Source of the DNA: Escherichia coli
Lineage (GTDB): Bacteria > Pseudomonadota > Gammaproteobacteria > Enterobacterales > Enterobacteriaceae
Length of the DNA: 64,000 nt
Strand: one strand, 5' to 3'
NCBI RefSeq assembly: GCF_013122565.1
Contig: NZ_CP053258.1
Part shown: positions 1 to 64,000 of the stretch, piece after piece
How the letters are laid out: each line of letters starts with the position of its first letter
Position numbering within the stretch: position 1 is the first letter of the stretch
The notes under the pieces: model-generated
Databases searched by the model: none
Told to the model about the DNA's origin: nothing
Seen by the model: the letters and a program-made list of their open reading frames with translations, nothing else
Position numbers and translations under genes: made by a program

Positions 1-39
1 GCGCACGATTGCTAATCTGTTAACGGCGTAAACTAATAT

Positions 40-140
<101 letters not shown>

Positions 141-164
141 TTCGCCCCGAACGTTGAATGAATT

Positions 165-950
165 GTGGTTCTTATGTCCGAAACAAAAAACGAACTTGAA
201 GACCTGCTGGAAAAAGCAGCAACCGAACCGGCTCACCGCCCGGCCTTTTTCCGTACTCTACTGGAATCCACCGTCTGGGTGCCGGGTACGGCGGCGCAGG
301 GCGAGGCAGTAGTTGAAGATAGCGCGCTTGATTTACAGCACTGGGAAAAAGAAGATGGCACCAGCGTCATTCCTTTTTTTACCTCGTTAGAAGCACTTCA
401 ACAGGCGGTTGAAGACGAACAGGCATTTGTCGTAATGCCCGTTCGCACATTGTTTGAGATGACCCTTGGTGAAACGCTCTTCCTTAATGCCAAACTGCCA
501 ACCGGTAAAGAGTTTATGCCGCGTGAAATCAGTTTGTTGATTGGTGAAGAAGGGAGTCCGCTGAGTAGTCAGGAAGTACTGGAAGGCGGTGAATCGCTGA
601 TATTATCGGAAGTCGCAGAGCCGCCAGCACAAATGATTGATTCACTCACCACCTTATTTAAAACCATTAAGCCAGTGAAGCGTGCTTTTATTTGTTCAAT
701 TAAAGAGAACGAAGAGGCACAGCCTAATTTACTTATTGGCATTGAAGCCGATGGTGATATCGAAGAAATTATTCAGGCGGCGGGAAGTGTAGCGACCGAT
801 ACATTACCTGGCGATGAACCAATCGATATTTGTCAGGTGAAAAAAGGGGAAAAAGGAATTAGCCACTTTATTACCGAACATATTGCGCCATTCTATGAAC
901 GTCGCTGGGGTGGTTTTTTGCGTGACTTTAAACAGAATCGGATAATCTAA
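165..950 (+). CDS. sseB: SseB (enhanced serine sensitivity protein)
   Basis: ORF track 261 aa; track start is GTG at 165, an in-frame ATG at 174 (MSETKNE..., 258 aa) is the more likely start; position next to sseA as in E. coli. Confidence 0.9.
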   Translation: MVLMSETKNELEDLLEKAATEPAHRPAFFRTLLESTVWVPGTAAQGEAVVEDSALDLQHWEKEDGTSVIPFFTSLEALQQAVEDEQAFVVMPVRTLFEMTLGETLFLNAKLPTGKEFMPREISLLIGEEGSPLSSQEVLEGGESLILSEVAEPPAQMIDSLTTLFKTIKPVKRAFICSIKENEEAQPNLLIGIEADGDIEEIIQAAGSVATDTLPGDEPIDICQVKKGEKGISHFITEHIAPFYERRWGGFLRDFKQNRII

Positions 951-990
951 AATATGCCGCCCTAAAGGGCGGCATTCTGGCTTACCTGCT
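951..990. terminator. Hairpin directly after sseB stop; T-run is on the - strand side, so likely terminator of ryfA copy 1 and weak terminator for sseB
   Basis: aaaatatgccgccctaaagggcggcat: GC stem with flanking A-run on + and T-run on -; repeated at about 1627-1660 and 2309-2340. Confidence 0.5.
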
Positions 991-1252
991 GTTCTGAAGG
1001 TTGTTAACCACCAGTAAATTGTCGCCGGAGAGACTCCGGTTATTATTTACCTCGGTTAACAGCGCACCAGAAACAATAAGTACGATACAGAAGCACCGTA
1101 TCTTCATTGTGCGGTCCATGCGAAGACCGCATCACGACAGCACCACTGGCGATATTGCCGCGATAGCAAGCGCTGAGACGCGCTTGCTCTAAAGGTCGCG
1201 GAACATCCTTTCCTTAAGCCAGCGCCCGCTTGCGAGACGGCGGAAAGGGCCG
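955..1252 (-). ncRNA. ryfA: ryfA-like transcript copy 1 (mRNA-like RNA carrying a small ORF)
   Basis: Conserved TATTAT -10 candidate on - strand at about 1259-1264; hairpin terminator at about 951-990; ~300 nt, matching the recalled ~304-nt ryfA between sseA and sseB in K-12. Confidence 0.5.
982..1119 (-). CDS. Small hydrophobic protein, 45 aa (MDRTMKIRCFCIVLIVSGALLTEVNNNRSLSGDNLLVVNNLQNSR); candidate TimP-like type I toxin
   Basis: Hand translation of - strand; hydrophobic N-terminal segment; ORF conserved in all three units with synonymous changes; too short for the ORF track. Confidence 0.45.
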   Translation of the reverse strand: MDRTMKIRCFCIVLIVSGALLTEVNNNRSLSGDNLLVVNNLQNSR

Positions 1253-1295
1253 CAGTGGATAATACACTAACAGAACAATAATAACTCTCTTTTGC

Positions 1296-1324
1296 TTGAC
1301 AAAAAGAGAGTTACTGGCGAGTAT
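1296..1324 (+). promoter_or_regulatory. Candidate sigma70 promoter for + strand small RNA, copy 1 (TTGACA-17-GAGTAT)
   Basis: Perfect -35 TTGACA, 17-nt spacer, GAGTAT; same architecture in all three units although the spacer sequence differs in unit 3. Confidence 0.4.
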
Positions 1325-1330
1325 TGTCTC

Positions 1331-1428
1331 CGCTGAGACGCGCTTGCATTACTACGGTAATACAACCTGCTGGAAAGGCCGCGAACCAAACCGGCAACAA
1401 ATAGCCGCCTGATTTTGGCGGTTTTTTG
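1331..1428 (+). ncRNA. Candidate ~100-nt antisense-type sRNA, copy 1 (TimR/RyfB-like antitoxin RNA)
   Basis: Predicted start just after the promoter; 5' 17 nt cgctgagacgcgcttgc identical to 1171-1187 in the ryfA leader; ends at hairpin plus T-run at about 1405-1428. Confidence 0.4.
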
Positions 1429-1430
1429 TT
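1405..1430 (+). terminator. Intrinsic terminator of candidate sRNA copy 1
   Basis: ccgcctgattttggcgg hairpin followed by TTTTTTG. Confidence 0.55.
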
Positions 1431-1550
1431 GTTTAAAGAAAGTGAAATTACACGTTTAAGTAATATCTTTTATTGGTTAGTATTTTTAATATTAAGCGAA
1501 AATTGTTTATATTTGTCTGAATTCGGACTAATAAGTCAGGTTATTTTAAT

Positions 1551-1628
1551 ATCGAACATATTGCGCCATTCTATGAATGTCGCTGGGGTGGGCTTTTGCG
1601 TGACTTTAAACAGAATCGGATAATCTAA
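1551..1628 (+). pseudogene. Duplicated 3'-terminal fragment of sseB (last ~23 codons plus stop)
   Basis: Near-identical to 873-950, encodes ...HIAPFYECRWGGLLRDFKQNRII*; no start or upstream coding sequence. Confidence 0.6.
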
Positions 1629-1629
1629 A

Positions 1630-1930
1630 ATATGCCGCCCCAAAGGGCGGCATTCGGGCTTACTTGCTGCTCTGACGGTTGTTAACCACCAGTAAATTGT
1701 CGCCGGAGAGACTCCGGTTATTATTTACCTCGGTTAACAGCGCACCAGAAACAATAAGTACGATACAGAAGCACCGTATCTTCATTGTGCGGTCCATGCG
1801 AAGACCGCATCACGACAGCACCACTGGCGATATTGCCGCGATAGCAAGCGCTGTGAAACACCTGCATTTACGGCCACGGAACATCCTTTCCTAAAGCCAG
1901 CGCCCGTTTGCGAGACGGCGGAAAGGGCCG
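1630..1930 (-). ncRNA. ryfA: ryfA-like transcript copy 2
   Basis: Same architecture as copy 1; TATTAT on - strand at about 1937-1942, hairpin terminator at about 1627-1660. Confidence 0.45.
1660..1797 (-). CDS. Small hydrophobic protein, 45 aa, copy 2 (C-terminus ...VVNNRQSSK)
   Basis: Same frame and start as copy 1; differences confined to the last residues. Confidence 0.45.
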   Translation of the reverse strand: MDRTMKIRCFCIVLIVSGALLTEVNNNRSLSGDNLLVVNNRQSSK

Positions 1931-1973
1931 GTGTCGATAATACGCTAAATAAACAATAATTACTCTCTTTTGC

Positions 1974-2002
1974 TTGACAAAAAGAGAGTTGCTGGCGAAT
2001 AT
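1974..2002 (+). promoter_or_regulatory. Candidate promoter for + strand sRNA, copy 2 (TTGACA-17-GAATAT)
   Basis: Same spacing as copy 1. Confidence 0.4.
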
Positions 2003-2008
2003 TGCTCT

Positions 2009-2110
2009 GCTGTGAAGCACCTGCGTTGCTCATGCAACACAAGTCAATCTGCTGGAGAGGCCGCGAACCAAACCGGCAACAAATAACCGCCTGATCTTGG
2101 CGGTTTTTTG
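2009..2110 (+). ncRNA. Candidate antisense-type sRNA, copy 2
   Basis: 5' region gctgtgaagcacctgcgtt matches 1849-1868 with two A-to-G differences that would give G-U pairs; hairpin plus T-run terminator at about 2085-2110. Confidence 0.4.
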
Positions 2111-2230
2111 TTGCTTAAAGAAAGTGAATTTACATGTTTAAGTAATATCTTTTACCGGTTAGTATTTTTAATATTGAGCGGGATTTGTTTATATTTGTCT
2201 GAATTCGGACTAATAAGCCAGGTCATTTTA

Positions 2231-2310
2231 ATATCGAACATATTGCGCCATTCTATGAACGTCGCTGGGGTGGTTTTTTGCGTGACTTTAAACAGAATCG
2301 GATAATCTAA
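2231..2310 (+). pseudogene. Second duplicated 3'-terminal fragment of sseB
   Basis: Identical in sequence class to 873-950 and 1551-1628. Confidence 0.6.
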
Positions 2311-2311
2311 A

Positions 2312-2612
2312 ATATGCCGCCCCAAAGGGCGGCATTCGGGCTTACCTGCTGTTCTGAAGGTTGTTAACCACCAATAAATTGTTGCCGGAGAGACTCCGGT
2401 TATTATTTACCTCAGTTAACAGCGCACCAGAAACAATAAGTACGATACAGAAGCACCGTATCTTCATTGTGCGGTCCATGCGAAGACCGCATCACGACAG
2501 CACCACTGGCGATATTGCCGCGATAGCAAGCACTGTGGGGTGCCTGTATTTACGGTCATGGAACATCCTTTCCTAAAGCCAGTGCCCGTTTGCGAGACGG
2601 CGAAAAGGGCCG
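2312..2612 (-). ncRNA. ryfA: ryfA-like transcript copy 3
   Basis: TATTAT on - strand at about 2619-2624; hairpin terminator at about 2309-2340. Confidence 0.45.
2342..2479 (-). CDS. Small hydrophobic protein, 45 aa, copy 3 (D33N plus two synonymous changes relative to copy 1)
   Basis: ACC to ACT and CTG to TTG silent substitutions preserve the reading frame. Confidence 0.45.
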   Translation of the reverse strand: MDRTMKIRCFCIVLIVSGALLTEVNNNRSLSGNNLLVVNNLQNSR

Positions 2613-2658
2613 TTAAGAATAATACTCTCATGTTTGAATAATTACTCTGTTTATTATC

Positions 2659-2687
2659 TTGACATGGCCAGGCATAAAAGAGAGTAT
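2659..2687 (+). promoter_or_regulatory. Candidate promoter for + strand sRNA, copy 3 (TTGACA-17-GAGTAT)
   Basis: Hexamers and 17-nt spacing kept although spacer and upstream palindrome have diverged. Confidence 0.4.
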
Positions 2688-2692
2688 TTCAA

Positions 2693-2795
2693 CACTGTGG
2701 GGTGCCTGCGTTGCTCCGGCAACACAAGCCAACCTGCTGGAAAGGCCGCGAACCAGACCAGCAATAAAAAACCGCCAAATTCGGCGGTTTTTTAT
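2693..2795 (+). ncRNA. Candidate antisense-type sRNA, copy 3
   Basis: 5' cactgtggggtgcctg identical to 2531-2546 in the ryfA-3 leader; ends at terminator 2768-2797. Confidence 0.4.
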
Positions 2796-2800
2796 TGCCT
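2766..2800. terminator. Bidirectional intrinsic terminator between sRNA copy 3 (+) and sseA (-)
   Basis: caataaaaaaccgccaaattcggcggttttttattg: GC stem flanked by A-run and T-run. Confidence 0.6.
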
Positions 2801-2809
2801 GTAAAAAGC

Positions 2810-3655
2810 TTATTTCACTGGCTCAACCGGTAAATCTGCCCGCGCGCCCCATTCACTCCATGCGCCGTCGTACAGTTTCACGTTTGGCACATCCAGCGTC
2901 GCGAGTGCCAACAAAACCACGGCTGCTGTTACACCAGAGCCGCAGCTGACGATAATCGGTTTGTCATAGCTGACGCCGCGACCAAAAAATATCGCATCCA
3001 GTTCATCGGTCGTTTTTAGTTCGCCTTCGCGCACCAGTTCCGTCCACGGAACGTTCAATGCACCGGGAATATGTCCGCGACGTAAACCTGGGCGAGGTTC
3101 ATCAACTTCTGCGTTAAAACGTGCAGCCGGGCGGGCATCAACAATTTGCGCCGTATTTTCATGGCTTGCCAATAATACATCGGTTACTTTCACCACGGCT
3201 TCAGGATTAAACGCGGCGTTAAACTCTCCTTCCGGCAGCTCTACTGCACCTTCTTCTAACAACAGATCATCGCGCTGCCAGCCTGCAAGTCCACCCCCCA
3301 GAATCGACACTTTCTCTACACCAAAGGTGCGCAGCATCCACCATGCTCGTGGGGCTGAGAAAAGATTACCTTCGTCATAGACAATCAGGTGCTTATCCTG
3401 GTTAACGCCTAATTCACGCATTGCCACGGCGAACGTTTCCGGGCGCGGCAGCATGTGCGGAAGCGGGGAAGTGTGATCAGAAAGCGCTTCGATATCAAAA
3501 AACACTGCGCCGGGAATATGTCCATTCAGATACTCCTGAGCAACGTTACGATCTTCCTGTCCAGGCGACGCCATGCGGGCATCGATAATCTGAATTTCCG
3601 GGTCATCAATATGTTCGGCGAGCCAGTCGGCTCCTACAAACCATGTCGTGGACAT
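2810..3655 (-). CDS. sseA: 3-mercaptopyruvate sulfurtransferase (rhodanese family)
   Basis: 281 aa from ATG at 3655 (MSTTWFVGADWLAEH...); track ORF extends further upstream; active-site CGSGVTA. Confidence 0.93.
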   Translation of the reverse strand: MSTTWFVGADWLAEHIDDPEIQIIDARMASPGQEDRNVAQEYLNGHIPGAVFFDIEALSDHTSPLPHMLPRPETFAVAMRELGVNQDKHLIVYDEGNLFSAPRAWWMLRTFGVEKVSILGGGLAGWQRDDLLLEEGAVELPEGEFNAAFNPEAVVKVTDVLLASHENTAQIVDARPAARFNAEVDEPRPGLRRGHIPGALNVPWTELVREGELKTTDELDAIFFGRGVSYDKPIIVSCGSGVTAAVVLLALATLDVPNVKLYDGAWSEWGARADLPVEPVK

Positions 3656-3861
3656 AGGCATCTCCATTTTTGCCGGGGTTAGGCTAAATTGTCGGATGTT
3701 TAGTGAAAAGCGACAAGCAAAAGAGGCTGATTTGGCTGTCTGAGCCACAATTCTCACTAAAATTCGGATTGTATGGGCGTGATACTGAATTACATAACGT
3801 AAATTCTCACGCATAATAATTATTCGACGTTGCTAACGGGCCATTGTGGCAGGGATGAAAA

Positions 3862-6800
3862 ATGAAAAAGTTACGCTTAGCCGCCTGCATGCTAATGCTG
3901 GCGCTGGCAGGGTGCGACAACAACGATAACGCGCCAACAGCGGTGAAAAAAGATGCGCCTTCTGAAGTTACTAAAGCGGCCTCTTCAGAAAACGCGAGTT
4001 CAGCAAAACTCTCCGCGCCAGAGCGACAAAAACTGGCACAACAGAGTGCCGGTAAGGCGCTGACATTGCTGGATCTCGCTGAAGTCCAACTTGATGGTGC
4101 AGCCACGCTGGTGCTGACGTTCTCCATCCCTCTCGACCCGGATCAGGATTTCTCACGCGTTATTCATGTCGTCGATAAAAAAAGCGGCAAAGTGGATGGT
4201 GCCTGGGAGCTGTCAGATAATCTTAAAGAGCTGCGTTTACGCCACCTCGAACCGAAACGTGATTTGATCGTTACTATTGGCAAGGAGGTCAAAGCACTCA
4301 ACAACGCAACCTTCAGTAAAGATTACGAAAAAACTATAACTACCCGCGACATCCAACCCAGCGTCGGTTTTGCCAGCCGTGGTTCGCTGCTGCCTGGTAA
4401 AGTCGTTGAAGGGCTGCCGGTAATGGCGCTCAACGTTAATAATGTCGATGTTAACTTCTTCCGCGTTAAGCCAGAATCTCTGCCAGCATTCATTAGCCAA
4501 TGGGAATACCGCAATTCGCTGGCGAACTGGCAGTCAGACAAACTGCTGCAGATGGCGGATCTGGTCTACACCGGACGGTTTGATCTCAATCCTGCGCGTA
4601 ACACCCGTGAAAAATTATTGCTGCCGCTGGGCGATATCAAACCGCTTCAGCAGGCGGGCGTGTATCTGGCTGTGATGAATCAGGCTGGACGTTACGATTA
4701 CAGTAATCCCGCGACGCTGTTTACGTTAAGTGATATCGGCGTTTCAGCTCACCGTTATCACAATCGTCTGGATATCTTTACCCAAAGTCTGGAAAACGGC
4801 GCGGCCCAGCAAGGAATTGAAGTCTCTTTATTAAATGAGAAAGGGCAGACTCTGACTCAGGCAACAAGTGACGCTCAGGGGCATGTGCAGCTGGAAAATG
4901 ATAAAAATGCGGCATTACTGCTGGCACGTAAAGACGGTCAGACAACGCTACTCGATTTAAAACTTCCGGCGCTGGACTTAGCAGAATTTAACATTGCTGG
5001 CGCGCCAGGCTATAGCAAACAGTTTTTCATGTTTGGCCCGCGCGATCTTTATCGCCCAGGTGAAACGGTCATCCTCAATGGTTTGCTGCGTGATGCAGAC
5101 GGTAAAGCGTTGCCCGATCAACCCATCAAGTTAGACGTGATTAAACCCGACGGGCAGGTACTCAGGAGCGTCGTTAGTCAGCCGGAGAATGGCCTCTACC
5201 ACTTAACCTGGCCACTCGATAGCAATGCGGCAACCGGTATGTGGCATATTCGCGCTAACACGGGCGATAACCAGTATCGGATGTGGGATTTCCACGTCGA
5301 AGATTTTATGCCAGAGCGCATGGCGCTGAATCTGACCGGTGAGAAAACCCCGCTTATGCCGAAAGATGAAGTGAAATTCTCCGTGGTGGGGTACTACCTG
5401 TACGGTGCACCTGCTAATGGTAATACTTTGCAAGGGCAACTTTTCCTGCGCCCACTGCGTGACGCTGTGTCAGCCTTACCTGGTTTTGAATTCGGCGATA
5501 TAGCTGCCGAAAACCTTTCCCGCACGCTGGATGAAGTTCAGTTGACGCTGGATGATAAAGGGCGCGGCGAAGTTTCTACAGAAAGCCAGTGGAAGGAAAC
5601 GCATTCCCCATTACAGGTTATTTTCCAGGGTAGTTTGCTGGAATCGGGCGGTCGCCCGGTGACGCGCCGCGCTGAGCAGGCTATCTGGCCTGCCGATGCA
5701 TTGCCGGGGATCCGTCCGCAGTTCGCCTCGAAATCGGTTTACGATTATCGCACTGACAGCACGGTGAAACAGCTCATTGTTGATGAAGGCAGTAACGCCG
5801 CTTTTGACATCGTTTATAGCGATGCGCAAGGCGTGAAAAAAGCTGTGTCGGGCTTGCAAGTGCGCCTGATTCGCGAACGCCGTGATTACTACTGGAACTG
5901 GTCAGAAGATGAAGGCTGGCAGTCACAGTTTGATCAAAAAGATCTGATCGAAAATGAACAAACTCTGGATCTTCAGGCGGATGAAACCGGTAAGGTCAGT
6001 TTCCCGGTAGAGTGGGGCGCTTATCGTCTGGAAGTCAAAGCGCCGAATGAAGCGGTCAGTAGCGTGCGTTTCTGGGCTGGCTATAGCTGGCAGGACAACA
6101 GCGACGGGAGCGGTACCGTGCGACCCGACCGTGTCACGCTGAAACTGGATAAAGCCAGTTATCGCCCTGGCGATACCATCAAGTTGCATATTGCCGCGCC
6201 AACGGCGGGTAAAGGTTATGCGATGGTCGAGTCCAGTGAAGGGCCGCTGTGGTGGCAAGAGATTGATGTTCCGGCTCAAGGGCTAGATCTGACGATTCCG
6301 GTCGATAAAACCTGGCATCGTCATGATCTGTATTTAAGTACACTGGTGGTACGTCCTGGCGATAAATCTCGCTCCGCGACGCCAAAACGCGCGGTTGGGG
6401 TGTTGCATCTTCCGCTTGGTGATGAAAACCGTCGCCTCGATCTGGCGCTGGAAACACCAGCAAAAATGCGTCCCAATCAGCCATTAACCGTGAAAATTAA
6501 AGCCAGCAATAAAAATGGTGAGATGCCAAAACAGGTGAATGTGCTGGTGTCTGCCGTTGATAGCGGTGTGCTGAATATTACTGACTACGTTACCCCCGAT
6601 CCGTGGCAGGCGTTCTTTGGTCAGAAACGCTATGGTGCAGACATTTACGATATTTACGGTCAGGTCATTGAAGGTCAGGGGCGTCTGGCAGCTCTGCGTT
6701 TTGGTGGCGATGGTGATGAGCTGAAACGTGGTGGTAAACCGCCGGTCAATCACGTCAATATTGTCGCGCAGCAGGCGCTGCCGGTAACGCTCAATGAACA

Positions 6801-8823
6801 GGGCGAAGGCTCGGTTACACTGCCAATTGGCGATTTTAACGGTGAATTACGCGTCATGGCGCAAGCCTGGACGGCAGATGACTTCGGTAGCAACGAAAGC
6901 AAAGTGATAGTTGCCGCACCGGTGATTGCTGAACTGAACATGCCGCGCTTTATGGCGAGTGGCGATACCTCGCGTCTGACGCTGGATATCACTAATCTTA
7001 CCGATAAACCGCAAAAACTGAACGTTGCCCTGACCGCCAGTGGTTTGCTTGAACTGGTCAGCGATTCACCCGCAGCCGTTGAATTAGCGCCAGGTGTGCG
7101 TACTACGCTGTTTATCCCGGTGCGAGCATTGCCGGGTTATGGCGATGGAGAAATTCAGGCCACCATTAGCGGGTTAGCGTTACCGGGTGAAACCGTTGCC
7201 GATCAGCATAAGCAGTGGAAAATCGGCGTCCGTCCGGCGTTCCCGGCACAAACGGTTAATGACGGTACGGCGTTGCAGCCTGGTGAGTCATGGGCGATTC
7301 CGGCGGATGGATTGCAAAACTTCTCGCCTGTTACGCTGGAAGGGCAATTGTTGTTGAGCGGCAAACCACCGCTGAACATCGCACGTTATATCAAAGAGTT
7401 AAAAGCGTATCCGTACGGCTGTCTCGAGCAAACCGCCAGCGGCCTGTTCCCGTCACTTTATACCAACGCAGCCCAACTGCAGGCGTTGGGCATCAAAGGC
7501 GACAGTGATGAGAAACGCCGTGCATCGGTCGATATCGGCATTTCCCGTTTGCTGCAAATGCAACGTGATAACGGCGGCTTTGCGCTGTGGGATAAAAACG
7601 GTGACGAAGAGTACTGGCTGACGGCTTACGTGATGGATTTCCTGGTCCGCGCAGGCGAACAGGGTTACAGCGTGCCGACAGACGCCATTAACCGGGGTAA
7701 TGAGCGTCTGCTGCGCTATTTACAAGATCCGGGCATGATGTCGATCCCGTACGCGGATAATCTCAAAGCCAGTAAATTCGCCGTACAGTCTTACGCTGCG
7801 CTGGTGTTGGCCCGTCAGCAAAAGGCTCCACTGGGTGCGCTGCGTGAAATCTGGGAGCATCGTGCAGATGCCGCTTCTGGTTTACCGCTGCTGCAACTTG
7901 GCGTTGCGCTGAAAACCATGGGTGATGCAACGCGTGGTGAAGAAGCGATTGTGCTGGCGCTGAAAACGCAGAGAAATAGTGATGAGCGGATATGGCTGGG
8001 TGATTACGGTAGTCCACTGCGCGACAACGCGTTAATGCTCTCCTTGCTGGAAGAAAATAAACTGCTACCCGATGAGCAGTACACTTTGCTGAACACACTT
8101 TCGCAGCAGGCGTTTGGTGAACGCTGGCTATCGACGCAGGAAAGTAACGCGTTGTTCCTGGCTGCCCGTACGATTCAGGATTTACCGGGTAAATGGCAGG
8201 CGCAAACCTCTTTCTCATCTGAGCCGCTGATAGGCGAGAAAGCGCAAAACAGCACTCTGAATAGCGATCAACTTGCCACCTTGCAGGTGACCAACAGTGG
8301 CGATCAGCCGTTATGGCTGCGTGTGGATGCCAGCGGTTATCCGCAATCCGCACCTTTACCGGCGAACAATGTGCTGCAAATCGAGCGTCATATTCTTGGT
8401 ACTGATGGTAAGAGCAAATCGCTGGACTCGTTACGTAGCGGCGATCTGGTGCTGGTCTGGTTGCAGGTAAAAGCCAGTAACAGCGTGCCAGATGCGTTAG
8501 TCGTGGATTTGCTGCCTGCGGGTCTGGAACTGGAAAACCAGAATCTGGCGAACGGTAGCGCCAGCCTGGAGCAAAGTGGTGGCGAAGTGCAAAACTTACT
8601 GAACCAGATGCAGCAGGCGAGTATTAAGCACATTGAGTTCCGTGACGATCGCTTTGTGGCGGCGGTTGCCGTTGATGAATACCAACCGGTAACGCTGGTG
8701 TATCTGGCGCGGGCGGTGACGCCGGGAACGTATCAGGTACCGCAACCGATGGTGGAATCAATGTATGTTCCCCAATGGCGGGCGACTGGCGCGGCTGAAG
8801 ATCTGCTGATTGTCAGACCGTAA
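3862..8823 (+). CDS. yfhM: Alpha-2-macroglobulin-family lipoprotein
   Basis: 1653 aa; lipoprotein signal LALAGC; thioester motif CLEQ (YGCLEQTAS); adjacent to pbpC. Confidence 0.95.
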   Translation: MKKLRLAACMLMLALAGCDNNDNAPTAVKKDAPSEVTKAASSENASSAKLSAPERQKLAQQSAGKALTLLDLAEVQLDGAATLVLTFSIPLDPDQDFSRVIHVVDKKSGKVDGAWELSDNLKELRLRHLEPKRDLIVTIGKEVKALNNATFSKDYEKTITTRDIQPSVGFASRGSLLPGKVVEGLPVMALNVNNVDVNFFRVKPESLPAFISQWEYRNSLANWQSDKLLQMADLVYTGRFDLNPARNTREKLLLPLGDIKPLQQAGVYLAVMNQAGRYDYSNPATLFTLSDIGVSAHRYHNRLDIFTQSLENGAAQQGIEVSLLNEKGQTLTQATSDAQGHVQLENDKNAALLLARKDGQTTLLDLKLPALDLAEFNIAGAPGYSKQFFMFGPRDLYRPGETVILNGLLRDADGKALPDQPIKLDVIKPDGQVLRSVVSQPENGLYHLTWPLDSNAATGMWHIRANTGDNQYRMWDFHVEDFMPERMALNLTGEKTPLMPKDEVKFSVVGYYLYGAPANGNTLQGQLFLRPLRDAVSALPGFEFGDIAAENLSRTLDEVQLTLDDKGRGEVSTESQWKETHSPLQVIFQGSLLESGGRPVTRRAEQAIWPADALPGIRPQFASKSVYDYRTDSTVKQLIVDEGSNAAFDIVYSDAQGVKKAVSGLQVRLIRERRDYYWNWSEDEGWQSQFDQKDLIENEQTLDLQADETGKVSFPVEWGAYRLEVKAPNEAVSSVRFWAGYSWQDNSDGSGTVRPDRVTLKLDKASYRPGDTIKLHIAAPTAGKGYAMVESSEGPLWWQEIDVPAQGLDLTIPVDKTWHRHDLYLSTLVVRPGDKSRSATPKRAVGVLHLPLGDENRRLDLALETPAKMRPNQPLTVKIKASNKNGEMPKQVNVLVSAVDSGVLNITDYVTPDPWQAFFGQKRYGADIYDIYGQVIEGQGRLAALRFGGDGDELKRGGKPPVNHVNIVAQQALPVTLNEQGEGSVTLPIGDFNGELRVMAQAWTADDFGSNESKVIVAAPVIAELNMPRFMASGDTSRLTLDITNLTDKPQKLNVALTASGLLELVSDSPAAVELAPGVRTTLFIPVRALPGYGDGEIQATISGLALPGETVADQHKQWKIGVRPAFPAQTVNDGTALQPGESWAIPADGLQNFSPVTLEGQLLLSGKPPLNIARYIKELKAYPYGCLEQTASGLFPSLYTNAAQLQALGIKGDSDEKRRASVDIGISRLLQMQRDNGGFALWDKNGDEEYWLTAYVMDFLVRAGEQGYSVPTDAINRGNERLLRYLQDPGMMSIPYADNLKASKFAVQSYAALVLARQQKAPLGALREIWEHRADAASGLPLLQLGVALKTMGDATRGEEAIVLALKTQRNSDERIWLGDYGSPLRDNALMLSLLEENKLLPDEQYTLLNTLSQQAFGERWLSTQESNALFLAARTIQDLPGKWQAQTSFSSEPLIGEKAQNSTLNSDQLATLQVTNSGDQPLWLRVDASGYPQSAPLPANNVLQIERHILGTDGKSKSLDSLRSGDLVLVWLQVKASNSVPDALVVDLLPAGLELENQNLANGSASLEQSGGEVQNLLNQMQQASIKHIEFRDDRFVAAVAVDEYQPVTLVYLARAVTPGTYQVPQPMVESMYVPQWRATGAAEDLLIVRP

Positions 8824-11136
8824 ATGCCTCGCCTGTTAACCAAACGCGGCTGCTGGATAACGCTGGCAGCTGCGCCCTTTCTCCTTTTTCTTGCAGCGTG
8901 GGGAGCAGATAAACTCTGGCCTCTACCGCTGCATGAAGTCAATCCCGCACGAGTGGTCGTGGCGCAGGATGGTACGCCGCTCTGGCGCTTCGCCGATGCT
9001 GACGGCATCTGGCGTTATCCGGTAACAATCGAAGATGTTTCTCCACGTTACCTTGAAGCGCTGATCAATTATGAAGATCGCTGGTTCTGGAAGCATCCGG
9101 GGGTGAATCCATTCTCGGTGGCGCGCGCAGCATGGCAAGATCTCACTTCGGGACGGGTTATTTCCGGTGGCAGCACGCTCACTATGCAGGTTGCTCGTCT
9201 GCTTGATCCTCACCCCAAAACATTTGGCGGCAAAATTCGCCAGCTCTGGCGCGCGTTGCAACTGGAGTGGCATTTGTCTAAGCGTGAAATTCTGACCTTG
9301 TATCTTAACCGCGCTCCGTTTGGCGGTACGTTGCAGGGGATCGGTGCGGCAAGTTGGGCTTATCTCGGAAAATCGTCTGCGAATTTAAGCTATTCCGAGG
9401 CGGCAATGCTGGCGGTGTTGCCGCAAGCGCCCAGCCGACTGCGCCCGGATCGCTGGCCGGAACGTGCCGAAGCCGCGCGTAATAAAGTGCTCGAACGGAT
9501 GGCTGCGCAAGGTGTGTGGTCCCGTGAGCAGGTAAAAGAGTCAAGGGAAGAACCCATCTGGCTGGCACCCCGACAAATGCCGCAACTGGCACCGCTGTTT
9601 TCGCGCATGATGCTCGGTAAAAGCAAAAGCGACAAAATTGTTACTACGCTGGATGCCGGTCTTCAACGACGTCTGGAAGAACTGGCGCAAAACTGGAAAG
9701 GACGATTACCACCGAGCAGCTCACTGGCGATGATCGTGGTTGATCATACCGATATGCGTGTTCGCGGCTGGGTGGGATCGGTTGATCTCAACGATGATTC
9801 ACGCTTTGGTCATGTCGATATGGTCAATGCGATCCGATCGCCAGGATCGGTGCTCAAACCGTTTGTTTATGGTCTGGCGCTGGATGAAGGCTTGATCCAC
9901 CCGGCATCACTGCTGCAAGACGTCCCCCGGCGCACCGGTGATTATCGACCAGGTAATTTTGATGGCGGTTTTCATGGCCCGATCAGCATGAGCGAGGCGC
10001 TGGTGCGCTCGCTGAATTTACCTGCTGTGCAGGTGCTGGAAGCCTATGGCCCGAAACGGTTTGCGGCAAAGTTACGCAATGTTGGATTGCCGTTATATTT
10101 GCCCAACGGTGCTGCGCCGAATCTTTCACTCATACTCGGCGGCGCTGGTGCAAAACTGGAAGATATGGCGGCAGCGTATACCGCGTTTGCTCGCCACGGC
10201 AAGGCAGGCAAATTGCGCTTACAGCCTGACGATCCGCTGCTTGAACGGCCTTTAATGTCGTCGGGGGCGGCGTGGATCATTCGCCGGATTATGGCTGATG
10301 AAGCGCAACCCTTGCCGGATAGTGCCTTGCCGCGCGTCGCCCCACTGGCATGGAAAACGGGCACCAGCTATGGCTATCGTGATGCCTGGGCGATTGGGGT
10401 TAACGCTCGCTATGTCATTGGGATCTGGACTGGCAGACCGGATGGCACGCCCGTTGTTGGTCAGTTTGGCTTTGCCAGCGCCGTACCGCTGTTGAATCAG
10501 GTTAATAATATCTTATTGTCGCGCAGTGCTAATCTGCCGGAAGACCCGCGCCCGAACTCAGTCACTCGTGGCGTTATCTGCTGGCCGGGCGGACAGTCTT
10601 TGCCGGAAGGTGACGGTAACTGTCGCCGCCGCCTGGCAACCTGGTTGCTGGACGGGAGCCAGCCGCCAACTCTATTACTGCCGGAGCAGGAAGGCATTAA
10701 TGGCATTCGTTTTCCCATCTGGCTGGATGAAAACGGCAAACGTGTTGCCGCTGATTGCCCTCAGGCGCGACAAGAAATGATAAATGTCTGGCCGCTACCG
10801 CTGGAACCCTGGTTGCCCGCATCAGAACGCCGCGCTGTGCGCTTACCACCGGCCTCGACAATTTGCCCGCCATACGGTCACGATGCACAACTCCCGCTGC
10901 AGCTGACAGGCGTTCGCGATGGCGCGATTATTAAACGTTTACCGGGCGCAGCAGAAGCGACTTTGCCGGTGCAATCAAGTGGAGGAGCAGGTGAACGCTG
11001 GTGGTTTCTGAATGGCGAACCGTTAACTGAACGCGGGCGCAACGTGACCCTGCATTTGATGGATAAAGGCGATTATCAATTGCTGGTGATGGATGAGGTG
11101 GGGCAAATCGCGACAGTGAAATTTGTCATGCAATAG
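8824..11136 (+). CDS. pbpC: Penicillin-binding protein 1C
   Basis: 770 aa; ATG immediately follows yfhM stop (TAAATG). Confidence 0.95.
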   Translation: MPRLLTKRGCWITLAAAPFLLFLAAWGADKLWPLPLHEVNPARVVVAQDGTPLWRFADADGIWRYPVTIEDVSPRYLEALINYEDRWFWKHPGVNPFSVARAAWQDLTSGRVISGGSTLTMQVARLLDPHPKTFGGKIRQLWRALQLEWHLSKREILTLYLNRAPFGGTLQGIGAASWAYLGKSSANLSYSEAAMLAVLPQAPSRLRPDRWPERAEAARNKVLERMAAQGVWSREQVKESREEPIWLAPRQMPQLAPLFSRMMLGKSKSDKIVTTLDAGLQRRLEELAQNWKGRLPPSSSLAMIVVDHTDMRVRGWVGSVDLNDDSRFGHVDMVNAIRSPGSVLKPFVYGLALDEGLIHPASLLQDVPRRTGDYRPGNFDGGFHGPISMSEALVRSLNLPAVQVLEAYGPKRFAAKLRNVGLPLYLPNGAAPNLSLILGGAGAKLEDMAAAYTAFARHGKAGKLRLQPDDPLLERPLMSSGAAWIIRRIMADEAQPLPDSALPRVAPLAWKTGTSYGYRDAWAIGVNARYVIGIWTGRPDGTPVVGQFGFASAVPLLNQVNNILLSRSANLPEDPRPNSVTRGVICWPGGQSLPEGDGNCRRRLATWLLDGSQPPTLLLPEQEGINGIRFPIWLDENGKRVAADCPQARQEMINVWPLPLEPWLPASERRAVRLPPASTICPPYGHDAQLPLQLTGVRDGAIIKRLPGAAEATLPVQSSGGAGERWWFLNGEPLTERGRNVTLHLMDKGDYQLLVMDEVGQIATVKFVMQ

Positions 11137-11284
11137 TCTGTTTTGTCCCTGATTGTTGCTTAAACTGGGTTTATTTTAAAAAAATGTTACCTTCAGCAAT
11201 AGTCAACGGCCCTGTTGCTCATTATAATCCGCGCCATCTCGTACGCTGGTACAGACAACAACAGAACAATTTACAGAGGTAAAC

Positions 11285-11716
11285 ATGGCTATTGAACGTA
11301 CTTTTTCCATCATCAAACCGAACGCGGTAGCAAAAAACGTCATTGGTAATATCTTTGCGCGCTTTGAAGCTGCAGGGTTCAAAATTGTCGGCACCAAAAT
11401 GCTGCACCTGACCGTTGAACAGGCTCGTGGCTTTTATGCTGAACACGATGGAAAACCGTTCTTTGATGGTCTGGTTGAATTCATGACCTCTGGCCCGATC
11501 GTGGTTTCCGTGCTGGAAGGTGAAAACGCCGTTCAGCGTCACCGCGATCTGCTGGGCGCGACCAATCCGGCAAACGCACTGGCCGGTACTCTGCGCGCTG
11601 ATTACGCTGACAGCCTGACCGAAAATGGTACCCACGGTTCTGATTCCGTCGAATCTGCCGCTCGCGAAATCGCTTATTTTTTCGGCGAAGGCGAAGTGTG
11701 CCCGCGCACCCGTTAA
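11285..11716 (+). CDS. ndk: Nucleoside diphosphate kinase
   Basis: 143 aa, [15 protein letters not shown]...; matches recalled E. coli Ndk. Confidence 0.97.
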
Positions 11717-11775
11717 TAATTTCGTAAATGCCGCGTGCAAACGTGGCATCCGTGCGCCAGAATTTGTACAATGAA

Positions 11776-11819
11776 GCGCCCCCGGACGAGCAGCCGCTCA
11801 CCGGGGCGTTTCTTTTTTC
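11776..11819 (+). terminator. Intrinsic terminator downstream of ndk
   Basis: gcgcccccgg...ccggggcg hairpin followed by TTTCTTTTTT. Confidence 0.6.
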
Positions 11820-11865
11820 AACCCTCCAGGGGCCATAACGTGTAATAACGAGGCCGGAATAGCAT

Positions 11866-13020
11866 ATGTCTGAACAATTAGTCACACCTGAAAACGTCAC
11901 CACGAAAGATGGAAAAATCAACCTGCTGGATCTCAACCGTCAGCAGATGCGGGAGTTTTTTAAAGATTTAGGTGAAAAACCCTTCCGCGCCGATCAGGTG
12001 ATGAAGTGGATGTATCACTATTGCTGCGACAACTTTGATGAGATGACCGACATCAACAAAGTGTTGCGCGGCAAACTGAAAGAGGTGGCGGAGATCCGCG
12101 CACCGGAAGTGGTTGAAGAACAGCGTTCATCTGACGGCACCATTAAATGGGCGATCGCCGTTGGCGATCAGCGCGTCGAAACGGTGTATATCCCGGAAGA
12201 CGACCGTGCCACGCTCTGCGTCTCTTCGCAGGTGGGGTGTGCGCTGGAGTGTAAATTCTGTTCCACCGCCCAGCAGGGCTTTAACCGCAACCTGCGGGTA
12301 TCGGAAATTATCGGTCAGGTGTGGCGTGCGGCGAAAATCGTCGGCGCAGCAAAAGTCACCGGTCAGCGCCCAATCACTAACGTAGTGATGATGGGCATGG
12401 GCGAGCCGCTGCTCAACCTGAACAACGTCGTTCCGGCGATGGAAATCATGCTTGATGATTTCGGTTTTGGCCTGTCTAAACGTCGCGTCACGCTTTCTAC
12501 TTCCGGTGTAGTTCCGGCGCTGGATAAACTGGGCGATATGATCGACGTTGCACTGGCAATTTCCCTGCACGCGCCGAACGACGAAATTCGTGACGAAATT
12601 GTGCCGATCAACAAAAAGTACAATATCGAAACGTTCCTTGCTGCGGTGCGCCGTTATCTGGAGAAATCCAACGCCAATCAGGGCCGAGTCACTATTGAAT
12701 ACGTGATGCTTGACCACGTTAACGACGGCACTGAACACGCGCACCAACTGGCGGAACTGCTGAAAGATACGCCGTGTAAGATCAACCTGATCCCGTGGAA
12801 CCCGTTCCCGGGTGCGCCGTATGGACGCAGCTCGAACAGCCGTATCGACCGTTTCTCAAAAGTGCTGATGAGCTACGGTTTCACCACTATTGTGCGTAAA
12901 ACTCGTGGTGATGATATCGATGCTGCCTGTGGTCAGTTGGCGGGCGATGTTATCGACCGTACAAAACGTACCCTGCGTAAACGGATGCAGGGTGAAGCCA
13001 TCGACATTAAAGCGGTCTGA
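11866..13020 (+). CDS. rlmN: 23S rRNA/tRNA m2A methyltransferase, radical SAM
   Basis: 384 aa; CALECKFC (CxxxCxxC) motif. Confidence 0.95.
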
Positions 13021-13024
13021 TAGC

Positions 13025-13066
13025 CATTACGCCACGGTTACTTTATGTACCGTGGCGTAATGTTTT
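13025..13066 (+). terminator. Hairpin terminator after rlmN
   Basis: 13-bp perfect stem cattacgccacggt/accgtggcgtaatg followed by GTTTTAT. Confidence 0.5.
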
Positions 13067-13304
13067 ATGAATGAAGTATTAAGTTGCAATTGTCTGGTCA
13101 ATATTAACGGTGCGTTTTTGCTGACTTTAAGGCAGTATGTAACGATGCAACAGTAAGTTAGCCTTAGTGAATGTGGGCTTTGTCACGAGCACACAGACGG
13201 TCTTATACTGTATGATAACGGTTAACTTAACGGATGTTTCGCGGTGTGGGTGAGCATGATGGTTCACCGGCATCTCAATTCTCATTTAAACGTACCTGCA
13301 GCGA

Positions 13305-14318
13305 ATGAATACTGAAGCCACGCACGACCAAAATGAAGCACTTACTACCGGCGCTCGCCTGCGTAATGCTCGCGAACAACTAGGACTTAGTCAGCAGGCC
13401 GTTGCCGAGCGACTTTGCCTGAAGGTTTCCACGGTACGCGACATTGAAGAAGATAAGGCACCCGCCGATCTTGCTTCAACATTCCTGCGCGGATATATCC
13501 GCTCTTATGCGCGTCTGGTACATATTCCAGAAGAAGAACTGCTGCCAGGGCTGGAAAAGCAGGCTCCACTACGGGCTGCAAAAGTTGCGCCGATGCAGAG
13601 TTTTTCCCTCGGTAAACGCCGCAAAAAACGTGACGGCTGGCTGATGACCTTCACCTGGCTGGTGTTGTTTGTGGTTATCGGCCTGAGCGGTGCCTGGTGG
13701 TGGCAAGACCACAAAGCTCAGCAGGAAGAGATCACCACTATGGCCGATCAATCTTCGGCGGAACTGAGCAGTAATAGCGAGCAGGGGCAGAGTGTTCCGT
13801 TAAATACGTCGACAACTACAGATCCGGCTACAACGTCCACGCCGCCAGCGTCTGTGGATACTACCGCAACCAACACGCAAACACCTGCCGTAACTGCGCC
13901 AGCACCAGCTGTTGATCCGCAACAGAATGCGGTTGTCTCGCCTTCGCAGGCAAATGTTGAGACCGCCGCGACCCCGGCACCAACGGCAACAACAACGCCA
14001 GATGGCGCTGCGCCGTTGCCAACCGATCAGGCTGGCGTGACCACGCCGGCGGCTGATCCGAATGCGCTGGTGATGAACTTTACTGCCGATTGCTGGCTGG
14101 AGGTCACTGATGCTACCGGTAAAAAATTGTTTAGCGGTATGCAGCGTAAAGACGGTAATTTGAACTTAACCGGCCAGGCACCGTACAAACTGAAAATTGG
14201 TGCGCCAGCCGCAGTACAGATCCAGTATCAAGGGAAACCTGTCGATCTGAGTCGTTTTATCAGAACTAACCAGGTTGCGCGTCTGACCCTCAATGCCGAA
14301 CAATCACCGGCGCAGTAA
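13305..14318 (+). CDS. rodZ: Cell-shape protein RodZ (HTH, single TM)
   Basis: 337 aa; N-terminal HTH, hydrophobic segment, Pro/Thr/Ala-rich linker. Confidence 0.93.
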
Positions 14319-14344
14319 CAGACGGGTAACGCGGGAGATTTTTC

Positions 14345-15463
14345 ATGCATAACCAGGCTCCAATTCAACGTAGAAAATCAACACGTATTTACGTTGGGAA
14401 TGTGCCGATTGGCGATGGTGCTCCCATCGCCGTACAGTCCATGACCAATACGCGTACGACAGACGTCGAAGCAACGGTCAATCAAATCAAGGCGCTGGAA
14501 CGCGTTGGCGCTGATATCGTCCGTGTATCCGTACCGACGATGGACGCGGCAGAAGCGTTCAAACTCATCAAACAGCAGGTTAACGTGCCGCTGGTGGCTG
14601 ACATCCACTTCGACTATCGCATTGCGCTGAAAGTAGCGGAATACGGCGTCGATTGTCTGCGTATTAACCCTGGCAATATCGGTAATGAAGAGCGTATTCG
14701 CATGGTGGTTGACTGTGCGCGCGATAAAAACATTCCAATCCGTATTGGCGTTAACGCCGGATCGCTGGAAAAAGATCTGCAAGAAAAGTATGGCGAACCG
14801 ACGCCGCAGGCGTTGCTGGAATCCGCCATGCGTCATGTTGATCATCTCGATCGCCTGAACTTCGATCAGTTCAAAGTTAGCGTGAAAGCGTCTGACGTCT
14901 TCCTCGCTGTTGAGTCTTATCGTTTGCTGGCAAAACAGATCGATCAGCCACTGCATCTGGGGATCACCGAAGCCGGTGGTGCGCGCAGTGGGGCAGTAAA
15001 ATCCGCCATTGGTTTAGGTCTGCTGCTGTCTGAAGGCATCGGCGACACGCTGCGCGTATCGCTGGCGGCCGATCCGGTCGAAGAGATCAAAGTCGGTTTC
15101 GATATTTTGAAATCGCTGCGTATCCGTTCGCGCGGGATCAACTTCATCGCCTGCCCAACCTGTTCGCGTCAGGAGTTTGATGTTATCGGTACGGTTAACG
15201 CGTTGGAGCAACGCCTGGAAGATATCATCACTCCGATGGACGTTTCGATAATCGGCTGCGTGGTGAATGGCCCAGGTGAGGCGCTGGTTTCTACACTCGG
15301 CGTCACCGGCGGCAACAAGAAAAGCGGCCTCTATGAAGATGGCGTGCGCAAAGACCGTCTGGACAACAACGATATGATCGACCAGCTGGAAGCACGCATT
15401 CGTGCGAAAGCCAGTCAGCTGGACGAAGCGCGTCGAATTGACGTTCAGCAGGTTGAAAAATAA
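14345..15463 (+). CDS. ispG: HMBPP synthase (MEP pathway)
   Basis: 372 aa. Confidence 0.95.
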
Positions 15464-15573
15464 TAACGTGATGGGAAGCGCCTCGCTTCCCGTGTATGAT
15501 TGAACCCGCATGGCTCCCGAAACATTGAGGGAAGCGTTGAGGGTTCATTTTTATATTCAGAAAGAGAATAAAC

Positions 15574-16863
15574 GTGTCGAAGAAAATTCAGTCTGTACGC
15601 GGTATGAATGATTATTTGCCAGTGGAAACCGCTGTATGGCAACGCGTTGAGCGCATAATTAAAAGCGTCGTTGAGTCTTACGGATACAGTGAGATTCGCA
15701 CACCTATTCTTGAGCAAACGCCACTGTTTAAGCGCGCTATCGGTGAAGTTACTGATGTTGTTGAAAAGGAGATGTACACCTTCAACGATCGTGAGCGTGA
15801 TGCGAAAGAGGTTGTTTCGTTAACTCTTCGCCCTGAAGGTACAGCAGGATGTGTACGCGCCGGCATCGAGCATGGCCTTCTGTACAATCAGGAACAGCGT
15901 TTGTGGTATATGGGACCGATGTTCCGCCACGAGCGCCCGCAAAAAGGGCGTTATCGTCAGTTCCACCAAATCGGTCTGGAAGTTTTCGGTCTGCAAGGTC
16001 CGGATATCGACGCTGAACTGATTATGCTCACCGCCCGCTGGTGGCGTGCGCTGGGTATCTCCGAACACGTAACTCTTGAGCTGAACTCTATCGGTTCGCT
16101 GGAAGCACGTGCCAATTACCGCGATGCGCTGGTGGCATTCCTCGAGCAGCATAAAGAAAAGCTGGACGAAGACTGCAAACGTCGCATGTACACTAACCCG
16201 CTGCGCGTGCTGGATTCAAAAAATCCGGAAGTGCAGGCGCTTCTCAACGACGCTCCGGCATTAGGTGATTATCTGGACGAGGAATCTCGTGAGCATTTTG
16301 CCGGTCTGTGCAAACTGCTTGAGAGCGCGGGGATCGCTTACACCGTAAACCAGCGTCTGGTGCGTGGTCTGGATTACTATAACCGTACCGTTTTCGAGTG
16401 GGTGACTAACAGTCTCGGCTCCCAGGGCACCGTGTGTGCAGGCGGTCGTTATGACGGTCTTGTGGAACAACTGGGCGGTCGTGCAACACCGGCTGTCGGT
16501 TTTGCGATGGGCCTCGAACGTCTTGTATTGTTAGTACAGGCCGTTAATCCGGAATTTAAAGCCGATCCTGTTGTCGATATCTATCTGGTGGCTTCAGGTG
16601 CTGATACACAATCTGCGGCTATGGCATTAGCTGAGCGTCTGCGTGATGAATTACCGGGCGTGAAACTGATGACCAACCACGGCGGCGGCAACTTTAAGAA
16701 ACAGTTTGCCCGTGCTGATAAATGGGGTGCCCGCGTTGCTGTGGTGCTGGGTGAGTCTGAAGTGGCTAACGGCACAGCTGTAGTGAAGGATTTGCGCTCT
16801 GGTGAGCAAACGGCAGTTGCGCAGGATAGCGTAGCCGCGCATTTGCGCACGTTACTGGGTTAA
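15574..16863 (+). CDS. hisS: Histidyl-tRNA synthetase
   Basis: 429-codon ORF from GTG with upstream aagaga SD-like sequence; class II aaRS; start codon choice uncertain. Confidence 0.9.
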
Positions 16864-16880
16864 GGAAGGAGAAGGACAGC

Positions 16881-17501
16881 GTGGAAATTTACGAGAACGA
16901 AAACGACCAGGTTGAAGCGGTTAAACGCTTTTTTGCTGAAAATGGCAAAGCACTGGCTGTTGGGGTGATTTTGGGCGTTGGCGCACTGATTGGCTGGCGC
17001 TACTGGAACAGCCATCAGGTTGATTCTGCACGCTCCGCTTCTCTTGCCTATCAAAATGCGATTACCGCAGTGAGCGAAGGCAAACCGGATAGTATCCCGG
17101 CGGCGGAAAAATTTGCTGCTGAAAATAAAAATACCTATGGTGCGCTGGCTTCTTTGGAACTTGCGCAGCAATTTGTTGACAAAAATGAACTAGAGAAAGC
17201 TGCCGCCCAGTTACAACAGGGGCTGGCAGACACGAGCGATGAAAATCTCAAAGCCGTGATAAATCTGCGTCTTGCTCGCGTTCAGATACAGCTCAAGCAG
17301 GCTGATGCCGCGCTGAAAACCCTTGATACCATCAAAGGTGAAGGGTGGGCTGCCATTGTTGCCGACCTGCGTGGTGAAGCATTGCTGAGCAAAGGTGATA
17401 AGCAAGGTGCGCGTAGTGCATGGGAAGCAGGCGTGAAAAGCGATGTTACTCCGGCACTGAGCGAAATGATGCAGATGAAAATTAATAATTTGTCCATCTG
17501 A
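16881..17501 (+). CDS. yfgM: TPR-like inner-membrane protein YfgM
   Basis: 206 aa, GTG start, MEIYENENDQ... Confidence 0.9.
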   Translation: MEIYENENDQVEAVKRFFAENGKALAVGVILGVGALIGWRYWNSHQVDSARSASLAYQNAITAVSEGKPDSIPAAEKFAAENKNTYGALASLELAQQFVDKNELEKAAAQLQQGLADTSDENLKAVINLRLARVQIQLKQADAALKTLDTIKGEGWAAIVADLRGEALLSKGDKQGARSAWEAGVKSDVTPALSEMMQMKINNLSI

Positions 17502-17511
17502 GAGGGACCCG

Positions 17512-18690
17512 ATGCAATTGCGTAAATTACTGCTGCCAGGACTGCTTTCCGTTACCCTTTTAAGCGGCTGTTCGCTGTTTAACAGCGAAGAAGATGTGGT
17601 AAAGATGTCCCCATTGCCGACCGTTGAAAACCAGTTTACGCCGACCACGGCGTGGAGCACTTCCGTTGGTAGCGGCATTGGCAACTTCTATTCCAATCTT
17701 CATCCGGCACTGGCGGACAACGTTGTCTATGCAGCGGACCGCGCTGGTTTAGTAAAAGCGCTGAATGCGGATGATGGCAAAGAAATCTGGTCTGTCAGCC
17801 TGGCCGAGAAAGATGGCTGGTTCTCTAAAGAGCCTGCATTACTTTCTGGCGGTGTGACCGTGTCTGGTGGGCATGTCTACATTGGCAGCGAAAAGGCGCA
17901 GGTTTACGCGCTGAATACCAGCGATGGTACTGTGGCATGGCAAACTAAAGTCGCGGGTGAAGCACTTTCGCGCCCGGTGGTCAGCGACGGTCTGGTGTTA
18001 ATCCACACCAGTAACGGTCAGTTACAGGCGCTGAACGAAGCTGACGGCGCTGTCAAATGGACAGTTAACCTCGATATGCCTTCGCTCTCTTTGCGTGGCG
18101 AGTCTGCGCCAGCAACGGCTTTTGGTGCGGCCGTCGTGGGTGGCGATAATGGTCGCGTCAGTGCAGTGCTGATGGAACAAGGCCAGATGATTTGGCAGCA
18201 GCGTATTTCCCAGGCGACCGGTTCTACCGAAATTGACCGTCTGAGTGATGTTGACACGACTCCCGTCGTTGTTAACGGCGTTGTTTTCGCGCTGGCCTAT
18301 AATGGTAACCTGACGGCGCTTGATCTGCGCAGTGGTCAGATTATGTGGAAACGCGAACTGGGTTCGGTGAATGATTTCATCGTCGACGGCAATCGCATCT
18401 ATCTGGTCGATCAAAATGACCGGGTGATGGCGTTGACCATTGATGGCGGCGTTACGCTGTGGACACAAAGTGATCTGCTACATCGCCTGCTGACTTCTCC
18501 GGTGCTGTATAATGGCAACCTGGTGGTAGGTGACAGTGAAGGTTATCTGCACTGGATTAACGTCGAAGATGGTCGTTTCGTTGCCCAGCAAAAAGTTGAT
18601 AGTTCCGGTTTCCAGACTGAACCGGTTGCCGCTGACGGCAAACTGCTGATCCAGGCAAAAGACGGAACCGTGTACTCTATTACACGTTAA
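17512..18690 (+). CDS. bamB: BAM complex lipoprotein BamB
   Basis: 392 aa; lipobox LLSGC; beta-propeller repeats. Confidence 0.95.
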   Translation: MQLRKLLLPGLLSVTLLSGCSLFNSEEDVVKMSPLPTVENQFTPTTAWSTSVGSGIGNFYSNLHPALADNVVYAADRAGLVKALNADDGKEIWSVSLAEKDGWFSKEPALLSGGVTVSGGHVYIGSEKAQVYALNTSDGTVAWQTKVAGEALSRPVVSDGLVLIHTSNGQLQALNEADGAVKWTVNLDMPSLSLRGESAPATAFGAAVVGGDNGRVSAVLMEQGQMIWQQRISQATGSTEIDRLSDVDTTPVVVNGVVFALAYNGNLTALDLRSGQIMWKRELGSVNDFIVDGNRIYLVDQNDRVMALTIDGGVTLWTQSDLLHRLLTSPVLYNGNLVVGDSEGYLHWINVEDGRFVAQQKVDSSGFQTEPVAADGKLLIQAKDGTVYSITR

Positions 18691-18710
18691 TCGTCTCTGT
18701 CGTTCACTTT

Positions 18711-18748
18711 GAAAACGGCTCCTGGACAGGGGCCGTTTTCCTGTTTTT
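18711..18748 (+). terminator. Intrinsic terminator after bamB
   Basis: aaaacggctcctggacaggggccgtttt hairpin then CCTGTTTTT. Confidence 0.55.
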
Positions 18749-18807
18749 AACAACGACGCGAATATAGCGTGCGTTGTCTGATGATTTATAAAAATGAGGC
18801 TTTAAAC

Positions 18808-20280
18808 ATGGTACCTGTGGTCGCGCTTGTCGGGCGCCCTAACGTAGGAAAATCCACGTTATTTAACCGTCTAACTCGCACCCGAGATGCGCTGGTTGCG
18901 GATTTCCCGGGTCTGACTCGTGACCGTAAGTACGGTCGTGCGGAAATTGAAGGCCGTGAGTTTATCTGTATTGATACCGGCGGGATTGATGGTACAGAAG
19001 ACGGTGTAGAAACCCGCATGGCGGAACAGTCGCTGCTGGCGATTGAAGAAGCGGACGTCGTACTGTTTATGGTGGATGCGCGCGCGGGCCTGATGCCGGC
19101 AGATGAAGCGATTGCCAAACATCTGCGCTCCCGTGAAAAACCGACCTTCCTGGTGGCAAACAAAACTGACGGTCTGGATCCCGATCAGGCAGTGGTTGAT
19201 TTCTACTCGCTTGGTTTAGGTGAAATCTACCCGATCGCCGCGTCTCACGGTCGTGGCGTATTAAGTCTGCTGGAGCATGTGCTACTGCCGTGGATGGAAG
19301 ATCTCGCACCGCAAGAGGAAGTCGACGAAGACGCTGAATACTGGGCGCAATTTGAAGCGGAAGAGAACGGCGAAGAAGAAGAGGAAGACGACTTCGACCC
19401 GCAAAGTCTGCCGATCAAACTGGCGATTGTGGGTCGTCCGAACGTAGGTAAGTCTACACTCACTAACCGTATTCTTGGTGAAGAGCGCGTTGTTGTTTAT
19501 GACATGCCTGGTACGACGCGTGACAGTATCTACATTCCAATGGAACGCGATGGACGTGAGTATGTGCTCATTGACACCGCTGGCGTACGTAAACGCGGTA
19601 AAATCACCGATGCTGTAGAGAAATTCTCCGTAATCAAAACGTTGCAGGCCATTGAAGATGCCAACGTGGTGATGTTGGTGATTGATGCGCGCGAAGGTAT
19701 TTCCGATCAGGATCTCTCCCTGCTGGGCTTTATTCTCAATAGTGGGCGCTCACTTGTCATTGTGGTGAATAAGTGGGATGGCCTGAGCCAGGAAGTGAAA
19801 GAGCAGGTGAAAGAAACGCTGGACTTCCGTCTGGGCTTTATCGATTTTGCTCGTGTGCACTTTATCTCTGCCTTGCACGGCAGTGGTGTTGGTAACTTGT
19901 TTGAATCAGTACGTGAAGCGTATGACAGCTCCACCCGTCGTGTGGGGACCTCTATGCTGACGCGCATCATGACGATGGCTGTTGAAGATCACCAACCGCC
20001 GCTGGTACGCGGTCGTCGTGTGAAGCTGAAATATGCACACGCCGGTGGTTATAATCCGCCGATTGTGGTGATTCACGGTAACCAGGTGAAAGACCTGCCT
20101 GATTCCTACAAGCGTTACTTGATGAACTACTTCCGCAAATCGCTGGACGTAATGGGATCGCCGATTCGTATTCAGTTCAAAGAAGGGGAAAACCCGTATG
20201 CGAACAAGCGTAACACCCTGACGCCAACCCAGATGCGTAAACGTAAGCGCCTGATGAAGCACATCAAGAAAAGTAAGTAA
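18808..20280 (+). CDS. der: Double-domain ribosome-assembly GTPase Der (EngA)
   Basis: 490 aa from ATG at 18808 with GAGG SD (track ORF starts earlier); two GRPNVGKS P-loops. Confidence 0.95.
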
Positions 20281-20342
20281 TTACTTATCTGGTTTCCCTT
20301 TTCTCATGGAGAGGGAAACCGAATAACACGCGAGGAGTATTG

Positions 20343-20558
20343 ATGGAATTCAATTGCCCAACCTGCCATAAACCTCTCGAACATCACGGCGAGACGGCTC
20401 ATTGCGTAACTTGCGACAAAGATTTCACCATCCAGGCACTTTGCCCTGACTGCCATCAGCCGCTACAGGTGTTAAAGGCTTGTGGCGCTGTGGACTATTT
20501 CTGCCAACATGGCCACGGATTAATTTCTAAAAAACGCGTTGAGTTTATTATTGCTTAA
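20343..20558 (+). CDS. yfgJ: Zinc-ribbon protein YfgJ
   Basis: 71 aa from ATG at 20343 with GAGGAG SD; CxxC...CxxC pairs. Confidence 0.85.
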   Translation: MEFNCPTCHKPLEHHGETAHCVTCDKDFTIQALCPDCHQPLQVLKACGAVDYFCQHGHGLISKKRVEFIIA

Positions 20559-20575
20559 TATCATCTGAATGTATG

Positions 20576-20610
20576 GTTTTATCATTTGTATTTAATATAT
20601 AAATGATAAA
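20576..20610. promoter_or_regulatory. Perfect 10-bp inverted repeat in AT-rich region upstream of sinH
   Basis: tttatcattt-N13-aaatgataaa. Confidence 0.3.
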
Positions 20611-20767
20611 GCCATCTCTTATTGGTTAAATCACTAGTACATGTGAGTGAAATCATTTTGATAAATTTTTAGGAATATATTTAGTTTTTCTGACGTGCCT
20701 TCCTGAATGTTCTGGCATAGAATATTAGAGCTTATTCATCAAATTATCATTGCCACAGGGAAAGTGC

Positions 20768-22942
20768 ATGCTGCGATGGAGTCGCTTTATAATGTTACTA
20801 TTTATCTCTGCTGCAACTCCTGCGGCAGAGATAAATAGTAAGCAAAATGAATCGTTACCTGATTTAGGCAGCCAGGCGGCTCAACAAGTAGAACAAACGG
20901 ATAAGGGTAAATCGTTAAAAGAGCGTGGAGCCGATTACGTCATCGATTCTGCTACGCAAGGGTTCGAAAACCTGACCCCCGAGGCGCTGGAATCTCAGGC
21001 CAGAAGCTATCTGCAAAGTCAAATCACCTCAACCGCGCAATCTTATATTGAAGAGACACTCTCTCCCTACGGTAAGGTCCGTTCGAATCTCTCTATTGGT
21101 CAAGGTGGCGATCTGGATGGTAGCTCCATCGATTATTTTGTTCCCTGGTATGATAATCAAACGACCGTTTATTTCAGTCAATTTTCTGCGCAACGAAAAG
21201 AGGACCGTACGATCGGGAATATCGGAATTGGAGCAAGACATAATTTCGATGAATGGCTTTTGGGTGGAAATATATTTTACGATTATGATTTCACCCGTGG
21301 GCATCGACGTTTAGGTTTGGGGACAGAGGCCTGGACCAATTATTTAAAATTTTCTGGCAACTATTATCATCCGCTCTCTGACTGGAAAGACTCTGAAGAT
21401 TTCGACTTTTATGAAGAGCGCCCTGCGCGCGGTTGGGATATTCGCGCTGAAGCCTGGTTACCTTCTTATCCGCAACTGGGGGGCAAAATTGTCTTCGAGC
21501 AATATTACGGTGATGAAGTCGCCCTTTTTGGTACGGATAATTTAGAGAAAGATCCCTATGCGGTGACGCTAGGACTGAATTATCAACCGGTACCGTTACT
21601 GACAGTTGGAACGGATTATAAAGCGGGGACAGGAGATAACAGCGATGTCAGCATTAATGCCACTCTTAATTATCAATTCGGCGTTCCGCTAAAAGATCAA
21701 CTCGACAGCAATAAAGTAAAAGCAGCCCACTCGTTGATGGGCAGTCGCCATGATTTTGTCGAGCGTAATAACTTTATCGTCCTGGAATATAAAGAGAAAG
21801 ACCCTCTGGATGTGACGTTGTGGCTGAAAGCGGATGCGACCAACGAGCACCCTGAGTGCGTCATTAAGGACACTCCAGAAGCGGCGATCGGGCTGGAAAA
21901 ATGTAAGTGGACCATTAACGCACTGATCAATCACCACTACAAAATTGTCGCTGCGTCATGGCAGGCGAAAAACAATGCCGCCCGCACGCTGGTGATGCCG
22001 GTCATCAAAGAAAATACCATCACTGAAGGCAACAACAACCACTGGAATCTGATACTGCCAGCCTGGCAGTACAGCTCTGACAAAGCCGAGCAGGAAAAAC
22101 TCAACACCTGGCGGGTACGGCTGGCGCTGGAAGATGAAAAGGGTAATCGGCAAAACTCCGGCCTGGTTGAGATCACCGTTCAGCAGGACCGTAAAATTGA
22201 GCTGACCGTCAATAACATTGCTGATGTGCCTGATGAGAATAACCACAGCCATGAAGCCAGCGCTCAGGCGGATGGCGTTGATGGTGTGGTCATGGACCTC
22301 GAGGTGACGGACAGTTTTGGCGATAACACGGACCGCAACGGTGATGCTCTGCCAGAAGATAATCTTGCACCGCAGCTCTACGACGCTCAGGACAAAAAAG
22401 TCACGCTAACCAATAAACCCTGCTCGACCGACAACCCCTGCGTGTTTATTGCCAAACAAGATAAAGAAAAGGGAACGGTAACCCTCTCCAGTACATTGCC
22501 AGGCGTTTTCCGCTGGAAAGCGAAAGCGGCTCCCTACGATGACAGTAACTATGTGGATGTCACGTTTATTGGATCTGATATCGGCGGGCTTAATGCTTTC
22601 ATTTACCGGCTTGGGGGAGCGAAGCCAGTCAATTTGATCGGCAATGATAAAGACCCCCTGCCGCTGGGCAACACGTACCGATTTGTGTTGTGGCGTGATG
22701 CCAACAAAGACGGCGTTTTTCAGCAGTCGGAAAAACTAACCGATGAAGAGATGACTCAGTACGACTACAAGTGGGAATTTACCGGCAAGAGCATCAATGG
22801 CGAAGTAGGTGCGCAGGCGAACACATCCAATGCAGACATTGTAATACCGGCGACCAACCGTGAAGCGGCGCAATCCTATGGTGCAAAAGTGGAAGATGGC
22901 TTGCAGGGTTACGGTTTACGCGTGCTGTACACCAAAAAATAA
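20768..22942 (+). CDS. sinH: Inverse autotransporter adhesin, intimin/invasin family (SinH-like)
   Basis: 724 aa from ATG at 20768 with AGGGA SD (track starts at 20750); signal peptide; N-terminal beta-barrel-like region; C-terminal passenger; gene absent at this site in K-12. Confidence 0.8.
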   Translation: MLRWSRFIMLLFISAATPAAEINSKQNESLPDLGSQAAQQVEQTDKGKSLKERGADYVIDSATQGFENLTPEALESQARSYLQSQITSTAQSYIEETLSPYGKVRSNLSIGQGGDLDGSSIDYFVPWYDNQTTVYFSQFSAQRKEDRTIGNIGIGARHNFDEWLLGGNIFYDYDFTRGHRRLGLGTEAWTNYLKFSGNYYHPLSDWKDSEDFDFYEERPARGWDIRAEAWLPSYPQLGGKIVFEQYYGDEVALFGTDNLEKDPYAVTLGLNYQPVPLLTVGTDYKAGTGDNSDVSINATLNYQFGVPLKDQLDSNKVKAAHSLMGSRHDFVERNNFIVLEYKEKDPLDVTLWLKADATNEHPECVIKDTPEAAIGLEKCKWTINALINHHYKIVAASWQAKNNAARTLVMPVIKENTITEGNNNHWNLILPAWQYSSDKAEQEKLNTWRVRLALEDEKGNRQNSGLVEITVQQDRKIELTVNNIADVPDENNHSHEASAQADGVDGVVMDLEVTDSFGDNTDRNGDALPEDNLAPQLYDAQDKKVTLTNKPCSTDNPCVFIAKQDKEKGTVTLSSTLPGVFRWKAKAAPYDDSNYVDVTFIGSDIGGLNAFIYRLGGAKPVNLIGNDKDPLPLGNTYRFVLWRDANKDGVFQQSEKLTDEEMTQYDYKWEFTGKSINGEVGAQANTSNADIVIPATNREAAQSYGAKVEDGLQGYGLRVLYTKK

Positions 22943-22996
22943 GATTGGCGTAAGGCCAGTCGGCCAGTCGCTGAAGATTCATTAAGGAGAGACTCA

Positions 22997-23974
22997 ATGA
23001 AGCAGGACAAAAGACGCGGTCTGACCCGGATCGCATTGGCGCTGGCACTGGCTGGTTACTGCGTGACGCCCCTGGCGCTGGCGGAAGACAGCGCGTGGAT
23101 CGACAGCGGCGAGACCAATATTTTCCAGGGGACTATTCCGTGGCTCTACCCCGTTGATGAAGATGAGGTAACTGGCGCGGGTCGGGTGACGTTAACCTCT
23201 GACTATAAAGGTACTCGTCCGTCGGGAAGTACATCCGACAAGCGTATGTACTCTGGCGACAAATTAACGCTCAGTTGGGTGATTGGCGATACTGAAGGCG
23301 ACGTCGATCTTGGTACGGCGGGTAAAGATGCAAAAACCATCGACACCATCCGCTGGATGAGCTACAAGGACGCCCAGGGTGGCGATCCGAAAGAGCTGGC
23401 AACAAAGGTGACCACTTACACCCTTACCGATGCCGACCGTGGTCGTTATATCGGTATTGAAATTACCCCAACCACCCAGACGGGTACGCCATACGTTGGG
23501 ACTGCGCTGCATCTTTATGATGTTTCGAATGCTAACGGCGGGGGAAGCGATAAAGATAACGTTGATCCAGGACCGGTAGTTAACCAGAACCTGAAAGTCG
23601 CCATCTTTGTTAAAGACACCTCGACTAACCTCATTAACGGTAGTACGCCAATCCAGTTGGGCAAAACGTACGTCGCCAAACTGTACTCGGATGAGAACAA
23701 AAACGGTCAGTATGACGCAGGTACTGACGTTGATGTTACCGCCAATTACGACTTCCGTTGGGTTCTTTCTGACACCAGCGATCAGCTCGGTACGGGGGGC
23801 GGCATTGTTAACTCAAGCTTCGATAATCAAAACCTGGTCATCCCTGCGACCAACGACGAAGCCAGAACCAACCTTAACGGCCCTGCTCGTGATGGCAAAG
23901 ATGCCCTTGCGATCCCGACCAACGGCGATGGGGTTCAGGGTTACAAACTGCAGATTATCTACAAACACAAATAA
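22997..23974 (+). CDS. sinI: Secreted protein homologous to the C-terminal domain of SinH (SinI-like)
   Basis: 325 aa; signal peptide; last ~80 aa align with the SinH C-terminus (...VIPATN.EA...GVQGY.L...Y.K). Confidence 0.75.
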   Translation: MKQDKRRGLTRIALALALAGYCVTPLALAEDSAWIDSGETNIFQGTIPWLYPVDEDEVTGAGRVTLTSDYKGTRPSGSTSDKRMYSGDKLTLSWVIGDTEGDVDLGTAGKDAKTIDTIRWMSYKDAQGGDPKELATKVTTYTLTDADRGRYIGIEITPTTQTGTPYVGTALHLYDVSNANGGGSDKDNVDPGPVVNQNLKVAIFVKDTSTNLINGSTPIQLGKTYVAKLYSDENKNGQYDAGTDVDVTANYDFRWVLSDTSDQLGTGGGIVNSSFDNQNLVIPATNDEARTNLNGPARDGKDALAIPTNGDGVQGYKLQIIYKHK

Positions 23975-24094
23975 CACTTGCTCAACAGCATTCCCGCAAG
24001 GGAATGCTGTTTCCGCATATTTTGCTTAATCCAGGATTAAGCAAAATATGTTGATGCGGTAACCGTTCGTTAAATAACTGGTGGAGTTCTTTTC

Positions 24095-27000
24095 ATGTCC
24101 CAGCCCCTGAAACCCGGCACTTTTTATGTTCTGCTTGTATTGCTGCTAACCGCAATGCTGCCGGGATGGTCATGGGCGGGCTCATCATGGCAAGACTCAT
24201 CCGATACGGCGGGTGAATTTAACGGTACCGTCCCCAATGCCGACAGCGCCAGTATGCCGGTTTATCAGGGCAGTATTTGGCTTGATCCTGCAAAGCCCCA
24301 TGATGTTTCGTTTTCCGCTAAACCCAATGAATTTAGCGTTAATCTGGATGTGTCGAAGCTGATTGTGACGAACCCGCAGGACCTGGAAGGCGATGTGTTT
24401 ACCAACCCGCGTTGGGAAAACCAAACGCCGCCAGTGGTCTCTTTAGTCTGGGCGGATGCGGCGACACCGGAAACCCCACTTAATCCTCAGCCAGTGGCTG
24501 GGCGTTCCTTTTGTGCGCAAGGGCTTGCCGGGCGTTCGCTGGTTGTCTGGCCGCAGCCAGACCCACAGCAGACCATGCCGCAGCTTTATCTACGCACCTC
24601 GACAGGTTATCCCTATGAAAGTCTTCTGACGCTTGTCGATAAGAAAGTGACGTTAAATATTGCACCGGCCCAGGGCGACTTAATTTCTGTCAGCGCGGCC
24701 GGTTATGACGACACCGTGGGCGGGGCGAAAACTACCGTTGGCGGCAATATCACGTTGACCGTTACCACCAAAGACTGCAGCGGTAACGTTGCCGGAAATA
24801 TTCCTTTTATTATCAAACGCAAAGATGCTGAAAACCGACAGGGCGCAGTCAACAATGCTTCGCCGGTTGTTCTGGACAAAACTGAACTGACCACTATCGC
24901 GACCGAATATCACAGCACCACGGATGCGAACGGCGTTGCGACGATCACGGTCACGCAACCCAACGGCCCTGGTGTAAAAACGCCGCTGGTAGCCAGTCTT
25001 TCAGGTATTGGTCAAACCAGTGAAACGGCAGTGATCTTTACCGTCCTTACCAGCCCGGATGTCCCTCAAGCCATGATGTGGGGCCATATGCCCGATACGC
25101 TAAAGGCCCATGATTATACGTTCAGTCGGCCAAAACTGGCGGCGGAGGTCGATAACGAAAATGGTACCGTTAACGATCACAATGAAACCTGGTCTACCTT
25201 CACCTGGAATGGTGCGGATAAACATTGCGACATTTTGCCTGGTATGCGCCAGTTTGGCGCGTTGGCAACGGTGGTGCCCACGACAGTTCAGGATCTCGTT
25301 GGTTGGCCGATACAGGGTAACTACTACTGGTCATCACTGGCGGGGATGACCGGACAGCACCATGCGGCGGATGTTTCCAACCGTAGCGAAGCGCAAAAAC
25401 CGGACGATACGACGTTTATTGTCAGTTGTGTCGATAAAGACGCTCCTGACGTTGAACCGAAACTGGTGCTAACACCGGGAAGCTATGATTCGACGTTAAA
25501 GGCGATGAAAGTAAAGGTGGGGGAAGAAGCGTCTCTGCGTGTAACCATCACCGATAATAAAAACAATAATCAACCGCTGGCGTATTACTACTTTTCGTTA
25601 CATCTGGATGACGGCATCAACCGTAAAAATCAATCGGATGCGGCATGGGAAGCGCATCCGGTGCAGATAGCGGGTGGCAGCAATGTCCATCAGGTTGACG
25701 CGCATACCTATGAAGGCATTACGGATGTGAACGGTCAGGCATCACTGACGCTAACGCAACCGGGCGGCGCGGGCGTGAAAACACACATTACTGCGAAAAT
25801 GCGCAGCGACTTCACCACGTCGGATGAGAAAGACGTGATTTTTACAGTCATTACCAGCCCCGATACTGACAAAGCCCGGATGTGGGGGCATATGCAGGGT
25901 ATTATTGATTCTAATAATATCTTTAAACGTCCACGGCTGGCAGATGAAACCGACCATGAACTCGATTCAGTGCGAGAGAACAACGAAGACTGGGCGCTGT
26001 TCGACCAAAATGGCAGCATGCAGGCTGAATGTGGTGTAGGTCATATTCCGAGCCAGAATCAATTACAGGGTCTGTTCACGGCGCATCCTGGCAATGCGAT
26101 TGGCACCGAATATGGCTGGCCGACGGCGCAAAAAGATTACCTTAGTGCGGTACAACAAGAGCCACACTCCTCCGTGAACCTGGGCACAGGTAACATCGAC
26201 ACCTATTCAGGCTTTAAGCAGAACTATCTCTCCTGTTCCGGTAATGAGATGGTTGCTCAGATTACCGCAACGACCGATCATGACGTTTCCGTGGGTAGCA
26301 GGGCGCAGGCTAAAGTTGGAGAAACCGTCACCATGACGGTGCATACCTTCAATGCACTGAATAATGCGCCCGTGCCGTTTACCGCCTTCAGCATCACAAA
26401 GGAGATGGGTAAAAACCGTCAGGGGCAGACTACCGGATATACCGATCCGACGAGTGGCGCAATTGAGATGAATGGCAAGCTCTACGGAACATCCCAGGCC
26501 TCGGTGGTTTATTCCGGGACTACGGATGCACAGGGCTACGCAACGGTGGAGATTGAACAACCGCAGGGCGTGGGCTTAGCGACGCCGCTAAATATTGCGC
26601 CTGTGAACTCCTACATTCCCAATACAGTAAATTACAACGTGATTTTCACCACGCCTACCAGCCCGGATGCGGTGGCGGCGCAGATGTGGGGGCATATGGA
26701 TGAGACTATTACAGTCGATTCTTTAACCTTCACCCGGCCTAAACTGGCAGCGGAAGTTTCCAGCCCGGATGCGACATTGACAGAAAATAATGAAGTCTGG
26801 GCGCGTGTGAGTCAGGCGAATACATCCAGTATAAGTAAAGGTGGCTGCGGAGCGAATATGCTGCCGCGTCGATCCCAGCTTAGCGCGCTCTATGATGCCA
26901 ATAACGGTAATGCTGTACAGACAGTACACGGCTGGCCAACTCTGCGTGAGCCTTACTGGAGTAGTTCCCCTGCGGATAAAGTTCCTCATTTTTACACCAT

Positions 27001-30000
27001 TGCTCTCAATGATGGCGCACAGGCTATTGGCGGTAGCAACGCGGTTTATGTCAGCTGCCTGACGACGGCAAATAATCCTGCAAACGCTATTACTTTAGAG
27101 GTGGTGGATCAGGCGCAATGGAACGCGACGGCGAAAGCGGCGAAGCTGAAAAAAGGCGAAACGCTCCAGGTTAAGGTAACGGTGAAGGATGCTCAGGGCA
27201 ATGCACTGTCGGATATGCCATTCACCCTGAAACGTGGCGATGGTTATACTCGCTCAAATGAAAAACATATTGCTGGCAGCGGGGATGCGCTGGTTGCGCC
27301 AGTCATCGTCAACGGTGGCCTGACGGATGAGACTTCACTGAATGACACCGCGACAGCATACGCTACCATGACCGGCAGCGACGGCACTAAAATACTTACC
27401 ATAACCCGCCCTGAGACGCATGGCACCAAAACGGCGCTGATCGCTGCGCTGTATTCTGATGCAACGAAAAACGCCAGCCTCGACACCATTTTTACCGTTG
27501 CGACCAGCCCGGACAGCGATAAGGCGAAAATGTGGGGGCACATGGCGGAAACGGTGACGGCTACTGACGGCACGGTATTTAAACGCCCGCGCTTACTGAA
27601 AGAGTGGTCAACTCAGTCCTCTCTTACTGAAGATAATGAGGTCTGGGGGTTGTATAACATCAGCGATGCAAAATCTACCAGCAATGGCTGTGGCGCTAAT
27701 TATGTTCCTGCGCAGGTTGGGCTGGAGTCACTGTTTGACAATAACCGCAGCAACGCGATGAAAACCGTACAAGGTTGGCCGGTAGATACCCATTATCTTT
27801 CAAATACCTCAAGTACCGACAGTTTATCGCAGCATAATTACAAAGCCGTGGATCTGGGCAATGGTACCAGTACCTCAATATCCGCTTCCGAGAGGAAGTT
27901 GTTAACCTGCCAGACGACCGCGGTGTTACAGGCAAGCCAGATTCTGCTGGACGCAGCGGATCCAACCACCTTCGACAGCACAAATAATGTTGTCAAAGTT
28001 AAAAAAGGCGAAGCGGCAGTGGTGCGTGTAACCACGAAGGATTCGCAGGGGAATCCTGTAGGAAATACCGCATTTACCCTCAAACGAAACCACAGCGTGA
28101 ACAGGGCTAATGCGTCGAATACCACGTCGATTGCTTCACTGGTGGTAACGGATGCATGGGGAAATACTCAGGACAGTTTTCTTTCAACGTCCCTGGTCAT
28201 ATATGGCGTAACGGGGGCCGATGGCACCACCACCTTTACACTGAAACAAGACCAGTCTACCGGCTTAAAAACGGAACTCACGGCAGCGCTGGACTCCTCC
28301 AGCAGCATTACATCGTCGCTTCCCGTCGTCTTTACGGTGCTTACCAGCCCGGATTCGCCAAAAGCCAAATTCTGGGGGCATATGGCTGAAACGGCGACAG
28401 GCGATGACGGTCTCATTTATAAAAGACCATTGCTGAGAGACGAGATTAGCGCCTCTAGCGGTATCAGCACCCTGACAGAAGAGGGGGAAAACTGGTCTGC
28501 ATTCTGGGCGAACAATGCTAATGATACTTCGATAAGTGGTTGTGGCGCAGAGTATGTTCCCTCTGCCGATGAACTTAAGGCCATTTATGCGCACCAGGGG
28601 GGGAGCGCATTGCATGGTGCTATTGGCTGGCCAGTTTCGAAGCCCTATATCTCGAATACCGTCGCAGATATGTTCACTCAACCCTTTAAGTTTGATGTCG
28701 TTTCGCTGAAGACAGGAGATGAAACACAGATTTCATCAGGTAGTGGTGTAGGGCCTCTGAGTTGCCGGACCACACCTGTCGCCGTTGCCAGTCAGATCAT
28801 TGTTGAGGCGAACGATGCGGCGCAATTTGTCAAAGTTGACGATACCTTGAGTGCACTGAAAGTGAAAAAAGGTGAAGACGCGGTGATTCGCGTGGTGACC
28901 AAGGATGCGCAGGGGAATACCGTGCCCAATGTTCCCTTTATTCTCAAGCGCGAGGGCTCGAGAAACCGTCAAAATGTCGAGATGATAAACAAATCGATTA
29001 CGGTGATTAACGCGGCAGGGACTTCTACGAATGTGCTTAGTTCGTCAACACTGCTTTATGGGGTAACGGGCGCGGACGGGACTACCACGTTTACAGTAAA
29101 ACAAGATGATTCTATGGGTCTGATGACCAATATGTACGCTCAGTTGTATCAGTCGACGATAGAATCCAACAAATTACCGGTGATGTTTACCGTTATAACC
29201 AGCCCGGATACGCCTCTGGCAAACTACTGGGGGCATATGTCTGAAACCTTCACGACAAGGTCGGGGGTTGTCTTCAAGCGGCCAATGCTTAGTGCCGAGC
29301 ATCCAGCGGGGCAGTCAACCGTGGATAATAATGAAACCTGGCTTTCCTTGAATACAGCAGCAAAAAATGATGTCAGCAAATCAGGCTGTGACGAACCTTA
29401 TCAACCGTTATTAAGCGAACTTCAGGAGTTGTACAGTGAACATCCTAATGGTGCGATAGGAACCGATTTAGGCCTGCCGCTGACGAAAACCTGGTGGGCT
29501 TACGATAAAGTGGCCAACTCGAATGCCTGGTACGATCAGTCTGTTAATTTGTCGAATGGGTCAAGCGCCAGGGCGTCGTCAACCACCGTGGCGTTTGTGC
29601 CCTGTCTGGTAAACCCTCATCCAGTGGCTGCTTCTATTGAGATAACCTCCACGGCACTGGATGCGGAGAAAACGGCCAGTAACGATGGTCGCCCCAGCGC
29701 AACCGCACCGAAAGGTACGGCGATCCGGATGACGGTGATTGTGCGGGATAGCGCAGGAAATCCATTGCCCGGCGCCAACTTTAACCTCGTACGCGGGACG
29801 GCATTGGATCGTGCAAAATACAGTGTCGATAGTTCAGCTGATGATCTTACTCTCGTGCCTGTCACGCCTGCTGGCGTAAATATGACTCTCACGAGTAATA
29901 CATCAAAAGCACTGTTGACGACAGGCAGTGATGGTAAAGTGACCTTTGATGTGACGCAAAACGGGACTTATGGGCTGGCAACCCCGCTCACTGCAACATT

Positions 30001-32149
30001 GCTACGCGACACTTCAATAAGCGCCACGATGGATGTCATTTTCACGGTGATAACCAGTCCCGACTCACCGAAAGCAAAATACTGGGGTCATATGCCCGAC
30101 ACGTTTACCAGCAGTGCGGGGGTGACCTTTAAACGGCCGCTACTGGCAGCCGAAGCGACCTCCGGGTCCTCGGTTGGCAGTAATAATGAGTCGTGGTCAT
30201 ACATTGGTATTAACGAAAGAGCTACGTCGGATTGCTCACTGGAGTATCAGCCGCGTCTTAATGAGTTACAGGGGTTATATAACGATCATCCTGGCGGGGC
30301 CATACAGACGGATCTGGGGTTACCTGTAGCTGCCGGAAGTGGAAACTGGTGGGCTTATGAAATGAGTATGCCTAACCCCAGCGGGTCGGTGTGGTTTTAC
30401 GGCATCATTAATTTGAAAACGGGACAATCGTCGACCACGTCGAGTGGATTCGCTTTAATGCTCTGCCTGACGCAGCCGCATACGGTACCGGCAAGCCTTA
30501 CACTGTCATCAACCGCCTACGATGAAGGCAGAACCGCCAGCAATGGTGGCACACCTACGTCATCTGTGAAAAAAGGTGAGACGCTTCCCTTAGTGGTGAC
30601 GATCAAAGATGCCAATGGTAACCCCGTTGGCGGCGAAGGCGTTACGCTCAAGCGCGCGCAGGCGAAAAGCCGTTCAGGTATCTCTGTCTCCCCCACTACC
30701 GCCGATGATCTTATTTTAAATGAAGTCACACCGGAATCAGCCAGCTTTTCCTTCGCCGCGGATTTGGCATCATGGAGCGGCATCACCGGCAGTGACGGCA
30801 CTGTAACGTTCAATATTACACAAAAAAATACAATCGGCCTGGTAACGCCGTTTACAGCCTCATTGGGGCGAAATCCGCAGGTCACCGCCAACCAGGACCT
30901 GATGTTCACGGTGGTAACCAGCCCGGATTCGCCGAAGGCAAACTACTGGGGGCATATGCCAGCAACCTTGACGGCAGTGAATGGTGCGGTATTTGAACGC
31001 CCGAAATTGTGGAGTGAACTGCCATCGACCTCCGGCGTCGGCAAGATCAATAACAATAATGAGGACTGGCCGTACTATTCACCGACAAAAAAATCTGATG
31101 AGAGTGTGACCCCTTGCGAAGTGGCAAGACAGCCTCTGCTTAGTGATTTAAATTCGCTGTCTGCGCGTTATCCGAATAACTCCTTCGCTGCTGAAACGGG
31201 CTGGTCTGTGTATTACACCTGGTGGGCAGAGGATAAATCCGCCGCGGGTAAAGATCAGTCGGTGGATTTGAGAGATGGCACGCTGTATACGTATGCATCA
31301 GGAGCATTTCAACCTTGCCTGGTTAACGCGCGTTCAACTGTTTCTAGCGTCACACTTACCTCAACGGCGTTTGACGCTACCACTCAGGCGGCGAAAGTGA
31401 AAAAAGGCGAAGCCATGCCGGTGACGGTCACGGTGAAAGACAGCGCCGGGAAAACGGTGCCGAATGTGGCTTTTACCCTGAAACGCGGTGATGCTGCGCC
31501 AAGAAACCCTGGTATGGCCTTGTACGGTGATGTGGATGCGATGGATGACCTGACCGTTCAACCGACATCGGGAGCGGCGGTGACGTGGTCTGAAAGTGGC
31601 AACTTGCTACAGGGGACCACTGGCTCTGACGGCACCGCGACGTTTATGATTAAACAGGATCATTCGCCGGGCTATAAAACCCCTTTGACGGTCACGTTGG
31701 ACAATAACACCAGCATCACTGCGACAATGGACGCTATTTTCACCGTCGTGACCAGCCCGAATGTCTCAAGCGCCTATTACTGGGGGCACATGGCAGATAC
31801 GACCACGGTGAACGGTAAAACACTGCATCGCCCGTTGTTGGCATCGGAGCTACCTGCGAATGCTTCTTCCCCAGCCACGCCTGACGTAAACAATGAAGCC
31901 TGGGCTATGGGGCATATGGTGGATTCAAGGAATTGGGATATCGAGGCGCAGTGTGGCAGCTTGACCAACGCGCCAAACGATGACGACTTAATGGGTCTGT
32001 ATACTAACTTTAGTTCGCTGGGTTGGCCTGCATCCCCGAGTTTTCCTTACTTATCTTCTCAGAGATGCGGCGTGTTTGAGAACAGTGGACAACAGGACTG
32101 CGCTATTGCGCCAGGCAACACAAAAGGTTTTGTGACTTGTACCCAATAA
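24095..32149 (+). CDS. ratA: Giant repetitive surface/secreted protein (RatA-like)
   Basis: 2684 aa; signal peptide; nine ~275-aa repeats each with F-T-V-x-T-S-P-D...W-G-H-M and two conserved cysteines. Confidence 0.85.
24990..31830 (+). repeat. Nine imperfect tandem coding repeats of ~810-860 bp inside ratA
   Basis: ccagcccggat...tgggggcatatg recurs near 25045, 25855, 26660, 27505, 28345, 29205, 30055, 30915, 31755. Confidence 0.85.
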
Positions 32150-32157
32150 GATGACCA

Positions 32158-33636
<1,479 letters not shown>

Positions 33637-33695
33637 TTATTCAGTCGATAGTAACCCGCCCTCCGGGGATAGCAAGCATTTTTTGCAAAAAGGGG

Positions 33696-33724
33696 TAGAT
33701 GCAATCGGTTACGCTCTGTATAAT
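33696..33724 (+). promoter_or_regulatory. Candidate guaBA promoter (-10 TATAAT at about 33719-33724, GC-rich discriminator)
   Basis: ctctgTATAATgccgcgg about 45 bp upstream of guaB ATG. Confidence 0.4.
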
Positions 33725-33767
33725 GCCGCGGCAATATTTATTAACCACTCTGGTCGAGATATTGCCC

Positions 33768-35234
33768 ATGCTACGTATCGCTAAAGATGCTCTGACGTTT
33801 GACGACGTTCTCCTCGTTCCTGCTCATTCTACCGTTCTGCCGAATACTGCTGACCTCAGCACCCAGCTGACGAAAACTATTCGTCTGAATATCCCTATGC
33901 TTTCCGCAGCAATGGATACCGTAACGGAAGCGCGCCTGGCTATTGCTCTGGCTCAGGAAGGCGGTATCGGCTTTATCCACAAAAACATGTCCATTGAACG
34001 CCAGGCAGAAGAAGTTCGCCGTGTGAAAAAACACGAATCTGGTGTGGTGACTGACCCGCAGACTGTTCTGCCAACCACGACGCTGCGCGAAGTGAAAGAA
34101 CTGACCGAGCGTAACGGCTTTGCGGGCTACCCGGTCGTTACCGAAGAAAACGAACTGGTGGGTATTATCACCGGTCGTGACGTACGTTTTGTGACCGACC
34201 TGAACCAGCCGGTTAGCGTTTACATGACGCCGAAAGAGCGTCTGGTCACCGTGCGTGAAGGTGAAGCCCGTGAAGTGGTGCTGGCAAAAATGCACGAAAA
34301 ACGCGTTGAAAAAGCGCTGGTGGTTGATGACGAATTCCACCTGATCGGCATGATCACAGTGAAAGATTTCCAGAAAGCGGAACGTAAACCGAACGCCTGT
34401 AAAGACGAGCAAGGCCGTCTGCGTGTTGGTGCAGCGGTTGGCGCAGGTGCGGGTAACGAAGAGCGTGTTGATGCGCTGGTTGCCGCAGGTGTTGACGTTC
34501 TGCTGATCGACTCCTCTCACGGTCACTCTGAAGGCGTTCTGCAGCGTATCCGTGAAACCCGTGCTAAATATCCTGATCTGCAAATCATCGGCGGCAACGT
34601 GGCAACAGCTGCAGGTGCACGCGCTCTGGCAGAAGCTGGTTGCAGCGCGGTTAAAGTCGGTATCGGCCCTGGCTCTATCTGTACGACTCGTATCGTGACT
34701 GGCGTAGGTGTTCCGCAGATCACTGCCGTTGCTGACGCAGTTGAAGCGCTGGAAGGCACAGGTATTCCGGTTATCGCAGATGGTGGTATTCGCTTCTCCG
34801 GCGACATCGCCAAAGCTATCGCCGCTGGCGCAAGCGCGGTAATGGTGGGTTCCATGCTGGCGGGTACTGAAGAATCTCCGGGTGAAATTGAACTCTACCA
34901 GGGCCGTTCTTACAAATCTTACCGTGGTATGGGCTCTCTGGGTGCGATGTCCAAAGGTTCTTCTGACCGTTACTTCCAGAGTGACAACGCTGCCGACAAA
35001 CTGGTGCCGGAAGGTATCGAAGGTCGCGTAGCCTATAAAGGTCGCCTGAAAGAGATCATTCACCAGCAGATGGGCGGCCTGCGCTCCTGTATGGGCCTGA
35101 CCGGCTGTGGTACTATCGACGAACTGCGTACTAAAGCGGAGTTTGTACGTATCAGCGGTGCGGGCATTCAGGAAAGCCACGTTCACGACGTGACCATTAC
35201 TAAAGAGTCCCCGAACTACCGTCTGGGCTCCTGA
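33768..35234 (+). CDS. guaB: IMP dehydrogenase
   Basis: 488 aa from ATG at 33768 ([13 protein letters not shown]...); track ORF begins upstream; catalytic loop GPGSICTTR. Confidence 0.96.
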
Positions 35235-35241
35235 TTCTCTT

Positions 35242-35275
35242 CGCCCGACTTCATGTCGGGCGATTTATATTATCT
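35242..35275 (+). terminator. Hairpin between guaB and guaA (partial terminator/attenuator candidate)
   Basis: cgcccgacttcatgtcgggcg followed by AT-rich T-containing tract. Confidence 0.35.
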
Positions 35276-35302
35276 GTTTCACTTGCCTCGGAATAAGCGT
35301 CA

Positions 35303-36880
35303 ATGACGGAAAACATTCATAAGCATCGCATCCTCATTCTGGACTTCGGTTCCCAGTATACTCAACTGGTTGCGCGCCGCGTGCGTGAGCTGGGCGTTTA
35401 CTGCGAACTGTGGGCGTGGGATGTGACAGAAGCACAAATTCGTGACTTCAATCCAAGCGGCATTATTCTTTCCGGCGGCCCGGAAAGCACCACCGAAGAA
35501 AACAGCCCGCGTGCGCCGCAGTATGTCTTTGAAGCAGGCGTACCGGTATTCGGCGTTTGCTATGGCATGCAGACCATGGCAATGCAGTTGGGCGGTCACG
35601 TTGAAGCCTCTAACGAACGTGAATTTGGCTACGCGCAGGTTGAAGTCGTAAACGACAGCGCACTGGTTCGCGGTATCGAAGATGCGCTGACCGCAGACGG
35701 TAAACCGCTGCTCGATGTCTGGATGAGCCACGGCGATAAAGTTACCGCTATCCCGTCCGACTTCGTCACCGTAGCCAGCACCGAAAGCTGCCCGTTTGCC
35801 ATTATGGCTAACGAAGAAAAACGCTTCTATGGCGTACAGTTCCACCCGGAAGTGACTCACACCCGCCAGGGTATGCGCATGCTGGAGCGTTTTGTGCGTG
35901 ATATCTGCCAGTGTGAAGCCCTGTGGACGCCAGCGAAAATTATCGACGATGCTGTAGCTCGCATCCGCGAGCAGGTAGGCGACGATAAAGTCATCCTCGG
36001 CCTCTCTGGTGGCGTGGATTCCTCCGTAACCGCAATGCTGCTGCACCGCGCTATCGGTAAAAATCTGACTTGCGTATTCGTCGACAACGGCCTGCTGCGT
36101 CTCAACGAAGCAGAGCAGGTTCTGGATATGTTTGGCGATCACTTTGGTCTGAACATTGTTCACGTTCCGGCAGAAGATCGCTTCCTGTCAGCGCTGGCTG
36201 GCGAAAACGATCCGGAAGCAAAACGTAAAATCATCGGTCGCGTTTTCGTTGAAGTATTCGATGAAGAAGCGCTGAAACTGGAAGACGTGAAGTGGCTGGC
36301 ACAGGGCACCATCTACCCTGACGTTATCGAATCTGCGGCGTCTGCAACCGGTAAAGCACACGTCATCAAATCTCACCACAACGTGGGCGGCCTGCCGAAA
36401 GAGATGAAGATGGGCCTGGTTGAACCGCTGAAAGAGCTGTTCAAAGACGAAGTGCGTAAGATTGGTCTGGAGCTGGGCCTGCCGTACGACATGCTGTACC
36501 GTCATCCGTTCCCGGGACCAGGCCTTGGCGTTCGTGTTCTGGGTGAAGTGAAGAAAGAGTACTGTGACCTGCTGCGCCGTGCTGACGCCATCTTCATTGA
36601 AGAACTGCGTAAAGCGGACCTGTACGACAAAGTCAGCCAGGCGTTCACCGTCTTCCTGCCAGTACGTTCCGTTGGCGTAATGGGCGATGGTCGTAAGTAT
36701 GACTGGGTTGTCTCTCTGCGTGCTGTCGAAACCATCGACTTTATGACCGCACACTGGGCGCATCTGCCGTACGATTTCCTCGGTCGCGTTTCCAACCGCA
36801 TTATCAATGAAGTGAACGGTATTTCTCGCGTGGTGTATGACATCAGCGGCAAGCCGCCAGCTACCATTGAGTGGGAATGA
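35303..36880 (+). CDS. guaA: GMP synthase (glutamine-hydrolysing)
   Basis: 525 aa. Confidence 0.97.
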
Positions 36881-36903
36881 TTTGACCCTGCACTATGAAT
36901 GAA

Positions 36904-36933
36904 CAAAACCCTCTGTTACTACAGAGGGTTTTT
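36904..36933. terminator. Bidirectional terminator between guaA (+) and yfgI (-)
   Basis: aaaaccctctgttactacagagggtttttt. Confidence 0.65.
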
Positions 36934-36972
36934 TATCTTCAAGAATTATAGGCTTGAAGTTACTAACATCGA

Positions 36973-37512
36973 TTAATTAAACCAGCTGTCCGATTTGTTC
37001 TCTTCTGCTTTGCCCACGCTTTTCATCAGATCGCGACCGCCTTCAGTCATATTTCTGTTGGCGTCAGCTTCAGATTGCACCACATCGGTTTGCGCAGCTT
37101 TGTGCTTCAGTTCCTGATCGATAAATTCGTTTTCGCGCTTAACGCGGGCTTCTTCTTTCGCCAGCGCCAGTTTTTGTTTCTGAATCTCTAAGCTGCGTAG
37201 CTCATCTTCATAACTTTGATCGCGTTTTTTGTCCGCAGTGGCTTCGGCGTCCAGTTTATCCTGACGAGCTTTCTTATTTGCCGCTGCCGTTGCCGCTCTT
37301 TTGTTAGCGGCGGCCTGGGCATTTGCGCGACGTTGCTTCTCTTGCTGGATTTCCCTGTTGCGCTCCGCGACCCATTCGTCATGCTGCCTTTGCTCTTCAT
37401 TTTTACCTTGCTGTTCCGCTTCTGCGACAGCAGAGAGTTGATCCTGCAATGATGAGGCGATAGCCGGATAGCTTAAGGAGGCTAAGATGGCGCAAAGAAA
37501 AACTTTCTTCAT
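36973..37512 (-). CDS. yfgI: Periplasmic coiled-coil protein YfgI
   Basis: 179 aa; signal peptide; Lys/Glu/Ala/Gln-rich. Confidence 0.85.
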   Translation of the reverse strand: MKKVFLCAILASLSYPAIASSLQDQLSAVAEAEQQGKNEEQRQHDEWVAERNREIQQEKQRRANAQAAANKRAATAAANKKARQDKLDAEATADKKRDQSYEDELRSLEIQKQKLALAKEEARVKRENEFIDQELKHKAAQTDVVQSEADANRNMTEGGRDLMKSVGKAEENKSDSWFN

Positions 37513-37527
37513 GACTCCTCCTGATTA

Positions 37528-38046
37528 TTAGCTCTTTTCAGGACATTTGGTATTTGGCTGAATACGCGTTTCGTTATACGTCGTGGTAATAACAACGGCT
37601 AAACCTGTCGTAAACTGGCACTCTTTACCCACCTGGGTGGAGGTATACACTTTGGTGCCTTCCTTATACGTTAAAGAAACACCTTCCACTAAGGTTTTAT
37701 CATTCACCATAGAACCCGCTGCCGCGCCTACAGCTCCGCCGCCAACTGCACCTGCCGTCGTTCCGGAATTGCTGCCAGACCCGACGTTGTGGCCGATAAC
37801 ACCGCCAGCGACTGCGCCAATAAGCGCGCCGAAGGCTTGTGCGTTCCGTTTATTTTGGGAGTTGTCTACGGCAACTTTTGCGGGAAGAATGGAAATAATA
37901 TTAACGGTTTTAGTTTCTTGTTTGGTATTCAGTTGATCGGTTTGATAAACATCGGCGGCATGATCGTCAGCATTTGACTGGCATCCTGCCAGAGTGAATG
38001 ACGCTAACATTGCCACAGGCAGAAGACATTTTTTAAATTTCATCAC
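37528..38046 (-). CDS. yfgH: Outer-membrane lipoprotein with glycine-zipper region
   Basis: 172 aa; lipobox LAGC; GxxxG-rich segment. Confidence 0.85.
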   Translation of the reverse strand: MMKFKKCLLPVAMLASFTLAGCQSNADDHAADVYQTDQLNTKQETKTVNIISILPAKVAVDNSQNKRNAQAFGALIGAVAGGVIGHNVGSGSNSGTTAGAVGGGAVGAAAGSMVNDKTLVEGVSLTYKEGTKVYTSTQVGKECQFTTGLAVVITTTYNETRIQPNTKCPEKS

Positions 38047-38356
38047 TATTCCTTGTTATACACATTACGAAAAATAAGACATTTAAGATCATCAAAAGAG
38101 GAAAGTAAATGTATTGCGTATAAAGGGATAGATTAAATTTATTAAAATTCACTCGGGGAATAATTTATAAAAATACATCATTACAACATATATATTAATT
38201 TTATATTTATTTCGCAGCCAAACAGGATAAACATCAGTCAGGACAAAGACGTAAAACTTAAGATGGAAGAATATCTGCCGCTTTGATAATCCCAAAGAGC
38301 AAAAGCATCCGACAGCGAAGTGCCGTTATGTTCTGTGAAAGTGGAGAAGGTAACCG

Positions 38357-38548
38357 CTAACGTTGTACCGGTGATTCGACGGAGAGTGTGGATTGCTGAG
38401 CTTCTTTTTTGCTCTGATGGTGCTGCCAGGCACCGACGGACGAGTAGATAAAACGGCCAAAGAAGAAGATAAAGCTGATGAGCAGTACGATACGGGTCAT
38501 GCGACTGTTAAATCGGTGTCGTTTTCGCATACTGGTTGCCTGACTCAC
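38357..38548 (-). CDS. yfgG: Small membrane protein YfgG
   Basis: 63 aa; one hydrophobic helix. Confidence 0.7.
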   Translation of the reverse strand: MSQATSMRKRHRFNSRMTRIVLLISFIFFFGRFIYSSVGAWQHHQSKKEAQQSTLSVESPVQR

Positions 38549-38899
38549 AAAAGGTTCCTTGAAGTATGTCCCACGCTGTGGACGGTACTTACATTAAGGC
38601 ACAACAGGACAAAATGGTCAATTCTTCGTTATGTAAAAAAGCGTCAGCGGATACATATTTTAATGTTATGGAAGTTAATTTAATTATTTACAATGATGAT
38701 GTAATAATGATGAATTAACATGATAAACGTAATAATTCATTAATCAGGGTTATTTTGTTTGATATATATCAATTGGAACTTTCATATGACACTTAGAATC
38801 AATGCTCTCTATAGTGATGAATAATCATCATTCGAAGTCAGGTGGGATGCCTGTCTGAATACACCTCCTTCAGGATGTGGGGGATTCTGCTGAGCATCT

Positions 38900-41143
38900 A
38901 TGAAACTGAATGCAACTTATATAAAAATACGTGATAAATGGTGGGGGCTTCCGCTGTTCCTGCCTTCTTTAATCTTGCCCATTTTCGCCCACATTAATAC
39001 TTTCGCGCATATTTCTTCCGGTGAGGTTTTTCTCTTTTATCTGCCTCTGGCACTGATGATCAGCATGATGATGTTTTTCAGCTGGGCGGCATTGCCAGGG
39101 ATCGCCTTAGGGATTTTTGTCCGCAAATATGCAGAGCTTGGTTTTTACGAAACGCTCTCATTAACGGCTAATTTTATTATCATTATCATTCTCTGTTGGG
39201 GTGGTTACAGGGTCTTTACTCCCCGGCGTAACAACGTTTCACATGGTGATACCCGTTTAATTTCCCAGCGTATATTCTGGCAGATTGTGTTTCCTGCAAC
39301 GCTGTTTCTGATACTTTTTCAGTTTGCTGCGTTTGTAGGATTACTGGCGAGCAGAGAAAATCTGGTCGGTGTCATGCCTTTTAACCTCGGGACTTTAATC
39401 AATTATCAGGCCTTACTGGTGGGTAATCTGATCGGTGTCCCGCTGTGTTACTTCATCATTCGGGTAGTGCGAAATCCATTTTATTTACGTAGCTATTATT
39501 CGCAATTAAAACAGCAGGTTGATGTCAAAGTCACCAAAAAAGAGTTCGCACTCTGGCTACTGGCATTAGGTGCTTTATTGTTGCTGTTATGCATGCCGTT
39601 AAATGAAAAAAGCACAATTTTTAGCACCAATTATACCTTGTCATTATTGCTGCCCCTGATGATGTGGGGAGCGATGCGCTATGGTTATAAGCTGATTTCA
39701 CTGCTCTGGGCGGTCGTGTTGATGATCAGCATCCACAGCTATCAAAATTACATTCCCATTTATCCTGGCTATACCACGCAGCTGACCATAACCTCCTCCA
39801 GTTATCTGGTATTCTCTTTTATTGTCAATTATATGGCTGTATTGGCAACCCGTCAGAGAGCGGTAGTCAGACGCATTCAGCGGCTTGCGTATGTGGACCC
39901 GGTGGTTCATCTGCCAAATGTTCGCGCACTGAATCGCGCGTTGCGTGATGCCCCCTGGTCTGCGCTTTGTTATTTACGCATCCCTGGCATGGAAATGCTG
40001 GTTAAGAACTATGGCATCATGCTGCGGATTCAATACAAGCAAAAACTTTCTCACTGGCTGTCACCCTTACTGGAACCGGGTGAAGATGTTTATCAGCTTT
40101 CGGGTAACGATCTCGCGCTGCGACTGAATACAGAATCGCACCAGGAGCGCATTACCGCACTGGATAGCCATCTCAAGCAATTTCGTTTCTTTTGGGATGG
40201 CATGCCGATGCAACCGCAGATTGGCGTCAGTTACTGCTATGTGCGCTCGCCAGTGAATCATATCTACCTGCTGCTGGGAGAGCTAAATACGGTCGCCGAA
40301 CTTTCCATCGTGACCAACGCCCCGGAAAATATGCAGCGTCGCGGGGCAATGTATTTGCAACGCGAATTGAAAGATAAAGTCGCGATGATGAATCGACTAC
40401 AGCAGGCGCTGGAACACAACCATTTTTTCCTGATGGCCCAGCCGATTACCGGTATGCGTGGTGATGTTTACCATGAAATTCTTCTGCGCATGAAAGGTGA
40501 GAATGATGAACTGATCAGCCCCGATAGCTTCTTGCCGGTCGCGCACGAATTTGGTTTATCGTCGAGTATCGACATGTGGGTCATTGAGCATACGCTGCAA
40601 TTTATGGCTGAAAACAGAGCGAAGATGCCCGCTCACCGTTTTGCTATTAATCTGTCTCCAACCTCGGTATGTCAGGCTCGTTTTCCTGTTGAAGTCAGTC
40701 AGTTGCTGGCTAAATATCAGATTGAAGCGTGGCAACTTATTTTTGAAGTCACCGAAAGTAATGCTCTGACCAATGTTAAGCAGGCGCAAATCACCTTGCA
40801 GCATCTTCAGGAATTAGGCTGCCAGATTGCGATTGATGATTTCGGCACCGGCTACGCCAGCTATGCGCGGCTTAAAAATGTGAATGCCGATCTGCTTAAA
40901 ATTGACGGCAGTTTTATCCGCAATATTGTGTCAAATAGTCTGGATTATCAGATAGTGGCATCGATTTGCCACCTGGCGCGAATGAAGAAAATGCTGGTAG
41001 TGGCAGAGTACGTTGAAAACGAAGAGATCCGCGAGGCGGTGCTCTCTTTGGGGATCGATTATATGCAGGGTTATCTTATTGGTAAGCCGCAACCGTTAAT
41101 TGATACGCTGAATGAAATCGAACCCATTCGCGAAAGTGCCTGA
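38900..41143 (+). CDS. pdeF: Cyclic-di-GMP phosphodiesterase PdeF (MASE1, degenerate GGDEF, EAL)
   Basis: 747 aa; multi-TM N-terminus; EAL-domain C-terminus. Confidence 0.9.
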   Translation: MKLNATYIKIRDKWWGLPLFLPSLILPIFAHINTFAHISSGEVFLFYLPLALMISMMMFFSWAALPGIALGIFVRKYAELGFYETLSLTANFIIIIILCWGGYRVFTPRRNNVSHGDTRLISQRIFWQIVFPATLFLILFQFAAFVGLLASRENLVGVMPFNLGTLINYQALLVGNLIGVPLCYFIIRVVRNPFYLRSYYSQLKQQVDVKVTKKEFALWLLALGALLLLLCMPLNEKSTIFSTNYTLSLLLPLMMWGAMRYGYKLISLLWAVVLMISIHSYQNYIPIYPGYTTQLTITSSSYLVFSFIVNYMAVLATRQRAVVRRIQRLAYVDPVVHLPNVRALNRALRDAPWSALCYLRIPGMEMLVKNYGIMLRIQYKQKLSHWLSPLLEPGEDVYQLSGNDLALRLNTESHQERITALDSHLKQFRFFWDGMPMQPQIGVSYCYVRSPVNHIYLLLGELNTVAELSIVTNAPENMQRRGAMYLQRELKDKVAMMNRLQQALEHNHFFLMAQPITGMRGDVYHEILLRMKGENDELISPDSFLPVAHEFGLSSSIDMWVIEHTLQFMAENRAKMPAHRFAINLSPTSVCQARFPVEVSQLLAKYQIEAWQLIFEVTESNALTNVKQAQITLQHLQELGCQIAIDDFGTGYASYARLKNVNADLLKIDGSFIRNIVSNSLDYQIVASICHLARMKKMLVVAEYVENEEIREAVLSLGIDYMQGYLIGKPQPLIDTLNEIEPIRESA

Positions 41144-41148
41144 ATAAT

Positions 41149-41175
41149 GCGGGCCGACATTTCTCGTCGGCCCGC
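41149..41175. terminator. Bidirectional hairpin between pdeF (+) and ppx (-)
   Basis: gcgggccgacatttctcgtcggcccgc, 10-bp perfect stem. Confidence 0.5.
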
Positions 41176-41181
41176 AAAGCA

Positions 41182-44794
<3,613 letters not shown>

Positions 44795-44919
44795 TACCAC
44801 TTTTACTCCGTTTTATTCACGGGACACTGCCTGGATATTATGGCGAGCAATATTGGCAGATGTCCAACTATGCCAGAAAAGGGGGAAAAAAACTGCTGGA
44901 GCTTGCGATTTACAGGTGA

Positions 44920-44950
44920 ATTGAAAAACGCCAGCGGCAGAGCTGGCGCT
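44920..44950 (-). terminator. Intrinsic terminator downstream of purN
   Basis: On - strand: agcgccagctctgccgctggcg followed by TTTTTC. Confidence 0.5.
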
Positions 44951-44965
44951 TTAACTACGGGGGCA

Positions 44966-45603
44966 TTACTCGTCGGCAGCGTAGCCCTGCGGCGGCAGAC
45001 ATTGACCATCCAGCCACGCGGCGTTTTCGTGCATTTTCAGACGACCATCGGCAAACCAGCTAATCACCAGCGGATAAATAGCGTGTTCCTGGGTTTGCAC
45101 GCGGGCGGTGATGTCATCTTCCGTATCACCAGCAAATACCGGGACTTTCGCCTGTAAAATAACCGGGCCACCGTCCAGTTCATCGGTGACGAAATGCACC
45201 GATGTACCGTGCTCTTCATCGCCATTTTCCAGCGCCTGACGATGGGTGTGTAATCCGGGATATTTCGGCAGCAGAGAAGGGTGAATGTTCAGTAAACGCC
45301 CGGCATAGTGGGAGACAAACGCCGGGCTGAGAATGCGCATAAAACCAGCCAGCACGACCACATCGGGTGCGTACATGTCGATTTCATGAATCAACTCCCG
45401 GTCATAGGCTTCACGACTGTCAAACGCGCTGGCGATGAGCGTATGCGTTGCAATACCCGCCTGGCGGGCGCGTTCAAGGCCGAACGCGTCGGCCTTATTG
45501 CTGAAAACTGCCCGTACGGTGCCTTTAATTTTGTTGGTTTTACAGGCGTCAATAATTGCCTGTAAATTACTTCCGTTGCCGGAAATAAGCACCACAATAT
45601 TCA

Positions 45604-45604
<1 letters not shown>
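44966..45604 (-). CDS. purN: Phosphoribosylglycinamide formyltransferase
   Basis: 212 aa. Confidence 0.96.
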
Positions 45605-46659
<1,055 letters not shown>

Positions 46660-46704
46660 TTACTTGCGGTAGAAAAATAAAATTCGGCGCAATTCTAACA
46701 GGGA

Positions 46705-46720
46705 AAGCAAACGTTTGCGA
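46705..46720. promoter_or_regulatory. PurR operator (PUR box) upstream of purMN
   Basis: cgcaaacgtttgct on the - strand, matching the palindromic PurR box consensus. Confidence 0.7.
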
Positions 46721-46915
46721 GACTGCTTTACACAACCTTTTTGCACGTCTTTTCCCCAGGCGCGCGGCGAAAGAAGACTTGTGCCAGGGCAAAGGTTAGT
46801 TTTCGGATGGAATAATCTTCTTTCATAACCATTTGAATATAAAATAACTTTATCTCAAACCGTTATCATTTTGACTAAAGTCAACGAAAATAATATTGCC
46901 GCCTTGAAGAAAGGA

Positions 46916-46940
46916 GGTATAATCCGTCGATTTTTTTTGT
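46916..46940 (+). promoter_or_regulatory. upp promoter -10 (TATAAT) and initially transcribed T8 tract
   Basis: ggTATAATccgtcGATTTTTTTTGtgg; matches the recalled UTP-sensitive reiterative-transcription arrangement of upp. Confidence 0.6.
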
Positions 46941-46965
46941 GGCTGCCCCTCAAAGGAGAAAGAGT

Positions 46966-47592
46966 ATGAAGATCGTGGAAGTCAAACACCCACTCGTCAA
47001 ACACAAGCTGGGACTGATGCGTGAGCAAGATATCAGCACCAAGCGCTTTCGCGAACTCGCTTCCGAAGTGGGTAGCCTGCTGACTTACGAAGCGACCGCC
47101 GACCTCGAAACGGAAAAAGTAACTATCGAAGGCTGGAACGGCCCGGTAGAAATCGACCAGATCAAAGGTAAGAAAATTACCGTTGTGCCAATTCTGCGTG
47201 CGGGTCTTGGTATGATGGACGGTGTGCTGGAAAACGTTCCGAGCGCGCGCATCAGCGTTGTCGGTATGTACCGTAATGAAGAAACGCTGGAGCCGGTACC
47301 GTACTTCCAGAAACTGGTTTCTAACATCGATGAGCGTATGGCGCTGATCGTTGACCCAATGCTGGCAACCGGTGGTTCCGTTATCGCGACCATCGACCTG
47401 CTGAAAAAAGCGGGCTGCAGCAGCATCAAAGTTCTGGTGCTGGTAGCTGCGCCAGAAGGTATCGCTGCGCTGGAAAAAGCGCACCCGGACGTCGAACTGT
47501 ATACCGCATCGATTGATCAGGGACTGAACGAGCACGGATACATTATTCCGGGCCTCGGCGATGCCGGTGACAAAATCTTTGGTACGAAATAA
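46966..47592 (+). CDS. upp: Uracil phosphoribosyltransferase
   Basis: 208 aa from ATG at 46966 with AAGGAG SD. Confidence 0.96.
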
Positions 47593-47608
47593 AGAATAAA
47601 AATAATTA

Positions 47609-47638
47609 AAGCCGACTTTAAGAGTCGGCTTTTTTTTG
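47609..47638 (+). terminator. Hairpin plus T-run between upp and uraA (terminator/attenuator)
   Basis: aagccgactttaagagtcggctttttttt. Confidence 0.6.
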
Positions 47639-47677
47639 AGTAAAGCGCCTATAACACATAATACAGAGGATAATACT

Positions 47678-48967
47678 ATGACGCGCCGTGCTATCGGGGT
47701 GAGTGAAAGACCGCCACTTTTACAGACAATCCCGCTTAGTTTGCAACATTTGTTCGCCATGTTTGGTGCAACCGTCCTGGTGCCCGTCTTATTTCATATT
47801 AACCCGGCGACTGTACTGTTATTTAACGGTATTGGAACGCTGCTGTATCTCTTCATCTGTAAAGGGAAAATTCCGGCTTATCTTGGTTCCAGCTTTGCCT
47901 TTATTTCACCGGTATTGTTACTGTTGCCGTTAGGGTATGAAGTCGCGCTGGGCGGCTTTATTATGTGCGGCGTGCTGTTCTGCCTGGTTTCTTTTATCGT
48001 GAAGAAAGCGGGGACCGGCTGGCTGGACGTGCTGTTTCCACCTGCGGCAATGGGCGCAATCGTTGCCGTCATCGGTCTGGAGCTGGCGGGCGTAGCTGCC
48101 GGTATGGCGGGTTTACTCCCGGCTGAAGGGCAAACGCCAGACTCCAAAACCATCATCATCTCTATTACCACCCTGGCGGTCACGGTTTTAGGTTCCGTGC
48201 TGTTTCGTGGTTTCCTGGCAATTATCCCGATTTTAATTGGCGTGCTGGTGGGGTACGCGCTCTCTTTCGCAATGGGAATTGTCGATACCACGCCGATTAT
48301 TAATGCTCACTGGTTTGCGCTGCCAACCCTCTATACGCCGCGCTTCGAGTGGTTTGCCATTCTGACTATTCTGCCAGCGGCGTTAGTGGTTATTGCCGAA
48401 CACGTAGGGCACCTGGTAGTAACGGCTAATATCGTCAAAAAAGATCTGCTGCGCGATCCAGGTCTGCACCGTTCGATGTTTGCTAACGGCCTGTCGACCG
48501 TGATCTCCGGCTTCTTTGGCTCTACGCCAAATACCACTTACGGAGAAAACATTGGCGTGATGGCGATCACCCGTGTTTACAGTACCTGGGTTATCGGCGG
48601 GGCGGCGATTTTCGCTATCCTGCTTTCCTGCGTCGGTAAACTGGCTGCTGCTATCCAGATGATCCCATTGCCGGTGATGGGTGGTGTTTCGCTGCTGCTT
48701 TACGGTGTCATCGGTGCTTCTGGTATTCGTGTGTTGATCGAATCGAAAGTGGATTACAACAAAGCACAGAACCTGATCCTGACTTCCGTGATTTTGATCA
48801 TCGGCGTCAGTGGCGCGAAGGTAAACATCGGCGCGGCGGAGTTGAAAGGTATGGCGCTGGCGACCATCGTCGGTATCGGCTTAAGTTTGATCTTCAAACT
48901 GATCAGTGTGCTGCGCCCTGAAGAAGTGGTGCTGGACGCAGAAGACGCGGATATAACAGACAAATAA
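47678..48967 (+). CDS. uraA: Uracil:proton symporter
   Basis: 429 aa from ATG at 47678 with AGAGGA SD. Confidence 0.95.
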
Positions 48968-49061
48968 TGTACCGACCGGGCAGTGTTGCTGCCCGGTTCA
49001 AACATCATGGGATTCTGTGGTAAACTTCTCGCGATTTTGTGAAATCCTGGTTGAGGTATCT

Positions 49062-49763
49062 CTGAACACACCGGCACAGCTCTCTTTGCCACTTTATCTT
49101 CCTGACGACGAAACCTTTGCAAGTTTCTGGCCGGGGGATAACTCCTCTTTACTGGCCGCGCTGCAAAACGTGCTGCGTCAGGAACATAGCGGTTACATCT
49201 ATCTCTGGGCACGCGAAGGCGCGGGGCGCAGCCATCTGCTGCACGCGGCTTGCGCGGAATTGTCGCAGCGTGGCGATGCGGTGGGCTATGTCCCGCTGGA
49301 TAAACGCACCTGGTTTGTTCCGGAAGTGCTCGACGGTATGGAGCATTTGTCGCTGGTCTGTATCGACAACATTGAGTGTATTGCAGGCGATGAGTTGTGG
49401 GAGATGGCGATTTTCGATCTCTACAATCGAATTCTGGAATCGGGCAAAACACGGTTGTTGATCACCGGCGATCGTCCACCGCGGCAGTTGAATCTGGGAT
49501 TACCGGATCTCGCGTCGCGACTCGACTGGGGGCAGATCTACAAATTGCAGCCACTTTCTGATGAAGATAAGTTGCAGGCGCTACAGTTACGCGCGCGTTT
49601 GCGTGGTTTTGAACTGCCGGAAGATGTGGGGCGTTTCTTGCTGAAGCGGCTCGACAGAGAGATGCGCACGCTATTTATGACGCTGGATCAGTTGGATCGT
49701 GCGTCGATTACCGCGCAACGTAAGCTGACCATTCCGTTTGTGAAAGAAATTCTGAAGTTGTAG
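49062..49763 (+). CDS. hda: DnaA-inactivating protein Hda
   Basis: 233 aa if started at CTG 49062 ([16 protein letters not shown]...); track ORF begins at GTG 49017 (248 aa). Confidence 0.85.
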
Positions 49764-49776
49764 ATAAGGTGTTTAT

Positions 49777-49873
49777 TGTCGGATGCGGCGCGAACGCCTT
49801 ATCCGAACTACGCGAAGTTAATCCATAGTATTCGTAGGCCGGATAAGACGTGGCAAGCGTCGCATCCGGCAAT
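49777..49873. repeat. BIME: two inverted REP elements between hda and yfgD
   Basis: gtcggatgcggcgcgaacgccttatccgaactac and gtaggccggataagacgtggcaagcgtcgcatccggc. Confidence 0.7.
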
Positions 49874-49900
49874 GTGCTTCAACTAGCGATGGAGCACATC

Positions 49901-50260
49901 TTAACCTACGATTTCCAGTACCTGCTCCGGTGGACGACCAATCCGCGCTTTGCCATTCGCGACCACAATCGGGCGCTCCATCAGCTTCGGATTATCCACC
50001 ATTGCCTGAATTAGCGCCTCTTCGCTAAGCGAACTGTCAGCCAGGTTCAGTTCTTTATAAAGATCCTCTTTCTGGCGCATCAATTCACGGGCGCTATTCA
50101 TCCCCAGCATTTTCAGCAAATCGCTCAGCGTTGCCGCATCGGCGGGTGTCTCAAGGTAGAGCACCACTTCTGGCTCCACGCCGTTTTCTTTCAGCAGGTT
50201 CAGCGTTTCCCGGCTCTTTGAACAGCGTGGGTTATGGTAGATTTTTACCTGTTTGGTCAT
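49901..50260 (-). CDS. yfgD: ArsC-family reductase YfgD
   Basis: 119 aa; N-terminal Cys (YHNPRCSKSR). Confidence 0.85.
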   Translation of the reverse strand: MTKQVKIYHNPRCSKSRETLNLLKENGVEPEVVLYLETPADAATLSDLLKMLGMNSARELMRQKEDLYKELNLADSSLSEEALIQAMVDNPKLMERPIVVANGKARIGRPPEQVLEIVG

Positions 50261-50280
50261 TGTTCTTCCTTTAATGCGAA

Positions 50281-51744
50281 TTACATCTTGGTATAAGGCT
50301 TAAAGCGTTCCTGCAGCTGGCGCAACTGGTCGATGCGAGCATCGTAACGTGCTTGTTGCAGGCTGCCTAATTTCACCTGCGAACTGGCGCTACTCAACAA
50401 GGAAATAGCCTGATCGAGTCGCCCGGCGAGCGCATAACCTTCTGCTCGCGCAGCCAGTTCCTGATCGCGGTTATTTAGCGCGGCTTCCGCCTGTGCCAGT
50501 AAATCCCAGCCGTTGCTGTCATCTTTATTGTTAAAAGTGTAGCGATTGAGAATATTGGCCGCTTCTTGTGGTTGACCGCCTTGTAGATAAGCGTTCGCCA
50601 GGTTGAGCTGCAACACAGGATTGGTGCGCAAATCACGGGCATTTTTCAGGCGATTGATTGCCTCATTGGCTTTGTTTTGCCCAAGATCGATATCGGTAGC
50701 CAGATCGAGATACCATGCGTTGCCAGGTTCTGCCGCCAGTAACGGTTGCAGCGTTTTACGCGCCTCGTCGTATTTATTGGCTTCCATCGCCTGTAAAGCA
50801 CGACCATATTGCGCCGCTCGTTGCTGACGAACGTTTCCTTTCGCCCATTCATCCAGCAAATCACTGGTGAGCTGGTTACGTCCGGAATTATACATCCCCA
50901 GTGTGCGCGCTTTCGCCAGATAGAAATCTTCCGACGACTGCACCACCATCGGGCGCATCTGATTAGCACGGTTGCGGGCATCTGCCAGACGACTTTCCGG
51001 CAAAGGGTGAGTCAATAAAATTTCCGGCGGGCGCGAGGAGTAACGCGCCTGATCGAGTAATTTTTCGAGGAAGGTTGGCATCGCCTGCGGATCGAATCCT
51101 GAGCGTTGCAGCACCTGAATACCAATGCGGTCCGCTTCCTGTTCATTTTGCTGGGTGAAACTGATCATCCCCTGGCGCGTTCCCGCCAGTGTACCGGTCA
51201 GCGCCGCCATCCCTGCCTGCGGACTGGCCATCGCCAGTAAAATAGAACCTAACGCGCCGACCCAGGTCAGCGGCGCGCTGCGCTGCTGATCTTCCATCGC
51301 TCGCGCCAGGTGACGTTGGGTGACGTGGGAGATTTCGTGCGCCATAACTGAAGCCAGTTGACTTTCGTTATCGGAATAACGGAACAGGGCAGAGTGCAGC
51401 ACCACGTTGCCGCCAAAGAAAGCAAAGGCGTTAATTTCGTCGTTGTTGATCAGAAAGAAATGAAACGGTGTCTTAACCGAATTGGCATGCGAAACCAGAC
51501 GCATCCCCAGCGAATTAATATATTGCGTTAACAGCGGGTCATTAATTAACGGCGCGCTGCCGCGTAGCTGGCGGACATAATAGTCGCCCATCTGCATTTC
51601 CTGACCAATGGAAAGCGTGCTTCCTGCGGAGGTTCCCATATCCGGCAAGGTGTCTGCGCTGTCGGCAAACGCCGGGGCTACCTGACCAATGGTCATAGCA
51701 GCAATGAGGGTTGCAACCAGGTTTTTTTTCAACTGCCTGAACAT
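50281..51744 (-). CDS. bepA: Periplasmic M48 metalloprotease/chaperone BepA (TPR)
   Basis: 487 aa; signal peptide; [10 protein letters not shown] zinc motif. Confidence 0.93.
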
Positions 51745-51956
51745 AACCTCTATCCTGTATTTCTGGAGATAGTCATTTGACCGATACTGTGAAATATCGT
51801 TCCCACCGCGCCGCCTTTGAGTGTAACGGCGAAGATTAGCCCACTCAAATGACTTTTCAGTTTCCTGAATCCGTCATAAAAAGCGAAGTCTTTTTTGTGA
51901 CATTTCGATACAATTGCGGATCGCAATCCCGCTCTTGAGGTTCAGGGAAGGTCTTT

Positions 51957-53018
51957 ATGCTCGAAATGTTGATGCAATGGTATCGCCGCCGTTTTAGCGA
52001 CCCGGAAGCGATTGCCTTGCTGGTTATTTTAGTTGCCGGATTTGGCATTATCTTTTTCTTTAGTGGCCTGCTTGCTCCGTTGCTGGTGGCTATTGTGCTG
52101 GCCTATTTGCTGGAATGGCCAACCGTGCGCCTGCAATCTATTGGCTGCTCCCGCCGCTGGGCGACGTCGATTGTATTGGTGGTTTTCGTCGGTATATTGC
52201 TACTGATGGCGTTCGTGGTACTGCCTATCGCCTGGCAGCAGGGCATCTACTTAATCCGCGATATGCCGGGGATGCTCAATAAGCTTTCTGACTTTGCCGC
52301 CACGTTGCCGCGCCGCTATCCGGCGTTAATGGATGCGGGCATTATTGATGCAATGGCCGAAAATATGCGCAGTCGGATGCTGACCATGGGCGATTCGGTG
52401 GTGAAAATTTCCCTCGCCTCGCTGGTCGGTTTGCTGACCATAGCCGTCTATCTGGTGCTGGTGCCATTGATGGTCTTCTTCCTGCTGAAAGACAAAGAGC
52501 AGATGCTGAACGCCGTTCGTCGGGTGCTGCCGCGTAACCGCGGACTGGCAGGACAGGTGTGGAAGGAGATGAATCAACAAATCACCAACTATATTCGCGG
52601 CAAAGTGCTGGAGATGATCGTGGTGGGGATCGCCACCTGGCTGGGGTTCTTACTCTTCGGGCTGAACTATTCGCTGCTGCTGGCGGTGCTGGTCGGCTTC
52701 TCGGTACTTATTCCGTACATTGGCGCATTTGTGGTAACCATTCCGGTGGTTGGCGTGGCGCTATTCCAGTTTGGTGCAGGCACGGAATTCTGGAGCTGCT
52801 TCGCGGTGTATCTGATTATTCAGGCGCTGGACGGCAACCTGTTAGTACCGGTGTTGTTCTCCGAAGCGGTTAACCTGCATCCGCTGGTGATTATTTTATC
52901 GGTGGTGATCTTCGGTGGTTTGTGGGGATTCTGGGGCGTATTCTTCGCCATTCCGTTGGCAACGCTGATCAAAGCCGTGATTCACGCCTGGCCTGATGGG
53001 CAAATAGCGCAAGAATAA
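51957..53018 (+). CDS. perM: AI-2E-family permease PerM
   Basis: 353 aa; multi-TM. Confidence 0.9.
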   Translation: MLEMLMQWYRRRFSDPEAIALLVILVAGFGIIFFFSGLLAPLLVAIVLAYLLEWPTVRLQSIGCSRRWATSIVLVVFVGILLLMAFVVLPIAWQQGIYLIRDMPGMLNKLSDFAATLPRRYPALMDAGIIDAMAENMRSRMLTMGDSVVKISLASLVGLLTIAVYLVLVPLMVFFLLKDKEQMLNAVRRVLPRNRGLAGQVWKEMNQQITNYIRGKVLEMIVVGIATWLGFLLFGLNYSLLLAVLVGFSVLIPYIGAFVVTIPVVGVALFQFGAGTEFWSCFAVYLIIQALDGNLLVPVLFSEAVNLHPLVIILSVVIFGGLWGFWGVFFAIPLATLIKAVIHAWPDGQIAQE

Positions 53019-53022
53019 TCTT

Positions 53023-53057
53023 CAGCCCGACGAACTGTTTCGCCGGGCTGATTTTTT
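53023..53057 (+). terminator. Intrinsic terminator after perM, overlapping focB stop
   Basis: cagcccgacgaactgtttcgccgggctg followed by ATTTTTT. Confidence 0.6.
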
Positions 53058-53904
53058 AGGGTTCCTGACGTAAATAAATAGCCCGATAACAAATACTCAC
53101 CAGCACTGCACCGCCGATAATATTACCCAGCATCACCGGGAGCAGATTGGCGGTAATAAAATGGCTGACCGTCAGTGCCGGAAAATTGTCTGCGCTACTG
53201 TGCGCCAGTTGCCAGAAGGGGGGAGGGGCGAAATGGCGAATGGCAATGGCGAACGGAATCACAAACAAATTGGCGATACAGTGCTCAAAGCCACTGGCGA
53301 CAAACAGGGTGATGGGCAAAATCATGGCGACGATTTTGTCGCATAACGAACGCCCGCAATAACTCATCCACAGCGCCAGGCAAACCATCAGATTGCACAT
53401 AATGCCGAGGCTGACAGATTCAGTAAATGTATGATGCATTTTGCCCTCGGCGCAGTGTAAAACCGCGACTCCCCACATCGCGTTTTCACTCATCACCAGC
53501 CCGGAAAACCAGATTAACAAACTGAAACAGGCAATACCTGCCAGATTACCGCAGGCCACCAGAAGTGCGTTAATCAGCCATGTTCGCCAACTAATAACGC
53601 CCCGACTTTTTGCCATCACCGTCATTACCGACGAGGTGAACAGGCTGGTGCCGCAAACCGCCAGCAAAATAAAGCCGAGTGTAAAGCAAAGGCCGCCCAC
53701 CAGATGGGTTAATGCCTGTGAAGACGGGGCATCGGCGATAACGGAAAGGTAAAAAGTAAATCCGATCGCCATAAACACGCCAGCGGACATCGCCATTAAA
53801 AAGACCGACACTTTACTGCGGGCAATTTTATGGGCGGCAATCCGTTCAGCGATTGCCGCTTTTCTGGCGCTCAACTGCAAGTCGAAAGAGAGTTTGTTTC
53901 TCAT
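53056..53904 (-). CDS. focB: Formate channel FocB (FNT family)
   Basis: 282 aa; polytopic membrane protein downstream of the hyf genes. Confidence 0.93.
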   Translation of the reverse strand: MRNKLSFDLQLSARKAAIAERIAAHKIARSKVSVFLMAMSAGVFMAIGFTFYLSVIADAPSSQALTHLVGGLCFTLGFILLAVCGTSLFTSSVMTVMAKSRGVISWRTWLINALLVACGNLAGIACFSLLIWFSGLVMSENAMWGVAVLHCAEGKMHHTFTESVSLGIMCNLMVCLALWMSYCGRSLCDKIVAMILPITLFVASGFEHCIANLFVIPFAIAIRHFAPPPFWQLAHSSADNFPALTVSHFITANLLPVMLGNIIGGAVLVSICYRAIYLRQEP

Positions 53905-53925
53905 GCATACTCCTGCAAAAGCAGA

Positions 53926-55938
53926 TTACAACACCTCGCGAACCGAGATCCCCAGACGCTGCATTCGTGACAGCAGCGTGGTGCGCTTCATCCCTAATCG
54001 TGTCGCCGCGCCACGGGGCCCGGCAACAATGCCATTGGTTTCTCGCAATACCTGAACAATGCGCTGAGGTTCTTCTTCGTCATTCTCTGGCGTCGTCGGG
54101 TGCAGCAACTGCGCCATTGAACTGCGAAGCGCTGAATCTTCATTTAGCGTCGGCAGTAAACGGCTTTGTCGGACATTAAGATGTAAATTCAGACTGTTAC
54201 CGCGAGTCAGCAGTACCGCTCGCTCAATCACGTTTTCCAGCTCGCGCACGTTGCCCGGCCAGTCCCACGACATCAACTGGCGTAGCGCCTCGGTCGGGAT
54301 GGCGTCAATTGCGCGATTCATATGGCGCGCCATTTTTTGCGTGAAATGTTTTGCTAAAAGAGGGATATCTTCCGGACGGTCGCGCAGCGGCGGCAATTCC
54401 AGTGGGAAGACATTCAGGCGATAAAAGAGATCGCTGCGAAACTGGCGATCTTCAACCATTTGCCACAAATCACGGTTGGTGGCGGCAATGACTCTGACAT
54501 TCACCGGGATCGTTCTACTCCCGCCGAGACGCTCAATTTCCCGCTCCTGCAATACGCGCAGCAGTTTAGGCTGAAGTTCTAACGGCAGATCGCCAATTTC
54601 ATCGAGAAACAACGTGCCGCCATCGGCAATTTCAAAACGACCACGATGGGTATTAATCGCACCAGTAAACGCCCCTTTGTCATGACCGAATAACTCACTT
54701 TCCAGAAGACTGGCGGGGATGGCAGCGCAGTTGATTTTGACCAGCGGCTTGTCGCGTCGCGGGCTAAGTTGATGGATCGCTCTGGCGATCACCTCTTTGC
54801 CGGTTCCGGTTTCACCACAAATCAACACCGTACTGTCGCTCTTCGCCACAATATCTACCTGCTGGAGCAGGTCTTCCATTGCCTGGCTTTGATAGATAAT
54901 GTCACCGACGCCCAGATTCGAAAGGAGCTGCTCGCTAAGCTGGTGGTTTTCTTGCTGCAAACTTTCCTGCAAATCGGTCATGCTACGCCAGGCATCGGCA
55001 TTGCCAACGGCAATAGCGATGCGATCGGCTATGTGTTGTAGTAGCTGGCAGTTTTCCTCACTAAAGAGAGTGGAAGAGGTATGCGCCAGCAACAATGCAC
55101 CCGGTGTATGGTTGCCAAAGGTAAGCGGTATAAGGAGCGCAGATTCGCAGCCGTTAGATGCAAGTAAGTGTAATAACGGGTCGCGTTGCCAGAGAAACAG
55201 ATCGTCTGCACGGTGCGTCAAGGTCGGTTGTCGGGTTTGTAGCGTTTGTGTCAGCAATACACTGTCGCCAGGCATATTGCGTGGCAGACACGCACAATGT
55301 GAGGCAGAAAGATCGCTGCACCACAGGCTGAACTTCTCGTTCTTTCGATGATCGCCCAGTACCATACTGACTGAAGCCAGACCGAAAAAATGATGGATCT
55401 CACGAGCGACGTCAGCGATCAGATCGTCGAGATCAAGATGTGACAGCACTGCATTAGTGATATCCACCAGTACCCGATGATGATCGCGATCTTTCTCCAG
55501 CAAACGCAGCGCCACCTGTTGTTCTTCATCATTGAGCCATGATTGCAGAACCGGGGTGATAATGCGTGCCAGCCAGTTAAACAGTGTGCAATCCTGGGGA
55601 GTAAAACGGCTGCCGTGGGTACGTATAAAGCGTAGCTCCGCCATTCCACTACTGCCGAGAAGGACGGCGTGACGCGAATAATCGACCATCTCGCCCTGAT
55701 ACTCTGTTGTTGCCGTCACATCGCTGCCATCATCATGGTAGCGGTAATAGAAGTTGCTTTTGAGAACATGCAGTTCAATAAGTTGTACCGGGCTGAACGG
55801 CGGCGGCAGCGGGATGAAGGCGCGTAATAAAGACGCCTTGCCGTGTTTCTGTGCTAACCGCTCCGCGAGCATTCCGTTTACCGCTTCAATTGTTATTCCT
55901 TGTGGCGGGGCAAACATCGCCTCGTCTGACATAGCCAT
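53926..55938 (-). CDS. hyfR: Sigma54-dependent transcriptional activator HyfR
   Basis: 670 aa from MAMSDEAMF...; GAFTGA motif; C-terminal HTH. Confidence 0.93.
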
Positions 55939-55967
55939 CAACAGTCCTTATTAATGAGAAATCCTTC

Positions 55968-56381
55968 TCACGCAATTTTTCTGGCCATCAGATAGATGGC
56001 CGGTTCCTGCACAATTTCATCCAACAGATGAATGAATTGAATGCTACGCGCTTGCCACACAGACGTCGCGTCATCCGCCAGTGGCGCGAATGCCCGGGTC
56101 AACAGGGCGGTGTGGCTGGTGTCAATAACAATCTCACCAAAAGTCATCACCCCCAGCATCTTACGTCGGGCTTGCTCCTCTTCGACCAGTGCAAGCCAAT
56201 CTTCGTATTCCGTCAGTGGGCAGCGGAAGGCGACATTCAGACAATCAATCACGCCAACGTGATGACCGATAGCCAGTGAGTAATACATTACCTGAGAGCT
56301 GTGTTCCGGCATCTCGTCGCTACTGGCGACAAACTTTTTTCGCAGCGTCCAGAAAACAATTTCCCCGCACTCTTCAGTCAT
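55968..56381 (-). CDS. hyfJ: Hydrogenase-4 maturation/assembly protein HyfJ (HycH-like)
   Basis: 137 aa from ATG at 56381 ([10 protein letters not shown]...), overlapping hyfI stop by 8 nt. Confidence 0.85.
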
Positions 56382-57132
56382 GTAACCCCCGGAGTACGCG
56401 AAAGAGTTGCTGAACGATACTATTGAGACGCGGATCGTCGGCTTCGCGCAACCAGGTGTTAACCTGATTTCCTGTAGGATCATCGCTTAAATGGCGCAGG
56501 AGCCGATCGCAAATTTCTCGCCCCTGACGATAGCCTGCCAGCCGCCGCGCTTCTCGCTCAACGGCGATACGCTGTGATGGCGGGATCTGCGGCCACAGCG
56601 GTTGCATAGTCACCCCGGTGGGATCGCGATAATCCACCGCGTGAATCTTCTGTTGCAGCAAACCGAGCGCCACGGCGAAACCGTGAATGGTGGCGGCCGG
56701 TGTTGGCGGGCAGCCGGGGATCCAAACATCAATGGGGACAATGGTGTCGCTGCCGCCCCAGACGCTGTAGAGATCGTGGAAAATACCGCCGCCGACACCG
56801 CACGCGCCGTAGGAAACACAGATTTTATGATCGGGGGCAGACTCATACGCCCGAAGTGCAGGCATACGCATCGCCCGGGTGACTGCGCCAGTAAATAACA
56901 AAATATCGGCGTGACGCGGTGATGAAACAACCTTAATGCCAAAACGTTCTGCGTCGAATACTGGTGTGATGGCGGCAAAAATTTCGATTTCACAGGCGTT
57001 GCAGCCGCCGCAATCGACGCGATAAACGTAGGCTGAGCGACGGATATCCTGTAGCAAATGCCGCTTCATCTTTTGCGTTTGCTCGTCTAGCATGATGGGC
57101 TGGCTGACATGTTGTGTAAGCACTGGACTCAT
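56374..57132 (-). CDS. hyfI: Hydrogenase-4 small subunit HyfI
   Basis: 252 aa; NuoB-like Cys motifs. Confidence 0.93.
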
Positions 57133-57674
57133 AGCTGCTCCTTAGCCACCAGCGGTACATCTGTATCGTCGTTGATCAGCGTCGCGCGTTGTTTGCACTC
57201 CGGGCAGACGCTCGCTTGCGCCCGCAACATTTCGCGGTTTTGTGGCGCATTTTGTTGCTGTGCCAACAATTCAGCAGCCAGTGCGACGGTTTTTTGCGGG
57301 GCAAACGGGCGTTCGCAACGGCTGCAACGTTGTAGATGGAACGTCGCGCGGGTATAGAGATCGGCTTTATTGGTGACGGTCAGTTCAAAGTTATTGGTAA
57401 GCTGAATGGCTCTGGTCGGGCACACTTCTTCACAACGTCCGCAGTAAATACAACGCCCCAGATAGAGCTGCCAGGTGCGCGAATTTTGCTGGTTGTCGGT
57501 CTGGATAGTCAGCGCATTTGCCGGACAAGCACAGGCGCAGGCACCGCAGGCAATACATTGGCTGGGCATCAGGTCCGGTTTCCCGCGAAAGCCTGGGCTG
57601 ACCTCCAGTGGCGCGAAGGGATATTTCACCGTCGCGGTTCCGGCGCGCATAATAGTTTTCAGTAACTTCAGCAT
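57129..57674 (-). CDS. hyfH: Hydrogenase-4 Fe-S subunit HyfH
   Basis: 181 aa; CxxCxxCxxxCP ferredoxin motifs. Confidence 0.93.
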
Positions 57675-57683
57675 CTTCTGTCC

Positions 57684-59399
57684 TTACTTCAGCGGCGAAC
57701 GGTTACGATCAATGCCGTAGCGTTCGATCTCTTTATACGGCACGGTTTTTGACTGGCGCTTGCGCACATCAACCAGCGTCACACGGTCGGTACAGGAGTA
57801 GCAGGGATCAAGGCTACCGATAATCAGCGGTGCGTCAGAAACGGTATTGCCGCGTAGCATGTAACGCAGCACCGGCCAGTTGGCGTAGGTGGCGGCACGA
57901 CAGCGCCAGCGGAACAATTTTTGGTTATCACCGAGCATGCTCCAGTGCACGTCTTCACCGCGTGGCGCTTCAACAAAGCCGAGCGCGAATGCGTGAGGTT
58001 TATAGCTAAAGCCTTCGGTCAGCAGCGGGGTATCCGGCATGTTGTCGAGGGCAAATTCCAGCATTGCCAGCGAATCAAACGTCTCTTTGACACGGACCAT
58101 CACGCGGGAGAAGACATCGCCGCCGGTAAAGGTAAACAATGTTTTTGGAATATTGCCGTAGTCGGCGTAGGGGTGATCAAAGCGCAAATCACGGGCAAAA
58201 CCACTGCCGCGGATCAGCGGTCCTACGGGGCTATAATCACGGGCGATTTGTCGGTCGAGAATGCCAATGCCCTGAGTGCGTTGTTCCATATTCGGCGTGG
58301 CAAGCAGCATTTCTACCAGCTCGGACACGTCGGCGCGCATCTCGCGCACCAGTTTCAGCGTTTGCAGACGTTGCTCTTTGAGAATATCGCGGCGAACACC
58401 ACCAATCAGATTCAGACCGTAGGTTTTACGCGACCCGGTCAGCAATTCCGCCATCGTCATCGACTTTTCCCGCACGCGGAAAAATTGCATAAAGCCGGTA
58501 TCAAATCCAACAAAATGGCAGGAGAGGCCAAGGTTGAGCAAATGACTGTGCAGACGTTCGACTTCCAGCAGAATCGAGCGAATAGTATGCGCTCGTTGCG
58601 GCACCTCAATACCCAGTGCATTTTCAACCGAGTTGGTATAGGCCACACTGTGGGCAAAACCGCAAATCCCACACACGCGGTCCGATAAGAAGGTCACTTC
58701 GTTGTAGCCCATCCGCGTTTCTGCCAGTTTCTCCATGCCGCGATGGACATAAAACAGGCGGTAATCAGCATCGACAATTTGCTCGCCATCCACAAACAAG
58801 CGGAAGTGACCCGGTTCATCGGAGGTGATATGCAGCGGGCCGACAGGGATCACCCGCGCATCGCTGTTGCCCTCATTGATAAACGGATACGTTTCGGTAT
58901 CAGTCGTCGGTTCAGGGCGCAGTCGATAATCCATCGCATCTTTGCGCAGCGGATGCATATCTTCCGGCCAGTCATCGGGCAACACCAGGCGACGCTGATC
59001 AGGCAGGCCAACCGGAATCAGCCCGTACATATCGCGAATTTCTCGCTCGCCCCAGACCGCGGCAGGGACGCGCGGTGTGACTGACGGAAACTCCCGACTG
59101 TCGGCATCGACCAGTGCCTTCACCACGATCCAGCATTTTTCGGCCCCTTCCATTGAAAGGGCATAATAAACCGCGTAATGACCGTTAAGTGTCCGCTCGT
59201 CGTTGCCAAACAGAACCGGAAGCCAGCCATCATGTTGATAATAAAGATAATGTACAACGTCAGGCAGCAGATTGATTTTCACCGTAATGGTAACCTGTTC
59301 AGGCGTTTGTCGCTCTTCATCCAGCACCGCGCCGGGGAACTGCGTTTTCAGGGCGGCGAGAATCGCTTCGCCACGATTTGACGATGAATTAACGTTCAC
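57684..59399 (-). CDS. hyfG: Hydrogenase-4 [NiFe] large subunit HyfG
   Basis: Start taken at GTG 59399 with GGAG SD ([11 protein letters not shown]..., 571 aa); RVCGIC and DPCYSCTDR Ni-binding motifs; track ORF starts at ATG 59444 inside hyfF. Confidence 0.9.
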
Positions 59400-60969
59400 T
59401 GTGTTTCTCCGAAACAGATGCGGTGCCTGAAGGCAAAAAATCATGCCAGGTGCTACGTTGTGCAGGCAGGTCGTGCGTCCCTGAGAGGACTATAGTGGAA
59501 GCGCCCGCCAGGATCCTGATGACAGGTTGTGGAATATGCGTTCCCATCGCCAGCATCATGACCAGCAGAATCACCATTGGCGAGGTGGTCAACCAGCCAA
59601 GTTCACCCCGGTTAACGGCCTGCGGCGGTTTCGCCATTAACACCCGCGCAGCCATCCGTACCAGGCCCGCCAGCACCAGCGTTAACAGCAATAACAGCAG
59701 GACGATAATCAGCAGGTGATTACGTGCCAGTCCGGCGGTAACGGTCATAAATTCGCTAAGAAAAATGTTGAAGGGCGGCATCCCTGCCAGCGCCAGCGCA
59801 CCGCCGCCAAACAGCACGGCGGTAAATGGCATGATTTTGAGCATCCCGCAGACGACGTTGAGATCGCGCGTGCCGTACTTGAGCAGTACATTGCCGGAAC
59901 CGCAGAACAGCAGCGTTTTTGCCAGACTGTGGTTTAAGGTGTGCAGCAGCGCGGCAAAAATTCCCAGCGGCCCGCCAATGCCTAACGCCACCGCGACCAG
60001 TCCCATGTTCTCCACGCTGGAGTACGCCAGCAGACGCTTAATGTCCCGCTGCACCAGAATGAAAAATGCCGCCACGGCAACCGACAACATGCCGAAGATG
60101 AGCAACAACCGGTTGGGGAAATCGCTGCCGATGGCCTGGCAAATAATGATGTAATAGCGAATCAGCACCAACAGTGCGCAGTTCAGCAATACGGCGGAGA
60201 GCAGGGCGCTGACCGGACTCGGCGCTTCACTATGAGCATCCGGCAGCCAGGCGTGCATGGGAAATAGCCCGGTTTTGGTGCCAAAGCCAATTAGCACAAA
60301 CACAAAGGCCAACAGCATTAATGTTGGGTCAAGCAAGGACGATTGCTTAAGAACCTCACTCCAGAATATCGCCATTTCTGCCTGCGGCATAACGCTGGCG
60401 GCGTTGGCGTATACCAGCACGGTACCGAACAGACCAAAAGCGACACCAACAGTACAAATAATGATGTACTTCCATGCTGCTTCCAGCGATGAACGCTGAC
60501 CGTAAATGCCTACCAGAAACGCCGAGCTTAAGGTGGTGGCTTCGATCGCCGCCCACATCACAATCAGGTTATTGCTGGTAACAACCAGCAGCATGGTGAA
60601 CAAAAACAGATGAAAGAAACCGTAGTAATCGCACAGCGTAACAGGTGAAAGCTCGCCGTGTGCCACTTCATGACGCATGTAGCCAATCGAGTAAACACCG
60701 GTGAGAAAGCCAATCACACCAAGAATGGCGAGGAACAAACCGCCCAGACCATCAATATGAAGCCACAGTCCCGCAGCGAATATTTCTCCCGCATCAGCGG
60801 CAGTTTGGACCACCCAGAGTGCCAGAATCAGCAGCAGTGTGATCCCTAAGCTATGTAATACTGTCACGGCGCGAGTCGCAGAGTGCCCCCGTTTCCGGCA
60901 GGCAAAACAGAGCAGCGAAAAAAGCAGCGGCGTGAGCAGGAGTAAAGCGAACATCACAGAATAACTCAT
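59389..60969 (-). CDS. hyfF: Hydrogenase-4 membrane subunit HyfF (NuoL/M/N-like)
   Basis: 526 aa. Confidence 0.93.
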
Positions 60970-60973
60970 CTCA

Positions 60974-61624
60974 TTATCCCTTCAGCGCGGTCAAGTTGTT
61001 CACGTCCAGCGTGCCGTGGGTACGCCATATTTTTCTTGCCAGTAACACCATCACAATGACGGCGAAGATGGCGTCGGTAGCGATACCAATTTCCACCAGT
61101 TCCGGTGCACGCCAGGCTAGAAGCGCCAGCACCAGATGGGAGCCGTTTTCCATCAGGCAGTAACCAAAAATTTGCCGCAGGATATTGCGCTGGCTAACAA
61201 TGCACAGCAGGCCAAGCAGAAAATGACCTAACGCCACCGCCAGCGCCGGTTTCAACCCGGTAGCCATCGGTAGCTTCACGGGCTGAACGACAAATGCGCA
61301 AAGCAGGACAATTAACGCCGCGAGCAGTGCCATCATTGCCGGACCGAATAACGCTTTTTCAGGGATGTTCTGGGGAATATTTCGTGCAGCGTAAGTCATG
61401 ATTAACGGTACCAGCAGCACTTTGGTGATAAAGGCGCTGGCGGACCAGATCAGCAGTTGCTCTGTGGCGAACAGGCACGAGAGAGTGGCGAAAATAGACA
61501 CCAGCACCAGCGACTGGCAGGCGTAAAATCCGCATGACAGGCGATAGCTTTTGACGCTAATCACAAACAGCGATGTCAGCATCATCAGTCCCGCCAGATT
61601 ATTTACGATCATAGAACCGGTCAT
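60974..61624 (-). CDS. hyfE: Hydrogenase-4 membrane subunit HyfE
   Basis: 216 aa. Confidence 0.9.
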
Positions 61625-61635
61625 TCATCATCTCC

Positions 61636-63075
61636 TTACTGCAACCAGGTCGCGGCGATTACGCTGGAAATCAGCGACATCACAATCAGTACAATCAACA
61701 CCAGGCGCATTGACCCTGGCAGCGGTGCGGCATTGGCGACGGCCTCGCTCGGTTTGCCCGGCACGACGCGACCAAACCAGCGAATAAACCAGGCGAAACT
61801 GGCGACCGATTCAATCATCAGCAGAATCATGGCGGGCAGCAGGATCCAGTACTCCACTGACAACGCAAAACCGGCGGCAAACAGCGGGAATTTACTGAAG
61901 AAGCCGTTGAACGGCGGTACGCCGGTAATCGCCAGCGCTGCCACGCAGAAACCCACGCCAGGCAACGGCAGGGTGTGCAATACGCCACGCAGACGCGGCA
62001 ACAAGCGCGTGCCGCAGCTGTAACTCAGCGCACCTGCTACAAGGAAAAACAGGCTTTTAGCGAACGCGTGGTTGACGATGTAGGCGATGCTGCCCTCCAG
62101 CGCCAGCCGCGAGCCGAAGATGGAGAGAGACAAACCGAAGAACATCCAGCCAAGTTGAGTGATGGTCGACCAGGCCAGCAACCGCTTCATATCCTGCTGT
62201 GGCAAATACATCAGAAAGCCATAAAGAATGGTGACCAGGGCCATGACCATGCCAACGCCGCCAATCACATGCGGGATATTGCCGCCGTCGATAATGGCGC
62301 GGGCAAAAATGTAAACGCCCACTTTCACCATCGATGCGGCGTGGAGATAGGCGCTGATCGGTGTTGGCGCTTCCATTGCATCCGGTAGCCACGCTTGCAT
62401 CGGTAGCTGGGCCGATTTCCCCCACGCGGCAAACAGGATGCCGCCATAAACCAGATAACGTGCGTCGCCGTGTAACTCGCTCATCGCGCTAAGCGCAAAC
62501 GTTCCGGTCTGCAAAAACAGCGTGGCGGCGGCAAGATACAACCCCAACGAGCCGATATGAGTGATAAGTAACGCTTTTAGTGCTGAACGCTGCGCTTTAT
62601 CGCTCTGGTAATAACTGATCAACGCCCAGGAGCAGCCGCCCGTAATTTCAAAAAACAACAACTGACCGAGCAGCGTCGAAGAGAGTACCAGTCCCGCCAT
62701 CGCGCCGATAAACAGCAGCAAAAATGCGTAATAACGATTTGTGCCGTTATGCGGGTGTTCGCGATTTTTATCCGTCAGATAACCCGTGGAGTAGATCGTG
62801 ACCAGCAAACCGAGAAACACCACCACAAACAGAATCAGCGTACTCACGCGATCAATGACCAGGCCTAACAACGCCACATCCCCCACGTTGACCAACGTCA
62901 ACGTGACGGCAACTTTATCGGCCTGATAAAACGCGGAGATCAGTGACAACATGCACAGCGTGGTCAGCGCGGCGAACAAAACCCCCCATTCGGCGGCCCG
63001 ACGTTGTGGCGAAAACGAAACGACCAGTGCGCCGATAAAAGGCAGCAATAACGTCGTCAGAGCAAGATTTTCCAT
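61636..63075 (-). CDS. hyfD: Hydrogenase-4 membrane subunit HyfD
   Basis: 479 aa. Confidence 0.93.
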   Translation of the reverse strand: MENLALTTLLLPFIGALVVSFSPQRRAAEWGVLFAALTTLCMLSLISAFYQADKVAVTLTLVNVGDVALLGLVIDRVSTLILFVVVFLGLLVTIYSTGYLTDKNREHPHNGTNRYYAFLLLFIGAMAGLVLSSTLLGQLLFFEITGGCSWALISYYQSDKAQRSALKALLITHIGSLGLYLAAATLFLQTGTFALSAMSELHGDARYLVYGGILFAAWGKSAQLPMQAWLPDAMEAPTPISAYLHAASMVKVGVYIFARAIIDGGNIPHVIGGVGMVMALVTILYGFLMYLPQQDMKRLLAWSTITQLGWMFFGLSLSIFGSRLALEGSIAYIVNHAFAKSLFFLVAGALSYSCGTRLLPRLRGVLHTLPLPGVGFCVAALAITGVPPFNGFFSKFPLFAAGFALSVEYWILLPAMILLMIESVASFAWFIRWFGRVVPGKPSEAVANAAPLPGSMRLVLIVLIVMSLISSVIAATWLQ

Positions 63076-63091
63076 ATTCCGTCAGTGCTCC

Positions 63092-64000
63092 TTACAGACC
63101 GGTTAACCAGAAGACCCATGCAAGCGCAGCAAGGCTGAAGCCAAGCCAGGTCACATGGTGAATGAGTAAAAATCGCCCGCGTGCCAGCGTGTTTTCTGCG
63201 ATAGAGGCCAGAACAAAAATCAGCAAAACCTTGAACAGCGTAACGACAAGTGAAATCAGCAGGCAGGCGAGAGAAAGCTCTTGCGCGCGCCCAAAGGGCA
63301 GAAACAGGGCCACAAACAGTGCTGCCATCACGACCTGTTTCAGCCCCAGCCCCCATTTCGCCAACGCCAGCCCGGCACCGGAATATTCGGTCAGCGGGCC
63401 TTCCTGTAATTCCTGTTCTGCTTCAGCAACATCAAAGGGAATTTTTCCCATCTCAATGAAGCAGGCAAAACCACAGGCCAGTAACGCCAGGACGGTGGTT
63501 AGCGGCGAGTTCCAGCCCGTTGCCAGCGTATTGCTGATCATCTCGATATGCGTGGAACCTGCTATCAGCGCCAATACCAGCAGTGAGAGAATGAGCATGG
63601 GTTCGACCAGAATGCCGAGCGTCAACTCGCGACTGGCACCGACTCCCGCAAACGGGCTTCCGGTATCCAGCCCGGAAAGAGCAAAGAAAAAACGAAACAG
63701 GGCAAGAAGATAGATAAGGGTGATCAGATCGCCGCCGCCCGCAAAAGGGGAAACGGTAATAAATAGTGGTAGGGCCATCGCCAGCACCAGCATGCTGCTG
63801 ATTAATACCCACGGCATCAGGCGGAACATCAGACCTGAAGTTGTCGGCGCAACTTCCTGGCGTTTAAACAGTTTGTGGATATCGCGATAATCCTGCCAGA
63901 TCCCCGGTCCGCGGCGGGAGTGCATTCGCGCGCGTATCTGCCGGGAAATACCCGTAAAAAGCGGGGTTAGCATCAGCAGAATCACGGCCTGTGCTAACGC
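63092..64000 (-). CDS. hyfC: Hydrogenase-4 membrane subunit HyfC (NuoH-like), 5' end beyond window
   Basis: Reading frame stays open to the window edge (...ALAQAVILLMLTPLF...). Confidence 0.9.
   Translation of the reverse strand, partial: ALAQAVILLMLTPLFTGISRQIRARMHSRRGPGIWQDYRDIHKLFKRQEVAPTTSGLMFRLMPWVLISSMLVLAMALPLFITVSPFAGGGDLITLIYLLALFRFFFALSGLDTGSPFAGVGASRELTLGILVEPMLILSLLVLALIAGSTHIEMISNTLATGWNSPLTTVLALLACGFACFIEMGKIPFDVAEAEQELQEGPLTEYSGAGLALAKWGLGLKQVVMAALFVALFLPFGRAQELSLACLLISLVVTLFKVLLIFVLASIAENTLARGRFLLIHHVTWLGFSLAALAWVFWLTGL

Follow-up and report, generated by a model that had tools for sequence, protein, structure and literature searches.

A T8 tract at the upp-uraA start region of an Escherichia coli strain is identical to the K-12 allele and lies in a promoter arrangement conserved across the Enterobacterales

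Results

The window analysed here, a 64,000-nucleotide stretch of E. coli DNA (contig NZ_CP053258.1), carries the genes upp and uraA in tandem on the plus strand. The first of these, upp (46966–47592), encodes a uracil phosphoribosyltransferase of 208 residues, with full-length matches to the NCBIfam equivalogs NF001097 and TIGR01091 (E ~1e-90), and is followed by uraA (47678–48967), the second gene of the operon, which encodes a uracil permease of 429 residues (NCBIfam equivalog NF007995, E = 2.4e-245). On the opposite strand, and divergent from upp, lie purM (45604–46641) and purN (44966–45604), giving the same gene order as in E. coli K-12, namely hda-uraA-upp with purM-purN diverging.

Immediately upstream of upp the sequence reads ...GGAGG TATAAT CCGTC G A TTTTTTTT G TGGCTGCCCCTCAAAGGAGAAAGAGT ATG..., with all elements of the promoter and leader on the plus strand. 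The sole sigma-70-like promoter match in 46600–47050 is TTGCCG-16 nt-TATAAT, ending at 46923, in which the -35-like hexamer TTGCCG (46896–46901; consensus scan, 10/12 matches) is the putative -35 element, and TATAAT (46918–46923), evident both in the sequence and in the promoter scan, is the -10 hexamer of the upp-uraA promoter, as it is in K-12. Next to the -10 hexamer is a discriminator of five bases, CCGTC (46924–46928), which places two purines, G (46929) and A (46930), at positions 6 and 7 after the hexamer, and therefore fits the published names G6 and A7; their role as transcription starts is taken from the K-12 literature. The T8 tract itself (46931–46938), which is A8 on the template strand and a candidate slippery template for reiterative U addition, begins directly after the A, and is closed by the leading G (46939) of the remaining 5′ leader (46939–46965). 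This leader contains the Shine-Dalgarno sequence AAGGAG (46953–46958), and separates the tract from the upp ATG (46966) by 27 nt. The initial annotation, made from the letters of the sequence and their open reading frames, had placed a T8 tract at the upp start within the range 46916–46940. This is confirmed by the reading of TATAAT-CCGTC-G-A-T8-G at 46918–46939 upstream of an intact upp, the annotated range extending beyond the motif by two bases on its 5′ side and by one on its 3′ side.

The upp-uraA intergenic region, from the upp stop codon (47592) to the uraA ATG (47678), contains a hairpin, AAAGCCGACT-TTAAG-AGTCGGCTTT with a T-tail (47608–47637, plus strand), which is assigned from a terminator-like consensus match and scored as terminator-like on both strands. 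Located inside a described operon, this hairpin may be a partial terminator, or a processing or stability element. In the upstream region of purM, a perfect 12-nt palindrome, GCAAACGTTTGC, is found at 46707–46718, 66–77 nt before the purM ATG, and resembles the PurR operator of purMN. The palindrome is the sole match in the window, with 35 of 100 shuffles matching at one mismatch or fewer, and is not statistically striking alone; CAAACGTTTGCGAG also recurs in the upstream sequences of Rosenbergiella and Brenneria.

Alignment of the 349-nt purM-upp intergenic region with that of K-12 MG1655 reveals zero differences from the -35 hexamer through the upp ATG. The nearest SNP, at 46891, lies just upstream of the -35 hexamer and probably has no effect, with a few more found further upstream in the intergenic region. 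The T8 tract is common to the window and MG1655, which settles the comparison of tract length with K-12 proposed in the initial annotation. The initially transcribed region of upp-uraA has been given as 5′-GATTTTTTTTG, citing Tu & Turnbough 1997 (PMC7039003), and this published region, together with a sequence shared in full with the K-12 allele from the -35 hexamer as far as the ATG, supports the further suggestion of that annotation, that the site matches the arrangement through which UTP controls upp-uraA.

Conservation of the arrangement was assessed in one genome per species, with the conserved N-terminus of upp (ATGAARATYGTNGARGTNAARCAYCC) as the query, yielding at least 120 upp loci, 118 of which have at least 100 nt of upstream sequence. 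The motif was defined as TATAAT-N5-N-N-T(5 or more), no more than 150 nt from the upp ATG, with the 5-nt spacer thus being set by the pattern. Among the loci listed, 96 carry the motif within 150 nt, and a further locus, from Brenneria roseae, carries it at 183 nt, giving 97 of 118. Essentially every free-living member of the Enterobacterales among these loci carries the motif, with the motif-negative loci belonging to the Pasteurellaceae, Orbaceae, Alkalimonas, two insect/louse endosymbionts, and Thorsellia.

Within the 96 motif-bearing species listed, 95 have G at position 6 and 93 have A at position 7, and the spacer is C/G-rich in all 96 (mostly CCCGC, CCGGC, CTCGC, and CCGTC), its length of 5 nt not being an independent result. 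The tract is T7 in 44 of these species, T8 in 38, T9 in 12, T10 in one, and T6 in one, and is followed by G in 77 and by A in 17. The 20 nt downstream of the tract show almost no consensus across the same 96 species, and most of the upstream sequence is likewise not conserved. The conservation of TATAAT-N5-GA-T(7–9) across the Enterobacterales argues for an order-wide mechanism.

Departures from the purine pair are seen in Escherichia albertii NBRC 107761 (L007:1862–1882), which reads TATAAT-CCGTC-T-A-T8 with T in place of G6, in two Photorhabdus loci that read G-G-T7, with G at position 7, and in Ca. Pantoea persica, where G is followed directly by T8. These loci represent natural tests of the need for two distinct purine starts.

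Of 5,426 complete E. coli genomes, 5,424 contain a match to the 349-nt intergenic region. Alleles were counted with an 88-nt query (46893–46980) and versions of it edited in tract length, for which the band at ≥99% identity holds exact matches only. T8 is present in 4,736 of the 5,424 genomes (87%), identical over the 88 nt, with T7 found in 439, T9 in 19, T6 in four, and T10 in none by the edited query; the other 226 genomes differ elsewhere in the 88-nt segment. In total, 8.5% of the genomes carry T6, T7, or T9, some of which may be assembly errors of long-read homopolymers. Carriers of T7 include the type strain ATCC 11775 as well as series of almost identical clinical genomes that come from different laboratories, and this allele is found on at least three flanking haplotypes. 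Seven of the 19 T9 records are O157, and the O157:H7 strains FRIK944 and NE1127 are examples of T9 carriers.

Among individual genomes, O157:H7 strain PV15-279 is 100% identical to the window in the purM-upp intergenic region, compared with 98.0–99.2% outside it. This divergence, together with the ~12-kb island and the missing IS element described below, places the window in an E. coli lineage other than O157:H7. In strain MEW (H30), the intergenic match is interrupted at position 209 of the query and falls at two sites of the record, pointing to an insertion ahead of the upp promoter.

Variation of this kind is what would be expected if the tract were a mutable DNA homopolymer, with slipped-strand changes between T7, T8, and T9 heritably retuning or switching upp-uraA between lineages in the style of a contingency locus. 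Tract length does vary, from T6 to T9 among complete E. coli genomes and from T6 to T10 among the species listed, and the several haplotypes that carry T7 also favour such a reading. However, T8 is held by 87% of the genomes, the variants differ little in length and all remain compatible with reiterative transcription, and some of the T7 and T9 calls may be assembly errors of the type noted above. Furthermore, the tract lies in the transcribed leader, outside any open reading frame and outside the -35/-10 spacer, such that a change in its length gives no on/off switch. A contingency locus would in any case modulate the established mechanism and not replace it, and we consider this explanation highly improbable.

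With control by UTP at the transcription start retained as the preferred reading, a further proposal is that slippage has genuinely and repeatedly produced the natural T7 and T9 alleles, and that these mutations alter, in a heritable manner, the UTP set-point or the dynamic range of upp-uraA expression. We regard this as doubtful. Were it true, lineages would differ in uracil salvage and in sensitivity to 5-fluorouracil, and the tract would be an evolutionary tuning knob besides a UTP sensor. The census of tract lengths identifies natural T7 and T9 strains that could be used for an in vivo test of length dependence.

The U-run could also be thought to act in the RNA, pairing with the purine-rich Shine-Dalgarno sequence or the early codons and so controlling the translation or stability of upp mRNA, and the minimum-free-energy fold of the leader does pair GAUUUUU with the first codons. 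This fold is weak, however (-9 kcal/mol, z = +0.60), with 142 of 200 shuffles at least as good, and the leader beyond the tract is not conserved across the species listed. In addition, five Pectobacterium and Brenneria loci tolerate GC-rich inserts of ~70–150 nt between the tract and the upp ATG. Each insert contains one or two hairpin-forming repeats ending in a T run, and extends the leader to ~100–180 nt. The promoter-tract unit is intact despite these inserts, which argues that the unit works at the transcription start and not via the ribosome-binding site. Action of the U-run in the RNA is exceedingly unlikely. The inserts may themselves represent REP-like insertions or an additional attenuator.

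Occlusion of the ribosome-binding site by a leader RNA structure was considered and rejected, the fold (z = +0.60) being no more stable than those of shuffled controls. A leader attenuator or intrinsic terminator of the pyrBI type was also rejected, with no terminator-like site found in 46600–47050 and a fold no better than shuffles. The pyrBI operon also has a separate leader attenuator, and the upp leader, being without a terminator-like site, is unlike it in this respect. A scan of the whole window at the Rfam gathering thresholds returned no family at 46.6–47.0 kb, and no tRNAs were found.

Bare T8 occurs three times in the window, compared with 5.7 occurrences expected from shuffles. As it is not enriched, only the arrangement with TATAAT counts as evidence, and here the window holds a single TATAAT-N(4–8)-T8, whereas 100 dinucleotide-preserving shuffles yield none. 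The specificity of the motif is similarly high across species, with 99 occurrences in 0.99 Mb of the listed loci, both strands included, of which 97 lie upstream of upp and two elsewhere. That the T8 is an incidental AT-rich stretch near a promoter, with no regulatory role of its own, would suit the unexceptional frequency of bare T8, but only one T8 of the window is combined with TATAAT, and this arrangement persists upstream of upp in the great majority of species listed while its flanks diverge, is nearly absent elsewhere in ~1 Mb, and is identical to a K-12 site described experimentally as a regulatory element, so that this explanation is effectively refuted by conservation and merits almost no credence.

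Several other features of the window were recorded. The second T8 (47630–47637) forms the tail of the upp-uraA intergenic hairpin, and the third (51722–51729) is a minus-strand A8 run located 16–23 nt into the bepA open reading frame (50281–51744, minus strand), a coding homopolymer whose length can be slippage-prone. Three tandem copies of the sRNA ryfA are present on the minus strand at 949–2613 (949–1253, 1627–1931, and 2309–2613), with two matches to the IS128 sRNA (1385–1595 and 2067–2277) interleaved between them, and sroE is found at 15463–15554. By blastn comparison, a segment of ~12.1 kb between der and xseA (20284–32380) is absent from O157:H7 PV15-279. This island encodes an inverse autotransporter of 730 residues (Pfam IAT_beta), a protein of 325 residues without a Pfam match, and a protein of 2,684 residues with nine InvE_AD and nine BIg21 repeats, and resembles the SinH/SinI/RatA adhesin island, which occupies the same site in Salmonella (CS54) and some E. 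coli. Between pdeF and ppx, the window (39853–41110, compared with L126:13158–14467) is without an IS3-family insertion that O157:H7 PV15-279 has.

Discussion

The site at 46918–46939 very probably comprises the upp-uraA promoter of E. coli and its initially transcribed region, which serve a pyrimidine-salvage operon and at which RNA polymerase senses UTP directly. Its features are those of the upp/codBA class of promoters. A sigma-70 -10 hexamer is followed by a short discriminator and by adjacent purines at positions ~6 and 7, and a long non-template T run begins directly after the A start. The downstream genes are those of pyrimidine salvage, as judged from the full-length equivalog matches of upp and uraA, orthologous promoters have kept the arrangement despite divergence of its flanks, and the site is both orthologous and identical in sequence to an experimentally characterised K-12 allele. 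UTP dependence, the use of two starts, and the non-productive ladders would carry over to this strain by analogy, being taken from the literature on that identical allele. A search of the literature found no independent start-site dataset for upp.

In their work of 1997, Tu and Turnbough are said to have named the two starts G6 and A7. High UTP reportedly directs initiation to A7, with AUUUU(n) products being released, and low UTP reportedly directs it to G6, the transcripts from which are said not to slip. Applied to the present site, transcription would start at either G (46929, position 6) or A (46930, position 7). Abundant UTP would favour the A7 start, since UTP is the second nucleotide incorporated there. 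The resulting short AUU... transcript would then slip back on the eight template A's, U would be added repetitively, and the AUUUU(n) products would be released before reaching upp. When UTP is scarce, the G6 start would be favoured, and GAUUUUUUUUG... transcripts would be made without slippage and extended into upp and uraA, leading to more uracil uptake and salvage. Such control needs no regulatory protein, because RNA polymerase itself would sense UTP.

This proposed mechanism draws on several published accounts. The promoters of pyrBI, codBA, and upp-uraA are described as producing long reiterative RNAs, with no return to canonical synthesis after slipping (PMC7039003). Reiterative initiation at upp is described as non-productive, and as triggered indirectly via start-site switching under excess UTP, as at codBA (PMC12709180), with upp named among the first UTP-dependent reiterative cases (PMC6245113). 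More generally, start sites normally range over positions 6–9 after the -10 hexamer, position 7 being the modal one, and their choice is influenced by the concentration of the initiating NTP, citing Tu & Turnbough (PMC5730371). Reiterative initiation requires that the template be homopolymeric over at least 3 nt, either at the start or just downstream of it, and proceeds by slipping of the RNA in a very short hybrid (PMC8812562).

The initial annotation had also named tract length as the key parameter, a claim that holds in part. Cheng and colleagues (2001) reportedly found that regulation requires a long tract, and to this extent the emphasis on length stands. It does not stand as a claim about length above all else, with G6/A7 and the 5-nt spacing conserved at least as strictly, the spacing being fixed by the search pattern. 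Judged from sequence comparison across species, three parameters are conserved together: tract length, the G6/A7 dinucleotide, and the spacing between this dinucleotide and the -10 hexamer.

The T-tract element of upp is already known, and the allele described here is the reference form and adds no new biology. The annotation-free reading of the sequence was nevertheless correct, and the strain carries the reference T8 allele of a site that is a textbook example of control dispensing with any regulatory protein, where the UTP pool would be read by RNA polymerase via start-site choice and transcript slippage.

Of the systems known to control nucleotide metabolism in this way, the upp-uraA promoter of K-12 (Tu & Turnbough 1997; Cheng, Dylla & Turnbough 2001) is identical to the element described here from the -35 hexamer to the ATG, with the same downstream genes and the same context divergent from purMN, and with differences only upstream of the -35 hexamer. 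It is at this K-12 promoter that the coupling of UTP-sensitive start choice (G6 or A7) to UTP-dependent reiterative transcription was reportedly worked out. The codBA promoter (Qi & Turnbough 1995) resembles that of upp in combining UTP-sensitive start switching with non-productive slippage on a T run ahead of a pyrimidine-salvage operon, however it belongs to a different locus outside the window, has a shorter T6 tract (5′-ATTTTTTG), and uses other alternative start positions. The pyrBI promoter (Liu, Heath & Turnbough 1994) likewise exhibits UTP-dependent, non-productive reiterative U addition at its start, though in contrast to upp it contains a T3 run only (AATTTG), at which slippage is a direct response to high UTP and involves no switch of start site. 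The pyrG gene of Bacillus subtilis (Meng, Turnbough & Switzer 2004) also senses a nucleotide through reiterative transcription at its start site. Whilst slippage at pyrG is productive, with the added G residues forming an antiterminator at low CTP that turns the gene on, slippage at upp is a dead end.

Follow-up and report, generated by a model that had tools for sequence, protein, structure and literature searches.

The CTG start codon of hda and the upstream in-frame GTG in an Escherichia coli chromosomal window

Introduction

The gene hda, whose product is the AAA+ protein that inactivates DnaA together with the DNA-loaded beta clamp, in the process called regulatory inactivation of DnaA (RIDA), raises a question that is easily put but that gene-calling programs answer differently in different genera, namely at which codon its translation begins. 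In the stretch of E. coli chromosome analysed here (64,000 nt, hereafter the window) hda follows upp and uraA and faces the convergent genes arsC/yfgD and bepA; the stop codon of uraA is at 48965-48967. The longest open reading frame (ORF) on the plus strand opens with a GTG at 49017-49019, ends with the TAG at 49761-49763 and encodes 248 amino acids. Codon 16 of this ORF is a CTG at 49062-49064, and counted from there the protein would have 233 residues and an N-terminus reading L-N-T-P-A-Q-L-S-L (the codons after the CTG being AAC ACA CCG GCA CAG CTC TCT TTG). That the frame happens to be open for a further 15 codons is unremarkable per se, the chance that 15 random codons contain no stop being roughly 0.49.

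The initial annotation had placed the GTG of the longest ORF and the CTG at exactly these positions, as a check against the sequence confirmed, and had favoured the CTG, giving a 233-residue Hda; in this it is borne out by RefSeq, EcoGene, initiation profiling, the residue numbering of a crystal structure and comparative genomics alike. On the evidence set out below we are highly confident that translation of hda begins at CUG 49062 to give 233 residues, that the GTG at 49017 is in frame only incidentally and that the 45 nt between the two are noncoding. The CTG start is not itself a discovery; it has been shown experimentally and is present in the reference annotation, and the current understanding of hda is unchanged by the present analysis. 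Calling the gene at 233 amino acids nevertheless matters for annotation, as ab initio callers mis-start it, and the surplus residues of overlong calls fall right on the N-terminal motif through which Hda binds the clamp.

Identity of the protein and published evidence for its start

The protein encoded in the window is identical to that of E. coli K-12 hda (b2496), and the likeness extends to the upp-uraA-hda context and to the start region, which is the same base for base; the difference consists of two synonymous substitutions in the window, at 49661 and 49683, both far from the start. From this identity the window Hda would be expected to stimulate hydrolysis of DnaA-ATP together with the DNA-loaded clamp, as in RIDA. 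The NCBIfam equivalog model for Hda, NF005982, scores 476.6 bits against a cut-off of 268 and aligns its positions 1-235 with the long ORF from residue 14 to residue 248; for TIGR03420 the score is 281.4 bits, where the cut-off is 194.8, and the alignment begins only at residue 21 of that ORF. The DnaA-type AAA+ ATPase domain (PF00308, E = 1.2e-09) and the Hda lid domain (PF22688, E = 1.8e-29) are both matched.

Comparison with curated entries, which had been proposed as a check on the CTG, gives a consistent picture. The K-12 entries NP_416991.2 and WP_001307333.1, of 702 nt, begin at this CTG; in NC_000913.3 the gene occupies 2618075-2618776 on the minus strand (NP_416991.2), and the hda coding sequence of the MG1655 record NZ_CP032667.1, also 702 nt long, corresponds to 49062-49763 of the window. 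The region itself was found by megablast in 5,425 of 5,426 complete E. coli genomes. In the EcoGene 3.0 paper (PMC3531124) hda is given a CTG start that is credited to Su'etsugu 2008. Initiation profiling, another check that had been suggested, likewise places the hda signal at the CTG: in Table S3 of the tetracycline-arrested ribosome profiling (TetRP) study of Nakahigashi 2016 (PMC4909307) the 2006 annotation of hda is listed as 45 nt longer than that of 2014, and the verdict is "3. 2014: signal at 2014 initiation site", a verdict reached by manual inspection for a gene that is weakly expressed. Among the sources found, none reports N-terminal peptides mapping upstream of 49062.

Structural work points the same way. 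In the crystal structure of the Hda-clamp complex (PMC5397184) Hda is numbered 1-233 and the clamp-binding motif is given as 6-QLSLPL-11; read from the sequence, this beta-clamp-binding motif (so named in PMC5397184) occupies codons 6-11 counted from the CTG, at 49077-49094 on the plus strand. The arginine finger is likewise found where that paper has it, residue 153 being an arginine when counting from the CTG, and the published positions Q6, L11, E17, W23, G55, R56, S57, N103, R153 and R177 fit only if the CTG encodes residue 1. Chain E of PDB entry 5X06 (5X06_E) consists of a 20-residue tag followed by MNTPAQLSL, and is the same as the window protein from the CTG codon on. The coding sequence translated in vivo runs, by RefSeq, the family profiles and 5X06 together, from 49062 to 49763 on the plus strand, with 233 codons, a CTG start and a TAG stop.

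This body of evidence bears directly on the reading given in GenBank before 2014, in which the GTG at 49017 is the true start and the 248-residue ORF the product. It has in its favour that among ORFs with a canonical start this is the longest, that it was so annotated in U00096.2 (747 nt), and that the 248-residue form (P0002) has 3510 member sequences in automatically annotated collections. However, the CTG, or a point at most two residues from it, is where curated records, the structure paper and the NCBIfam profile alike begin, and the TetRP signal sits at the CTG instead (PMC4909307). When the comparative evidence described next is added, the GTG-start reading is effectively refuted, and we give it a very slight probability indeed.

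Comparative evidence

A scan of species-representative genomes yielded 80 Enterobacteriaceae loci, with 92-100% protein identity, which together with the window make a set of 81; the addition of three loci outside that family, from Yersinia, Erwinia and Proteus, gives a wider set of 84 Enterobacterales loci. The codon aligned to the CTG at 49062-49064 (plus strand) is CTG in every one of the 81 and in the three additional genera as well (84/84), and this conservation takes its place beside the EcoGene entry (PMC3531124) and the TetRP signal in identifying it as the initiation codon. Ahead of it stands a Shine-Dalgarno sequence, GAGGT, at 49053-49057 on the plus strand, separated from the CTG by 4 nt (ATCT, 49058-49061), or by 5 nt if counted from the GAGG core. 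GAGGT is present 9 nt upstream of the CTG in 80 of the 81 Enterobacteriaceae loci, in columns that are at least 95% conserved, and the duplex predicted for it with the 3' end of 16S has an energy of -6.9 kcal/mol, whereas the 17 nt that precede the GTG are a poor match at -4.0 kcal/mol.

The 15-codon extension from the GTG (49017-49061, plus strand) is not conserved in the manner of coding sequence, and is best described as noncoding leader and promoter DNA. In 60 of 81 loci there is an in-frame stop among the 15 codons upstream of the CTG, and in 46 of 81 the stretch from the closest upstream stop to the CTG holds no in-frame ATG, GTG or TTG at all. Indels of 1 nt in a divergent strain of E. 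coli (L003) and in Salmonella (L004) disrupt the upstream frame of E. coli, and most genera have a stop or an indel in it. Downstream of the CTG the variability at the three codon phases is 0.064/0.008/0.231, compared with a flat 0.40/0.39/0.36 upstream, with no periodicity. A clear coding signature thus begins at the CTG, and the 45 nt before it are noncoding. All of this tells against the GTG, as does the fact that the GTG codon overlaps a promoter-like block that is considered below.

More distant homologues provide a further comparison. Among 135 full-length distant representatives of Hda (40-64% identity) the clamp motif has an offset of 1-8 residues from the N-terminus in 101, and the offset of 20 seen in the 248-residue form is an outlier. 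Shewanella amazonensis Hda (PDB 3BOS) and other distant orthologues share with E. coli the clamp motif within about the first 10 residues, the AAA+ base and the lid. Unlike the E. coli gene, they are called with canonical starts, the codons at the four loci sampled being GTG, GTG, TTG and ATG, which is too small a sample for any conclusion. Among the genomes sampled the CTG start appears to be confined to the Enterobacterales.

Downstream of the CTG the first canonical in-frame start is codon 9 in 43 loci, lies at codons 11-13 in 8 and is found only at codon 30 or later in 30, and any of these would cut into the clamp motif or delete it. The one that needs to be weighed for the window is the TTG at codon 9 (49086), which would give 225 residues as in K. 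pneumoniae KPN_02819; it is a canonical start, it is the first one downstream in those 43 of the 81 loci, Klebsiella hda has been annotated at 678 nt, and several database entries have 225 amino acids. Such a start would, however, remove Q6-S8 of the clamp motif, which are seen bound to the clamp in the crystal structure (PMC5397184), and codons 2-8 are under strong purifying selection, with coding periodicity. In many species, moreover, codon 9 is CTG and not TTG, and no Shine-Dalgarno sequence is suitably spaced from it. This possibility can scarcely be credited at all, and initiation at CUG 49062 remains the reading adopted here.

Conflicting annotations across genera

The practical difficulty is that ab initio callers yield an Hda of 248 amino acids in E. 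coli, 235 in Erwinia and Yersinia, and 225 in Klebsiella. Calls of 235 residues are found in Erwinia, Yersinia, Hafnia, Serratia, Proteus and others, and for several of these genera versions of 233 residues are also present in NCBI. In Yersinia, Erwinia and Proteus (L083, L084 and L085, respectively, positions 401-409) the DNA at the start reads GAG GTG CTT CTG AAY. The CTG is spaced as it is in E. coli; the GTG that has been called as the start belongs to the GAGGTG Shine-Dalgarno block and precedes the CTG by two codons. The 235-residue annotations in these three genera are probably two residues too long, although in Erwinia, Yersinia and Proteus the GTG within GAGGTG may yet serve as a start.

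For Klebsiella, the table of Kim 2012 lists K. pneumoniae KPN_02819 hda at 678 nt (225 amino acids), starting from the TTG at codon 9. The resulting protein would lack Q-L-S, the first three residues of the clamp motif. All the Klebsiella loci in our set (L022-L028 and L054) have the CTG and GAGGT at the positions found in E. coli.

The uraA-hda spacer and a putative promoter

Between the uraA stop and the CTG the spacer is poorly conserved except for three islands, namely a hairpin at 48974-48998, the block TG-n-TAAACT at 49018-49026, and the Shine-Dalgarno and start region already described. The hairpin, obtained by RNA folding on the plus strand, comes directly after the uraA stop and is GC-rich, with 11 bp, a 3-nt loop and no U-tract; its 3' arm is at least 95% conserved across the Enterobacteriaceae. 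The terminator scan of the window did not call it. It adjoins a putative -35 region, TTCAAA, at 48997-49002.

Having no U-tract, the hairpin may terminate poorly, and this lends some substance to the idea that initiation is dual, with most ribosomes starting at the CUG and a minor 248-residue isoform being made from the GTG on transcripts that read through from uraA. The upstream frame is open in E. coli and in Shigella-like strains, there is a weak GGGA 4 nt before GTG 49017, and the transcription start assigned to hda by Kim 2012 falls inside uraA. On the other hand, the TetRP class given to hda is that of the "2014 site" and not "multiple" (PMC4909307), only a minority of species have the frame open, which leaves such an isoform no conserved role, and the N-terminal clamp motif would be buried behind 15 added residues, an arrangement foreign to nearly all homologues. 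We regard a minor GTG-initiated product as most unlikely, and initiation at the CUG alone as the better account.

The second island consists of TG (49018-49019) and, after one further base, TAAACT (49021-49026) on the plus strand, and has the form of a putative extended -10 element, from which transcription would be predicted to start at about 49032-49035. This TG coincides with the second and third bases of the GTG "start codon" at 49017. The longer block TRTG-n-TAAACT (49016-49026, plus strand), which overlaps that codon, occurs in all 84 Enterobacterales loci; TRTG is the extended -10 consensus, which a G or A before the TG fits. In all 81 Enterobacteriaceae loci TG-n-TA[AGC]ACT lies 33-39 nt before the CTG, and Yersinia, Erwinia and Proteus have it too; of the 81 hexamers 71 read TAAACT, 8 TAGACT and 2 TACACT, all of which fit the form TAnnnT. 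This suggests, from sequence conservation, that TG-n-TAAACT is a proximal hda promoter, a side observation that is new. Were transcription to start at about 49032-49035, the GTG would lie outside the proximal hda mRNA altogether.

Several results qualify this picture. The block was not called by a generic promoter and terminator scan, in which it scores 4/6 + 4/6 and falls below threshold, and the only published transcription start found for hda is that of Kim 2012, the site within uraA, which has 2 reads; Kim 2012 lists none for the predicted promoter. A leader RNA beginning where transcription is predicted to start shows no significant structure (z = 0.51), and no structural switch is therefore proposed. 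Separately, the conserved TGTGGTAAA was considered as a DnaA box in reverse complement, for which the consensus used for comparison is TGTGGATAA; this was rejected, since the TGTG part varies by genus (CCGTG, TTATG) and what is conserved is TG-n-TAAACT.

The same block invites yet another explanation of the NTG aligned to 49017, in which it opens a short upstream ORF that terminates near the Shine-Dalgarno sequence and so aids re-initiation at the weak CUG by translational coupling, the two frames having been fused in E. coli by a 1-nt deletion. At all 84 loci the invariant TG is preceded by G, A or T, so that the codon always reads as a start, and in 42 of the 84 the frame runs into the TGA of TTGAGGT, 10 nt short of the CTG. 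But the frame of the NTG with respect to the CTG varies, being divided among three frames at 50, 21 and 13 loci, in counts that are phylogenetically clustered, and the idea of a conserved upstream ORF with coupling to the CUG was rejected on that ground. There is besides no Shine-Dalgarno sequence before the NTG, the TGA is missing wherever the Shine-Dalgarno sequence stands in a context such as AAGAGG or TCGAGG, and the TAAACT that follows is conserved as nucleotides, in the manner of a -10 hexamer. Coupling of this kind is very improbable.

Why a CUG codon

Ribosomes begin at the CUG at 49062, set in place by a Shine-Dalgarno sequence, GAGGU, that lies 9 nt upstream of it, and QLSLPL then forms residues 6-11. 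In reporter assays CUG initiates at about 1-2% of the level of AUG (bioRxiv 10.1101/063800). Although a single substitution would suffice to change it, the CTG is never ATG, GTG or TTG in the 84 species-level loci, and that no species has swapped it for a canonical start suggests selection for low Hda synthesis; on this argument the near-cognate CUG may have been retained by selection to keep production of the protein low. A weak start would plausibly keep Hda scarce, an idea that is not new.

A more ambitious version can be entertained, that the CUG is a regulatory device shared across the order Enterobacterales, paired with the conserved extended -10 element, and that it makes Hda synthesis sensitive to factors of start-codon fidelity, for example IF3. 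If this were true, that sensitivity would couple the rate of DnaA inactivation to the translational status of the cell. As it stands we consider it rather unlikely. A parallel is infC, which starts at AUU as a device for autoregulation by IF3; the AUU of infC is established as autoregulatory, whereas a regulatory role for the CUG of hda is only proposed. Another E. coli gene, yfjD, resembles hda in having a CTG start (confirmed by EcoGene, PMC3531124). In all three genes, yfjD, infC and hda, the near-cognate start codon goes with a normal Shine-Dalgarno sequence, and annotation had placed the start at a canonical codon close by before it was tested.

Other features of the window

Between the hda stop and arsC/yfgD, at 49775-49873, there are nested imperfect inverted repeats with arms of the GCCGGATG / CATCCGGC type, which look like repetitive extragenic palindrome (REP) elements. 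A match to the sRNA sroE (15463-15554, plus strand, 116.6 bits) is to be expected in this region of the chromosome. Near the other end of the window there are three tandem full-length matches to the sRNA ryfA, all on the minus strand (949-1253, 1627-1931 and 2309-2613), with which two matches to the IS128 sRNA, also on the minus strand (1385-1595 and 2067-2277), alternate, so that 949-2613 has a period of about 680 nt; K-12 presumably has only a single copy of ryfA.

Follow-up and report, generated by a model that had tools for sequence, protein, structure and literature searches.

The last part of the window, by which we mean the whole 64,000-nucleotide stretch of Escherichia coli DNA that was analysed (contig NZ_CP053258.1), very probably holds the distal three quarters of an E. 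coli-type hyf operon encoding hydrogenase 4 (formate hydrogenlyase-2, FHL-2), read as one minus-strand transcript in which hyfG starts at the GUG at 59399. The locus is an ordinary hydrogenase-4 operon that had been annotated before, and its genes abut or overlap as they do elsewhere in bacteria. Over 8.1 kb, the region aligned end to end with annotated E. coli operons at 98.9%. The genes followed one another on the minus strand as hyfC' (truncated by the window end), hyfD, E, F, G, H, I, J, R, and focB, and this order, hyfC-D-E-F-G-H-I-J and then hyfR and focB, is the one that defines an E. coli hyf-type operon. The window ends within hyfC; the head of the operon, with hyfA, hyfB, and the sigma-54 promoter, falls beyond it. 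The genes were as follows.

63092 to 64000, minus strand: 3' part of hyfC, with its start ~39 nt past the window end; the frame is open to the TAA at 63092 with no internal stop and is collinear with hyfC of RefSeq E. coli, a gene of 948 nt.
61636 to 63075, minus strand: hyfD, 479 aa, antiporter-like membrane subunit; NCBIfam equivalog NF005097, 808.5 bits for a cut-off of 430; 16 nt from hyfC.
60974 to 61624, minus strand: hyfE, 216 aa, Hyf-specific membrane subunit; NCBIfam equivalog NF008556, 367.6 bits for a cut-off of 136; gap of 11 nt.
59389 to 60969, minus strand: hyfF, 526 aa, antiporter-like membrane subunit; NCBIfam equivalog NF005041, 1178 bits for a cut-off of 951; stop TAA at 59391-59389.
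57684 to 59399, minus strand: hyfG, 571 aa, large (catalytic) subunit of the [NiFe] hydrogenase 4, very probably starting at GTG 59399 as in RefSeq and K-12; assigned by HycE alignment and Ni motifs.
57129 to 57674, minus strand: hyfH, 181 aa, ferredoxin-like subunit; NCBIfam equivalog NF006076, 363 bits for a cut-off of 270; 9 nt from hyfG.
56374 to 57132, minus strand: hyfI, 252 aa, NuoB-like small subunit; NCBIfam NF005012, 121.6 bits for a cut-off of 116.
55968 to 56381, minus strand: hyfJ, 137 aa, HycH-like maturation protein; NCBIfam NF011664, 208 bits for a cut-off of 145; start as in RefSeq.
53926 to 55938, minus strand: hyfR, 670 aa, sigma-54-dependent activator; full-length frame, collinear with RefSeq; 29 nt from hyfJ.
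53056 to 53904, minus strand: focB, 282 aa, formate channel and last gene of the operon; open reading frame collinear with the annotation.

A hairpin with a 13-bp stem, at 53051-53022, came after focB. HyfD, HyfE, and HyfF, the extra membrane subunits that separate FHL-2 from FHL-1, were all present with scores above the curated NCBIfam cut-offs.

The closest known system was the hyfABCDEFGHIJR-focB operon of K-12 MG1655 (b2481-b2492), which showed ~98.3-98.4% nucleotide identity with the window and shared with it the gene order, the lengths of hyfD, E, F, H, I, J, and R, and the start/stop overlaps, including the GTG of hyfG. An earlier note, made on the window from its letters, had described the hyf genes as tightly packed with overlapping junctions, and every coordinate and overlap that it gave was present in the sequence. 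Indeed, the ATG of hyfI sits on the hyfH stop (ATGA, 4 nt), hyfI and hyfJ overlap by 8 nt (ATGACTGA, which contains the hyfJ ATG), and the longest hyfG frame, 57684-59444, begins at an ATG 56 nt within hyfF. When read from GTG 59399, hyfG overlaps the last 11 nt of hyfF. Most of 80 related loci had the same junction types: the hyfH/hyfI overlap was 4 nt in 39 of the 80, and the hyfI/hyfJ overlap was 8 nt in 43 of 77 and 4 nt in a further 20. The hyf junctions are within the normal range for an operon.

Such a geometry is of the type seen in translational coupling, with overlaps of 11 nt (hyfF/hyfG), 4 nt (hyfH/hyfI), and 8 nt (hyfI/hyfJ), Shine-Dalgarno (SD) sequences lying within the upstream gene, and SD duplexes of -5.1 to -9.8 kcal/mol. 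With cistrons packed so closely, ribosomes ending one gene might begin the next, notably at the ATGA of hyfH/hyfI and at the hyfI/hyfJ overlap, the remaining gaps being 4-16 nt. RNA folding of the hyfF/hyfG junction gave a structure no different from that of shuffled sequence (z = 0.11), hence it brings no structural argument for coupling and neither supports nor excludes it.

The earlier note had considered a GTG start probable for hyfG. Annotation, literature, HycE alignment, SD strength, and cross-species conservation all pointed the same way. Two features bear on this question.

59407 to 59410, minus strand: SD GGAG of hyfG, within the hyfF coding sequence; anti-SD duplex of -6.6 kcal/mol.
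59400 to 59444, minus strand: upstream extension of the hyfG frame, 45 nt from ATG 59444, judged to lie outside the gene (no SD, no HycE counterpart, not conserved in other species).

The GTG, at 59399-59397, does stand behind the GGAG as had been claimed (59410-59407, minus strand), with a spacer of 7 nt, and its duplex of -6.6 kcal/mol compares with -1.5 kcal/mol for ATG 59444. The RefSeq annotation of both E. coli 14EC033 and K-12 MG1655 places the start of hyfG 11 nt ahead of the hyfF stop, and a GUG start for E. coli hyfG was stated by Finney et al. 2019. We also aligned the long frame with HycE, the large subunit of hydrogenase 3 (formate hydrogenlyase-1, PDB 7z0s chain E). The match opened at residue 22 of the long frame, corresponding to HycE residue 4, that is, 6 residues past the GTG, and HycE had nothing corresponding to the 15 residues ahead of the GTG. 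This agreed with the proposal that the GTG gives the better HycE-type N-terminus: the two N-termini are comparable once hyfG begins there. In hyf-type loci of other species, the hyfG GTG stood 7-8 nt behind AGGAGA in 68 of 71 cases, and the hyfF stop overlapped or abutted it, with a GTGA overlap in 18 loci and a gap of 1-2 nt in 21. In contrast, hycE-type genes in related loci start with ATG and have no hyfF-like gene ahead. From these data we infer that hyfG is translated from the GUG at 59399, using the GGAG inside the end of hyfF, with the hyfF stop falling 11 nt into hyfG; the product would be 571 aa long, a length matching that of HycE.

The rival start is the ATG at 59444, from which the HyfG product would be longer by 15 N-terminal residues, 586 aa in all, and hyfG would overlap hyfF by 56 nt. 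This codon opens the longest hyfG frame, is an ATG, and was found in all E. coli sequences examined, but it lies inside the hyfF coding sequence, so that its conservation within E. coli is expected anyway. We find its use hardly credible, as it lacks an SD (-1.5 kcal/mol), is followed by an extension that is absent from HycE, and is adopted by neither the RefSeq nor the K-12 annotation. Moreover, the closest other species have an in-frame stop 36-57 nt upstream of the hyfG GTG and no ATG; among 71 loci of other species, only 8 had any in-frame upstream ATG, and 49 had an in-frame stop within 60 nt. Both starts might be used, the GUG for the main HyfG product and the ATG for a minor, longer isoform. 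Nothing in the sequence precludes this scheme and the frame is open from 59444, yet we hold it to be very improbable: the counter-evidence is the same as for the ATG alone, ribosomes elongating through hyfF would cover the ATG site, and its missing conservation speaks against a selected isoform. ATG 59444 is an in-frame codon inside hyfF, not the start of hyfG. The GTG start is right but known already; it is the current standard annotation and not a correction, so that finding it again merely confirms the present annotation and changes nothing. In ribosome profiling, hyfG/b2487 was absent from the supplements of the INRI-seq paper. Laboratory cultures hardly express the hyf operon (Finney et al. 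2020).

The HyfG protein bore the features of a catalytic subunit. Both Ni-binding motifs were intact, as had been noticed earlier, the N-terminal RxCGxCxxxH-type motif at aa 241-250 (58650-58679) and DPCYSCTDR at aa 531-539 (57783-57809). After R539 came a C-terminal tail of 32 aa (VTLVDVRK...SPLK), of the assembly-peptide kind, which aligned with that of HycE; the cleavage arginine is followed by VTLV in the window HyfG and by MTVV in HycE (PMC7384014). With phmmer, HyfG matched HycE 7z0s_E at E = 2e-292 over query residues 22-586, including the fused NuoC-like N-terminal domain, and HycE is thus a full-length homologue with both Ni motifs and a 32-aa tail. In the NCBIfam search, HyfG reached no model at its cut-off, hence its membership in group 4a rests on the pairwise HycE match.

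Beyond E. coli, the FHL-2 operons of Pectobacterium atrosepticum and Trabulsiella guamensis resembled that of the window in their HyfD/E/F gene set, a hyfG GTG behind AGGAGA, and a 16-aa segment of HyfG (PMC7384014), and their HyfG proteins were 80-85% identical to that of the window. They carry a hyfK protease gene and have demonstrated H2 production (PMC7384014, PMC7654741, bioRxiv 10.1101/563510). The E. coli hyf operon, in contrast, has no protease gene, and its activity is putative.

This bears on the earlier statement that the locus looks functional. The statement held for the content of the window, where none of the complete genes is truncated and HyfG has the undeleted 571-aa form, while function itself is only predicted and hyfA and hyfB lie outside. 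There is a real possibility, though short of an even chance, that the locus is silent or decaying despite its intact motifs and provides no active enzyme in the source strain, a question separate from that of the start codon. Several observations favour this reading: attempts to activate K-12 hydrogenase 4 failed in 15 engineered strains (PMC7654741), hyf was wholly missing from 1129 of 5426 E. coli genomes, frameshifts, stops, or deletions affected hyf in 9 of 12 sampled E. coli genomes, BL21(DE3) had frameshifts in hyfC and hyfD, and the window operon is devoid of a hycI-type protease gene. Against it, the complete genes in the window, hyfD to focB, all have their full length and are free of the lesions seen elsewhere, HyfG retains the 16-aa segment that is missing from K-12, and a hydrogenase-4 enzyme can be matured by HycI, which rescued a P. 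atrosepticum hyfK mutant (PMC7654741).

The segment just mentioned distinguishes two forms of hyfG in E. coli. HyfG in the window is the ancestral form of 571 aa. K-12, BL21, and about half of the E. coli genomes that carry hyf bear a shorter gene, with an in-frame deletion of 48 bp. Aligning the window with K-12 and 14EC033 placed it as follows.

58187 to 58244, minus strand: 48-bp segment and two flanking 10-bp direct repeats GCCCGTGATT (repeats at 58244-58235 and 58196-58187).

The K-12 HyfG is 555 aa long and lacks the 48 bp between the two GCCCGTGATT repeats, whereas the 571-aa form also occurs in 14EC033 and O157:H7. The segment encodes 16 aa (aa 389-404) that are present in the window and gone in K-12-type alleles. 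Among E. coli genomes, we counted 2153 intact and 2113 deleted alleles, the latter making up ~49% of the hyf-carrying genomes. The window HyfG contains the core VGPxxRxSGxxRD within aa 389-404, and the S, V, G, P, R, S, G, R, and D of the deleted motif were invariant in 80 of 80 homologues from other species. An AlphaFold model of HyfG, built on a 30-sequence alignment, was mediocre (mean pLDDT of 65.8, sheet regions below 50); it showed the 16-aa segment as ordered (pLDDT ~74-85) but was too weak to tell the effect of the deletion. Our literature search, which did not extend to the founding papers (Andrews 1997 and Self 2004), returned no published mention of the deletion, so that the latter may be known.

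Why hydrogenase 4 of E. coli is inactive has been described as a mystery of long standing (bioRxiv 10.1101/563510). The laboratory strains whose enzyme has been termed silent, K-12 and also BL21, both have the deletion, and it may bear on why the K-12 enzyme is "silent". Carried further, the idea would be that the window holds one of a minority of still-intact E. coli hyf operons with the ancestral HyfG, and that the "unknown biosynthetic problem" to which Finney et al. 2020 refer is this deletion. We advance this tentatively and consider it rather unlikely; if true, an operon like that of the window would yield an active E. coli FHL-2. The observation could matter for formate hydrogenlyase workers: with a deleted catalytic subunit in K-12 and B and an undeleted one in window-like strains, the question of inactivity becomes directly testable by one allele swap.

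Incidentally, many E. coli hyf operons bear additional frameshifts or stops. The 48-bp deletion as a marker of decayed operons was a candidate that we rejected, as pseudogene flags were found in 5 of 6 sampled genomes with the deletion and also in 4 of 6 with an intact hyfG.

The visible part of the hyf operon, which specifies hydrogenase 4 (formate hydrogenlyase-2), formed a single co-oriented run of ORFs on the minus strand, from hyfC to focB:

63092-64000, minus strand: hyfC, 3' part, cut by the window end (partial ORF)
61636-63075, minus strand: hyfD, 479 aa
60974-61624, minus strand: hyfE, 216 aa
59389-60969, minus strand: hyfF, 526 aa
57684-59399, minus strand: hyfG, 571 aa
57129-57674, minus strand: hyfH, 181 aa
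56374-57132, minus strand: hyfI, 252 aa
55968-56381, minus strand: hyfJ, 137 aa
53926-55938, minus strand: hyfR, 670 aa
53056-53904, minus strand: focB, 282 aa

HyfD, HyfE, HyfF and HyfH well exceeded the NCBIfam equivalog cut-offs. In HyfG, the large catalytic subunit, both nickel-binding motifs were found intact, as the earlier note had claimed, the N-terminal one at aa 241-250 and DPCYSCTDR at aa 531-539, the latter followed by a C-terminal tail of 32 residues. The 8.1-kb stretch of the window aligned over its whole length with the annotated hyf operon in 4288 complete E. coli genomes, and the best identity reached by 55900-64000 among 5426 complete E. coli genomes was only 98.9%. For the neighbouring 24 kb (20000-44000), top identity in the same set was 97.8%. 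These values place the source in an E. coli-like Escherichia lineage that is divergent or unsampled in that collection. Beyond focB, 5 nt past its stop, lay a hairpin (53022-53051, minus strand; 13-bp stem with 8 G-C pairs), which is probably the operon terminator, though its tail is not T-rich.

The HyfG of K-12 MG1655 has 555 aa, as compared with 571 aa in the window. By DNA alignment, K-12 hyfG has lost 48 bp in frame between two copies of GCCCGTGATT, which accounts for this difference; the deletion junction is at 10643-10652 of the K-12 locus (L002). The window (58187-58244) and strain 14EC033 kept both copies together with the intervening 38 bp. The deletion costs K-12 16 residues, corresponding to aa 389-404 of the window HyfG. 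This segment was present in all 80 HyfG/HycE sequences from other species that cover the stretch, with S, V, G, P, R, S, G, R and D invariant, and a counterpart could be made out in the large subunit of archaeal MBH (6cfw_L). Within E. coli, a probe for the intact segment matched 2153 complete genomes and one for the K-12 junction 2113, hyf being present in about 4294-4297. O157:H7 carries the intact form, whereas BL21(DE3) carries the deleted one, with frameshifts in hyfC and hyfD as well. Word searches of the literature, which did not cover the founding papers, returned no paper on this 48-bp (16-residue) deletion, and we do not claim that it is unreported; it was absent from the text of Finney et al. 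2020 (PMC7654741), Finney 2019 and the Trabulsiella preprint (bioRxiv 10.1101/563510).

Finney et al. 2020 detected no hydrogenase 4 activity in 15 K-12 strains, which included strong promoters and HyfG-HycE tail fusions. The K-12 deletion might be taken as a simple dead allele, but phenotypes have been reported for the hyfG knockout of K-12 BW25113 (PMC10758574), and these speak against such a reading. We put forward tentatively, and consider rather doubtful, the idea that an active E. coli formate hydrogenlyase-2 is specified by the intact allele type, as in the window, but not by the K-12/B type.

We then drew 12 evenly spaced genomes from the two hit lists, six with the hyfG deletion and six with intact hyfG. 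RefSeq flagged further hyf pseudogenes in five of the six deletion genomes and in four of the six intact ones. Nine of the 12, and BL21(DE3), bore lesions (frameshifts, nonsense codons, deletions of 208 or 216 bp, or an IS insertion), which across the E. coli operons affected hyfA, B, C, D, F, I, R or focB. Alignment to the window showed three genomes to share a 1-bp deletion in hyfI. In hyfD, a 208-bp deletion and a 1-bp deletion were each found across both hyfG allele classes, and a 216-bp deletion was also seen; focB contained an IS element. On this alignment the lesions are real and inherited, and the occurrence of identical ones with both hyfG allele types suggests recombination. Moreover, hyf was wholly absent from 1129 of the 5426 genomes. 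None of these lesions was seen in the window by alignment or in its ORFs, so the earlier suggestion that the locus looks functional holds for the part within the window, that is, without hyfA, hyfB and the promoter. Only a minority of E. coli have a hyf free of lesions, as in this visible part.

The tight packing of the genes was as first described: hyfH and hyfI overlap by 4 nt (common ATGA), and hyfI and hyfJ by 8 nt (common ATGACTGA). With a start at GTG 59399, hyfF and hyfG overlap by 11 nt; the other junctions, from hyfC onward, were gaps of 16, 11, 4, 9 and 29 nt. In related loci of other species, the hyfH/hyfI overlap was 4 nt in 39 of 80, the hyfI/hyfJ overlap 8 nt in 43 and 4 nt in 20 of 77, and the hyfG-hyfH gap 9-16 nt in most. 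The junctions are thus ordinary for an operon, the same types dominating related loci.

The longest hyfG ORF opens at ATG 59444, 56 nt within hyfF, and GTG 59399 had been proposed as the probable start instead. Five independent lines agree in supporting this GTG. A GGAG at 59410-59407 stands ahead of it at a spacing of 7 nt, and the GTG is the start used by RefSeq in 14EC033 and in the curated K-12 MG1655 annotation, 11 nt before the hyfF stop. The anti-SD duplex was predicted at -6.6 kcal/mol for GTG 59399 versus -1.5 for ATG 59444, the remaining hyf genes ranging from -5.1 to -9.8. The match to HycE (7z0s_E, E = 2e-292) opened at long-ORF residue 22, facing HycE residue 4, so that the GTG product would be about three residues longer than HycE N-terminally; the 15 residues encoded upstream of the GTG had no partner in this alignment. 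RNA folding at the hyfF/hyfG junction was no better than for shuffled sequence. A GUG start for E. coli hyfG is given in Finney et al. 2019 and is standard annotation as well; for this well-known operon it is nothing out of the ordinary.

We also scanned one genome per species, which gave 80 loci from other genera and none from Escherichia; start-codon counts rest on the 71 with a hyfF homologue directly upstream of hyfG. A GTG 7-8 nt past AGGAGA (about 3980-4000 of each locus) was the start in 68 of them, in genera including Kosakonia, Trabulsiella, Proteus, Morganella, Providencia, Pectobacterium, Serratia and Yersinia. The three exceptions (two Pasteurellaceae, one Formivibrio) had ATG at the same place, and hyc-type homologues start with ATG. 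An in-frame ATG lay further upstream in only eight of the 71, and an in-frame stop within 60 nt upstream in 49. The SD rule, applied automatically, had wrongly settled on a TTG in three Providencia/Morganella loci, where inspection by eye showed AGGAGAAATAACGTG, as in their relatives. The hyfF stop overlapped the GTG as GTGA in 18 loci and fell 1-2 nt before it in 21, the arrangement expected for termination-reinitiation coupling. Such wide retention of a non-ATG start suggests selection, perhaps for subunit stoichiometry.

Compared with its closest non-Escherichia relatives, E. coli hyfG lacks four codons directly after the GTG: Citrobacter sp. Awk 4 and Klebsiella indica (L003 and L004, ~3989-4012) read GTG AAT TAT TCA GAC AGC GTT AAT, and the window (59388-59399) GTG AAC GTT AAT, hence an hyfF/hyfG overlap of 11 nt, not 23. 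Finally, a locus labelled Chryseobacterium sp. 18061 (L023, CACSKA010000005.1) carried a hyf operon of Enterobacteriaceae type, whose HyfG shares 85% identity with that of the window and whose junction resembles Trabulsiella or Pluralibacter; the assembly is probably mislabelled or contaminated.
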